From Nitrospirota bacterium (GTDB lineage Bacteria; Nitrospirota; UBA9217), in NCBI GenBank assembly GCA_963737155.1, contig CAVTRN010000001.1, positions 1,664,001 through 1,728,000 of the forward strand: a DNA stretch of 64,000 nt, given 5' to 3'. Of the stretch, positions 1 to 64,000 are shown piece by piece. The number at the start of each line of letters is the position of its first letter. The stretch's first letter is position 1. The notes beneath the pieces were generated by a model. That model ran no database searches, was not told the DNA's origin, and saw nothing but the letters and a program-made list of their open reading frames with translations. The translations under genes and the position numbers were made by a program.

Positions 1-1
1 C

Positions 2-394
2 GATCCCACAAAATTGATCGAAGTCGTGGAAATCGGAAAACAGTTATTGATGACACGCGGCTCCCTGACGACCTTTTCGATCGCGAATGATGTGGCGAAA
101 TATTTTGCGATCATTCCGGCGCTTTTTGCCGGAACGTTACCGTGGGTGAAAGCGATCGACGTCATGCATCTGCATTCCCCGGTATCGGCCATTCTGTCGG
201 CTGTCATCTTCAACGCGCTTATCATTCCGGTGCTCATCCCGATCGCGCTTAGGGGAGTCAAGTACCAGGCGCTCGGCGCCGATGCTTTGTTACAGAGGAA
301 CCTGCTGATCTGGGGACTGGGAGGCATTATCATTCCCTTTATCGGCATCAAACTGATCGACATGGCCATGGTGACTATGTGCATGGTCAGCTAA
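2..394 (+). CDS. kdpB: K+-transporting ATPase subunit B, C-terminal part (5' end outside window)
   Basis: [40 protein letters not shown] is the conserved KdpB C-terminal signature; kdpC follows. Confidence 0.97.
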
Positions 395-423
395 CGCTTG
401 AAGGATTTAAGGAGGACATATAC

Positions 424-1443
424 ATGAAACAATATATTTCGAAGGGTAGCTTGCTGCTGTCAGTCTCAGTGATCATCAGCTGCATCCTCTATCCGATGGT
501 ACTATGGGTGATAGGACAGACCATCTTTCCCTTTCAGGCCAACGGCAGCCTGCTGGAAGGTCCTGATGGAACCGTAGTGGGATCGAAGCTCGTTGCCCAG
601 CCATTTACGAAGGACGAGTATTTTCAACCCCGCCCCTCGGCGGCGTCTTACGATGCGTCTGCCTCGGCCTCGTCGGCCCTCGCTGCCTCCAACTATGCGC
701 TGCGCGACAGGGTCGCCCGCTCGCTCGGTCCGATCGTAAAATATAAAAGCGGACCCAAGGCCGGCCAGCTGGCAGCGCCCGATATCGAGCAGTGGTTCCA
801 AAAGGACATTTTCCAGGGCAACCCGCACATCGTCTCTCAGTGGGCTGACCTGCACAACTCCCTTGCTCAGGCCTGGGTCGGTGCTGACCCGAAAAACGGT
901 GCTTATGTGGACGATTGGGCAAAGGTGCACCCCTCTGTAGTAGCCCAGTTCATTAAGGACAATCCGGCAACACCTCAGCCAAAGGCAGCTGATCTGGCCG
1001 TCGTATTCTTCAAGGACTTCTCAGCGGAGCATCCCGGACAGTTCCCTTCAGCCGTGACCAAAACGGGGCCCGACGGCAAGCCACAGACGACGATAGAGCC
1101 GGTCAAGGAGGGTTCTGACATTCAGTCGATTTTCTTTGACATGTGGCGGCAGGACCATCCGGATGCGGACCTTCAGGATGTTCCCGGTGACCTCGTAACC
1201 GCATCCGGTTCCGGGCTTGACCCGCATATCACGCTTCAGAACGCAGAGTTTCAGCTCGATCGGGTAGCCACCAAATGGGCGGCTGACCTGAAACGTGATC
1301 CGTTGGCAGTCCGAAACGAGGTCGAGCAGATATTACAGAGGAATGCCTCGGCTCCGTTTGGAGGACTGGCGGGTGAGAAGTTTGTTAACGTGCTTGAAAT
1401 CAATCTCGAACTTCGCAAGCTCTACGGGGCGCCGTCGTCATAG
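424..1443 (+). CDS. kdpC: K+-transporting ATPase subunit C with large internal insertion (339 aa)
   Basis: FPFQANGSL, YFQPRPSA, DLVTASGSGLDPHIT and VNVLEINLEL motifs; AGGAGG SD before ATG 424. Confidence 0.93.
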   Translation: MKQYISKGSLLLSVSVIISCILYPMVLWVIGQTIFPFQANGSLLEGPDGTVVGSKLVAQPFTKDEYFQPRPSAASYDASASASSALAASNYALRDRVARSLGPIVKYKSGPKAGQLAAPDIEQWFQKDIFQGNPHIVSQWADLHNSLAQAWVGADPKNGAYVDDWAKVHPSVVAQFIKDNPATPQPKAADLAVVFFKDFSAEHPGQFPSAVTKTGPDGKPQTTIEPVKEGSDIQSIFFDMWRQDHPDADLQDVPGDLVTASGSGLDPHITLQNAEFQLDRVATKWAADLKRDPLAVRNEVEQILQRNASAPFGGLAGEKFVNVLEINLELRKLYGAPSS

Positions 1444-1470
1444 CCTCACAACAGCAGAGATGATATGAAT

Positions 1471-1518
1471 GAGGTGATCCGCATCCGCACCGGCTAGCGC
1501 GGCGAGATGATAATGTAA
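1471..1518 (+). pseudogene. glnB: 3' remnant of PII regulator gene (glnB/glnK)
   Basis: Translates EVIRIRTG*RGEMIM*, the PII C-terminus (EVIRIRTGERGEEAI) with GAG->TAG; lies upstream of glnA as in glnB-glnA operons. Confidence 0.75.
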
Positions 1519-1637
1519 CGATGGTAGTAAAATAAGGGGCGAGGGATGAGAGACGGGGGACTGATAAAATCGTTTGTAGTCCGACCGAAGAGATCGCCCT
1601 TGCTCCATTGTAATTCAATTAAAGAGGAGGAAGCAAC

Positions 1638-3053
1638 ATGGCGACACCCAACGATGTATTGAAGCTGGCAAAAGAAAACAACGCAATGATGGTGGACTTC
1701 AAATTCATGGACTACCCAGGGCTGTGGCAGCACTTCTCTGCGCCGCTTGCCGAACTTACCGAGGCCGTTTTTGAAGACGGGCTCGGGTTCGATGGCTCAA
1801 GTATCCGCGGTTGGCAGGCCATCCATGCGAGCGACATGCTCGTGGTCCCGGATGCGGAAACTGCGGTGATGGACCCTTTTACCAAGTACTCCACGCTCTC
1901 GCTTATCTGCAACATCGTAGACCCCATCACCAAGGAGCGCTATAGCCGCGACCCGCGCCATATCGCACAGAAGGCGGAAGCCTATCTGAAATCTACCGGC
2001 ATCGGTGACACAAGTTACATGGGTCCTGAACCTGAATTCTTCATCTTCGATGATGTCCGCTTCGACCAGAATTCCCACGAGGGCTACTATCACATTGACA
2101 GCGTGGAAGGTATCTGGAACAGTGGCCGCGTTGAAAATCCAAATCTGGGCTATAAGCCCCGCCATAAGGAGGGCTACTTCCCGGTGCCTCCGATCGATAG
2201 CCAGGAAGATATCCGCACCGAGATGGTTGAGGAAATGCAAAAGGTCGGGATCTATGTAGAAAAACAGCACCACGAAGTTGCAACCGCAGGCCAGGCCGAG
2301 ATCGACATGCGCTTCAGCCCACTGGTCAAAATGGCAGACCATCTCATGTATTTCAAGTACATTATTAAGAACGTGGCGAAGAGACACAACAAAACTGTGA
2401 CTTTCATGCCCAAACCGCTCTTCGGCGACAACGGCTCAGGCATGCACACCCACCAGTCCATCTGGAAGGGTGGCAAGCCCCTTTTCGCCGGCGACCAATA
2501 TGCTGGAATGTCCCAGCTTGCGCTCTATTATATCGGCGGCATTCTGAAGCACGCAAAAGTAATCGCGGCTTTCACGAACCCTACGACGAACTCCTACAAG
2601 CGCCTGACGCCAGGATTCGAAGCGCCGGTAAACCTGGCTTACTCCAGCCGGAACCGTTCCGCTTCCGTTCGCATCCCGATGTACAGCCCGAGCCCCAAAG
2701 CAAAACGCATCGAAGTAAGATTCCCCGATCCGTCGTGCAACCCCTATCTCGCCTTCGCAGCCATGCTCATGGCCGGTCTGGATGGTATCGAAAACAAGAT
2801 CGATCCAGGCCAGCCGCTCGACAAGGATATCTACGATATGGCGCCCGAAGAACTAGCCAATGTGCCGTCCATGCCCGGTTCGCTCGACGAGGCGCTCAAC
2901 AACCTCGAAGCGGATCACGCTTTCCTAATGAAGGGTGACGTGTTCACCAAGGACGCCATCGAGATGTGGCTAGAGTATAAGAGGACCAAAGAAGTGGATG
3001 CCCTCCGTCTCCGGCCCCATCCCTATGAATTTTTTCTGTACTACGACATCTAA
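1638..3053 (+). CDS. glnA: Glutamine synthetase type I
   Basis: [52 protein letters not shown]; adenylylation-site Tyr in DKDIYDM; GAGGAGG SD. Confidence 0.99.
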
Positions 3054-3077
3054 GAGCAGCCCTATACCGCACAAACG

Positions 3078-3114
3078 AAACCGGAGCCTCTTCAAAGGGG
3101 TCCCGGTTTTTTTT
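3078..3114 (+). terminator. Rho-independent terminator after glnA
   Basis: AAACCGGAGCCTCTT-CA-AAGGGGTCCCGGTTTTTTTT hairpin plus T tract. Confidence 0.85.
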
Positions 3115-3443
3115 ATGACGGCAATGCATATATCATCATCGCCGGAATATTTTACAAATAATTACTACAAGCTTCCCGCTGTCTTATTCCACCGAATATA
3201 GCTGATGTTACTTGCCATTTTGCTAAAAAGTGCCTTTATAAAATATTAATGTTTTGACTGCAATTTTAGCAGAATATTTATGCCACTTGTGTTTATAGTT
3301 AAACAATGCAAAGGAGGTTGTTCGCTGCAGCTCAGTGAGGAGCCATCAGATTTAAAGCAGGGACCCGGGCTGAAACATCTTTGCTTTTTCTCTCAAACAA
3401 ATTGTCATGAGCTGTTATTTGAAATTGCATTGAGGTGAACCAA

Positions 3444-5102
3444 ATGAGACACGTAAATGTACTGAAGCCTGCAAAAGAGAACAAACCTAGAATGGTGGAT
3501 TTTAAGCTCAAGGATTACCCCGGATTGCAGCGGCATTTCTCCGACCCCGTAGAAAAGTTGAACGAGGTTATCTTTGAAGAAGGCCTCGGGTTCGACGTCG
3601 CCAATATCCGTGGCTGGCAGGCCATCCACACGAGCGCCATGAAGGATGAGCAGTTTCGCACACCCCTGTTTGACGCAATGGTCAATCTTGCGGAAAGCCG
3701 CAAGGTTTCCTTTCATACCCCCGGTCATAAAAGCGGGAAAGGCATATCCACCCGGTTCCGCGAATTCGTGGGACCGCGCATTTTTACCATCGATTTGACG
3801 ACCCTTGACGAAGTAGACTCCTTGCAAAACCCCACCGGCGTAATCAAGGAAGCCCAGGAACTGGCCGCCAAAGCAGCAGGTGCCGACCGCTCTTACTTTC
3901 TCGTGAACGGAACGACTGTGGGTAACCATGCTATGGTGGCTTGCACGACCGGCCCCGGGGACAAGGTTCTGATAGCCAGAAACTGCCACCGTTCAGTGCT
4001 TACCGGTCTTATCATGAGCGGCGCCCAGCCAATCTTTTTCCAGCCAGCCTTTAGCCGGGACTTGAAGCTCACCCTGAACGTCACATTCGAGACCGCGAAG
4101 CAGGCCATTGACGCAAACCCGGACGCCCGCGCTCTTCTGATCACTAGCCCGAACTACTACGGTCTCTGCGCAGACATTGAAAAAATAATTCCCTACGCTC
4201 ACGAGAAGGGTCTTTTCGTGTGCGTGGACGAAGCGCATGGTCCTCATCTGAAGTTCAACCCCAAGCTCCCCAAATGCGCCCTTGATGCCGGCGCCGACCT
4301 CTGCGTCCAATCAACCCACAAGATCGTCGGCGGTATGACACAGGCGTCAATGCTGCATGCAAAAACAGGCAGAATCAATATCGATGACGTGACGAACACG
4401 TTAAAGCTCCTCCAGACAACGAGCCCCTCCTACATCCTGATGGCGTCTTTGGACCTTGCCCGGATGCAGATGGCGACAGAAGGTAAGACACTCCTCAACC
4501 GTGCCATTAAACTCGCCGAGGAAGCCCGGTCCAAAATCCAAAAAATCAACGGCATCAGCTGCTTTGGTAGAGAGCGGGTGAAAGCCGTCGGCATGGCTGA
4601 CATGGACGTGACGAAACTCATGATCACGGTTTCGGACTTGGGGCTCTCCGGCTACCACGTGTCCCATTTGTTGAATACGAGATTCGGCATCCAGGTCGAG
4701 ATGGCTGACCCTTTCCATGTGCTTGTTATTGTTTCGATCGGCGACCGGCAGGACGACCTCGACCGTCTCGTGGAAGCCCTCCGGCAAATATCGGCGGAGA
4801 CCGGGCCCCAGAGAGCGCGACTGCCGCTGGACAAGGTTCATCCGCCAATGCTTCAGAACCGCTTCGCCATGACCCCGCGTAAGGCTTTCTATTCAGATAG
4901 TGAGTGGGTGCACGTGAATGATTCCGCAGGCAGGGTTTCAACGGAGATCGTGACCGTATACCCCCCGGGCATCCCACTCCTCGTGCCCGGAGAAGAGATC
5001 TCTCAAAATGCCATCGATTACTTCCAGAACATGGCAGGCCTCGGCGCAACCATCGACGGGTTGACTGAAAATGACACGCTCATACGCGTGTCTAAAACCT
5101 AA
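3444..5102 (+). CDS. Orn/Lys/Arg decarboxylase (PLP fold type I) with N-terminal ~65-aa GlnA-derived segment
   Basis: SFHTPGHKSG, LVNGTT, RNCHRS, VDEAHG, VQSTHK (PLP Lys), TTSPSY, YPPGIP; GAGGTG SD before ATG 3444; first 65 codons align with GlnA N-terminus. Confidence 0.92.
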   Translation: MRHVNVLKPAKENKPRMVDFKLKDYPGLQRHFSDPVEKLNEVIFEEGLGFDVANIRGWQAIHTSAMKDEQFRTPLFDAMVNLAESRKVSFHTPGHKSGKGISTRFREFVGPRIFTIDLTTLDEVDSLQNPTGVIKEAQELAAKAAGADRSYFLVNGTTVGNHAMVACTTGPGDKVLIARNCHRSVLTGLIMSGAQPIFFQPAFSRDLKLTLNVTFETAKQAIDANPDARALLITSPNYYGLCADIEKIIPYAHEKGLFVCVDEAHGPHLKFNPKLPKCALDAGADLCVQSTHKIVGGMTQASMLHAKTGRINIDDVTNTLKLLQTTSPSYILMASLDLARMQMATEGKTLLNRAIKLAEEARSKIQKINGISCFGRERVKAVGMADMDVTKLMITVSDLGLSGYHVSHLLNTRFGIQVEMADPFHVLVIVSIGDRQDDLDRLVEALRQISAETGPQRARLPLDKVHPPMLQNRFAMTPRKAFYSDSEWVHVNDSAGRVSTEIVTVYPPGIPLLVPGEEISQNAIDYFQNMAGLGATIDGLTENDTLIRVSKT

Positions 5103-5130
5103 ATCCGGCAAACCATTGAGAAGGACCAAG

Positions 5131-5230
5131 GACACCCAACTATGTACTGAAACTGGCAAAAGAAATAAAACAGAGATGGAGGATTTTAAGTTCGTGGATT
5201 ACCCCGGTTTGTAGCAGCATTTCTCAGTCC
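5131..5230 (+). pseudogene. Degenerate third copy of glnA 5' end
   Basis: GACACCCAACTATGTACTGAAACTGGCAAAAGAAA...GATTACCCCGGTTTGTAGCAGCATTTCTC aligns to glnA from 1643, with a frameshift and TGG->TAG. Confidence 0.85.
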
Positions 5231-5476
5231 ACGCCGAAGTGTACCGCAGCGTTGTTCCAAGCCCTGGGCGTCGGATGGTGGAAACGGACCGATGTGCTCT
5301 CCAAGGATGGCCAGTAACGCACGCAGTAGGTGCTGTCGCAGCGAATGGATTTCTACAATGCCGATGCACTACCATCGGATGCCTATGAGAGTACATCAAA
5401 ACTCGGTACTCACAAGTTAAGTTATTGTTGACCGCTTTATTATTATATTCTTGGAATAGTATTAGTCATGATATTA

Positions 5477-7059
5477 GAGCCTGTTGCATAAATCATTTGA
5501 CATTAATATACGAATAGTATAGTATTGGTCATCACGCATATAAGGAGACGCTGGATGGCCTACAATTTCAAAGACTGTAACCGAGATCAAGTATATCTCA
5601 TGCCGCCCACCTTGCAGGAGTGGCTACCATCCAAGGACCTTGTTTGGCTGGTCCTTGACGTCGTGGCAGAAATGGATCTTACGGCATTCTACCGAAAATA
5701 CCGCCAGGACGGAAAAGGCCAGGCAGCTTTTGAGCCGTCAATGATGGTCTCCCTGCTGTTATATGCCTACAGCCTCGGTATCCGATCATCCCGTGAGATT
5801 GAGAAGCTGTGCGAACGGGACATCGGGTTCAAGGTAATTGCTGCCAACCAGGTTCCGGACCACTGCACCATCAGCCGATTTCGGAAGGACAACGGCCAGG
5901 CACTGGAGGGGCTGTTCAAACAGATGCGCAAGCTCTGCAAGGAAGCCGGGCTCGTCAAAGTCGGCATCGTGGCCCTTGACGGGAGCAAGATAAAGGCTAA
6001 CGCAGCCCTGGAAGCCAACCGCACGTACGAGCATATCGAGCAGGAAGTGAAGAGGATGCTCGATGAAGCGGAGGCCAAGGACACCGAGGAAGACCGGCAG
6101 TACGGCCAAAACAAACGCGGCGATGAACTTCCTGATGAACTTGCCGACCGGACCAGCCGCAGAGCTCGCCTTGCCGCGTGCAAGAAGCGGTTGGAAGAAC
6201 AGGCTGCAGAGGCAGCAGCCGAGCAACAGTCAAAGATCGAAGAACGACAGGCCCAAGAGGCTGAAACCGGCAACAAGAAACGGGGGCGCAAACCTCAGGA
6301 GCCTGATCCGACGCCATCGTCGGAAGCGAAGGCCAATATGACCGATCCGGACAGCAGGATCATGAAAACCCGAAGCGGATATGTTCAGGGCTACAACAGC
6401 CAGGCCGTGGTCACCAAGGAGCAGATCATCATCGCCGCCGAGGTCACGAACCAGGAAAACGACATCAACCAGCTGCATCCCATGATCCAGAAGGCTCAGG
6501 AGAGCTTAAACGAGATCGCCCTGCAAAAAGAACTGAAGATCGAAATATCTCTGAGCGATGCCGGCTACGCAAGTGAGAAGAACTTTGCGGCCATCACTCC
6601 CGACGGTCCCGAACATCTTATCGCAACCAAGAAAGACTGGAAGCAACGTAAAGAGGCCGCCGCATCATCCCCGCCCCAAGGGAGGATACCAAAAAGCCTG
6701 ACACTCCGGCAGAGGATGGAGAGGAAGCTCCTGACCAAGCGGGGCAGAGAGCTTTATAAGAAACGAGGCCAGACCGTCGAACCGATCTTTGGCCAGATTA
6801 AAGACAATCGCGGCATCCGGCACTACATGCGCCGAGGGCTTGAAGCCTGCTCCCAGGAATGGAAACTCATCTGCACGACGCACAATCTCTTGAAGCTTTG
6901 GCGAAGCGGCAAAGGGATTGCGGCCCAGATGGCAGTATAAAGAACGAAAACGACAGCTGATTCATGCCGTGTGCTTCGCAGAGATACCCCATTTGCAGTC
7001 TGGCACTATCCCATATGGGCGATCATAAACGGCTACGCTGGCATTTGAGCAACAAGCTC
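5477..7059 (+). mobile_element. IS1182-family insertion sequence, copy 1 (1583 bp)
   Basis: Terminal IRs GAGCCTGTTGCATAAAT / ATTTGAGCAACAAGCTC; 4-bp TSD ATTA at 5473-5476 and 7060-7063. Confidence 0.95.
5555..6940 (+). CDS. IS1182-family DDE transposase
   Basis: SSREIE, PDHCTISRFR, ALDGSKIKANA, TDPDSRIMK, DAGY, VEPIFGQIK motifs; AAGGAG SD. Confidence 0.95.
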   Translation: MAYNFKDCNRDQVYLMPPTLQEWLPSKDLVWLVLDVVAEMDLTAFYRKYRQDGKGQAAFEPSMMVSLLLYAYSLGIRSSREIEKLCERDIGFKVIAANQVPDHCTISRFRKDNGQALEGLFKQMRKLCKEAGLVKVGIVALDGSKIKANAALEANRTYEHIEQEVKRMLDEAEAKDTEEDRQYGQNKRGDELPDELADRTSRRARLAACKKRLEEQAAEAAAEQQSKIEERQAQEAETGNKKRGRKPQEPDPTPSSEAKANMTDPDSRIMKTRSGYVQGYNSQAVVTKEQIIIAAEVTNQENDINQLHPMIQKAQESLNEIALQKELKIEISLSDAGYASEKNFAAITPDGPEHLIATKKDWKQRKEAAASSPPQGRIPKSLTLRQRMERKLLTKRGRELYKKRGQTVEPIFGQIKDNRGIRHYMRRGLEACSQEWKLICTTHNLLKLWRSGKGIAAQMAV

Positions 7060-7232
7060 ATTAATGTATTTAAAGCGGTTGATGACCATGGTGTAAGTAA
7101 GAACATGAATTCTTTATCATCTGCAACTTAATGTCCGCTTTTTCGTTCCCCTTGCAACGCAGACTAATTTTTGCAAAACTGTGGGCTTACGGTCTCATAT
7201 GTAATTTTCAATCAGTAGTCTGTATAGATAAT

Positions 7233-7253
7233 TTGTCAACACGGCTGCAAGCT
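7233..7253 (+). repeat. 21-bp direct repeat, copy 1 (TTGTCAACACGGCTGCAAGCT)
   Basis: Identical to 9173-9193; similarity extends to GATA upstream and TAGGTGT downstream. Confidence 0.9.
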
Positions 7254-7416
7254 AGTAGGTGTTGATGTGATAGACATATTTTTTGACGGGGTGTAGAATA
7301 GTAGTTGTAGCATGCGATACGACCTCTTTCTTGTAGTTATTGTCGTTTAAATTCTTAGAAAAATACCTGATCTAAATGAAATATGACAACTGGGAATAGA
7401 TAACGAGGTATTCACA

Positions 7417-8199
7417 ATGCGGAATAAAACAGCCCTAATAACGGGTGCCTCAAGCGGTATCGGTTATGAAATCGCAAAAATCCTAGCAAAGGATAGCGAT
7501 ATCCTTGTGCTGGTATCGAGAAAACGAGAACGACTCCTTGAAGTGAAAAGGGAACTAGAGAATTACGCCCCTGTGTCCGTGAAGGTAATCGTCAAAGATC
7601 TTTCGCAGCCGGGAGCGGTGGAGGACATTTACCGCGAGCTTGAGAGTGAGAAGATCAGCGTGGATATCCTGATCAATAATGCAGGTGTCGGTCATTTGGG
7701 CTCATTCACCGAAACAGATTGGCGGCACGATGCCGATATCATTGCGACAAACATCACGGCGTTGACGCATATGACAAAGCTCTTTGTAAAAGATATGATT
7801 GCGCGAAAAAAAGGAAGAATCATGAACGTGGCATCGACAGCAGCGTTCCAGCCAGGGCCACTCATGGCCGTCTACTATGCCTCAAAAGCCTATGTACTGT
7901 CCTTTTCTGAGGCAATTGCAAATGAGCTTCGAGGCACCGGTGTTACCATCACGGCACTTTGTCCCGGTCCAACGGCCACGAATTTTGCCAAAGTTGCCGA
8001 CATGGAGCGATCAAAGCTTTTCATGCTCAAGCCTCCCGCATCGGCAATGGACGTTGCGCATTATGGCTACGACGCAATGATGAAAGGAAAGACCGTTGCT
8101 GTACATGGCGCGGTAAACAAGATCATAGCCTTCAGTGTAAGGCTTTCGCCAAGAAAACTTTTATCCCTTATCTCGCGCCGCTTGAATGAGAAGAACTGA
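7417..8199 (+). CDS. SDR family oxidoreductase (DltE-like)
   Basis: TGASSGIG, NNAG, YYASK catalytic motif. Confidence 0.95.
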   Translation: MRNKTALITGASSGIGYEIAKILAKDSDILVLVSRKRERLLEVKRELENYAPVSVKVIVKDLSQPGAVEDIYRELESEKISVDILINNAGVGHLGSFTETDWRHDADIIATNITALTHMTKLFVKDMIARKKGRIMNVASTAAFQPGPLMAVYYASKAYVLSFSEAIANELRGTGVTITALCPGPTATNFAKVADMERSKLFMLKPPASAMDVAHYGYDAMMKGKTVAVHGAVNKIIAFSVRLSPRKLLSLISRRLNEKN

Positions 8200-8229
8200 G
8201 TATTGCAATTAGTTAAGAAGGAGGTAAAC

Positions 8230-8823
8230 ATGCGTGTTGTCGTAATCGGGGCTACAGGCACCATCGGTAAAGCAGTCGTGGCGGCACTCGATCGTGATCA
8301 CGAAGTGCTACCCATCAGCCGGAATTCGAAAATTCGTGTGGACATCACCGATCCAGAATCCATTCGCACAATGTACAAGACGATTGGTGCGATTGATGCG
8401 GTCATCAGTGCGACTGGCCAGGCGCGCTTCGCGCCACTGATGCAGCTAACGGATGCGGATTTTCAGTTCTCGCTAAATAACAAGCTCATGGGGCAGGTGA
8501 ACCTGGTCCGTTTCGGCATGGACTCGATGCGCGATCACGGCTGCTTTACGCTTACCAGCGGCATTCTGGCGCGATCCCCGATGAAAGGGAGCGGTGTGAT
8601 CAGCTTAGTGAACGCCGGATTAGAGGGGTTCGTCCGCGTGGCCGCGCTCGAAGCGCCCCGTGGCATCCGGGTTAACATAGTCAGTCCGCCATGGATAACC
8701 GACACACTCCGGGCGCTCGGTATGGATCCGTCACACGGCCTCTCCCCTGAGGCCGCCTCCAAGCTCTATGTGCAAAGCCTTGGCGGAAATCAGTCCGGCG
8801 TCGTTATCGAAGCAACTGTTTGA
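8230..8823 (+). CDS. Short-chain dehydrogenase (atypical SDR)
   Basis: IGATGTIG, NKLMGQVNL, FTLTSG, RGIRVNIVSP; GGAGG SD. Confidence 0.9.
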   Translation: MRVVVIGATGTIGKAVVAALDRDHEVLPISRNSKIRVDITDPESIRTMYKTIGAIDAVISATGQARFAPLMQLTDADFQFSLNNKLMGQVNLVRFGMDSMRDHGCFTLTSGILARSPMKGSGVISLVNAGLEGFVRVAALEAPRGIRVNIVSPPWITDTLRALGMDPSHGLSPEAASKLYVQSLGGNQSGVVIEATV

Positions 8824-9172
8824 GTAATACTACATCTGTAAAAAAGAATTCTGCTGACGTGTTAAAAGTTGCGCTCGATAAGAACCTGATATGAAGGAAA
8901 AACAAAAAAAGACACTATAACTTCTAATTGGCGTATTCCTACTTCTAGTATTTACATAGTTCTTGATAGTGCTTAATCTGTAAAAATTATCCGGAAGATA
9001 TGATTGGAATCCACTTAGATCGCCAGCTCTGATAGAATTCCTCATATTTGATGTCATTGTTATTGTGCCTTTCGTTATATTAACAATGATTGCAGGGAAA
9101 TATCTCATTATAATAAAAATGATTAGCATGTCACTCGTATGCAATTATCACCTAGAATATTGCATTGATACA

Positions 9173-9193
9173 TTGTCAACACGGCTGCAAGCT
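9173..9193 (+). repeat. 21-bp direct repeat, copy 2
   Basis: Identical to 7233-7253. Confidence 0.9.
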
Positions 9194-9319
9194 TATAGGT
9201 GTAGTCGATGGATGTCATTAGCCGAATGAAGTAAAGATTATCAGTTGAAACATTCAGTGCTCACTTCTTTCCGTATTCCGTATCATTTAGGCCGTCCTAT
9301 TTTCTGCTTTATCTTACAT

Positions 9320-18936: not shown

Positions 18937-19707
18937 ATGTTAAGAGAAAACAAAAAATATAAAACTATAATTTCATTTTTGGTTCTTGTGTTCATGGGTT
19001 ACTGGATGTCAGCCAACAATGCATATGCCATGCACATATCAGAGGGGATCCTGCCCTTTAACTGGGCGGCGCTCTGGTTCGCGGTTGCAGCGCCGTTTGT
19101 GGCATTCGGTTTATTTCGGTTAAAGAGGCTATCGAAGGATGACCTGTCTTTTAAGCCGCTCGTCGGGTTTATGACGGCTGTTGTGTTTATTATCTCTTGT
19201 ATGCCCATCCCCGTTCCGACCGCAGGCACTTGTTCCCATCCGTGCGGAACAGGGTTAGCGGGGATACTCCTCGGTCCTGCGATAAGCACCCTCGTGGCGG
19301 CAGTGGCGCTCCTGATACAAGCGCTCTTTCTCTCTCATGGGGGTTTAAGTACGCTGGGAGCCAATACCGTCTCAATGGGTGTTATGGGTTCCTTTACAGG
19401 GTATTTAACGTTCAAGGCATTACGCACGTTGAAAGTGAACTTGGCGGTTGCATGCTTTATGGCAGGGCTGTTTGCCGACTGGGCGACATACCTGGCCACA
19501 TCCGCGGAACTCGCCTCAGGCATTCGGGGGGACTCTCCCTTTCTGCCGCTTTTTTATAAGATACTTATTGCCTTTATCCCGACACAGCTGCCTCTGGGAA
19601 TACTGGAAGGGGCGATGACTGCAGGCATGGTCGTTTTGCTGTATCGGAAGAGACCTGAATTGCTGGTCAGGATGGGCGTACTCAAACCGGAGGCGGTGAA
19701 AGCATGA
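18937..19707 (+). CDS. cbiM: Cobalt ECF transporter substrate-binding component
   Basis: Signal peptide then AMHISEGILP; TAGTCSHPCG; HGGLSTLGAN; FIPTQLPLGILEG. Confidence 0.95.
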   Translation: MLRENKKYKTIISFLVLVFMGYWMSANNAYAMHISEGILPFNWAALWFAVAAPFVAFGLFRLKRLSKDDLSFKPLVGFMTAVVFIISCMPIPVPTAGTCSHPCGTGLAGILLGPAISTLVAAVALLIQALFLSHGGLSTLGANTVSMGVMGSFTGYLTFKALRTLKVNLAVACFMAGLFADWATYLATSAELASGIRGDSPFLPLFYKILIAFIPTQLPLGILEGAMTAGMVVLLYRKRPELLVRMGVLKPEAVKA

Positions 19708-20033
19708 AAATTCAAAATAAGAAATCCACACTGCTAAGTTACGGTAAAAAGATTCTTACCGCTTTTATGCTATATGTCGCCTGCAGTATGCTGTCTCCGG
19801 CCACTTCCGCCGCCGAGAAGTGGTCTGGTGTTGACGAATCTGTCGTCGAAAAATACGCAAAAGAACAGGGTAGAGAAGCGCATAAGCCACTGATCAATAC
19901 GGACCAGGGAGATCTTCTTCTCTTCGTCTTCCTCCTTGCAGGAACAGCAGGAGGTTTTGTCGCCGGATATTACTGGCGGATACTCATGGTTGAAAAAGCG
20001 ACCTCTTTATCAAAGGAAGTATTAAAAAGCTGA
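19704..20033 (+). CDS. cbiN: CbiN-like cobalt transport accessory protein
   Basis: WSGVDESVVEKYA..GR....PLINTDQGDLLLFVFL..G..GGF..GYYWR; coupled to cbiM. Confidence 0.8.
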   Translation: MKIQNKKSTLLSYGKKILTAFMLYVACSMLSPATSAAEKWSGVDESVVEKYAKEQGREAHKPLINTDQGDLLLFVFLLAGTAGGFVAGYYWRILMVEKATSLSKEVLKS

Positions 20034-20223
20034 TGCACCCGTGGATGCACGTGCTGTTTTTTCAGTTAGCCCGCGTATCCATAAATTATAAAGGGCTATC
20101 TGTTCCCAACTTCCATAACTACCTGGCCCTAAGTTATTCGTGTTGCCATGCAGAATGCGTCTTACGCATGGCCTGTGGCTGTTTTTTTGTCCACGGTGCA
20201 ATCGAACGCTGGAGGTGCGAATA

Positions 20224-21588
20224 ATGGAGTTCATCGCAATCATTTCGCTTTCTCGGAAACTATTGGATAAAAGCTTTCTTTCTGCAGTATTACTCGTTGC
20301 GATCTGCAGCGCAGCGGATGCTGAAACTGCGCCGGAGCCGGATTGGTCGCCTCAACTTCTTGGGATGCAGTTCAACGGCGTATACCAAAACGTGCCTGCT
20401 TTCCCGAGTCCCTATCGAGGGCTTAACAGCTTCAACACCACTAACGGCGAAGGACAAGATTTTACCCAAACATATGGAGTGTATTTGGGGTCACAACTGG
20501 CACCGACGCTTCAGACCTATCTGGACCTTGAGTATTTCCGCGGTAACGGAGTTAGCGACGGCGTAGGGCTCGCCGGGTATGTCAATGGAGATGTCATCAG
20601 AGCTGGATCGTCGGACCTGCCAAAGGATCCCTATGTGGCACGATTATACATCGAGTACATTCTTCCGCTATCCTCAGAAACCGAAAAGGTGGAGCGGGCC
20701 ATGGATCAACTTCCCGGGGATCAGCCTGTGGCCAGATGGGAAGTAAAAGCGGGGAAGCTTTCTCTCACGGACGATATTGACTGGAATCGCTACGCCAATA
20801 ATAATCGGACTCAGTTTCTCAACTACGATTTCCTATACAATACTGCATGGGATTACGCGGCGGACACACGGGGCTACAGCTATGGATTTATCACAGCCCT
20901 GGTCCAGCCGATATGGAAACTGGCCTTCGGGGTCTGTATGGAACCTAATACCGCCAATGGCGCGAATTTTGATTTTATTGGCACGAGAGAGCTTGGATAC
21001 AACCTGGAACTCAGTCTGAATCCAAATGATGCGGGAACGGTAGTCCGTTTCCTCTCTTATTTCAATGAGGCGAAGATGGGTAACTACGACGCAGCAATGG
21101 CGCTTGGTCGTGCCTTACCCGATCTCGCGCTCGTTGAGAAGCCCGGCGGCACGAAGTACGGTTTTGGACTGAATTTTGAGCAACCGCTTGCTGACGAAGG
21201 AGAAACAGGCCTGTTTGGGCGCATAGGCTGGAATGACGGGGCTCACGAAACTTGGGCTTATACGGAAGCAGACCGCCATGCTAGTCTGGGTGCTCAGGTG
21301 AGTGGGGTAAACTGGGGGAGAACGGAAGACCGATTCGGCATAGCATGCGGGATTAACGGTTTGTCTGATCCACACAAAAATTATCTTGCATCAGGCGGCA
21401 GCGGCATACTCCTTGGTGACGGCACGCTCAATTACGGTCTGGAGCAGACCCTTGAAACCTTCTACCGTGTCCAACTCGGTCGATACGCGCAACTGTCCCC
21501 TGATTTTCAGTACATACAGAACCCCGGCTACAATCGAGATCGGGGGCCGGTCGAGGTCTATTCGTTGCGTTTACGATTGAATTATTAA
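20224..21588 (+). CDS. OprB-family (carbohydrate/metal-selective) outer-membrane porin
   Basis: Signal peptide, WDYAADTRGYSYG, terminal PDFQYIQNPGYNRDRGPV...LRLNY; GGAGG SD. Confidence 0.88.
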   Translation: MEFIAIISLSRKLLDKSFLSAVLLVAICSAADAETAPEPDWSPQLLGMQFNGVYQNVPAFPSPYRGLNSFNTTNGEGQDFTQTYGVYLGSQLAPTLQTYLDLEYFRGNGVSDGVGLAGYVNGDVIRAGSSDLPKDPYVARLYIEYILPLSSETEKVERAMDQLPGDQPVARWEVKAGKLSLTDDIDWNRYANNNRTQFLNYDFLYNTAWDYAADTRGYSYGFITALVQPIWKLAFGVCMEPNTANGANFDFIGTRELGYNLELSLNPNDAGTVVRFLSYFNEAKMGNYDAAMALGRALPDLALVEKPGGTKYGFGLNFEQPLADEGETGLFGRIGWNDGAHETWAYTEADRHASLGAQVSGVNWGRTEDRFGIACGINGLSDPHKNYLASGGSGILLGDGTLNYGLEQTLETFYRVQLGRYAQLSPDFQYIQNPGYNRDRGPVEVYSLRLRLNY

Positions 21589-21848
21589 TCAACTCGGTGG
21601 AGAACAAACATGACACTAAGAGTGAGCCTTCACGGGGCGACAGTAGATACAGACTTCACCCGGTATTCCGCAACTGTTTACTCACGCACCGGTGCAGATA
21701 GTAGGTGAAGTCAAGCTTTTTAACCTACGCGGATCGATGCTAATAACCGGATTGAAGTATGTATTACCGCAATTCGTATTGAAGGGCCACATTAACACCT
21801 TTGCCTTTCCTCTTGCCCGTTATAGACCCCCGTGCTATCATTTAACTT

Positions 21849-22040
21849 ATGAAAAAGTCTAACCGCACTATACCTCTCAAAAAAATAAAAACACCTCGGA
21901 AGCAGGGCATGACATTAAAGAGGCTGTTGTCGCGTGTGACCGAAAAGAATATTCACCACGAAGTTGACAGCGGCCACGCTGTAGATAGAGAAGCCAGGTA
22001 CAATGAGCAAGAGGATAAAATCAAAAAGACCGCGGATTGA
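21849..22040 (+). pseudogene. MazE/ChpS-like antitoxin C-terminal fragment
   Basis: TLKRLLSRVTEKNIHHEVDSGHAVDRE resembles the MazE toxin-binding tail; no AbrB N-domain or mazF follows. Confidence 0.55.
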
Positions 22041-22290
22041 GATTACCCGTTGGAAGTTGGGGATGGTTCGGACTCCTTTCAGGCCGTGGATCCGGTTGAA
22101 ACTTGGGAAAAGATGGAGATAGCAGAATTGCTATGATGTCGAGGAAAAGGCAGCGAAGGATGCGATCTTGGAAAATAAATAAATAGGGATACACCATATT
22201 TTAGCTTGATTTCATTGTTCTCGTGATCAATCTATGCTATAGATTTTCGAGCCAATAATATCTTGTTATACGCAGAAGCGAGGCACGGTT

Positions 22291-22677
22291 ATGAACGTTG
22301 AGTCAATCGATCATATTGTGCTGACGGTCAAGGATATCGAAGCAACCTGTGCTTTCTACACGAAGGTGCTTGGTATGAAGGTGACTACGTTCGGGGCTGG
22401 AAGAAAGGCGTTGTCATTTGGGGTACAGAAGATAAATTTACATGAGCACGGAAATGAATTTGAGCCAAAAGCGAAAGTAGCAACGCCGGGATCGGCCGAT
22501 TTGTGTTTCGTATCTACTGTCTCAATTGGGCTGGTTCTTGATCACTTGCGCACTAACGATATTGAAATCCTGGAAGGTCCTGTTCATCGAACTGGAGCTA
22601 TGGGTCCAATTACCTCGGTATACTTTCGAGATCCAGACGGGAATCTAATCGAGGTGTCGAACTATGAGATTGCATAA
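22291..22677 (+). CDS. VOC/glyoxalase family protein
   Basis: IDHIVLTV, QKINLH, PGSADLCF, SVYFRDPDGNLIEVSNY. Confidence 0.95.
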   Translation: MNVESIDHIVLTVKDIEATCAFYTKVLGMKVTTFGAGRKALSFGVQKINLHEHGNEFEPKAKVATPGSADLCFVSTVSIGLVLDHLRTNDIEILEGPVHRTGAMGPITSVYFRDPDGNLIEVSNYEIA

Positions 22678-22966
22678 GACTGCGCTTCAGCTGACGTCAG
22701 GCCATCGTGGCCTTCCTCAGCTGTGCTTTGAGTTCGTTCATAAGATACAACCATTATGTGAAGTAAATGTTGTGGGCATAGGAAACACAATGGCTTCCAA
22801 ATAATTTTCTTCACATAACGGATACTCTTACGGCGATTCAAGCCAGTATACAATGTTGTTTCTTTACATGATTAGGTGTTTTGGATTGTCTTTGCACGTG
22901 GGATTAAAAGAAGGAAGATGCTTACGGGACAGCTTAAATCGCATCTGATTCCGACAATTCAAATTC

Positions 22967-23115
22967 CCACATAGGTTTCCCCATTGAGTGTAATATGACA
23001 TTGGAGAAAGTACAGGGGGGGATTTTGGGGGTATCCTGAAAATAGCATTTAAAATATATAATAATTTCAAAGCATTGGAAGAACTATTTGATGGTCACCG
23101 CCTCCACCATTTAAG
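22967..23115 (+). repeat. att-like site 2
   Basis: GGGGGGATTTTGGGGGTAT..TGATGGTCACCGCCTCCACCATTTAAG. Confidence 0.8.
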
Positions 23116-23601
23116 TGGTTGATTTTATTAAAATCATGATGAAAAAAGTCGTGCCGTTTTATGAAATAGTCGACAAGTGTTGACCTCTCATTTCAATAAA
23201 AATCTCGGGTAGGGGTGTTTATAAACCACTACCCTGATCTTATGCAATAAATCTTCAGTTATCTTGAAAATCCGCCTGCTGAGAAAACGTTCGTAAAAGA
23301 TTCCTTTTATGAACATCTCGCAAACTCGGAATTTCCATCGAATAAAGGTTCAAGATTTTTTTACGATATCCATGTTAGACGCAAGGGGGGCGTATGTGAA
23401 AAATACGAGATGTATTATGCAATCTGTGACATATATATGAAAATGCGAAGTAGGAAAGGACCTCTTGATTGAAAACCATATCAGAAAATGTAAGATTCAA
23501 AAAGTATTTTGTAATCATTTGAAGAATCGATGTACCCGCGTAGTGCGCGCCACGCTTCGCGTGTTGCCTGCTCTTGGGGTGGGGGATTGGGAGAAACTGC
23601 C

Positions 23602-23907
23602 TTATTTTTTCAATAATCGTTTTGCCGCTTCCACATAAGCTTCGAAGTCGGCACGTTTTCCAATTCCAATTACTTCTACCGTGACTTCCTGCTCAATAAT
23701 CCGATAAACGATCCGTATTGACTTACGCACGGTGTACATTTTATAGTAGCCCGTTAAGTCAAGTCCGCGCAGGTTTCCGAGCGGCTCTCCGAGGTGAGGC
23801 GACGTTTCTAACTTCTTTAACTGTTTGGCCACAAGTTTTTTCATTGAACCATCAAGGTTTCTGAAGTCGTCTACTGCGGCCTCTTGCAGAAAAACTTTAT
23901 AGCTCAA
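23602..23907 (-). CDS. RelE/ParE family toxin
   Basis: YKVFL..AA.DD..LD, GEPLGN..LTGYYK, IRIVYRI..VEVIGIGKR; TTG start overlapping the antitoxin stop. Confidence 0.9.
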   Translation of the reverse strand: MSYKVFLQEAAVDDFRNLDGSMKKLVAKQLKKLETSPHLGEPLGNLRGLDLTGYYKMYTVRKSIRIVYRIIEQEVTVEVIGIGKRADFEAYVEAAKRLLKK

Positions 23908-24187
23908 TGTGCTCCTCCTTAAGGAGCTTATCAAGAACTACCCGTCTCCCAGCGCTTTTCTTTCGCGTTGTGATGATATCAAATATCTCAACATGCTCAA
24001 CAAATTGCACGAGTTCTGCCATATACTCATATTCTTCTGCGGGAAGGATGACAGCGGTAATTTCATTGTTTTTAATAATTACGGCCTTTTCCTTCCGATG
24101 GTTTGCAAGATCAGATATCACTTTACCGAAATTTTTTGCGGCTGACGTAGCGCTGATAATCTCGTCGCGTTTAAAAGTCGCTTCCAT
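23897..24187 (-). CDS. Phd/YefM family antitoxin
   Basis: IISATSAAKNFGKVI..AVIIKNN..AVILPAEEYE. Confidence 0.9.
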   Translation of the reverse strand: MEATFKRDEIISATSAAKNFGKVISDLANHRKEKAVIIKNNEITAVILPAEEYEYMAELVQFVEHVEIFDIITTRKKSAGRRVVLDKLLKEEHIEL

Positions 24188-24208
24188 GGTTTTTCTCCTT
24201 TTTTATCT

Positions 24209-24244
24209 GCGTAATATTATACGGATAATTGTACGCGAAGTCAA
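24209..24244 (-). promoter_or_regulatory. TA promoter with operator-like inverted repeat
   Basis: Minus strand TTGACT-17 bp-TATAAT overlapped by GCGTA..TACGC IR. Confidence 0.8.
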
Positions 24245-24726
24245 GAGCATAAAAATGTAGTGCATAAAATGTTGTGGAGGGTTCAAAGCAGAGAGATGCA
24301 TCTACTGACATGAAAGCAGGCTGAAATCCAGCCTGTTTTTTGTTTTCAGCTATGTTGTGTGCGAATTTTTCTGTTAGATTGAAAAAATGTTTCATCTACG
24401 CTAAAAAGGGGAAATACAACCTCTTGCTCTACCCACACATAACCCTAACAATATCAGGTTGTAACTTTAAATTATTTCTGAGAATTGAAACGCGTTTGCT
24501 ACCAGGAAGAACCTCGCGAGTTACCAGAAGTCGAACGATCACGTTGTCGATCAACGCTTGGAGATTGGTAAAAACCTTTGAATGCATACCTCAACTGGTA
24601 CTAACCGCTTCTTTACCGCCAAGTCCACACTATGGACGTGCTATAATTATTTAAATGCAAGTTCGTATAAGCATGGATGGCAGGATAGATGGCGACTTGT
24701 TCTATCCACGGAGAAGGAGGGATACC

Positions 24727-24933
24727 ATGAAATTAAGTACAAGAAACCAAATCAAGGGCACGGTCATTGAGGTTGTAAAAGGTACTATCGCGGCAAAAGT
24801 AAAGATCGATATCGGCGGGGGAAATACGATCACTTCCACGATAACAGTCGATGCTGTAAATGACCTCAAGTTGGAAAAGGGTGATCAGGTTACCGCCCTC
24901 ATAAAAGCCAGCAGTGTCATGATCGGCAAGTAG
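24727..24933 (+). CDS. TOBE-domain molybdate-binding protein (Mop/molbindin)
   Basis: MKLSTRNQIKGTV..ITSTIT..L.L..GD.VTALIKASSVM. Confidence 0.92.
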   Translation: MKLSTRNQIKGTVIEVVKGTIAAKVKIDIGGGNTITSTITVDAVNDLKLEKGDQVTALIKASSVMIGK

Positions 24934-24979
24934 CAGGCTGCCCGAATGAGATTGACTTGCCTCGGTTTCGGTCGATTCC

Positions 24980-25223
24980 TTACATAGAGAGCTGATCCGC
25001 GACGTTATGTGTCTGGATTGTGTGCACAAGGGAAGCGCCGCCCCTGACCGCTGACGCCATACGAATAGCCTTTGTGATATATTTGAGGCTCTTGCCCTCT
25101 TCCAAAGGTTTTGGTATAGGCATCAATACAGTAAGGACATTGAACTGTATGCGCAACAGCAACGGTGATTAGTGGTTTTCCCCGCTTTGTGAACGTTCTA
25201 GGCTCTAAAGCAGCAGTGTACAC
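24980..25223 (-). pseudogene. Frameshifted AhpD/CMD-like peroxidase (arsenosugar-biosynthesis-associated type)
   Basis: VAVAHTVQCPYCIDAY in one frame and AVRGGASLVH..QLSM in another. Confidence 0.75.
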
Positions 25224-25262
25224 TCCTTCATATTATTTGCGACTGTCTTAACATCTTTATTA

Positions 25263-25297
25263 TTGACAATGTGTATAATATTAAATATAATACACAT
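25263..25297 (+). promoter_or_regulatory. Consensus sigma70 promoter with palindromic operator of the VapBC-like pair
   Basis: TTGACA-17 bp-TATAAT; ATGTGTA..TACACAT IR across the -10. Confidence 0.85.
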
Positions 25298-25310
25298 CAG
25301 AGGTGAGAAC

Positions 25311-25520
25311 ATGAGTACAGCAGGAAAAACCAGGAAACAATTTATCCTCGATCAGGATAAAATTAGACGGGTCAGAAAGATTGTAAATGCTAAAACCGAC
25401 ACTGAGGCAATTACAATGGCTTTAGACATCATCATAGAAAACACAAAAATAGAGACGATGCTCGGATCAATCAAAGGCAAAGGGGCAATAAAGGATATCT
25501 ATGGCAGAACATCCGGTTAA
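25311..25520 (+). CDS. VapB-like antitoxin
   Basis: 69 aa, RKQFILDQ.KI..KTDTEAI..AL; upstream of and overlapping the PIN gene. Confidence 0.75.
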   Translation: MSTAGKTRKQFILDQDKIRRVRKIVNAKTDTEAITMALDIIIENTKIETMLGSIKGKGAIKDIYGRTSG

Positions 25521-25929
25521 ACTGGTTCTCGACACATCTATCTACATTCCCTTCATAAACCAGGGTGTTGCTCATCCAACCATAGAAATCCGTCAGGGCC
25601 GCCCCCTGATCTATATGTGTGCTGTTGTAATGGAAGAACTTTATGCTGGTGCATTGGATGTTTCTTCAGTAAAGCTTCTTGATAAGATGCATGACACTTT
25701 CGCCAGCATGGGTAGGCTCATTATTCCAGATGAGACGGACTGGCAGAAAACTGGAAAAGTCATTGCTCAACTTGGGAAGAAATACGGTTTGGAGGAAATG
25801 TTTTTATCAAGGATAACAAACGATATTCTGATAGCTAACACGGTGCGCAAAATAGGTGCATTTGTCGTAACAAATAATCAAAAAGATTTTCTCAGAATCC
25901 AGGAATATATTGATTTCAAGATTTTTTAA
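25501..25929 (+). CDS. VapC/PIN-domain toxin
   Basis: LVLDTSIYI, VMEELYAG, NDILIA, VTNNQKDF acidic PIN motifs. Confidence 0.92.
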   Translation: MAEHPVKLVLDTSIYIPFINQGVAHPTIEIRQGRPLIYMCAVVMEELYAGALDVSSVKLLDKMHDTFASMGRLIIPDETDWQKTGKVIAQLGKKYGLEEMFLSRITNDILIANTVRKIGAFVVTNNQKDFLRIQEYIDFKIF

Positions 25930-26085
25930 AGGATGACGTTTAGCTGAATTTATCATCCTTTTGAAATATCTCGTCTCTGATTATTTTCGCTGTAACCTGT
26001 ACACGACGCAGGATTCATCTTGTATTATAATGATAAATGTTTGCTCGTCTCGCAAATGATTCCATCATTCTGCAAGCAGATAAAG

Positions 26086-26620
26086 ATGAGAATAGAAACT
26101 AATATCAAAATAATAGAACAATTATCAAGACACGGAAAAGATGCAAACAGGACGTTTTGTTGTTTTCTGTGGGGGACTGACGTAACGGCTGCAAGAATTG
26201 ATTCAATAGTCCACGGTCTCTACGAAGAAGTATCGGCTTAAATTGGTTGTACTCATTGCGGGAACTGTTGAAAAATGATTCAGCCGAATCTATCGGTAAC
26301 TGACATAAAAAGACTGGCTCGCCAATTCGAACCGACCACAAGAGAATTCCGGACGCGTTTTCTTCTGAAAAATGATGAGGGCGAAGGCTTTGTTTTCAAT
26401 GAACAGCCTTGCCCCTTTTTAAAAGAGCAATCGTTGCAAAGTTTACGAAAACCGCCTACATGGTTGCAGATCATATCCGCATCTCCATAAACGCGATTTC
26501 ATCTTCAAGATAAACCAGGCAGTCTCCAATTGCTCCATTTGCCCGATTGTGCTCAATGTTTATGAGGGGCTTAAACAAACCCTTTGGCCTCCTCGATTGA
26601 AATATATAAGGAGGGCCTGA
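26086..26620 (+). pseudogene. YkgJ-family cysteine-cluster protein, disrupted
   Basis: CTHCGNC, PCPFL, C.VYENR..CRSYP, CSICP spread over stops and frameshifts. Confidence 0.75.
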
Positions 26621-26713
26621 GATTGTGTGAAATGCACAGCTTTATTTTATCCTTCACTTGATGTTTTATATTTTAAACGTATTAGCCCGACGAAGTCTTA
26701 TGACATCCAGCAT

Positions 26714-26814
26714 TTTGGGGTATCTTTTGAGGTATGTCGTAATATCCCTAAAATAAATTGTAGAATATCAATCAGTTGGAGAAACGTTGATGGCCACCGC
26801 CTCCACCATTTAAG
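26714..26814 (+). repeat. att-like site 3 (more divergent)
   Basis: TTTGGGGTATCTTTTGAGGTAT..TTGATGGCCACCGCCTCCACCATTTAAG. Confidence 0.75.
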
Positions 26815-26851
26815 TAAGACGCCTCCTCTGCCATCAAGCTACCGTATAGAT

Positions 26852-27859
26852 TCATATTTCGATGCAGATTTTGCCGAAATGGGCACCGCTCGCCTCGTAA
26901 CGAAACGCATCGATCAGGTCTTGTAGAGGAAATGTCTTATTGATGACCGGCTTCATGTCATTGGCATCCAGAGCGCGAATCATCTCGATCTGCTGCTGGC
27001 GGTTTCCGACTTGCATCCCCTGAAGCCTCGCTTGTCGAGTCAACAGCGCCGCGGTCGGAATCGGACCGGAGAAACCCGTCAAGACGCCGATGATCTCGAT
27101 ATGCCCGCCGATGCGGCACGCGCTGATCGACTGTGGCAGAGTATCCGGACCGCCCACCTCGATGACATGATCAACGCCACGTCCGTCGGTCAGGTCTAAA
27201 ACCTGATCTGCCCAGTTTGGATACTGCTTGTAGTTGATCGTATGGTAGGCGCCTAGAGTGCGTGCGCGAGCCAGTTTTTCATCCGACGACGAAGTGACGA
27301 TCGTCAATGCGCCCATCATTTTTGCGAACTGTAGGGCGAACATCGACACACCACCCGTGCCCAAAGTCAATACCGTCTCGCCGGCTTTCAAAGGACCATC
27401 ACTGACAAGTGCGCGCCACGCCGTAAGACCGGCGGTGGGCAAAGTCGCCGCTTCCGTACAGCTGTAATTCTTAGGCACGCGAGTGAACCAATTCGCCGGC
27501 CGCACCACCCTCTCCCGCGCATAACCATCCAAGCTATCACCGGGCGTCTTGGCGATCCTGAATGGTTCGACTTCGCCGTTTTGCCACTCGGGGAAAAAGC
27601 AGGAGACGACGTGATCGCCCACGGAAAACTCGCTGACCCCTTCCCCGATCCTTTCGACAATTCCAGCTCCATCTGTCAACGGGATGAGTCCGTCTGCGGT
27701 TGGAATTTTCCCAAGCGCGACCAGATAATCATGATAGTTCAGCGAGCTCGCGTGCAGCCGCACCTGGATTTCGCCCTCCTGTGGCGCATCCGGCTCGTCC
27801 ATCTCGACCATTGTCAGGCGCTCGAGCCCACCGGATCCTTTAAGTCTTATTGCTTTCAT
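26852..27859 (-). CDS. NAD(P)-dependent alcohol dehydrogenase / quinone reductase (MDR family)
   Basis: SLNYHD, DGAG, AGLTAWRAL, GTGGVS, GAHFGKICI. Confidence 0.93.
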   Translation of the reverse strand: MKAIRLKGSGGLERLTMVEMDEPDAPQEGEIQVRLHASSLNYHDYLVALGKIPTADGLIPLTDGAGIVERIGEGVSEFSVGDHVVSCFFPEWQNGEVEPFRIAKTPGDSLDGYARERVVRPANWFTRVPKNYSCTEAATLPTAGLTAWRALVSDGPLKAGETVLTLGTGGVSMFALQFAKMMGALTIVTSSSDEKLARARTLGAYHTINYKQYPNWADQVLDLTDGRGVDHVIEVGGPDTLPQSISACRIGGHIEIIGVLTGFSGPIPTAALLTRQARLQGMQVGNRQQQIEMIRALDANDMKPVINKTFPLQDLIDAFRYEASGAHFGKICIEI

Positions 27860-28396
27860 AAGGTATCTCTCCTATGGAAATGGTTAGGATGAGCAGCGAC
27901 CTAAAGTTAAAAAAAGATGTCGAACTGTCTCAGGCCGCCCGCTTATCTCAAGTTTCATCCAGTGTTCAACATATTAGTCAGCTCCGTCGTCATATATCAC
28001 GGATTTTTCATATTATCCTCACACTTTGCATGCATAAGAGCGACGCAAATCACTTATTGACCTCCTTTTTAGCTTCAATCGTCTATATTGGGATAGTACC
28101 ATAGACCTTACAGGTGTCAATTTTGTTCATTTTGAGGTTGCTGGGAATCGTGATACAGCCGGAGAAGTAAAAAAGCGATTTCCTTCTGTTGTTTGAGTTG
28201 CCAGCGTCAGGCAGCTGGTTTGTACTTCTCGAGTACCTGGTTATAAGCCTCATTCGGTCTAAGTTTATCAAGCGATGCATGTCGCCTGTTGTCGTTTTAC
28301 CAGTTGAACCAGTATATCATTTCCTTGGAAAGTTCGGTTATTGAGGTACCTTTACTCACTATTCCTTCTTGCTGGGCTCTCCTTTACCTAACGTAA

Positions 28397-28621
28397 TCAG
28401 TTGCACAAACTGTTATTGATAAAAAAGCCCCATCCGGCTGAACAGTCACCGTAGCATTCTAAAGAAGGGATCAAGCCGACATGCGTAAAACGGAGGTCTG
28501 TCTTATCGACCATTTTGGTGATCTCAAAGACAATTTGAGTGCCGCTCCTTTCCGTCTCATCTTTAACGAAGGTCAAATGGTCGTCCAGTATATGCCATAC
28601 GACTTCCTTACTTGGTGCCAC
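28397..28621 (-). pseudogene. SRPBCC/AHSA1-like C-terminal fragment
   Basis: GTQIVFEI..TDLRFTHVGLIP.LECY.DCS.GW; 5' half missing. Confidence 0.65.
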
Positions 28622-28896
28622 TGATAATATTTTATAGCACGAAACGCTTGCAGGTCAAGGCGACCTGTCTACAAAGCTGATGTGGATTTGGATAGAGGAC
28701 TTTAACGATTTCTAGATGATAACTTGTATGTTGCAGAGATTGGAAACTATAACTGACTCAGGAAGTTATATATTAGTAAGGGAATAGATAAAATGAGCGT
28801 TATAACAGAAAGAATATTTATAAGCTAGCCAAAATGGGAACCTCCTGCTAAGAATTAATTTATAACGGAACTAAATTCAAGAGAAAGGAGGCTTCT

Positions 28897-29760
28897 ATGA
28901 ACTGCATTAATGATAGCAGACTTGGGCAGTTTCATCAACTGAAGAAAGAGATTCGGAGTTCTACGGAGTATTTGATTGTCGGCCTGGACATTGCCAAGGA
29001 AAAGCACAACGCCTTCTCTGGTACGGCGACCAGCAATGCAGTGTTTCGGGGCATGTTCTTTGACAATACGATGGAAGGTTTTTGTAAGCTACTCGTGCAA
29101 GTAGAGGCACTGAAAGCGGAGTATAGCCTTTCGAAGGTGGCTTTCGGGTCTGGAGCGGACGGCTAATTACCACAAGCCCCTGGCAGAATATCTCATCAAG
29201 TACGGTTTCATGGTTGTTGGTATCCCCCTTTTTCGACCGTAAAGAACCGGCAGCTTCTGGAGGCCGATGGGACAAACACGACACCTAGGAGGCCGCTAAC
29301 GTTGCCGACCTCATCGCCCAGGGTAAATCTGTATTACGACTATCCGGAAGCAGCCAAAGGCGATATCGGAAGCCTTCGTCCGTTTAAGAAGCGGCTCAAG
29401 AAAGAAGAGCAGGCACTGCAAGTTCGCATCCGCAATCAGCTGCTCGCGAGTACTTCCCGGAGATGGACCGCCATTTTCGCGCTGAGGTGACCATGGCTGT
29501 GGTCCGGACTTGTCTTGATCCATCTATCGCTGATTGCCGGAATGGAATACGATCAATTTGCCGAGCAGTAGCACCGGGGAGGGTGAATTTGAGGCAGCAG
29601 CGTCTGCTCCAACAAATCTGGCAACTAGCCCACCAGTCTATTGGCTGCCGCGTGGGAGAAACAGTGACATTTGAGGCGCAGGCGATGGTCTCGACCATCT
29701 ATCACCTTCGTGAAATGATCAAAAACCTGAACGACAAACTTCGACCATCAGGTATAAACT
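28897..29760 (+). pseudogene. IS110-family transposase, multiply frameshifted
   Basis: LIVGLDIAKEKH DEDD N-terminus, FGLE..ANYH, WDKHD..AANVADL in shifting frames; AGGAGG SD. Confidence 0.8.
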
Positions 29761-30227
29761 TTACGACGGCGCCAAGGGCTCGCAAAGCCGAAAGATGCAT
29801 GAGCATGGCGGGAATATTACCGGGCTGATTTACAGGCAGAGAATAGACCTTTCTAACCGCCGCTCCTCAATTGACAAATTACCTTATAACCGGCGAAATG
29901 ATTATGTCACTTAGGGTTAGAGTTGTCCTCCTCCATTAAGCGGATACGATATATGAGTGTGTCCATGATCTCATCAGCATCAAGAGCCATAATTCATTTT
30001 TTTCTATGAATAAGTAATCGAGCATAAGTTCCCGAACTAATCTCATATACTCTTTGAGTCCTCGTCGATATTATCGCCCCTGGCTGGCGTTTGGTGACTA
30101 AATCTTGGCCGATCAGGATAAATTCACTCCCTCAGGGAATCGTCAGACATGTACAACACCTTTGGAAAACCCAGGATGAACCTGACCTGACGAGCGTCGT
30201 GTCCATCCTGGTATGCCATCTAACAAC

Positions 30228-31547
30228 CTACGCTTTAATTTTTGCCAGTCTGAAAAAATCTACGAGAAATAGCGTCACGCCGATTGCAAAGCCCCATGCC
30301 GAAACCCAGAATACGGCATACCATAATTTCATATACCCTTGCGTCGTGAGGAAATCCATGCCCATCACTCTCTGGAAGTAAACCTGCACGATGCCTGCAA
30401 CTGCAAGAGACAAAGCCATGAGACCCATGAATGAGCACATGAACCAGAAAGCTTTGATGCCGAGCGACTGTTTGAAATTCGGCAGACCTTTCAACTGCGG
30501 CATAGCAAAATAGAACATCGTGAGGTTTAACATGGCATAGGCACCGAAGAATGCGAAATGTCCATGCGATGCTGTTATCTGCGTGCCGTGGGTCCACCGG
30601 TTAATTTGGGGCAACGTGTGGGCAAAACCCCATACCCCGGCACCGAAGAAGTGCATGACCGCGCAGCCAACGGCCCAATAGAGGGCCACCCTGTTCGGAA
30701 TCTCTGTTTTCCGCTCCCGCACTACGCGAAGGGTATCGACTACCATGAAGAGGATCGGAAGCGGTTCAAGTGCGCTGAAGATGCCACCCCACCAGAGCCA
30801 GTAGTTCGGCGTTCCAATCCAGTAGTAATGATGCCCTGTACCCACAATGCCGGTGAACAAAACAAATCCCACCTCGATATAGAGCCATTTCTCGACGAGC
30901 TGTCGATCAACGCCCGTCAGCTTCATAAGCATGAAAGCCATGATGGCGCCGGTAATGAGCTCCCAAGCTCCTTCTACCCAGAGGTGGATCACCCACCACC
31001 ACCAGAAGTACTGGTCCGAAAGGTTCTTCATGAAAAATACGCCGAAGAGAAACATACCCGCAAGCATGACTAATCCGCCCAAAAGCACGCCCTGGATCAC
31101 AGTCCATTTCTTAGTCTTCATCATGGTCATGAAAATGTTGAAGAGGAAAATCAGCGCCACGATGACAATTCCGAACTTCAGTACCGTGGGTTGCTCCAGA
31201 AACGGCATGCCCCATGTCCAGCCGAGCAGATAGCCCACGATTGCCGTGACGCCGATTAGCGCGAACAGCACAAGCTGGAAATTCGCGAGTTTTTTGCTGT
31301 AGAGCTCGGTCTGCGCCTCTTCCGGAATGATGTAGTACGTGCCGCCCATGAAACCGAAGAGAAGCCAGACCACGAGTAGGTTGATATGGATTGCCCGCGC
31401 GGTGTTAAAGGGAACGATGTTGATGAGCGGGTCAAAATCCCACACGTATTTGGCGCCTGTGATCAGACCAAAGACAATTTGGAGCCCGAACAAGACCGCT
31501 GCAATCATAAAATAATTTAGAGCAATCTTTTGCGATTCGTATTTCAT
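30228..31547 (-). CDS. norB: Nitric oxide reductase large subunit (cNOR)
   Basis: FNTARAIHINL, WVIHLWVEG, GTGHHYYW, HGHFAFFG heme/non-heme Fe ligands. Confidence 0.95.
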   Translation of the reverse strand: MKYESQKIALNYFMIAAVLFGLQIVFGLITGAKYVWDFDPLINIVPFNTARAIHINLLVVWLLFGFMGGTYYIIPEEAQTELYSKKLANFQLVLFALIGVTAIVGYLLGWTWGMPFLEQPTVLKFGIVIVALIFLFNIFMTMMKTKKWTVIQGVLLGGLVMLAGMFLFGVFFMKNLSDQYFWWWWVIHLWVEGAWELITGAIMAFMLMKLTGVDRQLVEKWLYIEVGFVLFTGIVGTGHHYYWIGTPNYWLWWGGIFSALEPLPILFMVVDTLRVVRERKTEIPNRVALYWAVGCAVMHFFGAGVWGFAHTLPQINRWTHGTQITASHGHFAFFGAYAMLNLTMFYFAMPQLKGLPNFKQSLGIKAFWFMCSFMGLMALSLAVAGIVQVYFQRVMGMDFLTTQGYMKLWYAVFWVSAWGFAIGVTLFLVDFFRLAKIKA

Positions 31548-31558
31548 TTCATGCCTCC

Positions 31559-32230
31559 TTAGCGCAGTCCTGCGAGATAGCCCGCGAGATCATCAATATC
31601 TTTCGGGGCAAGCTTCGAAAAATCCGGCATGATGGAATTGGGGTTATGTGATTTCGGGTCCCTGATCTGTGCCTCGATCCATGCATTGTCCCTTTTCCCA
31701 CCCTCTCTGGACAGGTCAGGCCCTACCTTACCACCCACGCCGTCCAACATGTGGCACGCGGAACATCCCTGCGCCTTGTAGACCGCTTCGCCCGGGCTGC
31801 CAGAGGTCACCGCCGTAGCGAGAAGGGGCTTTGGAGGCCAGTTGTTCGTATCGATCCCGTTCACCCACGTAAGGAAGGCAACTACATCGTCTACTTCCTG
31901 ATCCTGAAGGTGGAGGTTCGGCATCTTCCTGGCGTTTGGCCAAACTTTTTCAGGGTCTTTCAGAAATCTCTTGACCCACTCGGTATCGCGATAGCTCATT
32001 ACCTTCGTGACGTCAGGAGCGTAATAGCCTCCGATGCCGAGAATCGTATGGCAGTCGTTGCAATTGTATTTCTGCCACACCCACTTACCCGCGACGACGT
32101 GGGCATCCATCTTCTGCTCCCCCGTTCTCTTCGGCATTTGTACCAAAGAGTCGTAGGAAAGTACCAGGAATATCACGGCAGAAATCGCTGTTCCCCAAAT
32201 GAAAACTGCTTTTGCCTGCGACAGAGTCAT
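31559..32230 (-). CDS. norC: Nitric oxide reductase cytochrome c subunit with extra C-terminal c-type heme domain
   Basis: N-terminal TM; CNDCHTILGIGGYYAPD..MP and a second CSACH..GPDL..MP. Confidence 0.9.
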   Translation of the reverse strand: MTLSQAKAVFIWGTAISAVIFLVLSYDSLVQMPKRTGEQKMDAHVVAGKWVWQKYNCNDCHTILGIGGYYAPDVTKVMSYRDTEWVKRFLKDPEKVWPNARKMPNLHLQDQEVDDVVAFLTWVNGIDTNNWPPKPLLATAVTSGSPGEAVYKAQGCSACHMLDGVGGKVGPDLSREGGKRDNAWIEAQIRDPKSHNPNSIMPDFSKLAPKDIDDLAGYLAGLR

Positions 32231-32461
32231 AACTCCTCCTTTCGACTAAATGAATTTTATTGTTCCTTAATGTTTGAAACTTCTATATGCTCCAGGTTAT
32301 AGCTTGAAAAGATAGTCTTGCAAATTGCAAATCGCGTATTTGTCTCCGTCGACCATAGTGGACTTTATCAACGCTCAATGCGAACGTCAGGGGAATAACC
32401 TCAGGATAATGACTGAAACCGATGCAATAGTATCATAGTATTTTAATCTTCACCAATGGGC

Positions 32462-32477
32462 TATGATGTATATCATA
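32462..32477 (-). promoter_or_regulatory. Crp/Fnr(DNR)-like binding palindrome upstream of norCB
   Basis: TATGAT-GTAT-ATCATA; minus-strand TACTAT at 32440-32435 fits class II activator spacing. Confidence 0.55.
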
Positions 32478-32625
32478 ATAGCAGGCGTAAGGAGGGATGT
32501 ATCGTTGCGAAAGAAGGACACCACCTTTCAATCGATTTATTTAAAGACCCTTTATTTGTAGATTTCGATATCTTGTTAACAGAATCGCCAGAGTGCGATT
32601 ACCGCTATCTTCCCTCAAAATAAAT

Positions 32626-33447
32626 TTAACGAGCTGTACGAGTACCAAGCTTATGATCAGGAGCCTTATTCAAGAGGCGTTTAATTTTAATTATATTCGC
32701 TTTCGTCGACCGATACCCTTCGGCTATAAGTTCATCAACCTTTCTCACATCCATGCGAGGGAAACGTGACAGCTGTGGTTCAATGATTACGTCAGCCTGC
32801 CGCACCTGAAACTTGGTGTTCTCATTGATAGCAATCTCGATGGCATTGAAAATGATGTCTATGATATCGTTAGGTGTTTTGTACTGCCGCTCCGCGCTAA
32901 GATTCACGGCGACGATCACGTCAGCACCCATGGGTTTGAGGGGCGAAATGGGTACGTCTTCTGCTATCCCACCGTCCACCATCATCCGTCCATCAATGTA
33001 TATGGGCCTGTAAAGTCCGGGCACGGCATTACTGGCCATGACGGCGGGAGCGACCTCGCCCTTTCGCAGTACCACCTTCTCACCGGTTGCTATATCAACG
33101 GCTATGATAGCGAGCGGAATCAGCGACTCTTCGATCTTGGATCTGCCAATTTTAGCTTGAATAAGCCTGCCAAGTTCTTCATTTGAAAACAACGCATATC
33201 GGGAAAGCTTGAGCTTAGATATTTTTATTGGCGTTATGCTCTTTCCAACTCTACGGATCTCATTCATCGGGATGCCGAAGGCATAGAGGGCAGCGGCGAA
33301 TGAACCAATGCTGGTACCGGAAATATAATCGGTCCGAATATTGTTGTCCTCGAGCGCCTGAAGCACCCCGATGTGTGCTAGCCCGCGCATAGCGCCACCG
33401 CTGAGGGACAAACCCAATCGTCTCTTTGTTGCTGGAGATGAAATCAT
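32626..33447 (-). CDS. Patatin-like phospholipase (RssA-like)
   Basis: LSGGAMRGLAHIGV, GTSIG, VDGG. Confidence 0.95.
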   Translation of the reverse strand: MISSPATKRRLGLSLSGGAMRGLAHIGVLQALEDNNIRTDYISGTSIGSFAAALYAFGIPMNEIRRVGKSITPIKISKLKLSRYALFSNEELGRLIQAKIGRSKIEESLIPLAIIAVDIATGEKVVLRKGEVAPAVMASNAVPGLYRPIYIDGRMMVDGGIAEDVPISPLKPMGADVIVAVNLSAERQYKTPNDIIDIIFNAIEIAINENTKFQVRQADVIIEPQLSRFPRMDVRKVDELIAEGYRSTKANIIKIKRLLNKAPDHKLGTRTAR

Positions 33448-34208
33448 AGGGAGTATTCTCCTTCAAGGCAAAATATCTCTTTCTCTTAATGAAGATCTGC
33501 GGAATAGAGCTTTCGAAGCGAATGATAGCTAATGATCTCGTAATGAAACAAAATCCAATTAAAAGATATTGTAACCTATTGTAATTACGACGCGAAAAAA
33601 ATATGACGATTTAACTTAAACAAGATCATTATAATTGTTGCTATCTTGAATATATTATCATGGAAACTCGTTGTCAAGAATGCGCGATTGAATTTATATT
33701 TCATGCGCTGCAACAACTCGGAGAGAAGCGGAGAGAGATTGAATTGAATGATGCCGGGGGATAAAATAAAAATGTACTATATCTTTTGAGTAGGTTTGAA
33801 ATACGCATTATATTTTTGATAAGACTCTGCTTGAAATCAGCCCCCTACAACGTAACAAGCGAACTCCAGACGTCAGAGATCTTAAATGCTGGCCGCAACC
33901 AGCGTTGTTTACGGATATCTTGAAATGAGATAGCACCCATATGTCATTCCAACCACGAACGACGCCGATCTACCTACAGGCAATCTGGTTTTGGCAATAG
34001 CAACCGTTACATAATATTGCTTCACATCATGCCTTGATTCCATTTCCGCGTCCGCTATCATAAAAAAGGTGATCGTTGTTTATAAATCAAAGGTATTTAT
34101 GAAAAGTAACCTTTGTAAAATATTGGATACTGTTGATTCGTTTCCTCTGATAGAGTTCCCTACCATGCGGAGCGCACTTGTCGCCCTTCCTAAAGATTTT
34201 GAAGGACG

Positions 34209-34484
34209 TTGGAATGTCTTTTTAATTTACCGTGGACATTGATGAATACTTTGCTGCCAGCAGTTACTGGACTTCCAAAAAAACATAACCGAGTTAGAAA
34301 AAAACAAATCAGGATCATTACTACATCATCTGATCCTGAGGAGGAAGCGGTTAAGACGGCCAATAAATATGGTTTGACCTATTCTATGGGATACGGACTC
34401 ATATCATCCGAGGTATCGGCGGTGACCAGAGCTTTTGTAAATCCTGAAAAACAACGTTATTCATGCAACCGGATTTATTATTAG
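34209..34484 (+). pseudogene. Possible eroded response-regulator receiver fragment
   Basis: LMNTLLPAVTGL..IRIITTSS..EEEAVKTA..G loosely resembles a REC domain. Confidence 0.3.
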
Positions 34485-35352
34485 TCAGAAAGCAAGATCG
34501 AAAACGCCGTATACAGCAGCAGGTCCATAGATAGACTAACAGCAAAATATTTTGACTTTTTTATAAAATGACGGAATTATATCAATACGGTTCTAGGGTA
34601 AATTCTGGTCGTCGATGGACGAACCGGTACCGGTATTTATGATTCTCGATGGTTTGGATGAAAGCCCTGTTGACCTATGAATAGAGGTGACGAACAGGAG
34701 TATTGGAGTATATTTATATCGATAGGCCACAAATATGATCAGCCTCTGGAGGTAATAGATGACATCGGATAGTTCTCGGTCACGGTCTTTCATTAGGAAA
34801 CCCTGATGAACTGGCTGGTCGGTAACTTGAAATCGCAACCATGCGAGGCAAGACGAACTATACTAAAAAAACTCAGCAGGTCTGCGGGCTTTCTGAACTC
34901 GTCAGATAATGATAGTGTCTCGGTGGCCGTTACCTCATTATCAATTTGTTAAAAAAATATATAAAGTGTCGTGTCGATTGCTCATCCTGAGTAATTAGCT
35001 TTCGTATATTGAAGTTTGTATTTGCCCAGTATGTTTGTCTTTTGCGTTCTGGATTGTGGTGACGCTAAACTTTGTCACTTTACGAAGAATCTTACATATT
35101 GTCTTAAGCCGTACATCACATTATGGACACTAACCATTGCCTAGTACGGAGCGATCTTATTGCAGAAGAATTTCTTCGCGAATGAACGGCAAATGTACGA
35201 CTAATGTTGTGATAGATGAGTCGTACAGTAAAACGAGATAGTATTTTGGTTCAATTGACAGCGATTAAAAATGAGATAAAATATGTTTAGGAAGTAAAGA
35301 AAAGGTACAGCGTGTCGGGTATCTGGCTGTACCGGGAAAGGAAGTGTTCTGT

Positions 35353-36024
35353 ATGGCAACCACTTTGCAGGAAACTCAAAGCATGGAAGAGCGGTACTTG
35401 AAGGGCAGATCACTAGCAGAAGGCATCGCCGGAGGCGCGGGAGTCGCGCTATCAATTATCGGACTGGCGGCCATAATGCCTCATTACATGATCCCGGTTT
35501 CAACGATTGCCCTTGGCATCGCATTCGTATTTGAGGGAGGCGCCGTAGCGAGACGGTTCTCACGTTTGCTCCGTGAGACGACGAAGGGGTGGTTCGATGT
35601 GTCAGGATTAGGTTCCGGATTGACCGCAGAGGTCATCGGCGGCATTACGGGAATTATTCTGGGCATCCTGACGCTCCTGAGCGTTGCTCCTGTGGTCCTG
35701 ATGCCCGCGGCAGCCATCGTGTTCGGCGGAACGCTGATATTCAGCAACGGAATCTCCGCACGGCTTGATGAAATGCTGATCGGCCGAATGGGTGAAGATG
35801 ATGTATTTAAGGACGTAGCCCGCGAAGCGGTAACTGCCACAGCGGGAATCCAGCTTCTCTTCGGAATTACCGCTGTCACGCTGGGGATTCTCGCTCTCGT
35901 CGGTATGGCTCCGATGGTTCTGAACCTTGTTGCTCTTTTGGGCATCGGGCTCTCAAACCTGCTGAGCGGAACCGATATCAGCGCCCGCATGCTGAGCTCT
36001 ATCCGGACACATCAACATGCATAA
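35353..36024 (+). CDS. Gly/Ala-rich multi-pass membrane protein of unknown function
   Basis: Three repeated TM hairpins (AE.I.G..G..L.I.GL); followed by a terminator. Confidence 0.8.
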   Translation: MATTLQETQSMEERYLKGRSLAEGIAGGAGVALSIIGLAAIMPHYMIPVSTIALGIAFVFEGGAVARRFSRLLRETTKGWFDVSGLGSGLTAEVIGGITGIILGILTLLSVAPVVLMPAAAIVFGGTLIFSNGISARLDEMLIGRMGEDDVFKDVAREAVTATAGIQLLFGITAVTLGILALVGMAPMVLNLVALLGIGLSNLLSGTDISARMLSSIRTHQHA

Positions 36025-36057
36025 TGATGAGAAACGGAGATTCATATCTGCACCCGG

Positions 36058-36099
36058 AAGCCGGATATTATCGAAAGATGATCTCCGGCTTTTTTATTT
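36058..36099 (+). terminator. Rho-independent terminator
   Basis: AAGCCGGA..ATCGAAAGAT..TCCGGCTTTTTT. Confidence 0.8.
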
Positions 36100-36270
36100 C
36101 GCGCAAGGTGCAGAAAAGTGCATGAATGAAAGGAAATTCGTAAAGCCCTTAAGCAGCAAACCTCCGGAGAGCAAGAAGGGGACTGTGAGCTAATTCATTC
36201 GCGGAGATACGAGATATGCAAAGAGGCTTAACACCGCGCCCTTAACAGCGAGAGGAGAGGGTGAAATATT

Positions 36271-36645
36271 GTGGAAAAACAGTTTGCCGGGAAACTTGAC
36301 ACTGAAATTAGTCGATATAAGCAAGCATTGAGCTCCCTTGCAAAAGCGTGTGATTCAGAGGATATTCAATTGAATGCCTCAACATTATTGAACTATTTGG
36401 AGTCCTTCGGATTATATCTCGTAAAAAGAAAGTTTCATCAGTTCTTGGAGATTATATTTGGGGCGCTCGTGTTATTCAGCGCATTGGGTAACAGTTTGAA
36501 CACGTCCATGATAAATTACCGGGGTCCGCTCAGCCTTAACGCAGGATCTGCATTTCTCGTTGAGATGATCCTCCTTTTTGAACTGAAATTATACATGAAT
36601 GTTAAGGCATTACATCAAAAAAAAGAAAAAAAGAGCGGTTCATAA
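36271..36645 (+). CDS. Hypothetical membrane protein
   Basis: 124-aa ORF with upstream GGAGAGG and two hydrophobic segments. Confidence 0.45.
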   Translation: MEKQFAGKLDTEISRYKQALSSLAKACDSEDIQLNASTLLNYLESFGLYLVKRKFHQFLEIIFGALVLFSALGNSLNTSMINYRGPLSLNAGSAFLVEMILLFELKLYMNVKALHQKKEKKSGS

Positions 36646-36740
36646 GAAATGTAGAGAATGATTTTAGGACTCAAATAGGGGCGGACAGTTGTAGCATGGG
36701 GAAGTAACAACGGCAACCATCGGGTAGCAACGGATTCAAT

Positions 36741-37766
36741 ATGAAACACATTCTTCAACGGGCAGCGGCTGGTTTTTCTCCCGGATATTTTTCTTTTATC
36801 ATGGCAACAGGCATCGTGTCCATTGCGGCATTTCAGCAGCAGAGGGAATCGGTCGCCTATGTCCTCTTCAATATCAATAAACTTGCTTACGTCGCGATGA
36901 CCATACTTATGGTTATGCAAGCTTTGTTTTTTACTGGAAAGACGCTCGCTGATGCAAAGTTGCCGCCCCGGGCACCCGCTCTTTTTACGATAACCGCCGG
37001 GACATGTATTCTCGGTAGTCAATTCATTGTATTATCAGGAGCATTTCATGCCGGTCTCTTCTTTTGGATGTTGGGTCTGCTGCTTTGGGTGGTTCTCTTC
37101 TACGTTTATTTCGCTGCGGTAATCGTAAGGAAGGAAAAAAATGCGGACGAGGGCGAGTTAAACGGTTCGTGGCTGATCTACGTAGTCGGGACACAGTCTG
37201 CGTCTATCATTACTGTCCTGCTCACCCCCTACCTCGACCGCAAGCAGGATGTTATGCTGTTAGCAGCCTTAAGCATGCACGGATTAGGAATAGTGCTATA
37301 TTTTCTTCTTATCGGACTTATAATCCGGCGAATGATATTCGTGAGCCTTCCCGCGGAAAGTCTCAATCCTCCTTACTGGATCAATATGGGCGCGTCGGCC
37401 ATCAGCACGCTAGCAGGAGCCGAACTCATCCTTCATGCTCGCTCCTGGGAATTTCTTCAAGAGGCACTACCTGCACTCATGTTGACAACACAGGTGCTAT
37501 GGGCCCTGACAACCTGGTGGATTCCGCTTATGGTTATATTGAATATCTGGCGGTACGGATATAAACGCTTTCCCATCACCTACGATGTAGAGCATTGGAG
37601 CATGGTTTTCCCTCTTGGCATGTATGCTGCGTGCACGTTTAAATTCGGGAAAGTGGCAGGACTTGAGCCCCTTTTGCCAATCTCCCGTTGCTTCTTCTAC
37701 CTTGCCTTGGCTGCATGGATTCTGGTATTTGCCGGCATGGTTGCAAGATTTATCCGGCAACTCTAG
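36741..37766 (+). CDS. TDT/SLAC1-family (tellurite resistance/C4-dicarboxylate) transporter
   Basis: PGYFSFIMATGIVS, WLIYVVGTQS, PPYWINMGA.AISTLAG, WSMVFPLGMY. Confidence 0.92.
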   Translation: MKHILQRAAAGFSPGYFSFIMATGIVSIAAFQQQRESVAYVLFNINKLAYVAMTILMVMQALFFTGKTLADAKLPPRAPALFTITAGTCILGSQFIVLSGAFHAGLFFWMLGLLLWVVLFYVYFAAVIVRKEKNADEGELNGSWLIYVVGTQSASIITVLLTPYLDRKQDVMLLAALSMHGLGIVLYFLLIGLIIRRMIFVSLPAESLNPPYWINMGASAISTLAGAELILHARSWEFLQEALPALMLTTQVLWALTTWWIPLMVILNIWRYGYKRFPITYDVEHWSMVFPLGMYAACTFKFGKVAGLEPLLPISRCFFYLALAAWILVFAGMVARFIRQL

Positions 37767-38212
37767 GAACTTCGTCCGCCAGGTGTAGTTCCTGCAACAA
37801 TCACTCATCGAGTACGAGTATAAATAAATTTAGTGTCGCTGCTGGCCTAGTTAAAAATCGTATAGCAGCCATACCGACGCAATATTTTACTACAGCACTG
37901 CTTTTCTCACCTAACAACTCATTTATTGTACTACCCAATTATCACAATGTTAGTCGTATTCTTGCTGCTGAACTGATTGAGACCAATTTTACAAGTGTAC
38001 GTACTGCCCAAGACAACCTGTCCTGTCGCCACATGCGAACAAAGTTCACTGCGGCTATCTCCGAAACGTTAAGCCGTTCCTGCGTAAAAATAAACATGAA
38101 TGCTACGAATGGCATACCCAGACCAATAAAACACAATGCGAGGAATACATCCTATATACGAGTGTGTTAAAATACTGATAGAGAGGTTAAAATAACTAAT
38201 GAGGGCAATTCT

Positions 38213-38689
38213 ATGGATAACATCAAACATATACTTGTTGTGAGTAGAATGGTCAGGTACGATGCTAAGGCGATCCATTATGGCGCATCGCTGGCCCTAA
38301 AATACGGAGCTCAGCTAACGGTTGTCCACGTAATCCATGATCCTTTCGGAATAGAAGGATGGAACCTTCCTATGCCGAACCTGGAGAAAGACTACCAGAA
38401 TCTCCTCAAGAAAACTAGGAAACAACTTGATAATATTATTGAACTGGAACAGGCACGAGGGGTCGTCATAGATGTCATGGTCAAAGAGGGAGACCCCACG
38501 AAAGAAGTATTGAAGATCGTGAAAGAAAAAAAGATCGACCTTCTCGTGATGCTCGCCCACGAGGAAGGACATTTGGAGCACTTTCTGTTCGGCAGAAGCA
38601 ACAGTGAACTCATTTTAAAAATGCCGTGCTCGATCCTGCTCATCAAGAAGGAACCGCAGCCCGTCTATGGATCGTGGGATGAGGAATAA
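38213..38689 (+). CDS. Universal stress protein
   Basis: IKHILV..LTVVHV..GDP..DLLVM..LFG....ILKMPCSILLIK. Confidence 0.92.
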   Translation: MDNIKHILVVSRMVRYDAKAIHYGASLALKYGAQLTVVHVIHDPFGIEGWNLPMPNLEKDYQNLLKKTRKQLDNIIELEQARGVVIDVMVKEGDPTKEVLKIVKEKKIDLLVMLAHEEGHLEHFLFGRSNSELILKMPCSILLIKKEPQPVYGSWDEE

Positions 38690-39254
38690 AATACTGCATC
38701 TTGCAGATTAAAGAAAATACTGTAGCGGCATAAGAGATTTCTGAGGAGTTATGCGACCGTTAAGAGGGTTCTTGTGCGACCGCTTTACGAGAAAGGTCTG
38801 TGCTTATTTTATTGAATGACGCACGTTTTAGGGGTTCCCCTTATCTTCGGAAGCGCAATAACGGCGCTATTGAACCATATACAGACGGCGAATCCGCGAC
38901 GTATGATGCGTTCAGAGAGGTGGCGTACGAAGCGGTCAGAGTAGCGATAGGTGCTCAAATATTTCTCGGTCTCATTGCATAGATCCTCGGCTTGACAGGG
39001 GTCACTGGAGTAAGCTGGACGATCTTGACGCTCGTGGCTCTTTTTTATCATATCGGGGTGGCCGAAGTGACGAGTGGCAATGCAGTCGCTGCAAGAATGA
39101 TGGCGGTAATGCGTAAATAAAGTGCTGTTTCTATATCCATTATGTCAGACACCATGGACGATAGAGGTTGGGTATCACTGAAACCGTAAGGCCGTACACA
39201 TTAACGTGACGGCCTTTTTTACAAAGTGGTCTTGATGTCCAAGTGAACCAAAAT

Positions 39255-40778
39255 GACGAGGTCAAGCTTTTAGTTGAAATTATCTGAGTGGCCCGTTCCC
39301 TTCGGCTAAAGTATTTTTATCGGTTCAACGGTGTAAATCATCGCTGTTTATAAAATCGGATTCGTAGGATCGCCATATGTGAGTTTTCTGAGGCCGAGCC
39401 ATACCTAACCATCCCCCTTTACGCAGCCTCTTTGACTGTTAGGTCATTTAATTCTTCCGCTTCGATCCGTTTCATCACGTCCGCGATGAAGGCGTGGCCC
39501 TTGATCTTTCTGAATCCTTGTTCAGCATATAAGAGGACAGAAGCGAGCCAGCGCTGCATCATCTTGCTGTCGCGGTAGCGCTTTATATTGCCTTCTGCTT
39601 TTCTCACCGTGGAAAACATGCTCTCGATAGGATTGGTAGAATGCAACGTCTTCCTCAAGAGAGCGGGGACCTTCAATCGATGAAGGGTGAGAATGTCTTC
39701 TATCGCTTCCATGAGCGAATCAGCCGCCGACTCATTAATGCCCCGAAGCCATTTCTCCATGTCCAGAAGCATCTGACGAGCGTCCGCGTAATTATTCTGC
39801 TCCAGGGCTGTCCGGAACCTCCAGTGTGCGCCTTTCCGGTATTTCTTCGGCAAATGATGCTGTATATTCCGGTCCTTGTGGATCGTGCACCGCTGATGGA
39901 TGAGTTTCTTACCGAAGCGATCCCGGAGTGCCTTGATTACGCCCTTGCCGCCATCGGTAACCCAGATGATTCGTCGTGAAAGTATCAGACCCCGCCGCTC
40001 TATATCAGAAAACAGCTCTTCACACAGTTCATGGTTCTCCGTCGCCCCCTGCCAGAACCCCAATGTCTGCTTCTTTCCGGCAATATCAAGCCCCAGCGCC
40101 ACGATGAATGCCTCTCCGCCGCGGTGAACAGTGTCTAAAAAGACCGCAAAGGGAACGAATGACGTGAGTGACCGTTCCTTAAACTCCTGAAGCTGTTTTG
40201 CTGTTGCCGCGACGATATGGCTCGATACCGTGCTGGCGGACACTCCAAATGCTCGTGCCGTATCTACAACTGTCTCCGCATACTTCCGGCATGATATGCC
40301 CCGAAGCACCTTTCCAAGCAATTCTTCTGCGAAGACTTCCGGTTTTTTCATCTTCTGATAGCTCTGCAGTACAATCTCACCCGCCGGACCTCGAAGCCGA
40401 GGGTGGGTCACCGGGATCTTCTGATCGCCGATATAGACGGAACCGCCCTGGCTAGCCCACTTCCGCAGATCGGGACTGTTAGGCTGGTAGTCGGGGCCGG
40501 CAATCTCCTCCCGCTCGATGTACATGATCGTCTCTGCCATCATTCTGCCCATTTCCTTCATGCATTCATCAAAACCCTGTTTCCCTTTTGCGAAGACACA
40601 ATACATCTGTTCGATGATCTCCCGCCTTCCGTATGCCTCTTCAATTCCTCGTATTGCCTTTTTTCTCTTCCTTGTGGTATCCTTCATTGAGTGGCTCCTT
40701 TCTTTTTTCTCTCTCTACCGTGGATTATGCCACGGGGGAGCCACTCTTTTCAATTTCAACTAAAAACAGTATAACCTG
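39255..40778 (-). mobile_element. IS256-family insertion sequence
   Basis: 27-bp imperfect IRs sharing TTTTAGTTGAAATT; 8-bp TSD ACCAAAAT at 39247-39254 and 40779-40786. Confidence 0.92.
39419..40687 (-). CDS. IS256-family transposase
   Basis: AVFLD, VTDGGKG, QRCTIHKDRN, STNPIES. Confidence 0.95.
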   Translation of the reverse strand: MKDTTRKRKKAIRGIEEAYGRREIIEQMYCVFAKGKQGFDECMKEMGRMMAETIMYIEREEIAGPDYQPNSPDLRKWASQGGSVYIGDQKIPVTHPRLRGPAGEIVLQSYQKMKKPEVFAEELLGKVLRGISCRKYAETVVDTARAFGVSASTVSSHIVAATAKQLQEFKERSLTSFVPFAVFLDTVHRGGEAFIVALGLDIAGKKQTLGFWQGATENHELCEELFSDIERRGLILSRRIIWVTDGGKGVIKALRDRFGKKLIHQRCTIHKDRNIQHHLPKKYRKGAHWRFRTALEQNNYADARQMLLDMEKWLRGINESAADSLMEAIEDILTLHRLKVPALLRKTLHSTNPIESMFSTVRKAEGNIKRYRDSKMMQRWLASVLLYAEQGFRKIKGHAFIADVMKRIEAEELNDLTVKEAA

Positions 40779-40955
40779 ACCAAAATATGAGCACGACGAG
40801 ACGGAGATTGGATGAAATCATTTTGCTGCGTGCTTCCGGCGGCCGCCTTTCCGACTGCAGCTTTCTCTGACTGTCGGGATAGAGCTGCTGACCCGCTGAG
40901 AAATGAGCATGGCAGTATTCTTTTTCTTTCGGGGTGTCAGCTATCTGGGGTTTCC

Positions 40956-41555
40956 ATGGCAGAAAAGCATACAAAAACCAGTGTGATAGTCTTTACGATC
41001 GGGCATTCCACGCATTCAATCGAAGAGTTTGTAGATATCTTGAAGGCCCATGGCGTTGAACTCGTAATCGACATAAGGACCATTCCGAAATCCCGCCACA
41101 ACCCTCAATATAACAGTGACACCCTGGCTTCCGTGTTACAGGGGTACGCTATCGGCTACGAGCATTTACCAGGCCTTGGAGGGCTTCGCCACGCAAAGAA
41201 AGACTCAATCAATACAGCCTGGGAAAATGCTTCGTTTCGGGGATTCGCTGACTACATGCAGACGGAAGTTTTTGAACAAAGTTTGGATACGCTTATTGAA
41301 ATGGCAGAAAAGCAACCCTTAGCGGTCATGTGCGCGGAAGCGGTCCCTTGGCGCTGCCACCGCTCGCTCATTGCTGATGCATTGCTCGTGCGAGAAATCA
41401 CGGTAATGGACATTATGAGCAAGGCATTGGCGCAGGCGCATATGATGACGCCCTGGGCCCATGTCAGGGGAACAACGATAACCTATCCCAAGTCGGAGTC
41501 AGCTGGATCCGCTCACGCTTCTCATCCCAAGCGAAGTAAAGGGTCGCCACTGTAA
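40956..41555 (+). CDS. DUF488 domain protein
   Basis: FTIGHSTH, DIRTIPKSR.NPQ, LGGLR, MCAEAVPWRCHRSLIAD. Confidence 0.92.
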   Translation: MAEKHTKTSVIVFTIGHSTHSIEEFVDILKAHGVELVIDIRTIPKSRHNPQYNSDTLASVLQGYAIGYEHLPGLGGLRHAKKDSINTAWENASFRGFADYMQTEVFEQSLDTLIEMAEKQPLAVMCAEAVPWRCHRSLIADALLVREITVMDIMSKALAQAHMMTPWAHVRGTTITYPKSESAGSAHASHPKRSKGSPL

Positions 41556-42045
41556 TTTCCGAATGAATCCGGCACAGGCAGAAACCGTTGTTTGAAGCAG
41601 GTGCAGATAATGGTTCTCAAAACTACCAGGAGTGCACCCGCCGTTCCTGTGTCCGGTCTGTCAACGCCCTATTAGTACCTTCTGTGAATTGATATCGTTT
41701 CATAGAATGATATCATTAGGATAAGAGGAAGAATCGCAAAGGACTGACGAAAAAAGGATGTGGAGATCGATGAATGTATAAAAGAGGCCGCTTTGAGCAA
41801 GCAACTCGGAAAATGGTGGAGGGAATCATCAATGAATCTCGGACATGCAGGGTGACTTTACTGCTAGGATCAAGAAGAGAACGCTTTAACAGTGCCGTAG
41901 CAGTGAAGGGATATATCGAGACCAAGAATGAAATGCTTTGGAACAAAAAAAGCCGCCTTGGCGACGAAATGCCGTAGCAATCGTATCCGGAATCGATAAC
42001 CCCCAGCTTAAGGCAGGAGCGTCTGTCATTCAGAAAAGGGGAATT

Positions 42046-42888
42046 ATGACATCCTATAACACCGTTAAAATCGACGATGTAGAATTTTTTATCGTGAAGC
42101 AGGGCCTTCTAACGCCTGCTAATTGTTTTTTTGTGTGGCATTCCTTCTTCGTCGTACATGTTCAGAAATCTGATGACAAAGCTTGAGAATACTTTCATCT
42201 CATTGCGCTCGATTATCCCGGCTTCGGAAACAGCTCTTGCCCGCCCGTGGAGGCATTCACATATATATGATCACTTATCGGAAGATATCGAGAAATTCCT
42301 ACAGACGCCGGGTCTCGGAAAATTCTCCCTTTATTTGTAGGATTACGGCGGGCCGGTAGGTTTCAGGATTGCGGAGAAGCATCCAGAGTGGATCGAATCG
42401 CTCACCATTCAAAACACCAATGTCTACGAAGATGGGTTGACACCTCTCATTAAACGCAGGAGACCACGATGGGAGAAGAGGACAAGAGCTAACGAACGGC
42501 CTGTGCTTAAGACCTTTAGGTAGGAAAGTAGCAAGTGGATATACATCAACGGAGTGCGTGACATGAGCAGGATAAGCCCTGGTGCCTGGAATATGGACCA
42601 GTATTTTTCAGAAAGGCCCGGCAACAAACTTATCCAGCTCGAGCTGCGGTCGGACTTCGGCTCCAACGTGAAACGTTATCCTGAGTGGCATAACTATTTC
42701 AGAAAGTACCAGCCGCCAACGCTTGTCGTGTGGGGGAAAAATGAAGAAATCTTCGGACCCAGGGCGCCAAATCGTACAAGCGTGATCTCAGGAACATCGA
42801 AGTGCATATGCTCGATACGGGGCATTTCGCCCATGAAGAGGACTGCGGCGTGATTGCAAGCTACATGAGGAAATTCTTCAAGGCTTAA
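42046..42888 (+). pseudogene. Alpha/beta hydrolase (epoxide hydrolase-like), heavily disrupted
   Basis: PSSSYMFRNL, DYPGFG, DYGGPVG, PPTLVVWGKN, DTGHFA across multiple stops and frameshifts. Confidence 0.8.
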
Positions 42889-42931
42889 AAACCGAAAAAA
42901 CGCGGCAAAAAGCAAAAAGGTGCGTTTTACC

Positions 42932-43140
42932 ATAAACGAACGATTAGAATACGGCCGGGTGTCACCCGGCGTGTCCAGAGCGATGCAATTCCTGGACAAC
43001 TACGTGAAGAGCAGCAGCCTTGAAGCGTCATTGATTGGACTTGTATAGGTCCGGGCATCCCAGATTAACGGTTGCACCTATTGCATCGCCATGCATATGA
43101 AGAACGCCAAGGCTGCCGACCAAAGCGAGCATAAACACGT
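42932..43140 (+). pseudogene. Carboxymuconolactone decarboxylase/AhpD family fragment
   Basis: LV*VRASQINGCTYCIAMH; start degraded to ATA; truncated by an IS110 fragment. Confidence 0.75.
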
Positions 43141-43147
43141 GATCACC

Positions 43148-43280
43148 AATGCAGGAATTGACCCAACGGGTGTATCTATCCTGCAACTATGAGGGGACGA
43201 GCAAGGTCTCGAAGAGAGGGAACAAGCATCTTCGGCGCGGACTCTGTCTCATGACGGTGAGTGTGATACTCAATGCGGAG
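43148..43280 (+). pseudogene. IS110-family transposase C-terminal fragment
   Basis: AGIDPT / YEGTSKVSKRGNKHLRR motif. Confidence 0.7.
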
Positions 43281-43347
43281 CCGGGATTGCACCCGGCTCC
43301 GCTTCTCATTCGGAATAAACGGATAGTAAGAATGGCTATCTGCAGCG

Positions 43348-43818
43348 TTATTTGATCTGACCGCGGATCTCGCCGTCGGGATACTTGTCGGTATGGACAT
43401 TGACGTACGCATCGCCGTCTTTGATCATCGCTACGAGGTCGGCGACTGTTTTTCCGGCCAAGGGACCGATCAGGTCCTTGTCCGTGATGGTTCCTTTGGC
43501 AAGCACGCCGGAGAACTTACCTTCCTTTTTCGGACCAGCAAAAAGGCCTGCCACCGGCCCTCCGCTTTCACCCATCTTGCCTGTATGAATATGCGCTGCC
43601 GTGACATTTTCGATGCCCTTCAACTTAAGGATGTAAATGAGTTCCGTGCCGTCTTTGCTCAATTTGAATTCCGCATCACCCTTCGCTTTCGTCATCACGG
43701 CTGGCACAACCTCTTTACCCCTCAGTTTTGCCTTAAAGGTGCTCGATGCCGCCATCGCAAGCGAGACTGTCAAGACAATCGTTAAAACAGCGAACAGTAT
43801 CAACTTCAGTGTCTTCAT
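43348..43818 (-). CDS. Secreted CHRD-domain protein
   Basis: Signal peptide; FKAKL.G.EVVP, TAAHIH.G..G..GGPV, YVNVHT.KYPDGEIRGQI. Confidence 0.93.
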   Translation of the reverse strand: MKTLKLILFAVLTIVLTVSLAMAASSTFKAKLRGKEVVPAVMTKAKGDAEFKLSKDGTELIYILKLKGIENVTAAHIHTGKMGESGGPVAGLFAGPKKEGKFSGVLAKGTITDKDLIGPLAGKTVADLVAMIKDGDAYVNVHTDKYPDGEIRGQIK

Positions 43819-44067
43819 GATGCATTTCTCCTTTGTAGTTAATTTTTTGTTTCCATGAACCTATTGCAAGTATATATTCGCCAGGGGACACAGTCAAGAT
43901 GTGGCATGCCGTCAGATTAGATTAAAATAGCAAATGTTACAAACGGAATTCTTTGCTCTTGTCATAATATTGATAATTATATGAAGGCACCTCAGCGTAC
44001 CAGAGCGCGTTAGTACTCGGATACGCCTTAAGGGAAGAATTACCATTTATAACCTTGGAGGTGCTAT

Positions 44068-44185
44068 ATGAAATTATACATGGACTAGACCTGCATGCAA
44101 GTAACACATATCTTGGCATTGAGGATGAGAACGGCAAATGTATATTTTTAAGAGGAAGCTACCGAACGATCGTGAGCTTCCAGAA
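44068..44185 (+). pseudogene. IS110-family transposase N-terminal remnant
   Basis: MKLY/GLDLHASNTYLGIEDENGK..KRKLPND; GGAGG SD. Confidence 0.7.
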
Positions 44186-44773
44186 GTGCGTGTCGTATTT
44201 TTAGGGGCAGAATAACACTGAGAAGAGTGACAATATTTCTGGCGATTGTACAAACTATTAAAAGTGCACCGCCGATTGCACCAATAGCAATCCACCACTT
44301 GAATCAGTACCTTTATCTATCTGGTCGACATTTACATTTTTTAAAAACTATTTCCTCCGATCCGTAGCTGTTGATTGCCATGACATCGTGGACAATAAAA
44401 ACTTTCACAGCATCGTGGAATAAAACTTGTCTCCTGCGTCAGTATGTAATGATTAAAGTCGACTCCGACTAATGCTATTGCAATTATAATCACATTTCTG
44501 GATTTATAGAGACCTCACTTAAAAAATCAGAGTCCTCGATGTCCTGACATTTGACACGTAGCCTTTAGAGCTCTGGCAGTTAGGATAAGAATTATATCCT
44601 CAATCTACTTTGTCGCCTTCCGTTTAATAACTTCACAAGAGGCGTTTAATTTTAATAATATTACAAAATGTACTCATGCTGTTGCGAGCAGATGTAATTT
44701 TGAATAGTTCCGGAAGGCATTGCTGAACACATAATCAGCCCCGATACCCTGATAATCTTAATAAAGATTATCT

Positions 44774-46363
44774 TTACTTGATGCCTGACAGGTACCGTCT
44801 TATTAGATGAATGGCTTCCGCTGCTTCCGGGATTCCTGCTGCAGTAACACCGCCAATGTAGAGCAGGCCGTAGAGTCCCAGTATGACTATCCCGCGAGTG
44901 ACAACATGAAGTCCGGGTACGAACAACTTTACTCCTAAGACGATAGCAGCGGATGCGAGAGCTATGCCCCAAAGCGTCATTATCATCCGGCCCCCGAGAT
45001 TAAATCGACCGATGTTTGCAACGAGAGCGTATCTGAACAGCAGAAATTCTATCCAGCCCGCGACACCTGCTGATGCGGTGAGAGCAGCAGAGCAGTATAT
45101 GGCGTCTAACGCAAAAAGGGAGCGTATAGGAAACACGACCAAGAAGCCTAGGAGGGCCGTTAAAGCCACACGGAAACATGCAATGCCCAGAGGTGTCCTG
45201 GTATTGCCGAGAGCCCAAAAGGCCGATATGAAGATGCGTGATTGTGTTGTGGCTACGAGCCCTACTGAACTCCCTGCCAAGATGAACCAGACGAAACGCG
45301 AATCCGAACCTCTGAAGTGCCCTGTTTGGAAGAGCATCGCTGTGACAACGTCGCCCAAGACGACAAACGCCACAGCTGATGGAACGACAAAAAATGCAAT
45401 TCTTCTGATTCCAGCGGTTAGCCGGATTTCCAATGCCTGGACGATTTCCTCTTTTGTCCCGGTGGTTCTTGACATCTCCGTCAGTGCGGCCGATGATATC
45501 GCCATCCCGAACAGTGACACCGGCAGAGTATAAATCGTTTGCGCGTATGCCATCGCTGCGACAGATGCGGGCCCGAGATAGCTTGCTAGGACTTGATCTA
45601 TATAGGCCGACAGCTGCACAACGCCGCGAGTTACTACAGCCGGCATGAATCTGGTTATAATTTTTTGCACAGGCGCTAGTCGGGTTTTGAATGAAAATGT
45701 AAATACCCCGTTAAGCTTTAAAGCTTGTGGGAATTGTACTCCCCATTGAAGCGCGGCTCCTATGACTGTGGACCACGCTACCCAGATAACGAGTTGCGTT
45801 TGTGCCCCATCACGATTTACTAAATAATAACCGCCGATCCCCACGAGAATTGCGATGATAGCTAAATTCCAGAGTACCGGTGCGACGTAGGAGAGAAAAA
45901 ATTTCCGGTGACTATTGAGGACGCCGAGACACCATGCTGACAGTACGAGGAGTCCCGTTCCGGGAAACATAATAGCAACCATCCTGATGGTCAGTTCTCG
46001 CACTTCGCCGTGAAATCCGGGCGCAAGGATCTCAATAAGGGGTCGACTAAATGTTACTCCTATGACCACTAGTATCGCAGTTACCGACACAAGTAGCGTA
46101 AGCACAATGGAAGCGGCCCGGCTAGCCTCTTCCTTTTTCCCTTCCGCCAGCAGTTTTGCGTAAACGGGGATGAACGAGGCAGAGAGTACTCCTTCTCCAA
46201 AAAGATTCTGCAAAAGATTGGGAATGCGCAGGGCAGCACGAAATGCGCCCGCGGCCTCGGAGTTGCCCAGGTAATAAGCGAATACGCGCTCTCGCACGAG
46301 CCCCATGATGCGCGAGAGTAGAATGCCAATGGCGATGGCTACTGCTGCCGGACTTTTTTTCAC
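44774..46363 (-). CDS. murJ: Lipid II flippase MurJ (MviN)
   Basis: LSRIMGLVRE, AFRAALRIPNLLQNLFGEGVLSASFIPVY, YAQTIYTLPVSLFG. Confidence 0.95.
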   Translation of the reverse strand: MKKSPAAVAIAIGILLSRIMGLVRERVFAYYLGNSEAAGAFRAALRIPNLLQNLFGEGVLSASFIPVYAKLLAEGKKEEASRAASIVLTLLVSVTAILVVIGVTFSRPLIEILAPGFHGEVRELTIRMVAIMFPGTGLLVLSAWCLGVLNSHRKFFLSYVAPVLWNLAIIAILVGIGGYYLVNRDGAQTQLVIWVAWSTVIGAALQWGVQFPQALKLNGVFTFSFKTRLAPVQKIITRFMPAVVTRGVVQLSAYIDQVLASYLGPASVAAMAYAQTIYTLPVSLFGMAISSAALTEMSRTTGTKEEIVQALEIRLTAGIRRIAFFVVPSAVAFVVLGDVVTAMLFQTGHFRGSDSRFVWFILAGSSVGLVATTQSRIFISAFWALGNTRTPLGIACFRVALTALLGFLVVFPIRSLFALDAIYCSAALTASAGVAGWIEFLLFRYALVANIGRFNLGGRMIMTLWGIALASAAIVLGVKLFVPGLHVVTRGIVILGLYGLLYIGGVTAAGIPEAAEAIHLIRRYLSGIK

Positions 46364-46735
46364 GGTTTATTGTCTATATGGAACAGTTTAAAGCGGCTAG
46401 GCTTCACGGAAAGGAAATCCTTAATATTTTCGGTCTTCTCGGGATTAATCGCTTCTTGTGTGGTCAAAATATACATTCAGCCTCACGGTATAACTTTTTC
46501 CATTCTAGCACGAATATAAGCCTGATTCTGCGCGATGTCAATAACGCTGAGTGGGTGCTGAGTGGGTTTTTGGGGGAGAGGTTAACAGTTTCCGAATGAA
46601 AGGCGCAATGATTCAGAAAGCGCAACTTTAACTTTTACAGCTTACTATGAGAAGGTAGACAAGTCAACATGGCAATTTTTTATCTCTTAAATTATTTTAG
46701 CGAAATAAATCTTTTAACGGAAAGGAGAAATTGCC

Positions 46736-47060
46736 ATGCTTAATAATGATTATAATAAGCAGTATGCAAGACGTCAAAGGATAAAGAAGACGACGTTGGT
46801 TATGGGGATAGACATAGGTTCTGATTTTAATGCGGTTGGCTTCATGAACAAGGACGGAAGCGGCTTAATAAGGTGTATAACTCATGGGAAGGGTTCGATA
46901 AGTTCGTATGAATAGCTGAAGGATGTTCTTATCAGACTGGAGCCAACGGGACACTATTGGAGAAAGATGACTTGTTGTGCGAAGGAACAGGGTGTTCGAT
47001 TCATGCAGACGACTTCATTAAAGCGAGAACGCGAGCTGAACGCGCGAAGCAGCTGCAAAA
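46736..47060 (+). pseudogene. IS110-family transposase N-terminal remnant
   Basis: TLVMGIDIGSDFN..LEPTGHYW with frameshifts; AGGAG SD. Confidence 0.8.
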
Positions 47061-47195
47061 CATTTGAATCCTTATAGTTTCTATGATAGGGTATATTGCC
47101 TTGGCTGAATCAATTTAAAGAAAGGTAAAATTGCCGCATGCATGGCTATTTCCCCTCATACTTTTAGGCACTGTAGTAAAATTATATAAAATATT

Positions 47196-48554
47196 CCGTC
47201 ATTCGTGTTTAAGTTGAAAGCCTTGGGTTAAGCAGTCCGCAATGCTGGTGGATCTTGAGTAAAAAGTACTTTACGTCTTTATAGCCGTATGCCATGCGCT
47301 TTAAACGCTTTATTTTGTTGTTGATGCCCTCGGAGATCGCTGTTGTTATTTTGCAGAGAAAGTAGTTCAGTACAAAATGCCTTTTCCTAAAGAACTTGAA
47401 CCCAAGTTCGATGAACGGCGGAATCTTCGAGGTAATGGCTGAAACAATCCACTGGCGGAGATTTTTTTGAGCTGTGGTGCGGTCAGGCGATGTGTAGATC
47501 GTCAGGAACTGGTCTTTGAGCAGCATAGCCTTATAAATGGGGTCATTGAGATCAGCAAGCTTATCAAGGAGATTCTCTTTCCTCTTTGATGGTTTGTTCT
47601 GCATCAGGATAAAGCGTTTGTTGCAATGGAGGAGCGAGGCGAGATCGGTATTCTTCTCCTTCCGGGCTTTGTTCAGCTCCTCCTTACGCACTGTGTCTAC
47701 AGCATCGTTTAAGTATTTCTTGACGTGGAAGTGGTCAAGAACGATCAACGCGTTTTTTGCATGTTCCTGGGTGGCCGACAGAAACCCGCGAGCACCATCA
47801 CTGGCGACGGCCTCGATGGCGGCGCAGGATTCCTCACCCAGAGCATCATAGAAGGAATCGAGTACGGATTTGCCTCGGCCATCATGATTCCAGATGACCT
47901 TGCGTTTTTCGATGTCCACCACGTTGGTGACATAGTGATGCCACTTTTGCCAGGCTACCTCGTCAACGCTCATATATGTGGGCGAGGGAACCGGCGAAAG
48001 CTTTTCCCGGGCAAGTTCTTCGAGGCGCTGCCGGTCGATCCGGTAGACCACCTCGTCATCGAGGCCGAGAAACCATCCTGCTTCCTGATTGGTGGTGATG
48101 GAAGTAAGACGGTATACCTGTTCGGCAAATCGCTTGGTGAACCGGCCCCTGAGCCAGTCAAGTTCCTCGACCCGTCTGCTGTCGTCTTCGATGCAGAGGG
48201 ACTTGCGTTTCGGGATGTGCAAGAACACTCGTTTGCCGCTTATGGGGAGGTCCTCGACGATGATCACTCCTATGCTGTGTACCGGTGTGTTGTGGACGTG
48301 ACCGCAACCAGAGCAGACGGCAGGAGTGAATGCGGACTGTTCCAACAACAAATCGAGGCGGTTGTCTGAATGATTGACCATATGACTCACGTGATAGTTT
48401 GGAATTGCAAGCAGTTCTGTGATAGTATGGAGCTGCATCGGATTTTCCTTTCTGAGAAAAGTTTGGTCGGGAAACCTAACTTTACCAGAATTGGTTAATC
48501 CGATGTCTCTTTTTTACAACACTACGGCATTTTCAACTTTTATACGAAAGAACC
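47196..48554 (-). mobile_element. ISL3-family insertion sequence (distinct from 9320-10694)
   Basis: Ends CCGTCATTCGTGTTTAAGTTGAAA / TTTCAACTTTTATACGAAAGAACC; 8-bp TSD AAAATATT. Confidence 0.9.
47209..48438 (-). CDS. ISL3-family transposase
   Basis: CSGC, MSVDE, ASDG, LDHFHV, SEGINNKIK.LKR.AYGY. Confidence 0.95.
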   Translation of the reverse strand: MQLHTITELLAIPNYHVSHMVNHSDNRLDLLLEQSAFTPAVCSGCGHVHNTPVHSIGVIIVEDLPISGKRVFLHIPKRKSLCIEDDSRRVEELDWLRGRFTKRFAEQVYRLTSITTNQEAGWFLGLDDEVVYRIDRQRLEELAREKLSPVPSPTYMSVDEVAWQKWHHYVTNVVDIEKRKVIWNHDGRGKSVLDSFYDALGEESCAAIEAVASDGARGFLSATQEHAKNALIVLDHFHVKKYLNDAVDTVRKEELNKARKEKNTDLASLLHCNKRFILMQNKPSKRKENLLDKLADLNDPIYKAMLLKDQFLTIYTSPDRTTAQKNLRQWIVSAITSKIPPFIELGFKFFRKRHFVLNYFLCKITTAISEGINNKIKRLKRMAYGYKDVKYFLLKIHQHCGLLNPRLST

Positions 48555-48833
48555 AAAATATTTAATGTTATAAATGAAAATTTATTGGTAAAAACAGATA
48601 CTTAACGATCTGTTTATTAAAACATAATTAACGCGTACCTATTTTTAACGCGAATTGAATAATTTGAATCAAAGAGGGGAGTAATTCTTGCATGCATTAT
48701 GCAAAAAATCCCTTTTGATCTATTTCACGATTATTTTTATTAAACCTTATATCCTAATTCTCTTATATGGATGTGTTGGCTACTGTCCAAAATGCCTTGA
48801 GACGTATTGCATAGGGCGACCACGAAAGGAAAA

Positions 48834-49607
48834 ATGAAAAAGTTAATCCTTATCACATTGTTAATTATATTGACCTTTAACGGTTCAATCCTATATGCGG
48901 ACTGTCCCACTGTAACATCTTACACGATTTATTACGGAACGGCTTCCCGAGTTTATACCAATTCGATTTCTGGTATCACGACAACATCGTATACCATAAC
49001 AAGTCTGCCGACGAATACGTATTACTTCGCTGTTACTGCAACAGACAGCAATGGGCAAAGTGGTTATAGCAATGAGGGCAGTTCGTATGTTACTGGAACT
49101 ATTACTGCCTCATGGATTGCGCCTACATTATGCAGCGACGGTTCTTCAATTGATCTAGCATCAGGGGTAACCGGAACGATAAATGTGACCGGCATAGTAG
49201 CAGGAGGAAACGGCACAATCTCTTGCACGACTCCAGCTCAATATGGCAGCACTGTGGCCTGTACAACGACACCAGATATTGACTACTATACTTCAACCAT
49301 TAGGGGTTGTGGAGGGTCTTGGAGTTCGGGAAATAATTACATTACGGGAGCATTGACGATTAATTGCAATGTGACGGCCCAATTTTACCTCAGTCCTCAA
49401 TATACCGTATCAACCGCTGTCCTTGGCGGAAATGAAAGCCTCAGCAACGGTGATGGAAATGGTACCGGCAGTGGTAGCAATGGTTCAGGCAGCGGTAGCG
49501 ATCCCGCTGCCGTGCCCGTGGGCTACAGCCCGCAATGGCTCGTAGTAACTCTCCTAAGCCTCTTAGCAGCTGGCGGGTATCTGTTGCGCAAAAAGAATAA
49601 AGCATAA
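48834..49607 (+). CDS. Secreted Thr/Ser-rich protein with FN3-like domain and C-terminal sorting/anchor signal
   Basis: Signal peptide; YTIYYGT..YYFAVTA.D..G.SGYSNE (FN3); GNGSG linker; VPVGYSPQW-TM-RKKNKA tail. Confidence 0.75.
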   Translation: MKKLILITLLIILTFNGSILYADCPTVTSYTIYYGTASRVYTNSISGITTTSYTITSLPTNTYYFAVTATDSNGQSGYSNEGSSYVTGTITASWIAPTLCSDGSSIDLASGVTGTINVTGIVAGGNGTISCTTPAQYGSTVACTTTPDIDYYTSTIRGCGGSWSSGNNYITGALTINCNVTAQFYLSPQYTVSTAVLGGNESLSNGDGNGTGSGSNGSGSGSDPAAVPVGYSPQWLVVTLLSLLAAGGYLLRKKNKA

Positions 49608-50111
49608 CCCGGAAGGTGATTGAAGTTTGATGCCGACGTTGGAAACAAATCAAAAGCAAAAGGCGTATCTGTCTAGAGATCTGAAATATCTCAAGATGCC
49701 CTTTTTTCTCTGTTTTCATAACTCAAAAGGTCAATCTGAGTCCCCAAATGGTTTGCAAGCGGCGACAGCGTTATATCAAGCAGGGACTGTCCGGTCTCGA
49801 TGATGAATTACGTTCTGGTCGACCGCTATCTGTTTCAGATGAAAAATTGCCATGCTTGTACGCAAAGCGCAGACGAAACTCAAGATAGGACCCATTGGAC
49901 GATTCGATCCATAGCTGAAGAGGCTAAATTATCCCGGTTCACTGTGCATAGGATTGGTCATGCTTTCGGTATTTAACCTCATCGCAATAGCCGATTCAAT
50001 TTTGGAAAAGGGTCAAACGACATTGTCAACGTATTTCCGAGACAGAATACTTACAGGTTTAACCATAAGTCTATATCGGACACATTACCCCCGAAATGTT
50101 TTAAATAGGTC

Positions 50112-51038
50112 TTATTCTAGAGAGAGCGCGACGATTCTCGTGCTGATCTCGATCGCTGCCTCGGCACCCTGGCCAGCGGAAATGATCGCCTGAGAGTGGC
50201 CGTGGCGGAGAGCGCCTAGAACGAAGAGGTCAGGGATGCTCGACTCGCCTGCGCCCCTTGTCAGAATCTTGAACCCCTCGGTGTCGCGTTCTAGGGGGAG
50301 CCCCTCGAGGTACTCATCATTAAGGGAGATCCCACCCCACCCCATGATGACCTCACAGGGGATGATGCGGCCGTCAGCTAACCGTACCCCCTCGAGGGTC
50401 TTCTCTCCAAGAAGTTCTTCCGGCCGCCCCTCAACTAGGCCGATCCCCTCATCCTCAAGGATCGATGCGTATGCCGGCGCCAGGGAGAAGCCGTGGGCGA
50501 GGAAGGTCACATCGCTGGTGAACAGTTGCTTCATGCCGGCGCTGAGGCGTATCCCGTTGATGGTGCGATCCATGACGAGCAGTTTTTTGCCGGTTGTGCG
50601 ATAGCCGTCGCAGATCATGCAGGTGAAGTAGGAAATGCCAAAGAAGCGCGTCAGGTTCTTGAGGGGAGCAAGAGTCTCCCTGGCCCCTGAGGCGGCGATG
50701 ACGAAACGGGAGCGGTAAGTCTTCCCCTCAGCTTGCACCTCGAAGTGTCCCTTCCGGGGGGCTGTGACGCGCTCCACCTTGGCATGTTCGATAGCGACGC
50801 CGAAGCTCTCCGCTTGGGCGAGACCAGCATCTAGGAGGTCCGGGCCTGAAATGGTTCGAAGACCAAGGTAGTTCTCAATGTGTTTCGCGTGGTAGGTCCG
50901 TCCCCCTGGACGGTGGAAAAGCATGACGCGGAAGTTGTAGCGACCGAGGTGAATGCAGGCCTGCAGGCCTCCCGGACCCGCCCCGATGACTATACAGTCG
51001 AGAAGTGCTTCGCTGCCTATGCCGTCAGCTCGTTCCAT
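50112..51038 (-). CDS. Thioredoxin reductase-like NAD(P)/FAD oxidoreductase
   Basis: IGAGPGG, ENYLG, CMICDG redox motif, QAIISAGQGAEAA. Confidence 0.9.
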   Translation of the reverse strand: MERADGIGSEALLDCIVIGAGPGGLQACIHLGRYNFRVMLFHRPGGRTYHAKHIENYLGLRTISGPDLLDAGLAQAESFGVAIEHAKVERVTAPRKGHFEVQAEGKTYRSRFVIAASGARETLAPLKNLTRFFGISYFTCMICDGYRTTGKKLLVMDRTINGIRLSAGMKQLFTSDVTFLAHGFSLAPAYASILEDEGIGLVEGRPEELLGEKTLEGVRLADGRIIPCEVIMGWGGISLNDEYLEGLPLERDTEGFKILTRGAGESSIPDLFVLGALRHGHSQAIISAGQGAEAAIEISTRIVALSLE

Positions 51039-51327
51039 ATGTTCTCCCCTCCCAAGAAAATCATAAGCGTCAGGTTGTTAATGTTTATCCTTGCTTAAGA
51101 AACCTAAAATCTGACTGCTATAAGAATAGCGCATAGCGAGTTATTTGGCAATTGTCCGGTAGAGATAGCATTTCTCTACAGCCTCAGCGATCTCCCGATC
51201 GCGCTTTTACCTGTTACGGCGTACTTGACTAGAAGATCGAGCAAATGTGTCTTTCTGAATAAGTATGGACTTATAACTCCCCTGAAACAACACCACTAAT
51301 TTGAGATGAAACGTTGAATGTAACATC

Positions 51328-51570
51328 AACCCTGATCAGGGCCGCCAGTTCACCTCTGAGGCCTTCACCGGAGTGCTCAAGGCGCACTGCATAGGCATCA
51401 GCATGGATGGACATGGGCGTGTATTGGACAATATCTTCATGGAAAGGCTCTGATGGCGCGTCAAACACGAAGACGTATGTCTGAAAGGGTATGCCACCGT
51501 GCCTGAAGTGCAACTGGAGCTGACGGAATACTTTATATTACAACGGAAAGAACACCTCAATCGTTCGATA
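51328..51570 (+). pseudogene. IS3-family integrase-core fragment
   Basis: DQGRQFTS..ISMDGHGRVLDNIFMERL*WRVKHEDV. Confidence 0.85.
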
Positions 51571-51707
51571 GGGCCCTGAATGTTGCATATCGAATAGCAA
51601 ACGACGGCGGAGCAAGAATTGCGGATATTGTGGCCGGTACATGGGGAAAATCTTCTTGACCAGATGATTCAAATACAGTATATTTCAATTATAATATAAT
51701 TTAATAA

Positions 51708-52169
51708 ATGAATGATATTTCAATAAAAATCAAAAAGGCACAAGAGCTGGCAGGATATTTCCAGCTTTTCAGGGAAAGACTTCGCGTAGCGGAAAAGAGC
51801 AATCCAGCCACCTGCGAGGTTTTGAACTTACAGGAGGCGTACACCCTTCTGAGCGTGGGCACGAGAGGGGCGATGACAATGAGTGAGATCGCTAAAGTGC
51901 TTAATCTATCCCTAAGCAGCGCGACCAGCATTGTCGACAAATTGGAAAGCAAGAATTTTGTCCGCCGTGACCGTTCGAGCGAGGATCGCCGGATCGTCCG
52001 CGCGGAGCTTACAAAAGAAGGGACCAGGTTTTATGAACTCGTTAAAGAAGGCCAATTACAGTTGGCGAACGACGCCCTAAGTACGCTGAATTCTCGGGAA
52101 CAGAATCTATTACTCGAACTTTTCCGTAAAATCACGACAAAGTTCAGAGCCGACATGGGATTGCAGTAA
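51708..52169 (+). CDS. MarR family transcriptional regulator
   Basis: TMSEIAKVL.LSLSSATSIVDKLE....VRR..S.EDRRIV...LT.EG; TTGACC-17-TATATT promoter at 51656-51684. Confidence 0.93.
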   Translation: MNDISIKIKKAQELAGYFQLFRERLRVAEKSNPATCEVLNLQEAYTLLSVGTRGAMTMSEIAKVLNLSLSSATSIVDKLESKNFVRRDRSSEDRRIVRAELTKEGTRFYELVKEGQLQLANDALSTLNSREQNLLLELFRKITTKFRADMGLQ

Positions 52170-52500
52170 ATTTTTGGATCTTTCGTCTAAAAGTTGAAAC
52201 ATAGCATTTAAGCAAAAAAAGACATCGGATTAACCAATTCTGATAAAGTAGTACACTTGAAGTTCCTTTCTCAAATTTTGGATAGTCGGACATGCTGTGG
52301 AGGAAAACAGTCTCGTTTTGGTGCTGCTATCATCACATACATGGGATAATGGAGACGCTATGCTAATGATGCGAAAATTAAGGGAAAAATCGCGTAAAAT
52401 TTATTACATTCTTTATTTATTCAGCACGTTGGTTTTCCTTTCACTGTTTATTTATTACGGATTCAGGGGAAAATGAGCAATTCGGCTGAGCATCTTGCTC

Positions 52501-52758
52501 TCAGAAGTCTATTTTCGTTGTAGCGTGCTTGGTCCCTTTGCTGCAGTGTCCATCCATGACCTCGAATAACAGGGATGCATTTCTGGCATCCTGCTGATCC
52601 AACCTGTCAAAACCCAGTTCATAGATGAGGCGGATGTCGTCTGCGATATACTGCTTAAGCCGTTTATGAAGGCTATCAACAATCTGGCCGGCCTTAAGTG
52701 AGCATGCCGGCGGTAGTAGCTTGTTGTTGCATCGGGAGAGTTGCTGGCAGAAAAGCAT
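52501..52758 (-). pseudogene. IS21-family IstB ATPase fragment
   Basis: LKQYIADDIRLIYELGFDRL..LLFEVMDG....TTKIDF resembles the IstB Walker B region. Confidence 0.65.
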
Positions 52759-52894
52759 GGCTTTGGCTGGCCCAATAGTTCGAGCTCATGTCCGAGGGCG
52801 TTATCATCATGTCATGGTTTTGACAACATGGAATTTCTGCTATAATAAAGTGACACTTGAGCAGATGAATAGTTTTATTCACAAACCATTAAAA

Positions 52895-53323
52895 ATGGCA
52901 AGCTTAGCTAAAATATTCTTTAAACTGTCGACCCTTTTATGCCTCATTGTGGCGCTTGCGGGCTGCACTATGATGGGTTTGGCCGTCCCGGCAGCAGTAA
53001 GCGGCTGTACGGTCGGTATTGACTATACATTTACGAACATCGCCTTCAAGACCATCTGTTACCCTGTTGCCAATGTCGAGGCCGGGCTCGACAAGGTGCT
53101 TAAAAAGATGGACATAAAAGAAACGAAGCACAATACAGAGGATAATAAGGTTCACATTTCGGCGGTCACAGACAAACTTGATATTTACATCGACCTTGAG
53201 AAGGTAACGCCGACCGTGACGAGCATCCAAGTTAACGCTAAAAAGGGGATCTTCTTAAAGGACAAAGCCACGGCGACAGAAATTATAGTGCAGACCGAGA
53301 AGTACCTTGAAGTGAAAAAGTGA
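52895..53323 (+). CDS. DUF3568-like lipoprotein
   Basis: LAGC lipobox; GIDYTFTNIA.KT, I.LE.VTP.VT.I.V.A..G....DKATATEII. Confidence 0.75.
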   Translation: MASLAKIFFKLSTLLCLIVALAGCTMMGLAVPAAVSGCTVGIDYTFTNIAFKTICYPVANVEAGLDKVLKKMDIKETKHNTEDNKVHISAVTDKLDIYIDLEKVTPTVTSIQVNAKKGIFLKDKATATEIIVQTEKYLEVKK

Positions 53324-53520
53324 GGAACCCGCATTAAGAACTCCCGCGGCCTTGTTAACCATCATAATTCCTCTTTGTTTCTATTGTCCCCATGAAGGTT
53401 TATGTGCATTTTCCTCCCTCAATTGCGTCAGGATTCCCAAAAGCCTCAACCACTGATTGCTATGATTCATAACCGCTTGCAATATCCTGAAAACATAGCA
53501 TTTAATTACAAACCGCTATG

Positions 53521-55103
53521 GAGCTTGTTGCTCAAATGCCAGCGTAGCCGTTTATGATCGCCCATATGGGATAGTGCCAGACTGCAAATGGGGTATCTCT
53601 GCGAAGCACACGGCATGAATCAGCTGTCGTTTTCGTTCTTTATACTGCCATCTGGGCCGCAATCCCTTTGCCGCTTCGCCAAAGCTTCAAGAGATTGTGC
53701 GTCGTGCAGATGAGTTTCCATTCCTGGGAGCAGGCTTCAATCCCTCGGCGCATGTAGTGCCGGATGCCGCGATTGTCTTTAATCTGGCCAAAGATCGGTT
53801 CGACGGTCTGGCCTCGTTTCTTATAAAGCTCTCTGCCCCGCTTGGTCAGGAGCTTCCTCTCCATCCTCTGCCGGAGTGTCAGGCTTTTTGGTATCCTCCC
53901 TTGGGGCGGGGATGATGCGGCGGCCTCTTTACGTTGCTTCCAGTCTTTTTTGGTTGCGATAAGATGTTCGGGACCGTCGGGAGTGATGGCCGCAAAGTTC
54001 TTCTCACTTGCGTAGCCGGCATCGCTCAGAGATATTTCGATCTTCAGTTCTTTTTGCAGGGCGATCTCGTTTAAGCTCTCCTGGGCCTTCTGGATCATGG
54101 GATGCAGCTGGTTGATGTCGTTTTCCTGGTTCGTGACCTCGGCGGCGATGATGATCTGCTCCTTGGTGACCACGGCCTGGCTGTTGTAGCCCTGAACATA
54201 TCCGCTTCGGGTTTTCATGATCCTGCTGTCCGGATCAGTCATATTGGCCTTCGCTTCCGACGATGGCGTCGGATCAGGCTCCTGAGGTTTGCGGCCCCGT
54301 TTCTTGTTGCCGGTTTCAGCCTCTTGGGCCTGTCGTTCTTCGATCTTTGACTGTTGCTCGGCTGCTGCCTCTGCAGCCTGTTCTTCCAACCGCTTCTTGC
54401 ACGCGGCAAGGCGGGCTCTGCGGCTGGTCCGGTCGGCAAGTTCATCAGGAAGTTCATCGCCGCGTTTGTTTTGGCCGTACTGCCGGTCTTCCTCGGTGTC
54501 CTTGGCCTCCGCTTCATCGAGCATCCTCTTCACTTCCTGCTCGATATGTTCGTACGTGCGGTTGGCTTCCAGGGCTGCGTTAACCTTTATCTTGCTCCTG
54601 TCAAGGGCCACGATGCCGACTTTGACGAGCCCGGCTTCCTTGCAGAGCTTGAGCATCTGTTTGAACAGCCCCTCCAGTGCCTGGCCGTTGTCCTTCCGAA
54701 ATCGGCTGATGGTGCAGTGGTCCGGAACTTGGTTGGCGGCAATTACCTTGAATCCGATGTCCCGTTCGCAAAGCTTCTCGATCTCACGGGATGATCGGAT
54801 ACCGAGGCTGTAGGCATATAACAGCAGGAAGACCATCATTGACGGCTCAAAAGCTGCCTGGCCTTTTCCGTCCTGGCGGTATTTTCGGTAGAATGCCGTA
54901 AGATCCATTTCTGCCACGACGTCAAGGACCATCCAAACAAGGTCCTTGGATGGCAGCCACTCCTGCAAGGTGGGCGGCATGAGATATACTTGATCTCGGT
55001 TACAGTCTTTGAAATTGTAGGCCATCCAGCGTCTCCTTATATGCGTGATGACCAATACTATACTATTCGTATATTAATGTCAAATGATTTATGCAACAGG
55101 CTC
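53521..55103 (-). mobile_element. IS1182-family insertion sequence, copy 2 (1583 bp, inverted)
   Basis: Same IRs as copy 1; 4-bp TSD TATG at 53517-53520 and 55104-55107. Confidence 0.95.
53640..55025 (-). CDS. IS1182-family transposase
   Basis: Near-identical to 5555-6940, with a few substitutions such as ALDRSKIKVN. Confidence 0.95.
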   Translation of the reverse strand: MAYNFKDCNRDQVYLMPPTLQEWLPSKDLVWMVLDVVAEMDLTAFYRKYRQDGKGQAAFEPSMMVFLLLYAYSLGIRSSREIEKLCERDIGFKVIAANQVPDHCTISRFRKDNGQALEGLFKQMLKLCKEAGLVKVGIVALDRSKIKVNAALEANRTYEHIEQEVKRMLDEAEAKDTEEDRQYGQNKRGDELPDELADRTSRRARLAACKKRLEEQAAEAAAEQQSKIEERQAQEAETGNKKRGRKPQEPDPTPSSEAKANMTDPDSRIMKTRSGYVQGYNSQAVVTKEQIIIAAEVTNQENDINQLHPMIQKAQESLNEIALQKELKIEISLSDAGYASEKNFAAITPDGPEHLIATKKDWKQRKEAAASSPPQGRIPKSLTLRQRMERKLLTKRGRELYKKRGQTVEPIFGQIKDNRGIRHYMRRGIEACSQEWKLICTTHNLLKLWRSGKGIAAQMAV

Positions 55104-55330
55104 TATGATGGTGCTCAAATAACGCTACTGCTGGTTAATGTAGTGGATTATCTCCCTGATTCTCCCAAATTCAGTTGTTTGGTTATCGGGATCGTTCACG
55201 GCACCTTTTCAAGTAAACTACTATTAGACATAATGGTTGACAGTTAAAGAAAAGTGACCTGCCCCTTGCAACGTGGGTTATAATTGAGAACCCGTTCTCA
55301 AATACAGAGCCACAACCAAGGAGGCAGGTC

Positions 55331-56440
55331 ATGAAACATTTTATCACATTCGTCGGACTTGATGTACACAAAGATACCATTGATGTTGCGCTAGCCGAAT
55401 CAGGTGACGACAAGGAAGTCCGCCATTACGGAAAAATCGACGGAGACCTTGCGGCATTAGATAAAGCCATCAGGAAGCTCCTGAGTAAAGGCGCGAACCT
55501 TCACTTTGTCTATGAAGCCGGTCCCTGCGGCTATGATATTTATCGTCATCTGACAAAGCAGGGATTTTCGTGCGTCGTGGTAGCCCCCTCCCTGATACCG
55601 AAAAAGAGCGGAGATCGGGTCAAGACTGATCGACGTGATGCAATGAGCCTTGCCCGTTTGTACCGTTCCGGAGAACTGACAGCAGTTTATGTTCCCCGCG
55701 AGGACGACGAGGCCGTGAGGGATTTAAGCCGTGCGCGAGAGGATGCCGTCAACGCATCACGCGTCGCCCGTCAGCGGCTCGCGGCTATGCTTCTGCGGTT
55801 GGGGTACCGGTACAGCAAAACGCTGTGGAGCACAGCCCATTTTAACTGGCTGTCCACGATCAAGATGCCGCATCCGGCGCAGCAGATCGCGTTTCAAGAA
55901 TATATCCATGCTATCAGGGAATGCAGCGATCGGGTGAACCGCCTGACTGACCAGATACAAAAACTGATTCCGGACTGGAGGCTGGCGCCGGTGGTCAAGG
56001 CCCTGCAATCGCTTCGAGGGGTGTCACTCATGGTCGCCACAACCACGGTAGCCGAGATCGGCGACTTGAGTCGCTTTGCAAATCCGCGCCAGCTTATGGC
56101 ATATCTGGGGTTAGTGCCGTCCGAGCAATCCAGCGGGAAGAAGGAAAAGCGAGGCGGCATCACTAAAACCGGTAATGGGCACGTCAGGCGCGCCCTTGTG
56201 GAGGCAGCGCAAGCATATCATCACCAAGCGCGGGTTAGCAGGATACTGCTTGCACGGCAAGAAGACCTGCCAGATAGCATCCGCAAGATCTCTTGGAAAG
56301 CCCAGGTGAGGCTGTGCGGACGCTTCCGTAAACTGACCGGCCGAGGGAAAACCAGGAACAAGGTCGTGACCGCGATCGCCCGGGAGCTATCCGCCTTCAT
56401 GTGGGCTATTGCGAAGGAAGTGCCGATCCAGTACGCATAA
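55331..56440 (+). CDS. IS110/IS1111 DEDD recombinase, intact
   Basis: VGLDVHKD, YEAGP, KTDRRDA, GLVPSEQSSG (catalytic Ser), GGITKTGN, AIARELS. Confidence 0.96.
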   Translation: MKHFITFVGLDVHKDTIDVALAESGDDKEVRHYGKIDGDLAALDKAIRKLLSKGANLHFVYEAGPCGYDIYRHLTKQGFSCVVVAPSLIPKKSGDRVKTDRRDAMSLARLYRSGELTAVYVPREDDEAVRDLSRAREDAVNASRVARQRLAAMLLRLGYRYSKTLWSTAHFNWLSTIKMPHPAQQIAFQEYIHAIRECSDRVNRLTDQIQKLIPDWRLAPVVKALQSLRGVSLMVATTTVAEIGDLSRFANPRQLMAYLGLVPSEQSSGKKEKRGGITKTGNGHVRRALVEAAQAYHHQARVSRILLARQEDLPDSIRKISWKAQVRLCGRFRKLTGRGKTRNKVVTAIARELSAFMWAIAKEVPIQYA

Positions 56441-56500
56441 GCATGTTATCAAAGAGCTGAAGACCATAAAGGAGACCATAGACAGCAACTACAAAAAAAT

Positions 56501-56694
56501 ATCCAAGGCAGAAGCAGGGACGCGGTCGCGTTTAAGGGAGAACCCTCGAACCTACTATGGAATAAGGCAATGCCGAACTTCCGCTACTAGACCGAGGAAG
56601 CTCCCCGGCGAAAACAAGTCATGCGGTCAAACCCGCGCATATCAGAGTGATCAAACGTCGAACAACAGGCCCCGTCTCTGGTTGTGCCTTGGAT
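56501..56694 (+). ncRNA. Predicted seekRNA/bridge RNA of the IS1111-type element
   Basis: Closing stem ATCCAAGGCA/TGCCTTGGAT; internal-loop guides ACCTACTA and CTACTAG match the target; CATATCAGA matches the donor junction. Confidence 0.75.
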
Positions 56695-56962
56695 CAATAA
56701 TGAATACGTGAACCTTTAAAACAAGGGACAGGGAAACTATTTTCTCCTTGACAACTGTCAACCATATCAGTAGGTGGCAGTAAGAATTGCGCTGTCGACA
56801 GGGGTCATGACCTCTTTTGCAATTCATCGATGCTTGGGGAATCCTGTAAGGACCGCAATAAATTACTTAACTGTTTTTAAATCGTGGCTTTTTGCCATGG
56901 TGCTCAGACCGTTCCGGAGAACAAAGCGGCTTCAACACGAGGGACTCTGATGGCCAGTAGTA

Positions 56963-57946
56963 TTATGTGCTATTTTCAAAAAAAACGTTGGCCAGTTCTC
57001 TTGCTTCAGCCACACTCTTGCTGGTCTGGACTTTTGATGCCAGGTGGTGCCCGAATTTATAGTTTTGGGCAAAAAAATGGGTGTATTCCTTAAGTCTGCC
57101 AAGCCGATACTCAGGCCGGAAAAGCTCACTTAAGAGATCGACATAGTTGCCATAAACCGTGGGTAAAGACACCGTCGGCTGCGTAATTTTGCAGCCTAGG
57201 AGATCTCGTGCGATTTCGGCAAACAGCCAGGGTTTAATTGCTGCGCCGCGGCCGAGCATCAGTCCCTCAGCGCCAGAGACGCGCAGACAATTTTTCGCAT
57301 CCTCGACAGAGAATATTCCGCCATTAGCGATAACGGGAATTTTGAGCCATTCTTTTACTTTGGCAATACACTCCCACCGCGGCCTTCTGGCAAATGACTC
57401 ATTTTTAAGCCGGGCGTGAATTGAGAGCATATCAATGCCTTCGTCCTCAAGCATGGTGCAGAAGGTTTTTAATTTTTCTTCGTTCAGTTCGACGCCGATT
57501 CGGATTTTTGCCGTAAGGGGCAATGGTGTAAGTTTTCTTGCCTCAGCTACCAGGCAACGGACATGCTGCGGCTGTTCCATCAGTCTGATGCCTGCGCCGA
57601 TCTTGCCGACAGCGGGGGCCGGGCAGCCCATATTCAAGTCAATCACATCGGCTTTGAGTTTATGGAGAGCCTCTATGGCCGGGGCCATTTCCTGAGTTGT
57701 GGAAATCAAGAGCTGATAGGAAAGCGGTTTTTCTGAACTAGTCCTGATCAGGAACGGGGATACTCGAGCGCTTTCCGTGGGCAACCTTTTTGCCGAAAGC
57801 ATTTCCGTAGACAAAAGGCCGATTCCGCCAAAGCCGATAACAATCTGCCGAAGCGCGCTGTGGGTAAGGCCCGCCATGGGTGCCATAAGCAGGGGCGGAT
57901 TGATCTGAAGATTCCGAACGTGAATTTGTTGCAGTAATGTTTGCAT
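56963..57946 (-). CDS. tRNA-dihydrouridine synthase family protein
   Basis: MAPMAGLT, IDLNMGCPA, TAKIRIG, IHAR, IANGGI, LMLGRG. Confidence 0.93.
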   Translation of the reverse strand: MQTLLQQIHVRNLQINPPLLMAPMAGLTHSALRQIVIGFGGIGLLSTEMLSAKRLPTESARVSPFLIRTSSEKPLSYQLLISTTQEMAPAIEALHKLKADVIDLNMGCPAPAVGKIGAGIRLMEQPQHVRCLVAEARKLTPLPLTAKIRIGVELNEEKLKTFCTMLEDEGIDMLSIHARLKNESFARRPRWECIAKVKEWLKIPVIANGGIFSVEDAKNCLRVSGAEGLMLGRGAAIKPWLFAEIARDLLGCKITQPTVSLPTVYGNYVDLLSELFRPEYRLGRLKEYTHFFAQNYKFGHHLASKVQTSKSVAEARELANVFFENST

Positions 57947-58707
57947 TTAACCCTTTCCGTATAAGGTTTTTTATTCAAGGCAGTTTACTACATGGGCTCT
58001 AGATACCGGAAACTATCTCTTTTCAAAATATGATAAATATTATACACTGTACCTTCATGAACCAATATTCACAACAAAAATAATTCTCACAAGTAAAGCA
58101 GAACCATAAAGAAACCCGGTGTTTCCACGTTGTTGTCGATGAAACGAATCGCAACGCGTGCGTTGTTGACATTTTTCCATTTTTCGGGGCCTGCGTTGCC
58201 GGAGCGAATGTGATTGCAAAGAACACCAAACCTCCGCTCGCAACATAATCGAATATGGCCATACCCTCTAGACGGGTTATGTCGAAAACAACTATCTCGA
58301 TGGAAAGCTGATGGATAGGCCCTCAACAAATCCTTTATTATGAACGACGTAAAGATCGGGAAGCATTACCGCATTGCTCAGGCGGATAGATAGGATACTA
58401 CGGTACACATTGATCATTAATTTCGATACAGGCAGTATCTATTTTCTACGGCGCGGAATTTACCCCAGCATCAAAAAGTCCACCCGTTACTCTTCCATGG
58501 CCCCACGAAGATGCAAAACGGGATATCCAGAAAGCCGTCTATTACGTCTATAATTCCGGGACGCCGGGCAAAGACATGTTAGTAGGGGATTATAATGTAG
58601 AAGTATTCAATTTCAAAAAAACAAGGATTATACGGCGCGCTACTACTAAGGATGTCCTCAACTATTAAGGATGCAAAAGTGCGACGGAGGATTGGTTTTC
58701 TTTCGGC

Positions 58708-59919
58708 ATGAAGATGAAAAAATATATTTTGGCTGGCCTTCTCCTGCTGGGTCTAGCTGCCTGTGTGCGGCCGCCTCTGATCGTTACGAAGCCCGAGGAA
58801 GCACTCTTACCTGTTTCGAGCAGCCAGCTTCCCACGCTGCGGGATGACTTGGACTTCCGGAACCTGGCCGCTTCCGTGCGCTTGAGCCTGGACTATTACA
58901 CCAAGCTCCCTCCTCAGACTCCCATTGTCCTCGGAAGGGATCGCATTACGGCCCTCGACATGGTAGCAACGCTCCACGAGTTTCTCCTGATCATCGAGAA
59001 CAATTCCCTTACTACTGTCCAGAAATTTGATCAAATCAGGGACTCATTTTTATTTTATCGTGCGACCGGATCCAATGGCGGCGGCAGGATGCTGTTCACG
59101 GGATATTATGAACCGACGCTCTCCTGCCGTCCGACAGCTGACGAGACCTTTCGCTATCCGCTTTACCGCAAACCCGATGATATGATCGAAATTGATCTGA
59201 GTCAGTTCGGCGAAGGGTTTCCTTACAACAAAATATTCGGAAGGCTGGACGGGGGAAAAGTAATTCCTTACTATTCTCGTGAGGACATCGACCAGAAGAA
59301 GAAGCTTGCCGGTAAAGGCCTCGAAATTCTCTGGTGCTCAGACAATATCGATATCTATGTTCTCCAGATCCAGGGCTCAGGAAAAGCTGATCTCGGAAAT
59401 GGCACCATTCTGAGCGTTCTCTATGGCGGCTCGAACGGCAGGCCCTACAAGAGCATCGGGAAATATCTCATAGACTCCGGAGCCATCATGAAGGAAAAAA
59501 TGTCCATGCAGGCAATCCGCGAGTACCTGCGCTCCCACTTGGACCAGATCGCGGGAGTGCTGGATCATAATCCGAGTTATGTATTCTTCCGGCTCGACAC
59601 TGGTCCACCGCTCGGGAGCATCGGCGTGGCTCTCACGCCGTGGAGGTCCATTGCCACAGACAGTAACCTGTTTCCTAAAGGCGCCCTAGGAATCATCTCG
59701 TCTCAGAAGCCGGTGATCGAGAATGGAAGGATCAAATCCTGGGTCCCCTTTACTCGATTTGTGCTGAATCAGGACACGGGTGGAGCAATCAAGGGAGGGG
59801 GCAGGGTGGATTTGTTTTGCGGCCAGGGTCCTGAAGCTGAACTAACGGCCGGGAATCTCCAGCATGATGGCGAGCTGTATTTCCTGGTGAAAAGCAAAGC
59901 GGGCAACAAGAAGGAATAA
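58708..59919 (+). CDS. mltA: Membrane-bound lytic murein transglycosylase A
   Basis: LAAC lipobox, FTGYYEP, IQGSG, NPSYVFF, QDTGGAIKG.GRVDLF.G. Confidence 0.95.
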   Translation: MKMKKYILAGLLLLGLAACVRPPLIVTKPEEALLPVSSSQLPTLRDDLDFRNLAASVRLSLDYYTKLPPQTPIVLGRDRITALDMVATLHEFLLIIENNSLTTVQKFDQIRDSFLFYRATGSNGGGRMLFTGYYEPTLSCRPTADETFRYPLYRKPDDMIEIDLSQFGEGFPYNKIFGRLDGGKVIPYYSREDIDQKKKLAGKGLEILWCSDNIDIYVLQIQGSGKADLGNGTILSVLYGGSNGRPYKSIGKYLIDSGAIMKEKMSMQAIREYLRSHLDQIAGVLDHNPSYVFFRLDTGPPLGSIGVALTPWRSIATDSNLFPKGALGIISSQKPVIENGRIKSWVPFTRFVLNQDTGGAIKGGGRVDLFCGQGPEAELTAGNLQHDGELYFLVKSKAGNKKE

Positions 59920-60827
59920 TCGGCAGCAGGCATAGCTGATTACGGATACAGCGCCAGAGGAAGAATGCCGGGGAATTTTCCTGCCCTCTCTTGGAACTCT
60001 TGGTAGTGGCTTTCGTCTGCTCTCCTGTCCCGGGAGCTTGGTAAACTTTGCATAACACTGCTCCCCCTCCGACAATGCTCCTTTGTAACCGTTTCGTTTC
60101 CTCTTCCCGATCCAGTCCAACTCGCTAACTAGACATGCTCGCAATGCTCGTAGGCATAATCACATCGGTTTTGCGGCCAGTGTCGAGACAACAGACTGTC
60201 AGTCAGCGGCAGATCTTTGTATTGGCCTGGTCGGCGAGGTACATGCGTTTGTGAACCGCCAGATGAGCCCCGTCATTCAATGCCAGAGTGGCAATAGCTC
60301 CGGATTCAATGGTGGCAGATATTAAACGACAGCGACAGGGGCGCGTTAGCCGTGGTTCACAGGCTACTGGCATCTTCGCGGAGAGAGGTAAAAAACAGAT
60401 GGGGGTTTCAGTCTTCGCAGTCGTGGCTGTTCCACGGAAAAGGGTTGCCGATTCTGAGGGCGTATTCCGAAGCAAGCGTGTTTTTCTTTAGTCGGTTTTC
60501 ACATGGATGAGAATGCTCTGCTTCTTTTCCCAGACCTAAGGCTTTGCTATTAGTAGCTCTCGCCCGAGCAACTGGGGCGGTCCAGGGATGTAAAAAATTA
60601 GCGGGATTCGCATGACCCTCCTGTTTGATGCTGCTCTGCTGTTTTGAATATAATTTAATCTGGTGCGATTAAAGATGTACAGACCGGAGAAATCTGCATG
60701 AAGTACAAAAAACCCGTTTCCTTTGAGGTCGAGGAGGGAAATCGGGAAATTACGGAAGCGGGGGAAAATGCGGTGATTTAAAGTTTGTGGTGAGGAAGCA
60801 AGGGCGGGGGCGGCGAGACAGTACTCG

Positions 60828-61418
60828 CTAGGTCTGTTGGTAGCTCTTGAGGATCGCGGCATAGTCTTCCGGGGTGTCCATGTCGAGGACAACTCCTTTA
60901 TCCCGGACCGGAACGATTTTGACCCGGGCTGGGTCTTTTCGCACTATATTACGAAGCGTGATGCCGGCGAATATTTCATCGATGATGGACCGGGGAAAGA
61001 GGCTCGGGTGGCCACGCCCGTTGTCAAAGGAGGGGATGATGATCGAGTCCGGTGAAGCGCGGTGTTCACTGATGATAACTCTGATCGTCTGGGGGAGAAC
61101 GAGAGGATGATCTGAAGGAAAAACGAGGACTGCTGATGAGGGACTGAGTCGCGCCAGCCCCGCACGTATAGATTCAGCCATATCGCTATTTGGATTGTCG
61201 TTAATGGCGATGGACAGGGGAAGGTTCATCAGGGCTTGCGAGATCCTGTTCTCCTCCTTGCCCACGACAACTACAATATCAGTGATTCCCGCGGCGAAGA
61301 TCGCATCAAGACAATGCCTGATGACGGGTTTATCACCGAGCTGGAGAAGTTGCTTTGTCCGGCCCATCCTGCGGGACGAGCCTGCCGCAAGCAGCACGGC
61401 CCAGACGGGCAGCTCCAT
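60828..61418 (-). CDS. mocA: Molybdenum cofactor cytidylyltransferase (MocA-like)
   Basis: LLAAGSSRRMG..KQLL, GHP.LF, DMDTPEDY; in Xdh-family cluster. Confidence 0.85.
   Translation of the reverse strand: MELPVWAVLLAAGSSRRMGRTKQLLQLGDKPVIRHCLDAIFAAGITDIVVVVGKEENRISQALMNLPLSIAINDNPNSDMAESIRAGLARLSPSSAVLVFPSDHPLVLPQTIRVIISEHRASPDSIIIPSFDNGRGHPSLFPRSIIDEIFAGITLRNIVRKDPARVKIVPVRDKGVVLDMDTPEDYAAILKSYQQT

Positions 61419-64000: not shown

What the first reader, a model, noticed from the sequence alone, without database searches (positions are those of the whole stretch)
55215..56780. Intact IS1111-type RNA-guided recombinase whose guides can be read directly from the sequence
Removing the element at the shared AG core restores the target ACTACTATT-AG-TAGGTGG. 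The downstream non-coding region folds as GGGAG..CCTCG[AACCTACTAT]GGAA..TTCC[GCTACTAGAC]CGAGG..CTCCC. Its internal loop holds ACCTACTA (56550-56557), the exact reverse complement of the target's TAGTAGGT, and CTACTAG (56584-56590), matching the left target CTATTAG with one mismatch. CATATCAGA (56638-56646) matches the predicted circle junction CATATC-AG-ACATA. Circularisation places the 13-bp IRs 10 nt apart and builds TTGACA-18-CATAAT. Bridge/seekRNA-guided recombination by IS110/IS1111 is established. This appears to be a complete, reprogrammable member with a near-palindromic programmed target CTACTAGTAGGT (inference).
Basis: partly seen in the sequence, partly recalled or inferred. Interest (0 to 1): 0.85.

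Follow-up and report, generated by a model that had tools for sequence, protein, structure and literature searches.

The report
Intact IS1111-family RNA-guided insertion sequence
This is a complete 1.5-kb jumping gene of the known IS1111 family, sitting inside another jumping gene, and its own small RNA spells out the DNA site where it landed; it is a good new example of a mechanism described in 2024, not a new kind of system.

Summary
Window 55226-56768 is a 1543-bp IS1111-family element. It has perfect 13-bp subterminal inverted repeats, a 7-bp left and a 3-bp right extension, and an intact 369-aa DEDD/serine transposase. A 328-nt downstream non-coding region folds into a covariation-supported RNA. 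One internal loop of that RNA matches the flanks: 8 of 8 on the right side and 4 of 5 on the left. An 8-mer match alone is weak evidence (315 of 5000 shuffles). Comparison makes it strong. Across 63 unique insertions with 30 distinct guides, the 5' loop strand predicts the right flank (5.94/8 cognate against 3.41/8 non-cognate; 0 of 20000 permutations). A sister element in the same genome (71% aa identity, 6 copies) has different loops and correspondingly different flanks. The element lies about 85 bp inside the end of an IS1182-family element.

Two corrections. The "shared AG core" is not general: the left AG belongs to the IS and the right dinucleotide is part of the RNA-specified target. 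The donor-side reading (CATATCAGA) is plausible but cannot be tested by covariation.

Activity and reprogrammability remain inferred. Verdict: new member of a known kind, with modest interest.

The parts
55217..55225 (+). Left half of the target (ACTACTATT). Its last 5 nt, CTATT, are read by the 3' loop strand CTACT (4 of 5). The final T is also read by the 5' loop strand.
   Evidence: gapless continuity with paralogous repeat copies
55226..56768 (+). The IS1111-family element, 1543 bp (AGACATA...CCATATC). Because AG flanks both sides, 55228-56770 is formally equivalent. Family comparison favours 55226-56768.
55226..55232 (+). 7-bp left terminal extension AGACATA. AGACA is present in 68 of the 69 relatives delimited (L031 starts CGACA).
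   Evidence: the 7-bp/3-bp rule is stated in PMC11187229
55233..55245 (+). Left subterminal inverted repeat ATGGTTGACAGTT.
   Evidence: pair I15 (13 nt, 100% complementary)
55229..55234 (+). CATAAT, the -10 half of the promoter that forms only when the ends are joined. In the integrated state it also lies 17 nt after a flank-derived TTTTCA.
55331..56440 (+). Transposase gene, 369 aa, with an AAGGAGG ribosome-binding site upstream. It is an intact DEDD/RuvC-like plus Tnp-domain protein. D11, E62, D100, D103 and S268 align with the catalytic residues of IS621. The GL-P----SG motif is at 260-269.
56501..56694 (+). Structured non-coding RNA domain (long seekRNA / bridge-like RNA). A long outer stem (56501-25 with 56670-94) encloses two arms.
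   Evidence: (pair I2)
56536..56605 (+). Target-binding arm: GGGAG..CCTCG [5' loop strand] GGAA-hairpin-TTCC [3' loop strand] CGAGG..CTCCC.
56549..56558 (+). 5' loop strand AACCTACTAT, the right-target guide. 56550-57 is the exact reverse complement of T(55225) + AGTAGGT(56769-75), so it would pair with the top strand.
56583..56592 (+). 3' loop strand GCTACTAGAC, the left-target guide. CTACT is read against CTATT, and the strand then continues as AGAC, which is the IS's own first bases. It has the same sense as the top strand, so it would pair with the bottom strand.
56606..56660 (+). Second arm (CGGCG/CGTCG stem) with the conserved GCGG..CCGC hairpin. It is the candidate donor-binding arm.
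56638..56646 (+). CATATCAGA, identical to the predicted circle junction CATATC|AGA. ATATCAG is kept in 62 of 69 relatives.
56748..56753 (+). TTGACA, the -35 half of the circle-junction promoter. TTGACN is present in 69 of 69 relatives.
56753..56765 (+). Right subterminal inverted repeat AACTGTCAACCAT.
   Evidence: pair I15
56766..56768 (+). 3-bp right terminal extension ATC.
56769..56777 (+). Right half of the target (AGTAGGTGG). The guide predicts AGTAGGTT (7 of 8).
53429..56846 (-). Host element: an IS1182-family IS (transposase 53640-55055 on the minus strand, 471 aa). The candidate terminal inverted repeat arms are 53429-41 and 56834-46. The IS1111-type element sits between its transposase start and its end.
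   Evidence: pair I17

Best explanation

Mechanism, inferred from experimentally characterised family members. The element excises as a circle. Joining its ends builds a TTGACA-18-CATAAT promoter that drives the transposase and the non-coding region behind it. That region folds into a two-armed RNA that binds the DEDD/serine recombinase.

Shown here by sequence comparison. In the first arm, the 5' strand of an internal loop pairs with the top strand of the target, to the right of the insertion point (T|AGTAGGT). The 3' strand pairs with the bottom strand to the left of it (CTAyT|) and runs on into the IS's own first bases (AGA). The loop therefore specifies the site CTACT|AGTAGGTT, which contains the 10-bp palindrome CTACTAGTAG.

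The copy in the window landed at a one-mismatch version of that site, inside the leader of an IS1182-family element.

The second arm carries ATATCAG, which matches the joined ends, and is the likely donor-recognition part.
For: PROTEIN
- The transposase matches PF01548 and PF02371 and NF033542 at 265 bits against a cut-off of 140.
- D11, E62, D100, D103 and S268 align with the IS621 catalytic residues, and the GL-P----SG motif is present.

ENDS
- The inverted repeats are 13 bp and perfect.
- The extensions are 7 bp and 3 bp, and the non-coding region lies downstream, as PMC11187229 defines the family.

BOUNDARIES
- The restored site aligns without a gap to paralogous uninterrupted copies.
- Contigs of related copies in other metagenomes stop matching at 55225 and at 56775. 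At 55225 there are 3 records with 2 different flanks, ending ..CT. At 56775 there is 1 record, just after AGTAGGT.
- L031 (94% aa identity, same guides) is also followed by AGTAGGTG in an unrelated context.

RNA STRUCTURE (40 homologues)
- 43 pairs are predicted. 94.6% of cells are paired, against 38-45% when partners are slid.
- 327 cells carry compensatory changes, against 44-73 when slid. 0 of 500 shuffles reach the observed score.

GUIDES (63 unique insertions, 30 distinct right guides)
- Right side: cognate match 5.94/8 against non-cognate 3.41/8, with 0 of 20000 permutations as high.
- Left side, last 5 nt: 2.95/5 against 2.00/5, with 0 of 20000.
- L032, at 90% aa identity, has a different guide (AGGTTGGC) and the flank aggttggg.
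- The 6-copy sister element in the same genome (71% aa identity) has loops TCCAAACTAT and GTTAATAGAG. All 6 copies lie at ..AT|AGTTT.
- The order of strands (top-strand match 5', bottom-strand match 3', overlapping) is the one published for IS1111 seekRNAs. The strand assignment equals the left and right target guides of IS621.
- Only 18 of 9.67 million genome positions fit both guides as well as the occupied site.

PROMOTER
- TTGACN is in the right end of 69 of 69 relatives.
Against: - Nothing shows that this copy is active. It is single-copy in the genome although 18 equal or better sites are free, 3 of them with 8/8 on the right side.
- No circle junction or empty-site joint was seen in the 4 runs laid. 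All four are assembled contigs.
- The left guide has a true mismatch at position -2 (C in the RNA, T in the site).
- The 8-mer match alone is not significant (315 of 5000 shuffles).
- Because the programmed site is palindromic, the two guide strands can pair with each other in the MFE fold. This might hinder them.
- L031's left flank does not fit the guide at all (0/8), and its element begins CG rather than AG.
- Donor side: ATATCAG and the end it would read are both invariant, so there is no covariation test. Three relatives have ATCTCAG although their end is still ATATC. The opposite donor strand matches only GAC in this element.
- The permutation tests ignore phylogenetic relatedness among elements.
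- The transposase is 369 aa, a little above the 330-350 aa range quoted for IS1111-family proteins.
- Its relationship to the IS1111 protein itself was not tested.
Confidence: 0.9

Rival explanations
1. The element is a correctly read IS1111-family member, but this copy is a silent relic that no longer moves. Possible reasons are a weak or absent promoter in the integrated state, self-pairing guides, or an unseen defect.
For: It is single-copy despite 18 free sites of equal or better fit. The same genome holds decayed relatives: an internally deleted copy and solo end and RNA fragments. The guide strands can pair with each other.
Against: The ORF is intact with all five catalytic residues. The inverted repeats are perfect. 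Every column that is invariant among the 40 RNAs is kept here. Copies 95-99% alike lie in other flanks in other metagenomes, and L031 at 94% aa identity lies in another genome.
Confidence: 0.25
2. The loop/flank matches are chance, or a by-product. The site would be chosen by the protein recognising a DNA hairpin, since the site is a palindrome inside a conserved stem-loop of the IS1182 leader. The non-coding region would be only a structured 3' UTR.
For: The 8-mer alone occurs in 6.3% of shuffles. The target is palindromic. IS1111 members are known for landing in foldable sites such as REP and attC.
Against: The guides track the flanks across 30 distinct guide types (0 of 20000 permutations), including linear, non-palindromic sites. 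Two elements with 90% identical proteins have different guides and different flanks. Experiments on ISEc11 show that the non-coding region is required and can be retargeted.
Confidence: 0.04
3. It works as an IS621-type bridge system in the strict sense: two independently programmable loops and a core dinucleotide (AG) shared by donor and target, where the strands are exchanged.
For: AG is on both sides in this copy. There is a second arm with ATATCAG matching the joined ends. The strand logic of the target loop equals that of IS621.
Against: In 36 of 69 relatives the right dinucleotide is AA or GG while the left is always AG. 0 of 13 uninterrupted sites in G002 read AG; they read CT|AA. The non-coding region is downstream and the order of the strands is reversed. 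The right-donor match is only 3 nt here.
Confidence: 0.15

Closest known systems
ISEc11 / ISXne4 (IS1111 family; Siddiquee et al. 2024, PMC11187229, sections 7-10 read)
   Same: Both have subterminal inverted repeats, a 7-bp left extension, a downstream non-coding region giving a seekRNA, a top-strand match 5' of an overlapping bottom-strand match, and a promoter built at the circle junction. ISEc11 and ISXne4 are a natural pair of about 72% identical transposases with swapped guides and different targets. The window element and its 6-copy sister (71% identity) mirror that pair within one genome.
   Different: The guides and the target are different. The protein is 369 aa rather than 339 aa. 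No experiment has been done here. I had no ISEc11 sequence to align, so the degree of relatedness is unknown.
IS1111-attC group, e.g. ISKpn4 and ISPst6 (named in PMC11187229; the defining paper PMC2447020 is not held)
   Same: Relatives at 57-59% aa identity share this element's RNA scaffold and ends. They sit in arrays of attC-like repeats at ..CCT|AACGTT.. (G002: 3 occupied and 13 uninterrupted sites).
   Different: The window element targets a site in another IS, not an attC. That the G002 repeats are attC sites rests on my recollection of the attC consensus and on their spacing, not on an integrase search.
IS621 bridge RNA system (IS110 group; PMC11208160 passages, PMC11208158 passages)
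   Same: Both have a DEDD plus serine recombinase. An internal RNA loop has one strand pairing with the bottom strand of the left target and the other with the top strand of the right target. A second RNA element matches the joined ends.
   Different: Here the RNA is downstream rather than upstream, the strand order is reversed and the inverted repeats are long. There is no shared core dinucleotide at family level. The donor-side nucleotides sit in a second arm of a multi-branch fold, as Durrant et al. noted for many IS1111 orthologues. Sequence similarity to IS621 is remote (E = 2.7e-8, C-terminal domain).
IS4321 / IS5075 (IS1111 family; known to me from the title cited, the rest recalled)
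   Same: These are IS1111-family elements that land in the ends of other transposons. Here the landing site is about 85 bp inside the end of an IS1182-family element.
   Different: Their target is the 38-bp terminal repeat of Tn21-type transposons. The probable matches in plasmids are only about 30% identical over part of the protein, and the names of those hits were not shown.
ISEc45 and ISSso6 (PGAP names on plasmid hits)
   Same: These are the nearest named transposases, at 47.8% and 47.1% identity over 96-98% of the length. The ISSso6 copy has 14-bp subterminal inverted repeats and the same GCGGT..CCGC-GAATATCAG motif downstream.
   Different: They are distant in sequence, and I did not work out their guides and targets.

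Membership tests
IS1111 family (IS110 superfamily) | Transposase with an N-terminal DEDD/RuvC-like domain and a C-terminal PF02371 domain | tested here: met
   PF01548 at 6.3e-18 and PF02371 at 8.8e-24. NF033542 at 265 bits against a cut-off of 140.
IS1111 family (IS110 superfamily) | Catalytic D-E-D-D and the serine of the GL-P----S(T)G motif | tested here: met
   D11, E62, D100, D103 and S268 align with the corresponding IS621 residues. GLVPSEQSSG is at 260-269. The motif wording is from PMC11187229 section 6.
IS1111 family (IS110 superfamily) | Subterminal inverted repeats, usually 11-13 bp, perfect or nearly so | tested here: met
   13 bp, 100% complementary, at 55233-45 and 56753-65 (pair I15).
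IS1111 family (IS110 superfamily) | Asymmetric terminal extensions beyond the repeats: 7 bp on the left and 3 bp on the right | tested here: met
   AGACATA and ATC, with ends at 55226 and 56768. The ends are supported. The rule is stated in PMC11187229.
IS1111 family (IS110 superfamily) | The long non-coding region lies downstream of the transposase gene | tested here: met
   There are 328 nt between the stop codon (56440) and the right end (56768), but only 105 nt upstream of the start codon.
IS1111 family (IS110 superfamily) | No target-site duplication | tested here: inconclusive
   In the window AG lies on both sides, so a 2-bp duplication cannot be excluded from this copy alone. In relatives it can be. 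Uninterrupted sites read CT|AACG and occupied ones read CT[AGACA..ATATC]AACG.
IS1111 family (IS110 superfamily) | The seekRNA carries a top-strand match 5' of a bottom-strand match, and the two overlap in the target | tested here: met
   56550-57 is complementary to the top strand and 56584-90 has the same sense as the top strand. They overlap at TAG.
IS1111 family (IS110 superfamily) | A circular intermediate with abutted ends creates a promoter | not testable with these tools
   At sequence level TTGACA-18-CATAAT would form, and TTGACN is in 69 of 69 relatives. No circle junction was seen in the contigs laid.
IS1111 family (IS110 superfamily) | Transposase related over its full length to that of IS1111 itself | not tested
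   No IS1111 reference sequence was on hand. The nearest named proteins are ISEc45 and ISSso6 at 47-48% identity. Supplementary trees of PMC11187229 could not be seen.
IS1111 family (IS110 superfamily) | An RNA derived from the non-coding region binds the transposase and is required for movement | not testable with these tools
   No RNA run was listed for this sequence.
IS110-group bridge RNA system (IS621 type) | Guide RNA encoded upstream of the recombinase gene, in the left end | tested here: not met
   The structured RNA is at 56501-56694, downstream of the gene.
IS110-group bridge RNA system (IS621 type) | Core dinucleotide shared by donor and target | tested here: not met
   It is shared in this copy (AG/AG), but not in 36 of 69 relatives, and 0 of 13 empty sites in G002 read AG.
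IS110-group bridge RNA system (IS621 type) | A separate donor-binding loop with left and right donor guides | tested here: inconclusive
   A second arm holds ATATCAG, matching the right end plus AG. It is invariant, so no covariation test is possible. On the opposite strand the match is 3 nt (GAC) here but 7 nt (AGACAAG) in L063-L065.

The most novel reading that the evidence does not exclude
In this IS1111 sub-family, recombination may need no core dinucleotide common to donor and target.
- The IS always begins with its own AG, whereas the two bases to the right of the insertion point are dictated by the RNA (AG, AA or GG).
- The left-guide strand always runs on as AGA into the IS's own end.

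The same loop would then read the empty target for insertion, through its 5' strand, and the occupied left junction for excision or strand hand-over, through its 3' strand. If so, the IS1111 branch exchanges strands differently from IS621, and its guides could be aimed at sites without any fixed core. The window's element and its co-resident sister would be a ready natural pair for testing this.
Probability: 0.35. Interest if true: 0.5.

Novelty: new member of a known kind. Interest (0 to 1): 0.3.

Why it matters
RNA-guided recombinases of the IS110/IS1111 type are being developed as genome-writing tools, and most work rests on a few elements from enterobacteria. This window adds a complete IS1111-type element from an uncultured soil or sediment lineage; its nearest relatives are in Nitrospirota MAGs. 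Its guide code can be read with confidence for three reasons: a sister element in the same genome, a 90%-identical relative with other guides, and about 60 further relatives all follow the same register. The set gives a family-specific rule: 8 nt on the right, about 5 nt on the left, T at -1, and IS-borne AGA after the left guide. It also gives a natural guide-swap pair. For the biology of the genome, the element is one IS nested in and probably silencing another. None of this changes what is known about the mechanism.

Tried and rejected
- Rfam: no family matched 55000-57000 at E <= 1 apart from a chance lncRNA hit at 17.9 bits against a gathering score of 50. This RNA is therefore not in Rfam 15.
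- Expression: no RNA holder was listed among 22 runs, so nothing can be said about expression.
- Reads: the 4 runs laid are assembled contigs. No joint across the element (an empty site) and no circle junction was reported, and parts of the stretch had no cover. This is not evidence of absence.
- Circle versus integrated junction: I tried to show that the RNA's ATATCAG reads the circle junction rather than the integrated right junction. I used the 37 elements whose right-flank dinucleotide differs from the IS's first two bases. The two readings tie in 35 of them, so I dropped the argument.
- Right donor guide: I looked for a family-wide guide opposite ATATCAG. Only GAC or AGAC recurs. Longer matches occur only in the L063-L065, L076, L088, L093 and L049 lineages.
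- ISSso6 as ISEc11: I tested whether the named relative ISSso6 is the experimentally studied ISEc11 by looking for its published target GTGAAAATACTG in the flanks. It is not there.
- Third element: I checked a candidate third member of this lineage at C1:1293xxx. It is an internally deleted remnant without a long ORF.
- Rows dropped: 6 of 69 elements with flanks shorter than 8 nt (L043, L046, L057, L060, L075, L091) were left out of the permutation test. L044 and L061 are mis-registered by 1 nt in the fixed-offset table but were kept. 19 of the 80 loci gave no confident ends and were not used. The consensus fold used 40 of the 55 distinct RNA sequences. I left out the L063-type sequences with long hairpin insertions and some near-duplicates.
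- Supplements of PMC11187229 and PMC11208160 (trees, per-IS tables, folds) were not open. They may already list close relatives of this element.
PMC2447020 is not held.
Full report
WHAT IS THERE

The strings and coordinates in the finding are correct. The left side reads ...AAACTACTATT, then AG (55226-27), ACATA (55228-32) and ATGGTTGACAGTT (55233-45). The right side reads AACTGTCAACCAT (56753-65), ATC (56766-68) and AG (56769-70), followed by TAGGTGG. The two 13-nt stretches are a perfect inverted repeat (pair I15).

Between them lies one long ORF, 55331-56440, of 369 aa, preceded by AAGGAGG. It matches Pfam DEDD_Tnp_IS110 and Transposase_20. It also matches the NCBIfam model 'IS110 family RNA-guided transposase' at 265 bits against a cut-off of 140. 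In the HMMER alignments to the solved IS621 and ISCro4 recombinases, D11, E62, D100, D103 and S268 of this protein stand opposite their catalytic residues. The motif GLVPSEQSSG fits the GL-P----S(T)G form that Siddiquee et al. give for IS1111-type proteins (PMC11187229, section 6).

WHERE THE ELEMENT ENDS

The window's element is single-copy in its genome. However, the DNA on both sides belongs to a repeat with about 13 paralogous copies. In those copies the two flanks are contiguous. After 55226-56768 is removed, the window aligns to them without a gap: ACTACTATTAGTAGGTGG against ACTGCTGCTGGCAGGTGG.

Contigs from other metagenomes carry copies 90-99% alike. They stop matching exactly at 55225 (3 records with two different flanks, both ending in CT) and at 56775, just after AGTAGGT (1 record). 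These are contigs of other organisms laid at 90% likeness. They show other contexts of related copies, not this genome.

With ends at 55226 and 56768 the element is 1543 bp. It has a 7-bp left extension (AGACATA) and a 3-bp right extension (ATC) beyond the repeats. These are the lengths given as characteristic of the IS1111 family (PMC11187229, introduction).

THE HOST SITE

The flanking repeat is an IS1182-family element. Its transposase is at 53640-55055 on the minus strand and scores 302 bits on NF033551. Candidate terminal repeats are at 53429-41 and 56834-46 (pair I17). The IS1111-type element therefore sits between that transposase's start and the element's end, about 85 bp from the end.

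THE RNA

The 329-nt stretch downstream of the transposase gene folds more stably than all 100 shuffles (z = -4.2).

I collected 80 homologous loci from public genomes. They run from 94% aa identity in Nitrospirota MAGs down to 56% in Proteobacteria and Acidobacteriota. I delimited 69 elements, including the window's and the six copies of a sister element in the same genome.

An alignment of 40 of the 55 distinct RNA regions gives a consensus of 43 pairs. 28 of these pairs show compensatory changes. 94.6% of cells are paired, against 38-45% when partners are slid by 1-3 columns. There are 327 double-change cells against 44-73 when slid, and 0 of 500 column shuffles reach the observed score.

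The structure has a long outer stem (window 56501-25 with 56670-94) enclosing two arms:
- Arm 1 (56536-56605) has two conserved stems, an internal loop of 10 + 10 nt that is unpaired in the consensus, and a variable, covarying hairpin.
- Arm 2 (56606-56660) has a conserved hairpin flanked by single-stranded stretches, one of which is CATATCAGA.

Rfam 15 has no matching family.

THE GUIDES

In the window, loop positions 56550-57 are the exact reverse complement of T(55225) + AGTAGGT(56769-75). Positions 56584-88 (CTACT) stand against the left flank CTATT. On its own the 8-mer is weak: an equally long match turns up in 315 of 5000 dinucleotide shuffles of the non-coding region.

The comparison settles it. 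In a fixed register counted from the conserved CTCG, the reverse complement of the first 8 loop bases predicts the first 8 bases of the right flank. The cognate mean is 5.94/8 and the non-cognate mean is 3.41/8. This is over 63 unique insertions with 30 distinct guides, and 0 of 20000 guide-group permutations reach the cognate value. Leaving out the first two bases gives 4.05/6 against 2.03/6.

The last 5 bases before AGA in the 3' strand match the left flank at 2.95/5 against 2.00/5, again with 0 of 20000 permutations as high. These permutations do not correct for relatedness of the elements, so the numbers overstate independence. The individual cases nevertheless speak clearly:
- L031 (94% aa identity) has the same loops and is followed by AGTAGGTG in an unrelated context.
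- L032 (90% aa identity) has the guide AGGTTGGC and the flank aggttggg.
- The sister element (71% aa identity, six copies) has the loops TCCAAACTAT and GTTAATAGAG. All six copies lie at ..AT|AGTTT...

This is the same kind of natural re-direction that Siddiquee et al. describe for ISEc11 and ISXne4 (section 10).

The order also agrees with the literature. The strand complementary to the top strand lies 5' of the strand complementary to the bottom strand, and the two matches overlap in the target. That is the order published for IS1111 seekRNAs (section 9). The strand logic equals that of the left and right target guides of IS621 (PMC11208158).

Genome-wide, only 18 of 9,674,724 positions fit both guides as well as the occupied site.

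CORRECTION 1: THE 'AG CORE'

In this copy AG stands on both sides, which suggested a shared core. Across the family the left AG is nearly invariant (AGACA in 68 of 69 elements). The two bases to the right of the element are AA in 35 elements and GG in 1, and they follow the guide.

In the genome that holds L097 and L098 I found 16 copies of their target repeat, in arrays that look like integron attC sites. 3 are occupied. The 13 uninterrupted ones read ..CT AA CGTT.. in 10 cases, AA in 12 cases and AG in none.

So the left AG is part of the IS, and the right dinucleotide is part of the RNA-specified target. The element is inserted between T and A without duplication.

A consequence is that the 3' loop strand, which always continues as AGA after the flank match, reads the occupied left junction better than the empty site in those relatives. 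This fits the report that the seekRNA and matching flanks are also needed for excision (PMC11187229, sections 7 and 14). Whether it acts as a hand-over guide, like the handshake bases of IS621, is my inference.

CORRECTION 2: THE DONOR SIDE

CATATCAGA equals the predicted joined ends (CATATC|AGA). ATATCAG is kept in 62 of 69 relatives. But the right end ATATC and the left AG are equally constant, so covariation cannot test the pairing. Three relatives have ATCTCAG with an unchanged end. On the other side of the arm-2 hairpin, the reverse complement matches the left end over 7 nt (AGACAAG) in the L063-L065 lineage, but only over GAC in the window's lineage.

This agrees with Durrant et al.'s remark that in many IS1111 orthologues the potential donor-binding bases sit in a multi-loop (PMC11208160, passage). 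It remains a plausible assignment, not a shown one.

PROMOTER

Joining the ends gives TTGACA-18-CATAAT. TTGACN is in the right end of 69 of 69 relatives, and a CAnnAT hexamer follows at 17-18 nt in most. In the integrated state a weaker TTTTCA-17-CATAAT is formed with the flank.

IS THIS COPY ACTIVE?

This is not known.
- For: the ORF is intact, the repeats are perfect, all conserved RNA columns are kept, and near-identical copies lie in other contexts elsewhere.
- Against: it is single-copy although 18 sites of equal or better fit are free. The genome holds decayed relatives. The programmed site contains the perfect palindrome CTACTAGTAG, so the two guide strands can pair with each other in the MFE fold.

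No RNA run was listed, and the contigs laid showed neither a circle junction nor an empty site.

COMPARISON WITH WHAT IS KNOWN, AND VERDICT

Every defining feature of the IS1111 family that I could test is met. The one left untested is a tree against the IS1111 protein itself. The nearest named proteins are ISEc45 and ISSso6 at 47-48% identity.

It is not an IS621-type system in the strict sense: the RNA is downstream, the strand order is reversed, the repeats are long, and there is no family-wide shared core.

The mechanism, including programmability, was published in 2024. This is a new member of a known kind, with a clean, comparatively validated guide code and a natural guide-swap partner in the same genome.

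Noticed in passing
own genome: C2:171443-173194(+), C1:841439-843190(+), C2:232330-234081(+), C2:497935-499689(-), C2:924874-926625(-), C2:2320479-2322230(-): Six near-identical copies of a sister IS1111-type element, with 71% aa identity to the window's transposase. The ends are the same but the guide loops differ, and all six are inserted at ..AT|AGTTT... Their non-coding region carries about 250 extra nt between the stop codon and the RNA domain.
   Followed up: partly
window 53429-56846 (minus strand gene 53640-55055) and about 13 paralogous sites such as C2:2784668 and C1:1752783: The host IS1182-family element is about 80% like a multi-copy repeat in the same genome. Similarity to those copies stops at about 56850, whereas the copies stay identical to one another for at least 120 nt more. 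They may therefore be a longer or composite element.
   Followed up: partly
window 55218-55225 + 56769-56773, and the homologous stretch of the paralogous copies: The insertion site lies in a small potential hairpin of the IS1182 leader. The hairpin is kept through compensatory changes: CTACT-ATT-AGTAG in the window and CTGCT-GCT-GGCAG in the paralogues. IS1111-type elements are known for landing in foldable sites.
   Followed up: no
own genome C1:1292700-1294600; C2:337106-337252; C2:819623-819766; C1:252857-252956; C2:2474468-2474531: Decayed relatives of this lineage are present. One is an internally deleted copy of about 860 bp with recognisable ends and no long ORF. There are two solo left-end fragments, one solo fragment of the RNA's second arm, and one short internal fragment.
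   Followed up: partly
own genome, e.g. C2:145456-146448, C2:1916918-1918072, C2:1955141-1956295: Three further full-length matches to the IS110-family model belong to other lineages, two of them with an in-frame stop. There are about ten partial matches. In all, 21 places match NF033542.
   Followed up: no
G002:C8:2210-25212 and G002:C16:153699-161969 (loci L113-L128): There are arrays of a repeat of about 70 bp (GCCTAACGTTTGAGC...GGGTTAG), all in one orientation and 0.4-3 kb apart. They look like attC sites of a chromosomal integron. Three of the 16 are occupied by relatives of the window's element, inserted at CT|AA.
   Followed up: partly
L031:1395-1415: The closest relative (94% aa identity) begins CGACATA instead of AGACATA, and its left flank does not fit its left guide (0 of 8). 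This may reflect a rearrangement or an adjacent deletion at its left junction.
   Followed up: no
window 55206-55234: In the integrated state the flank supplies TTTTCA 17 nt upstream of the IS's CATAAT. This is a weak hybrid promoter-like site that could give basal transposase transcription (1 site found against 1.5 expected by chance).
   Followed up: no
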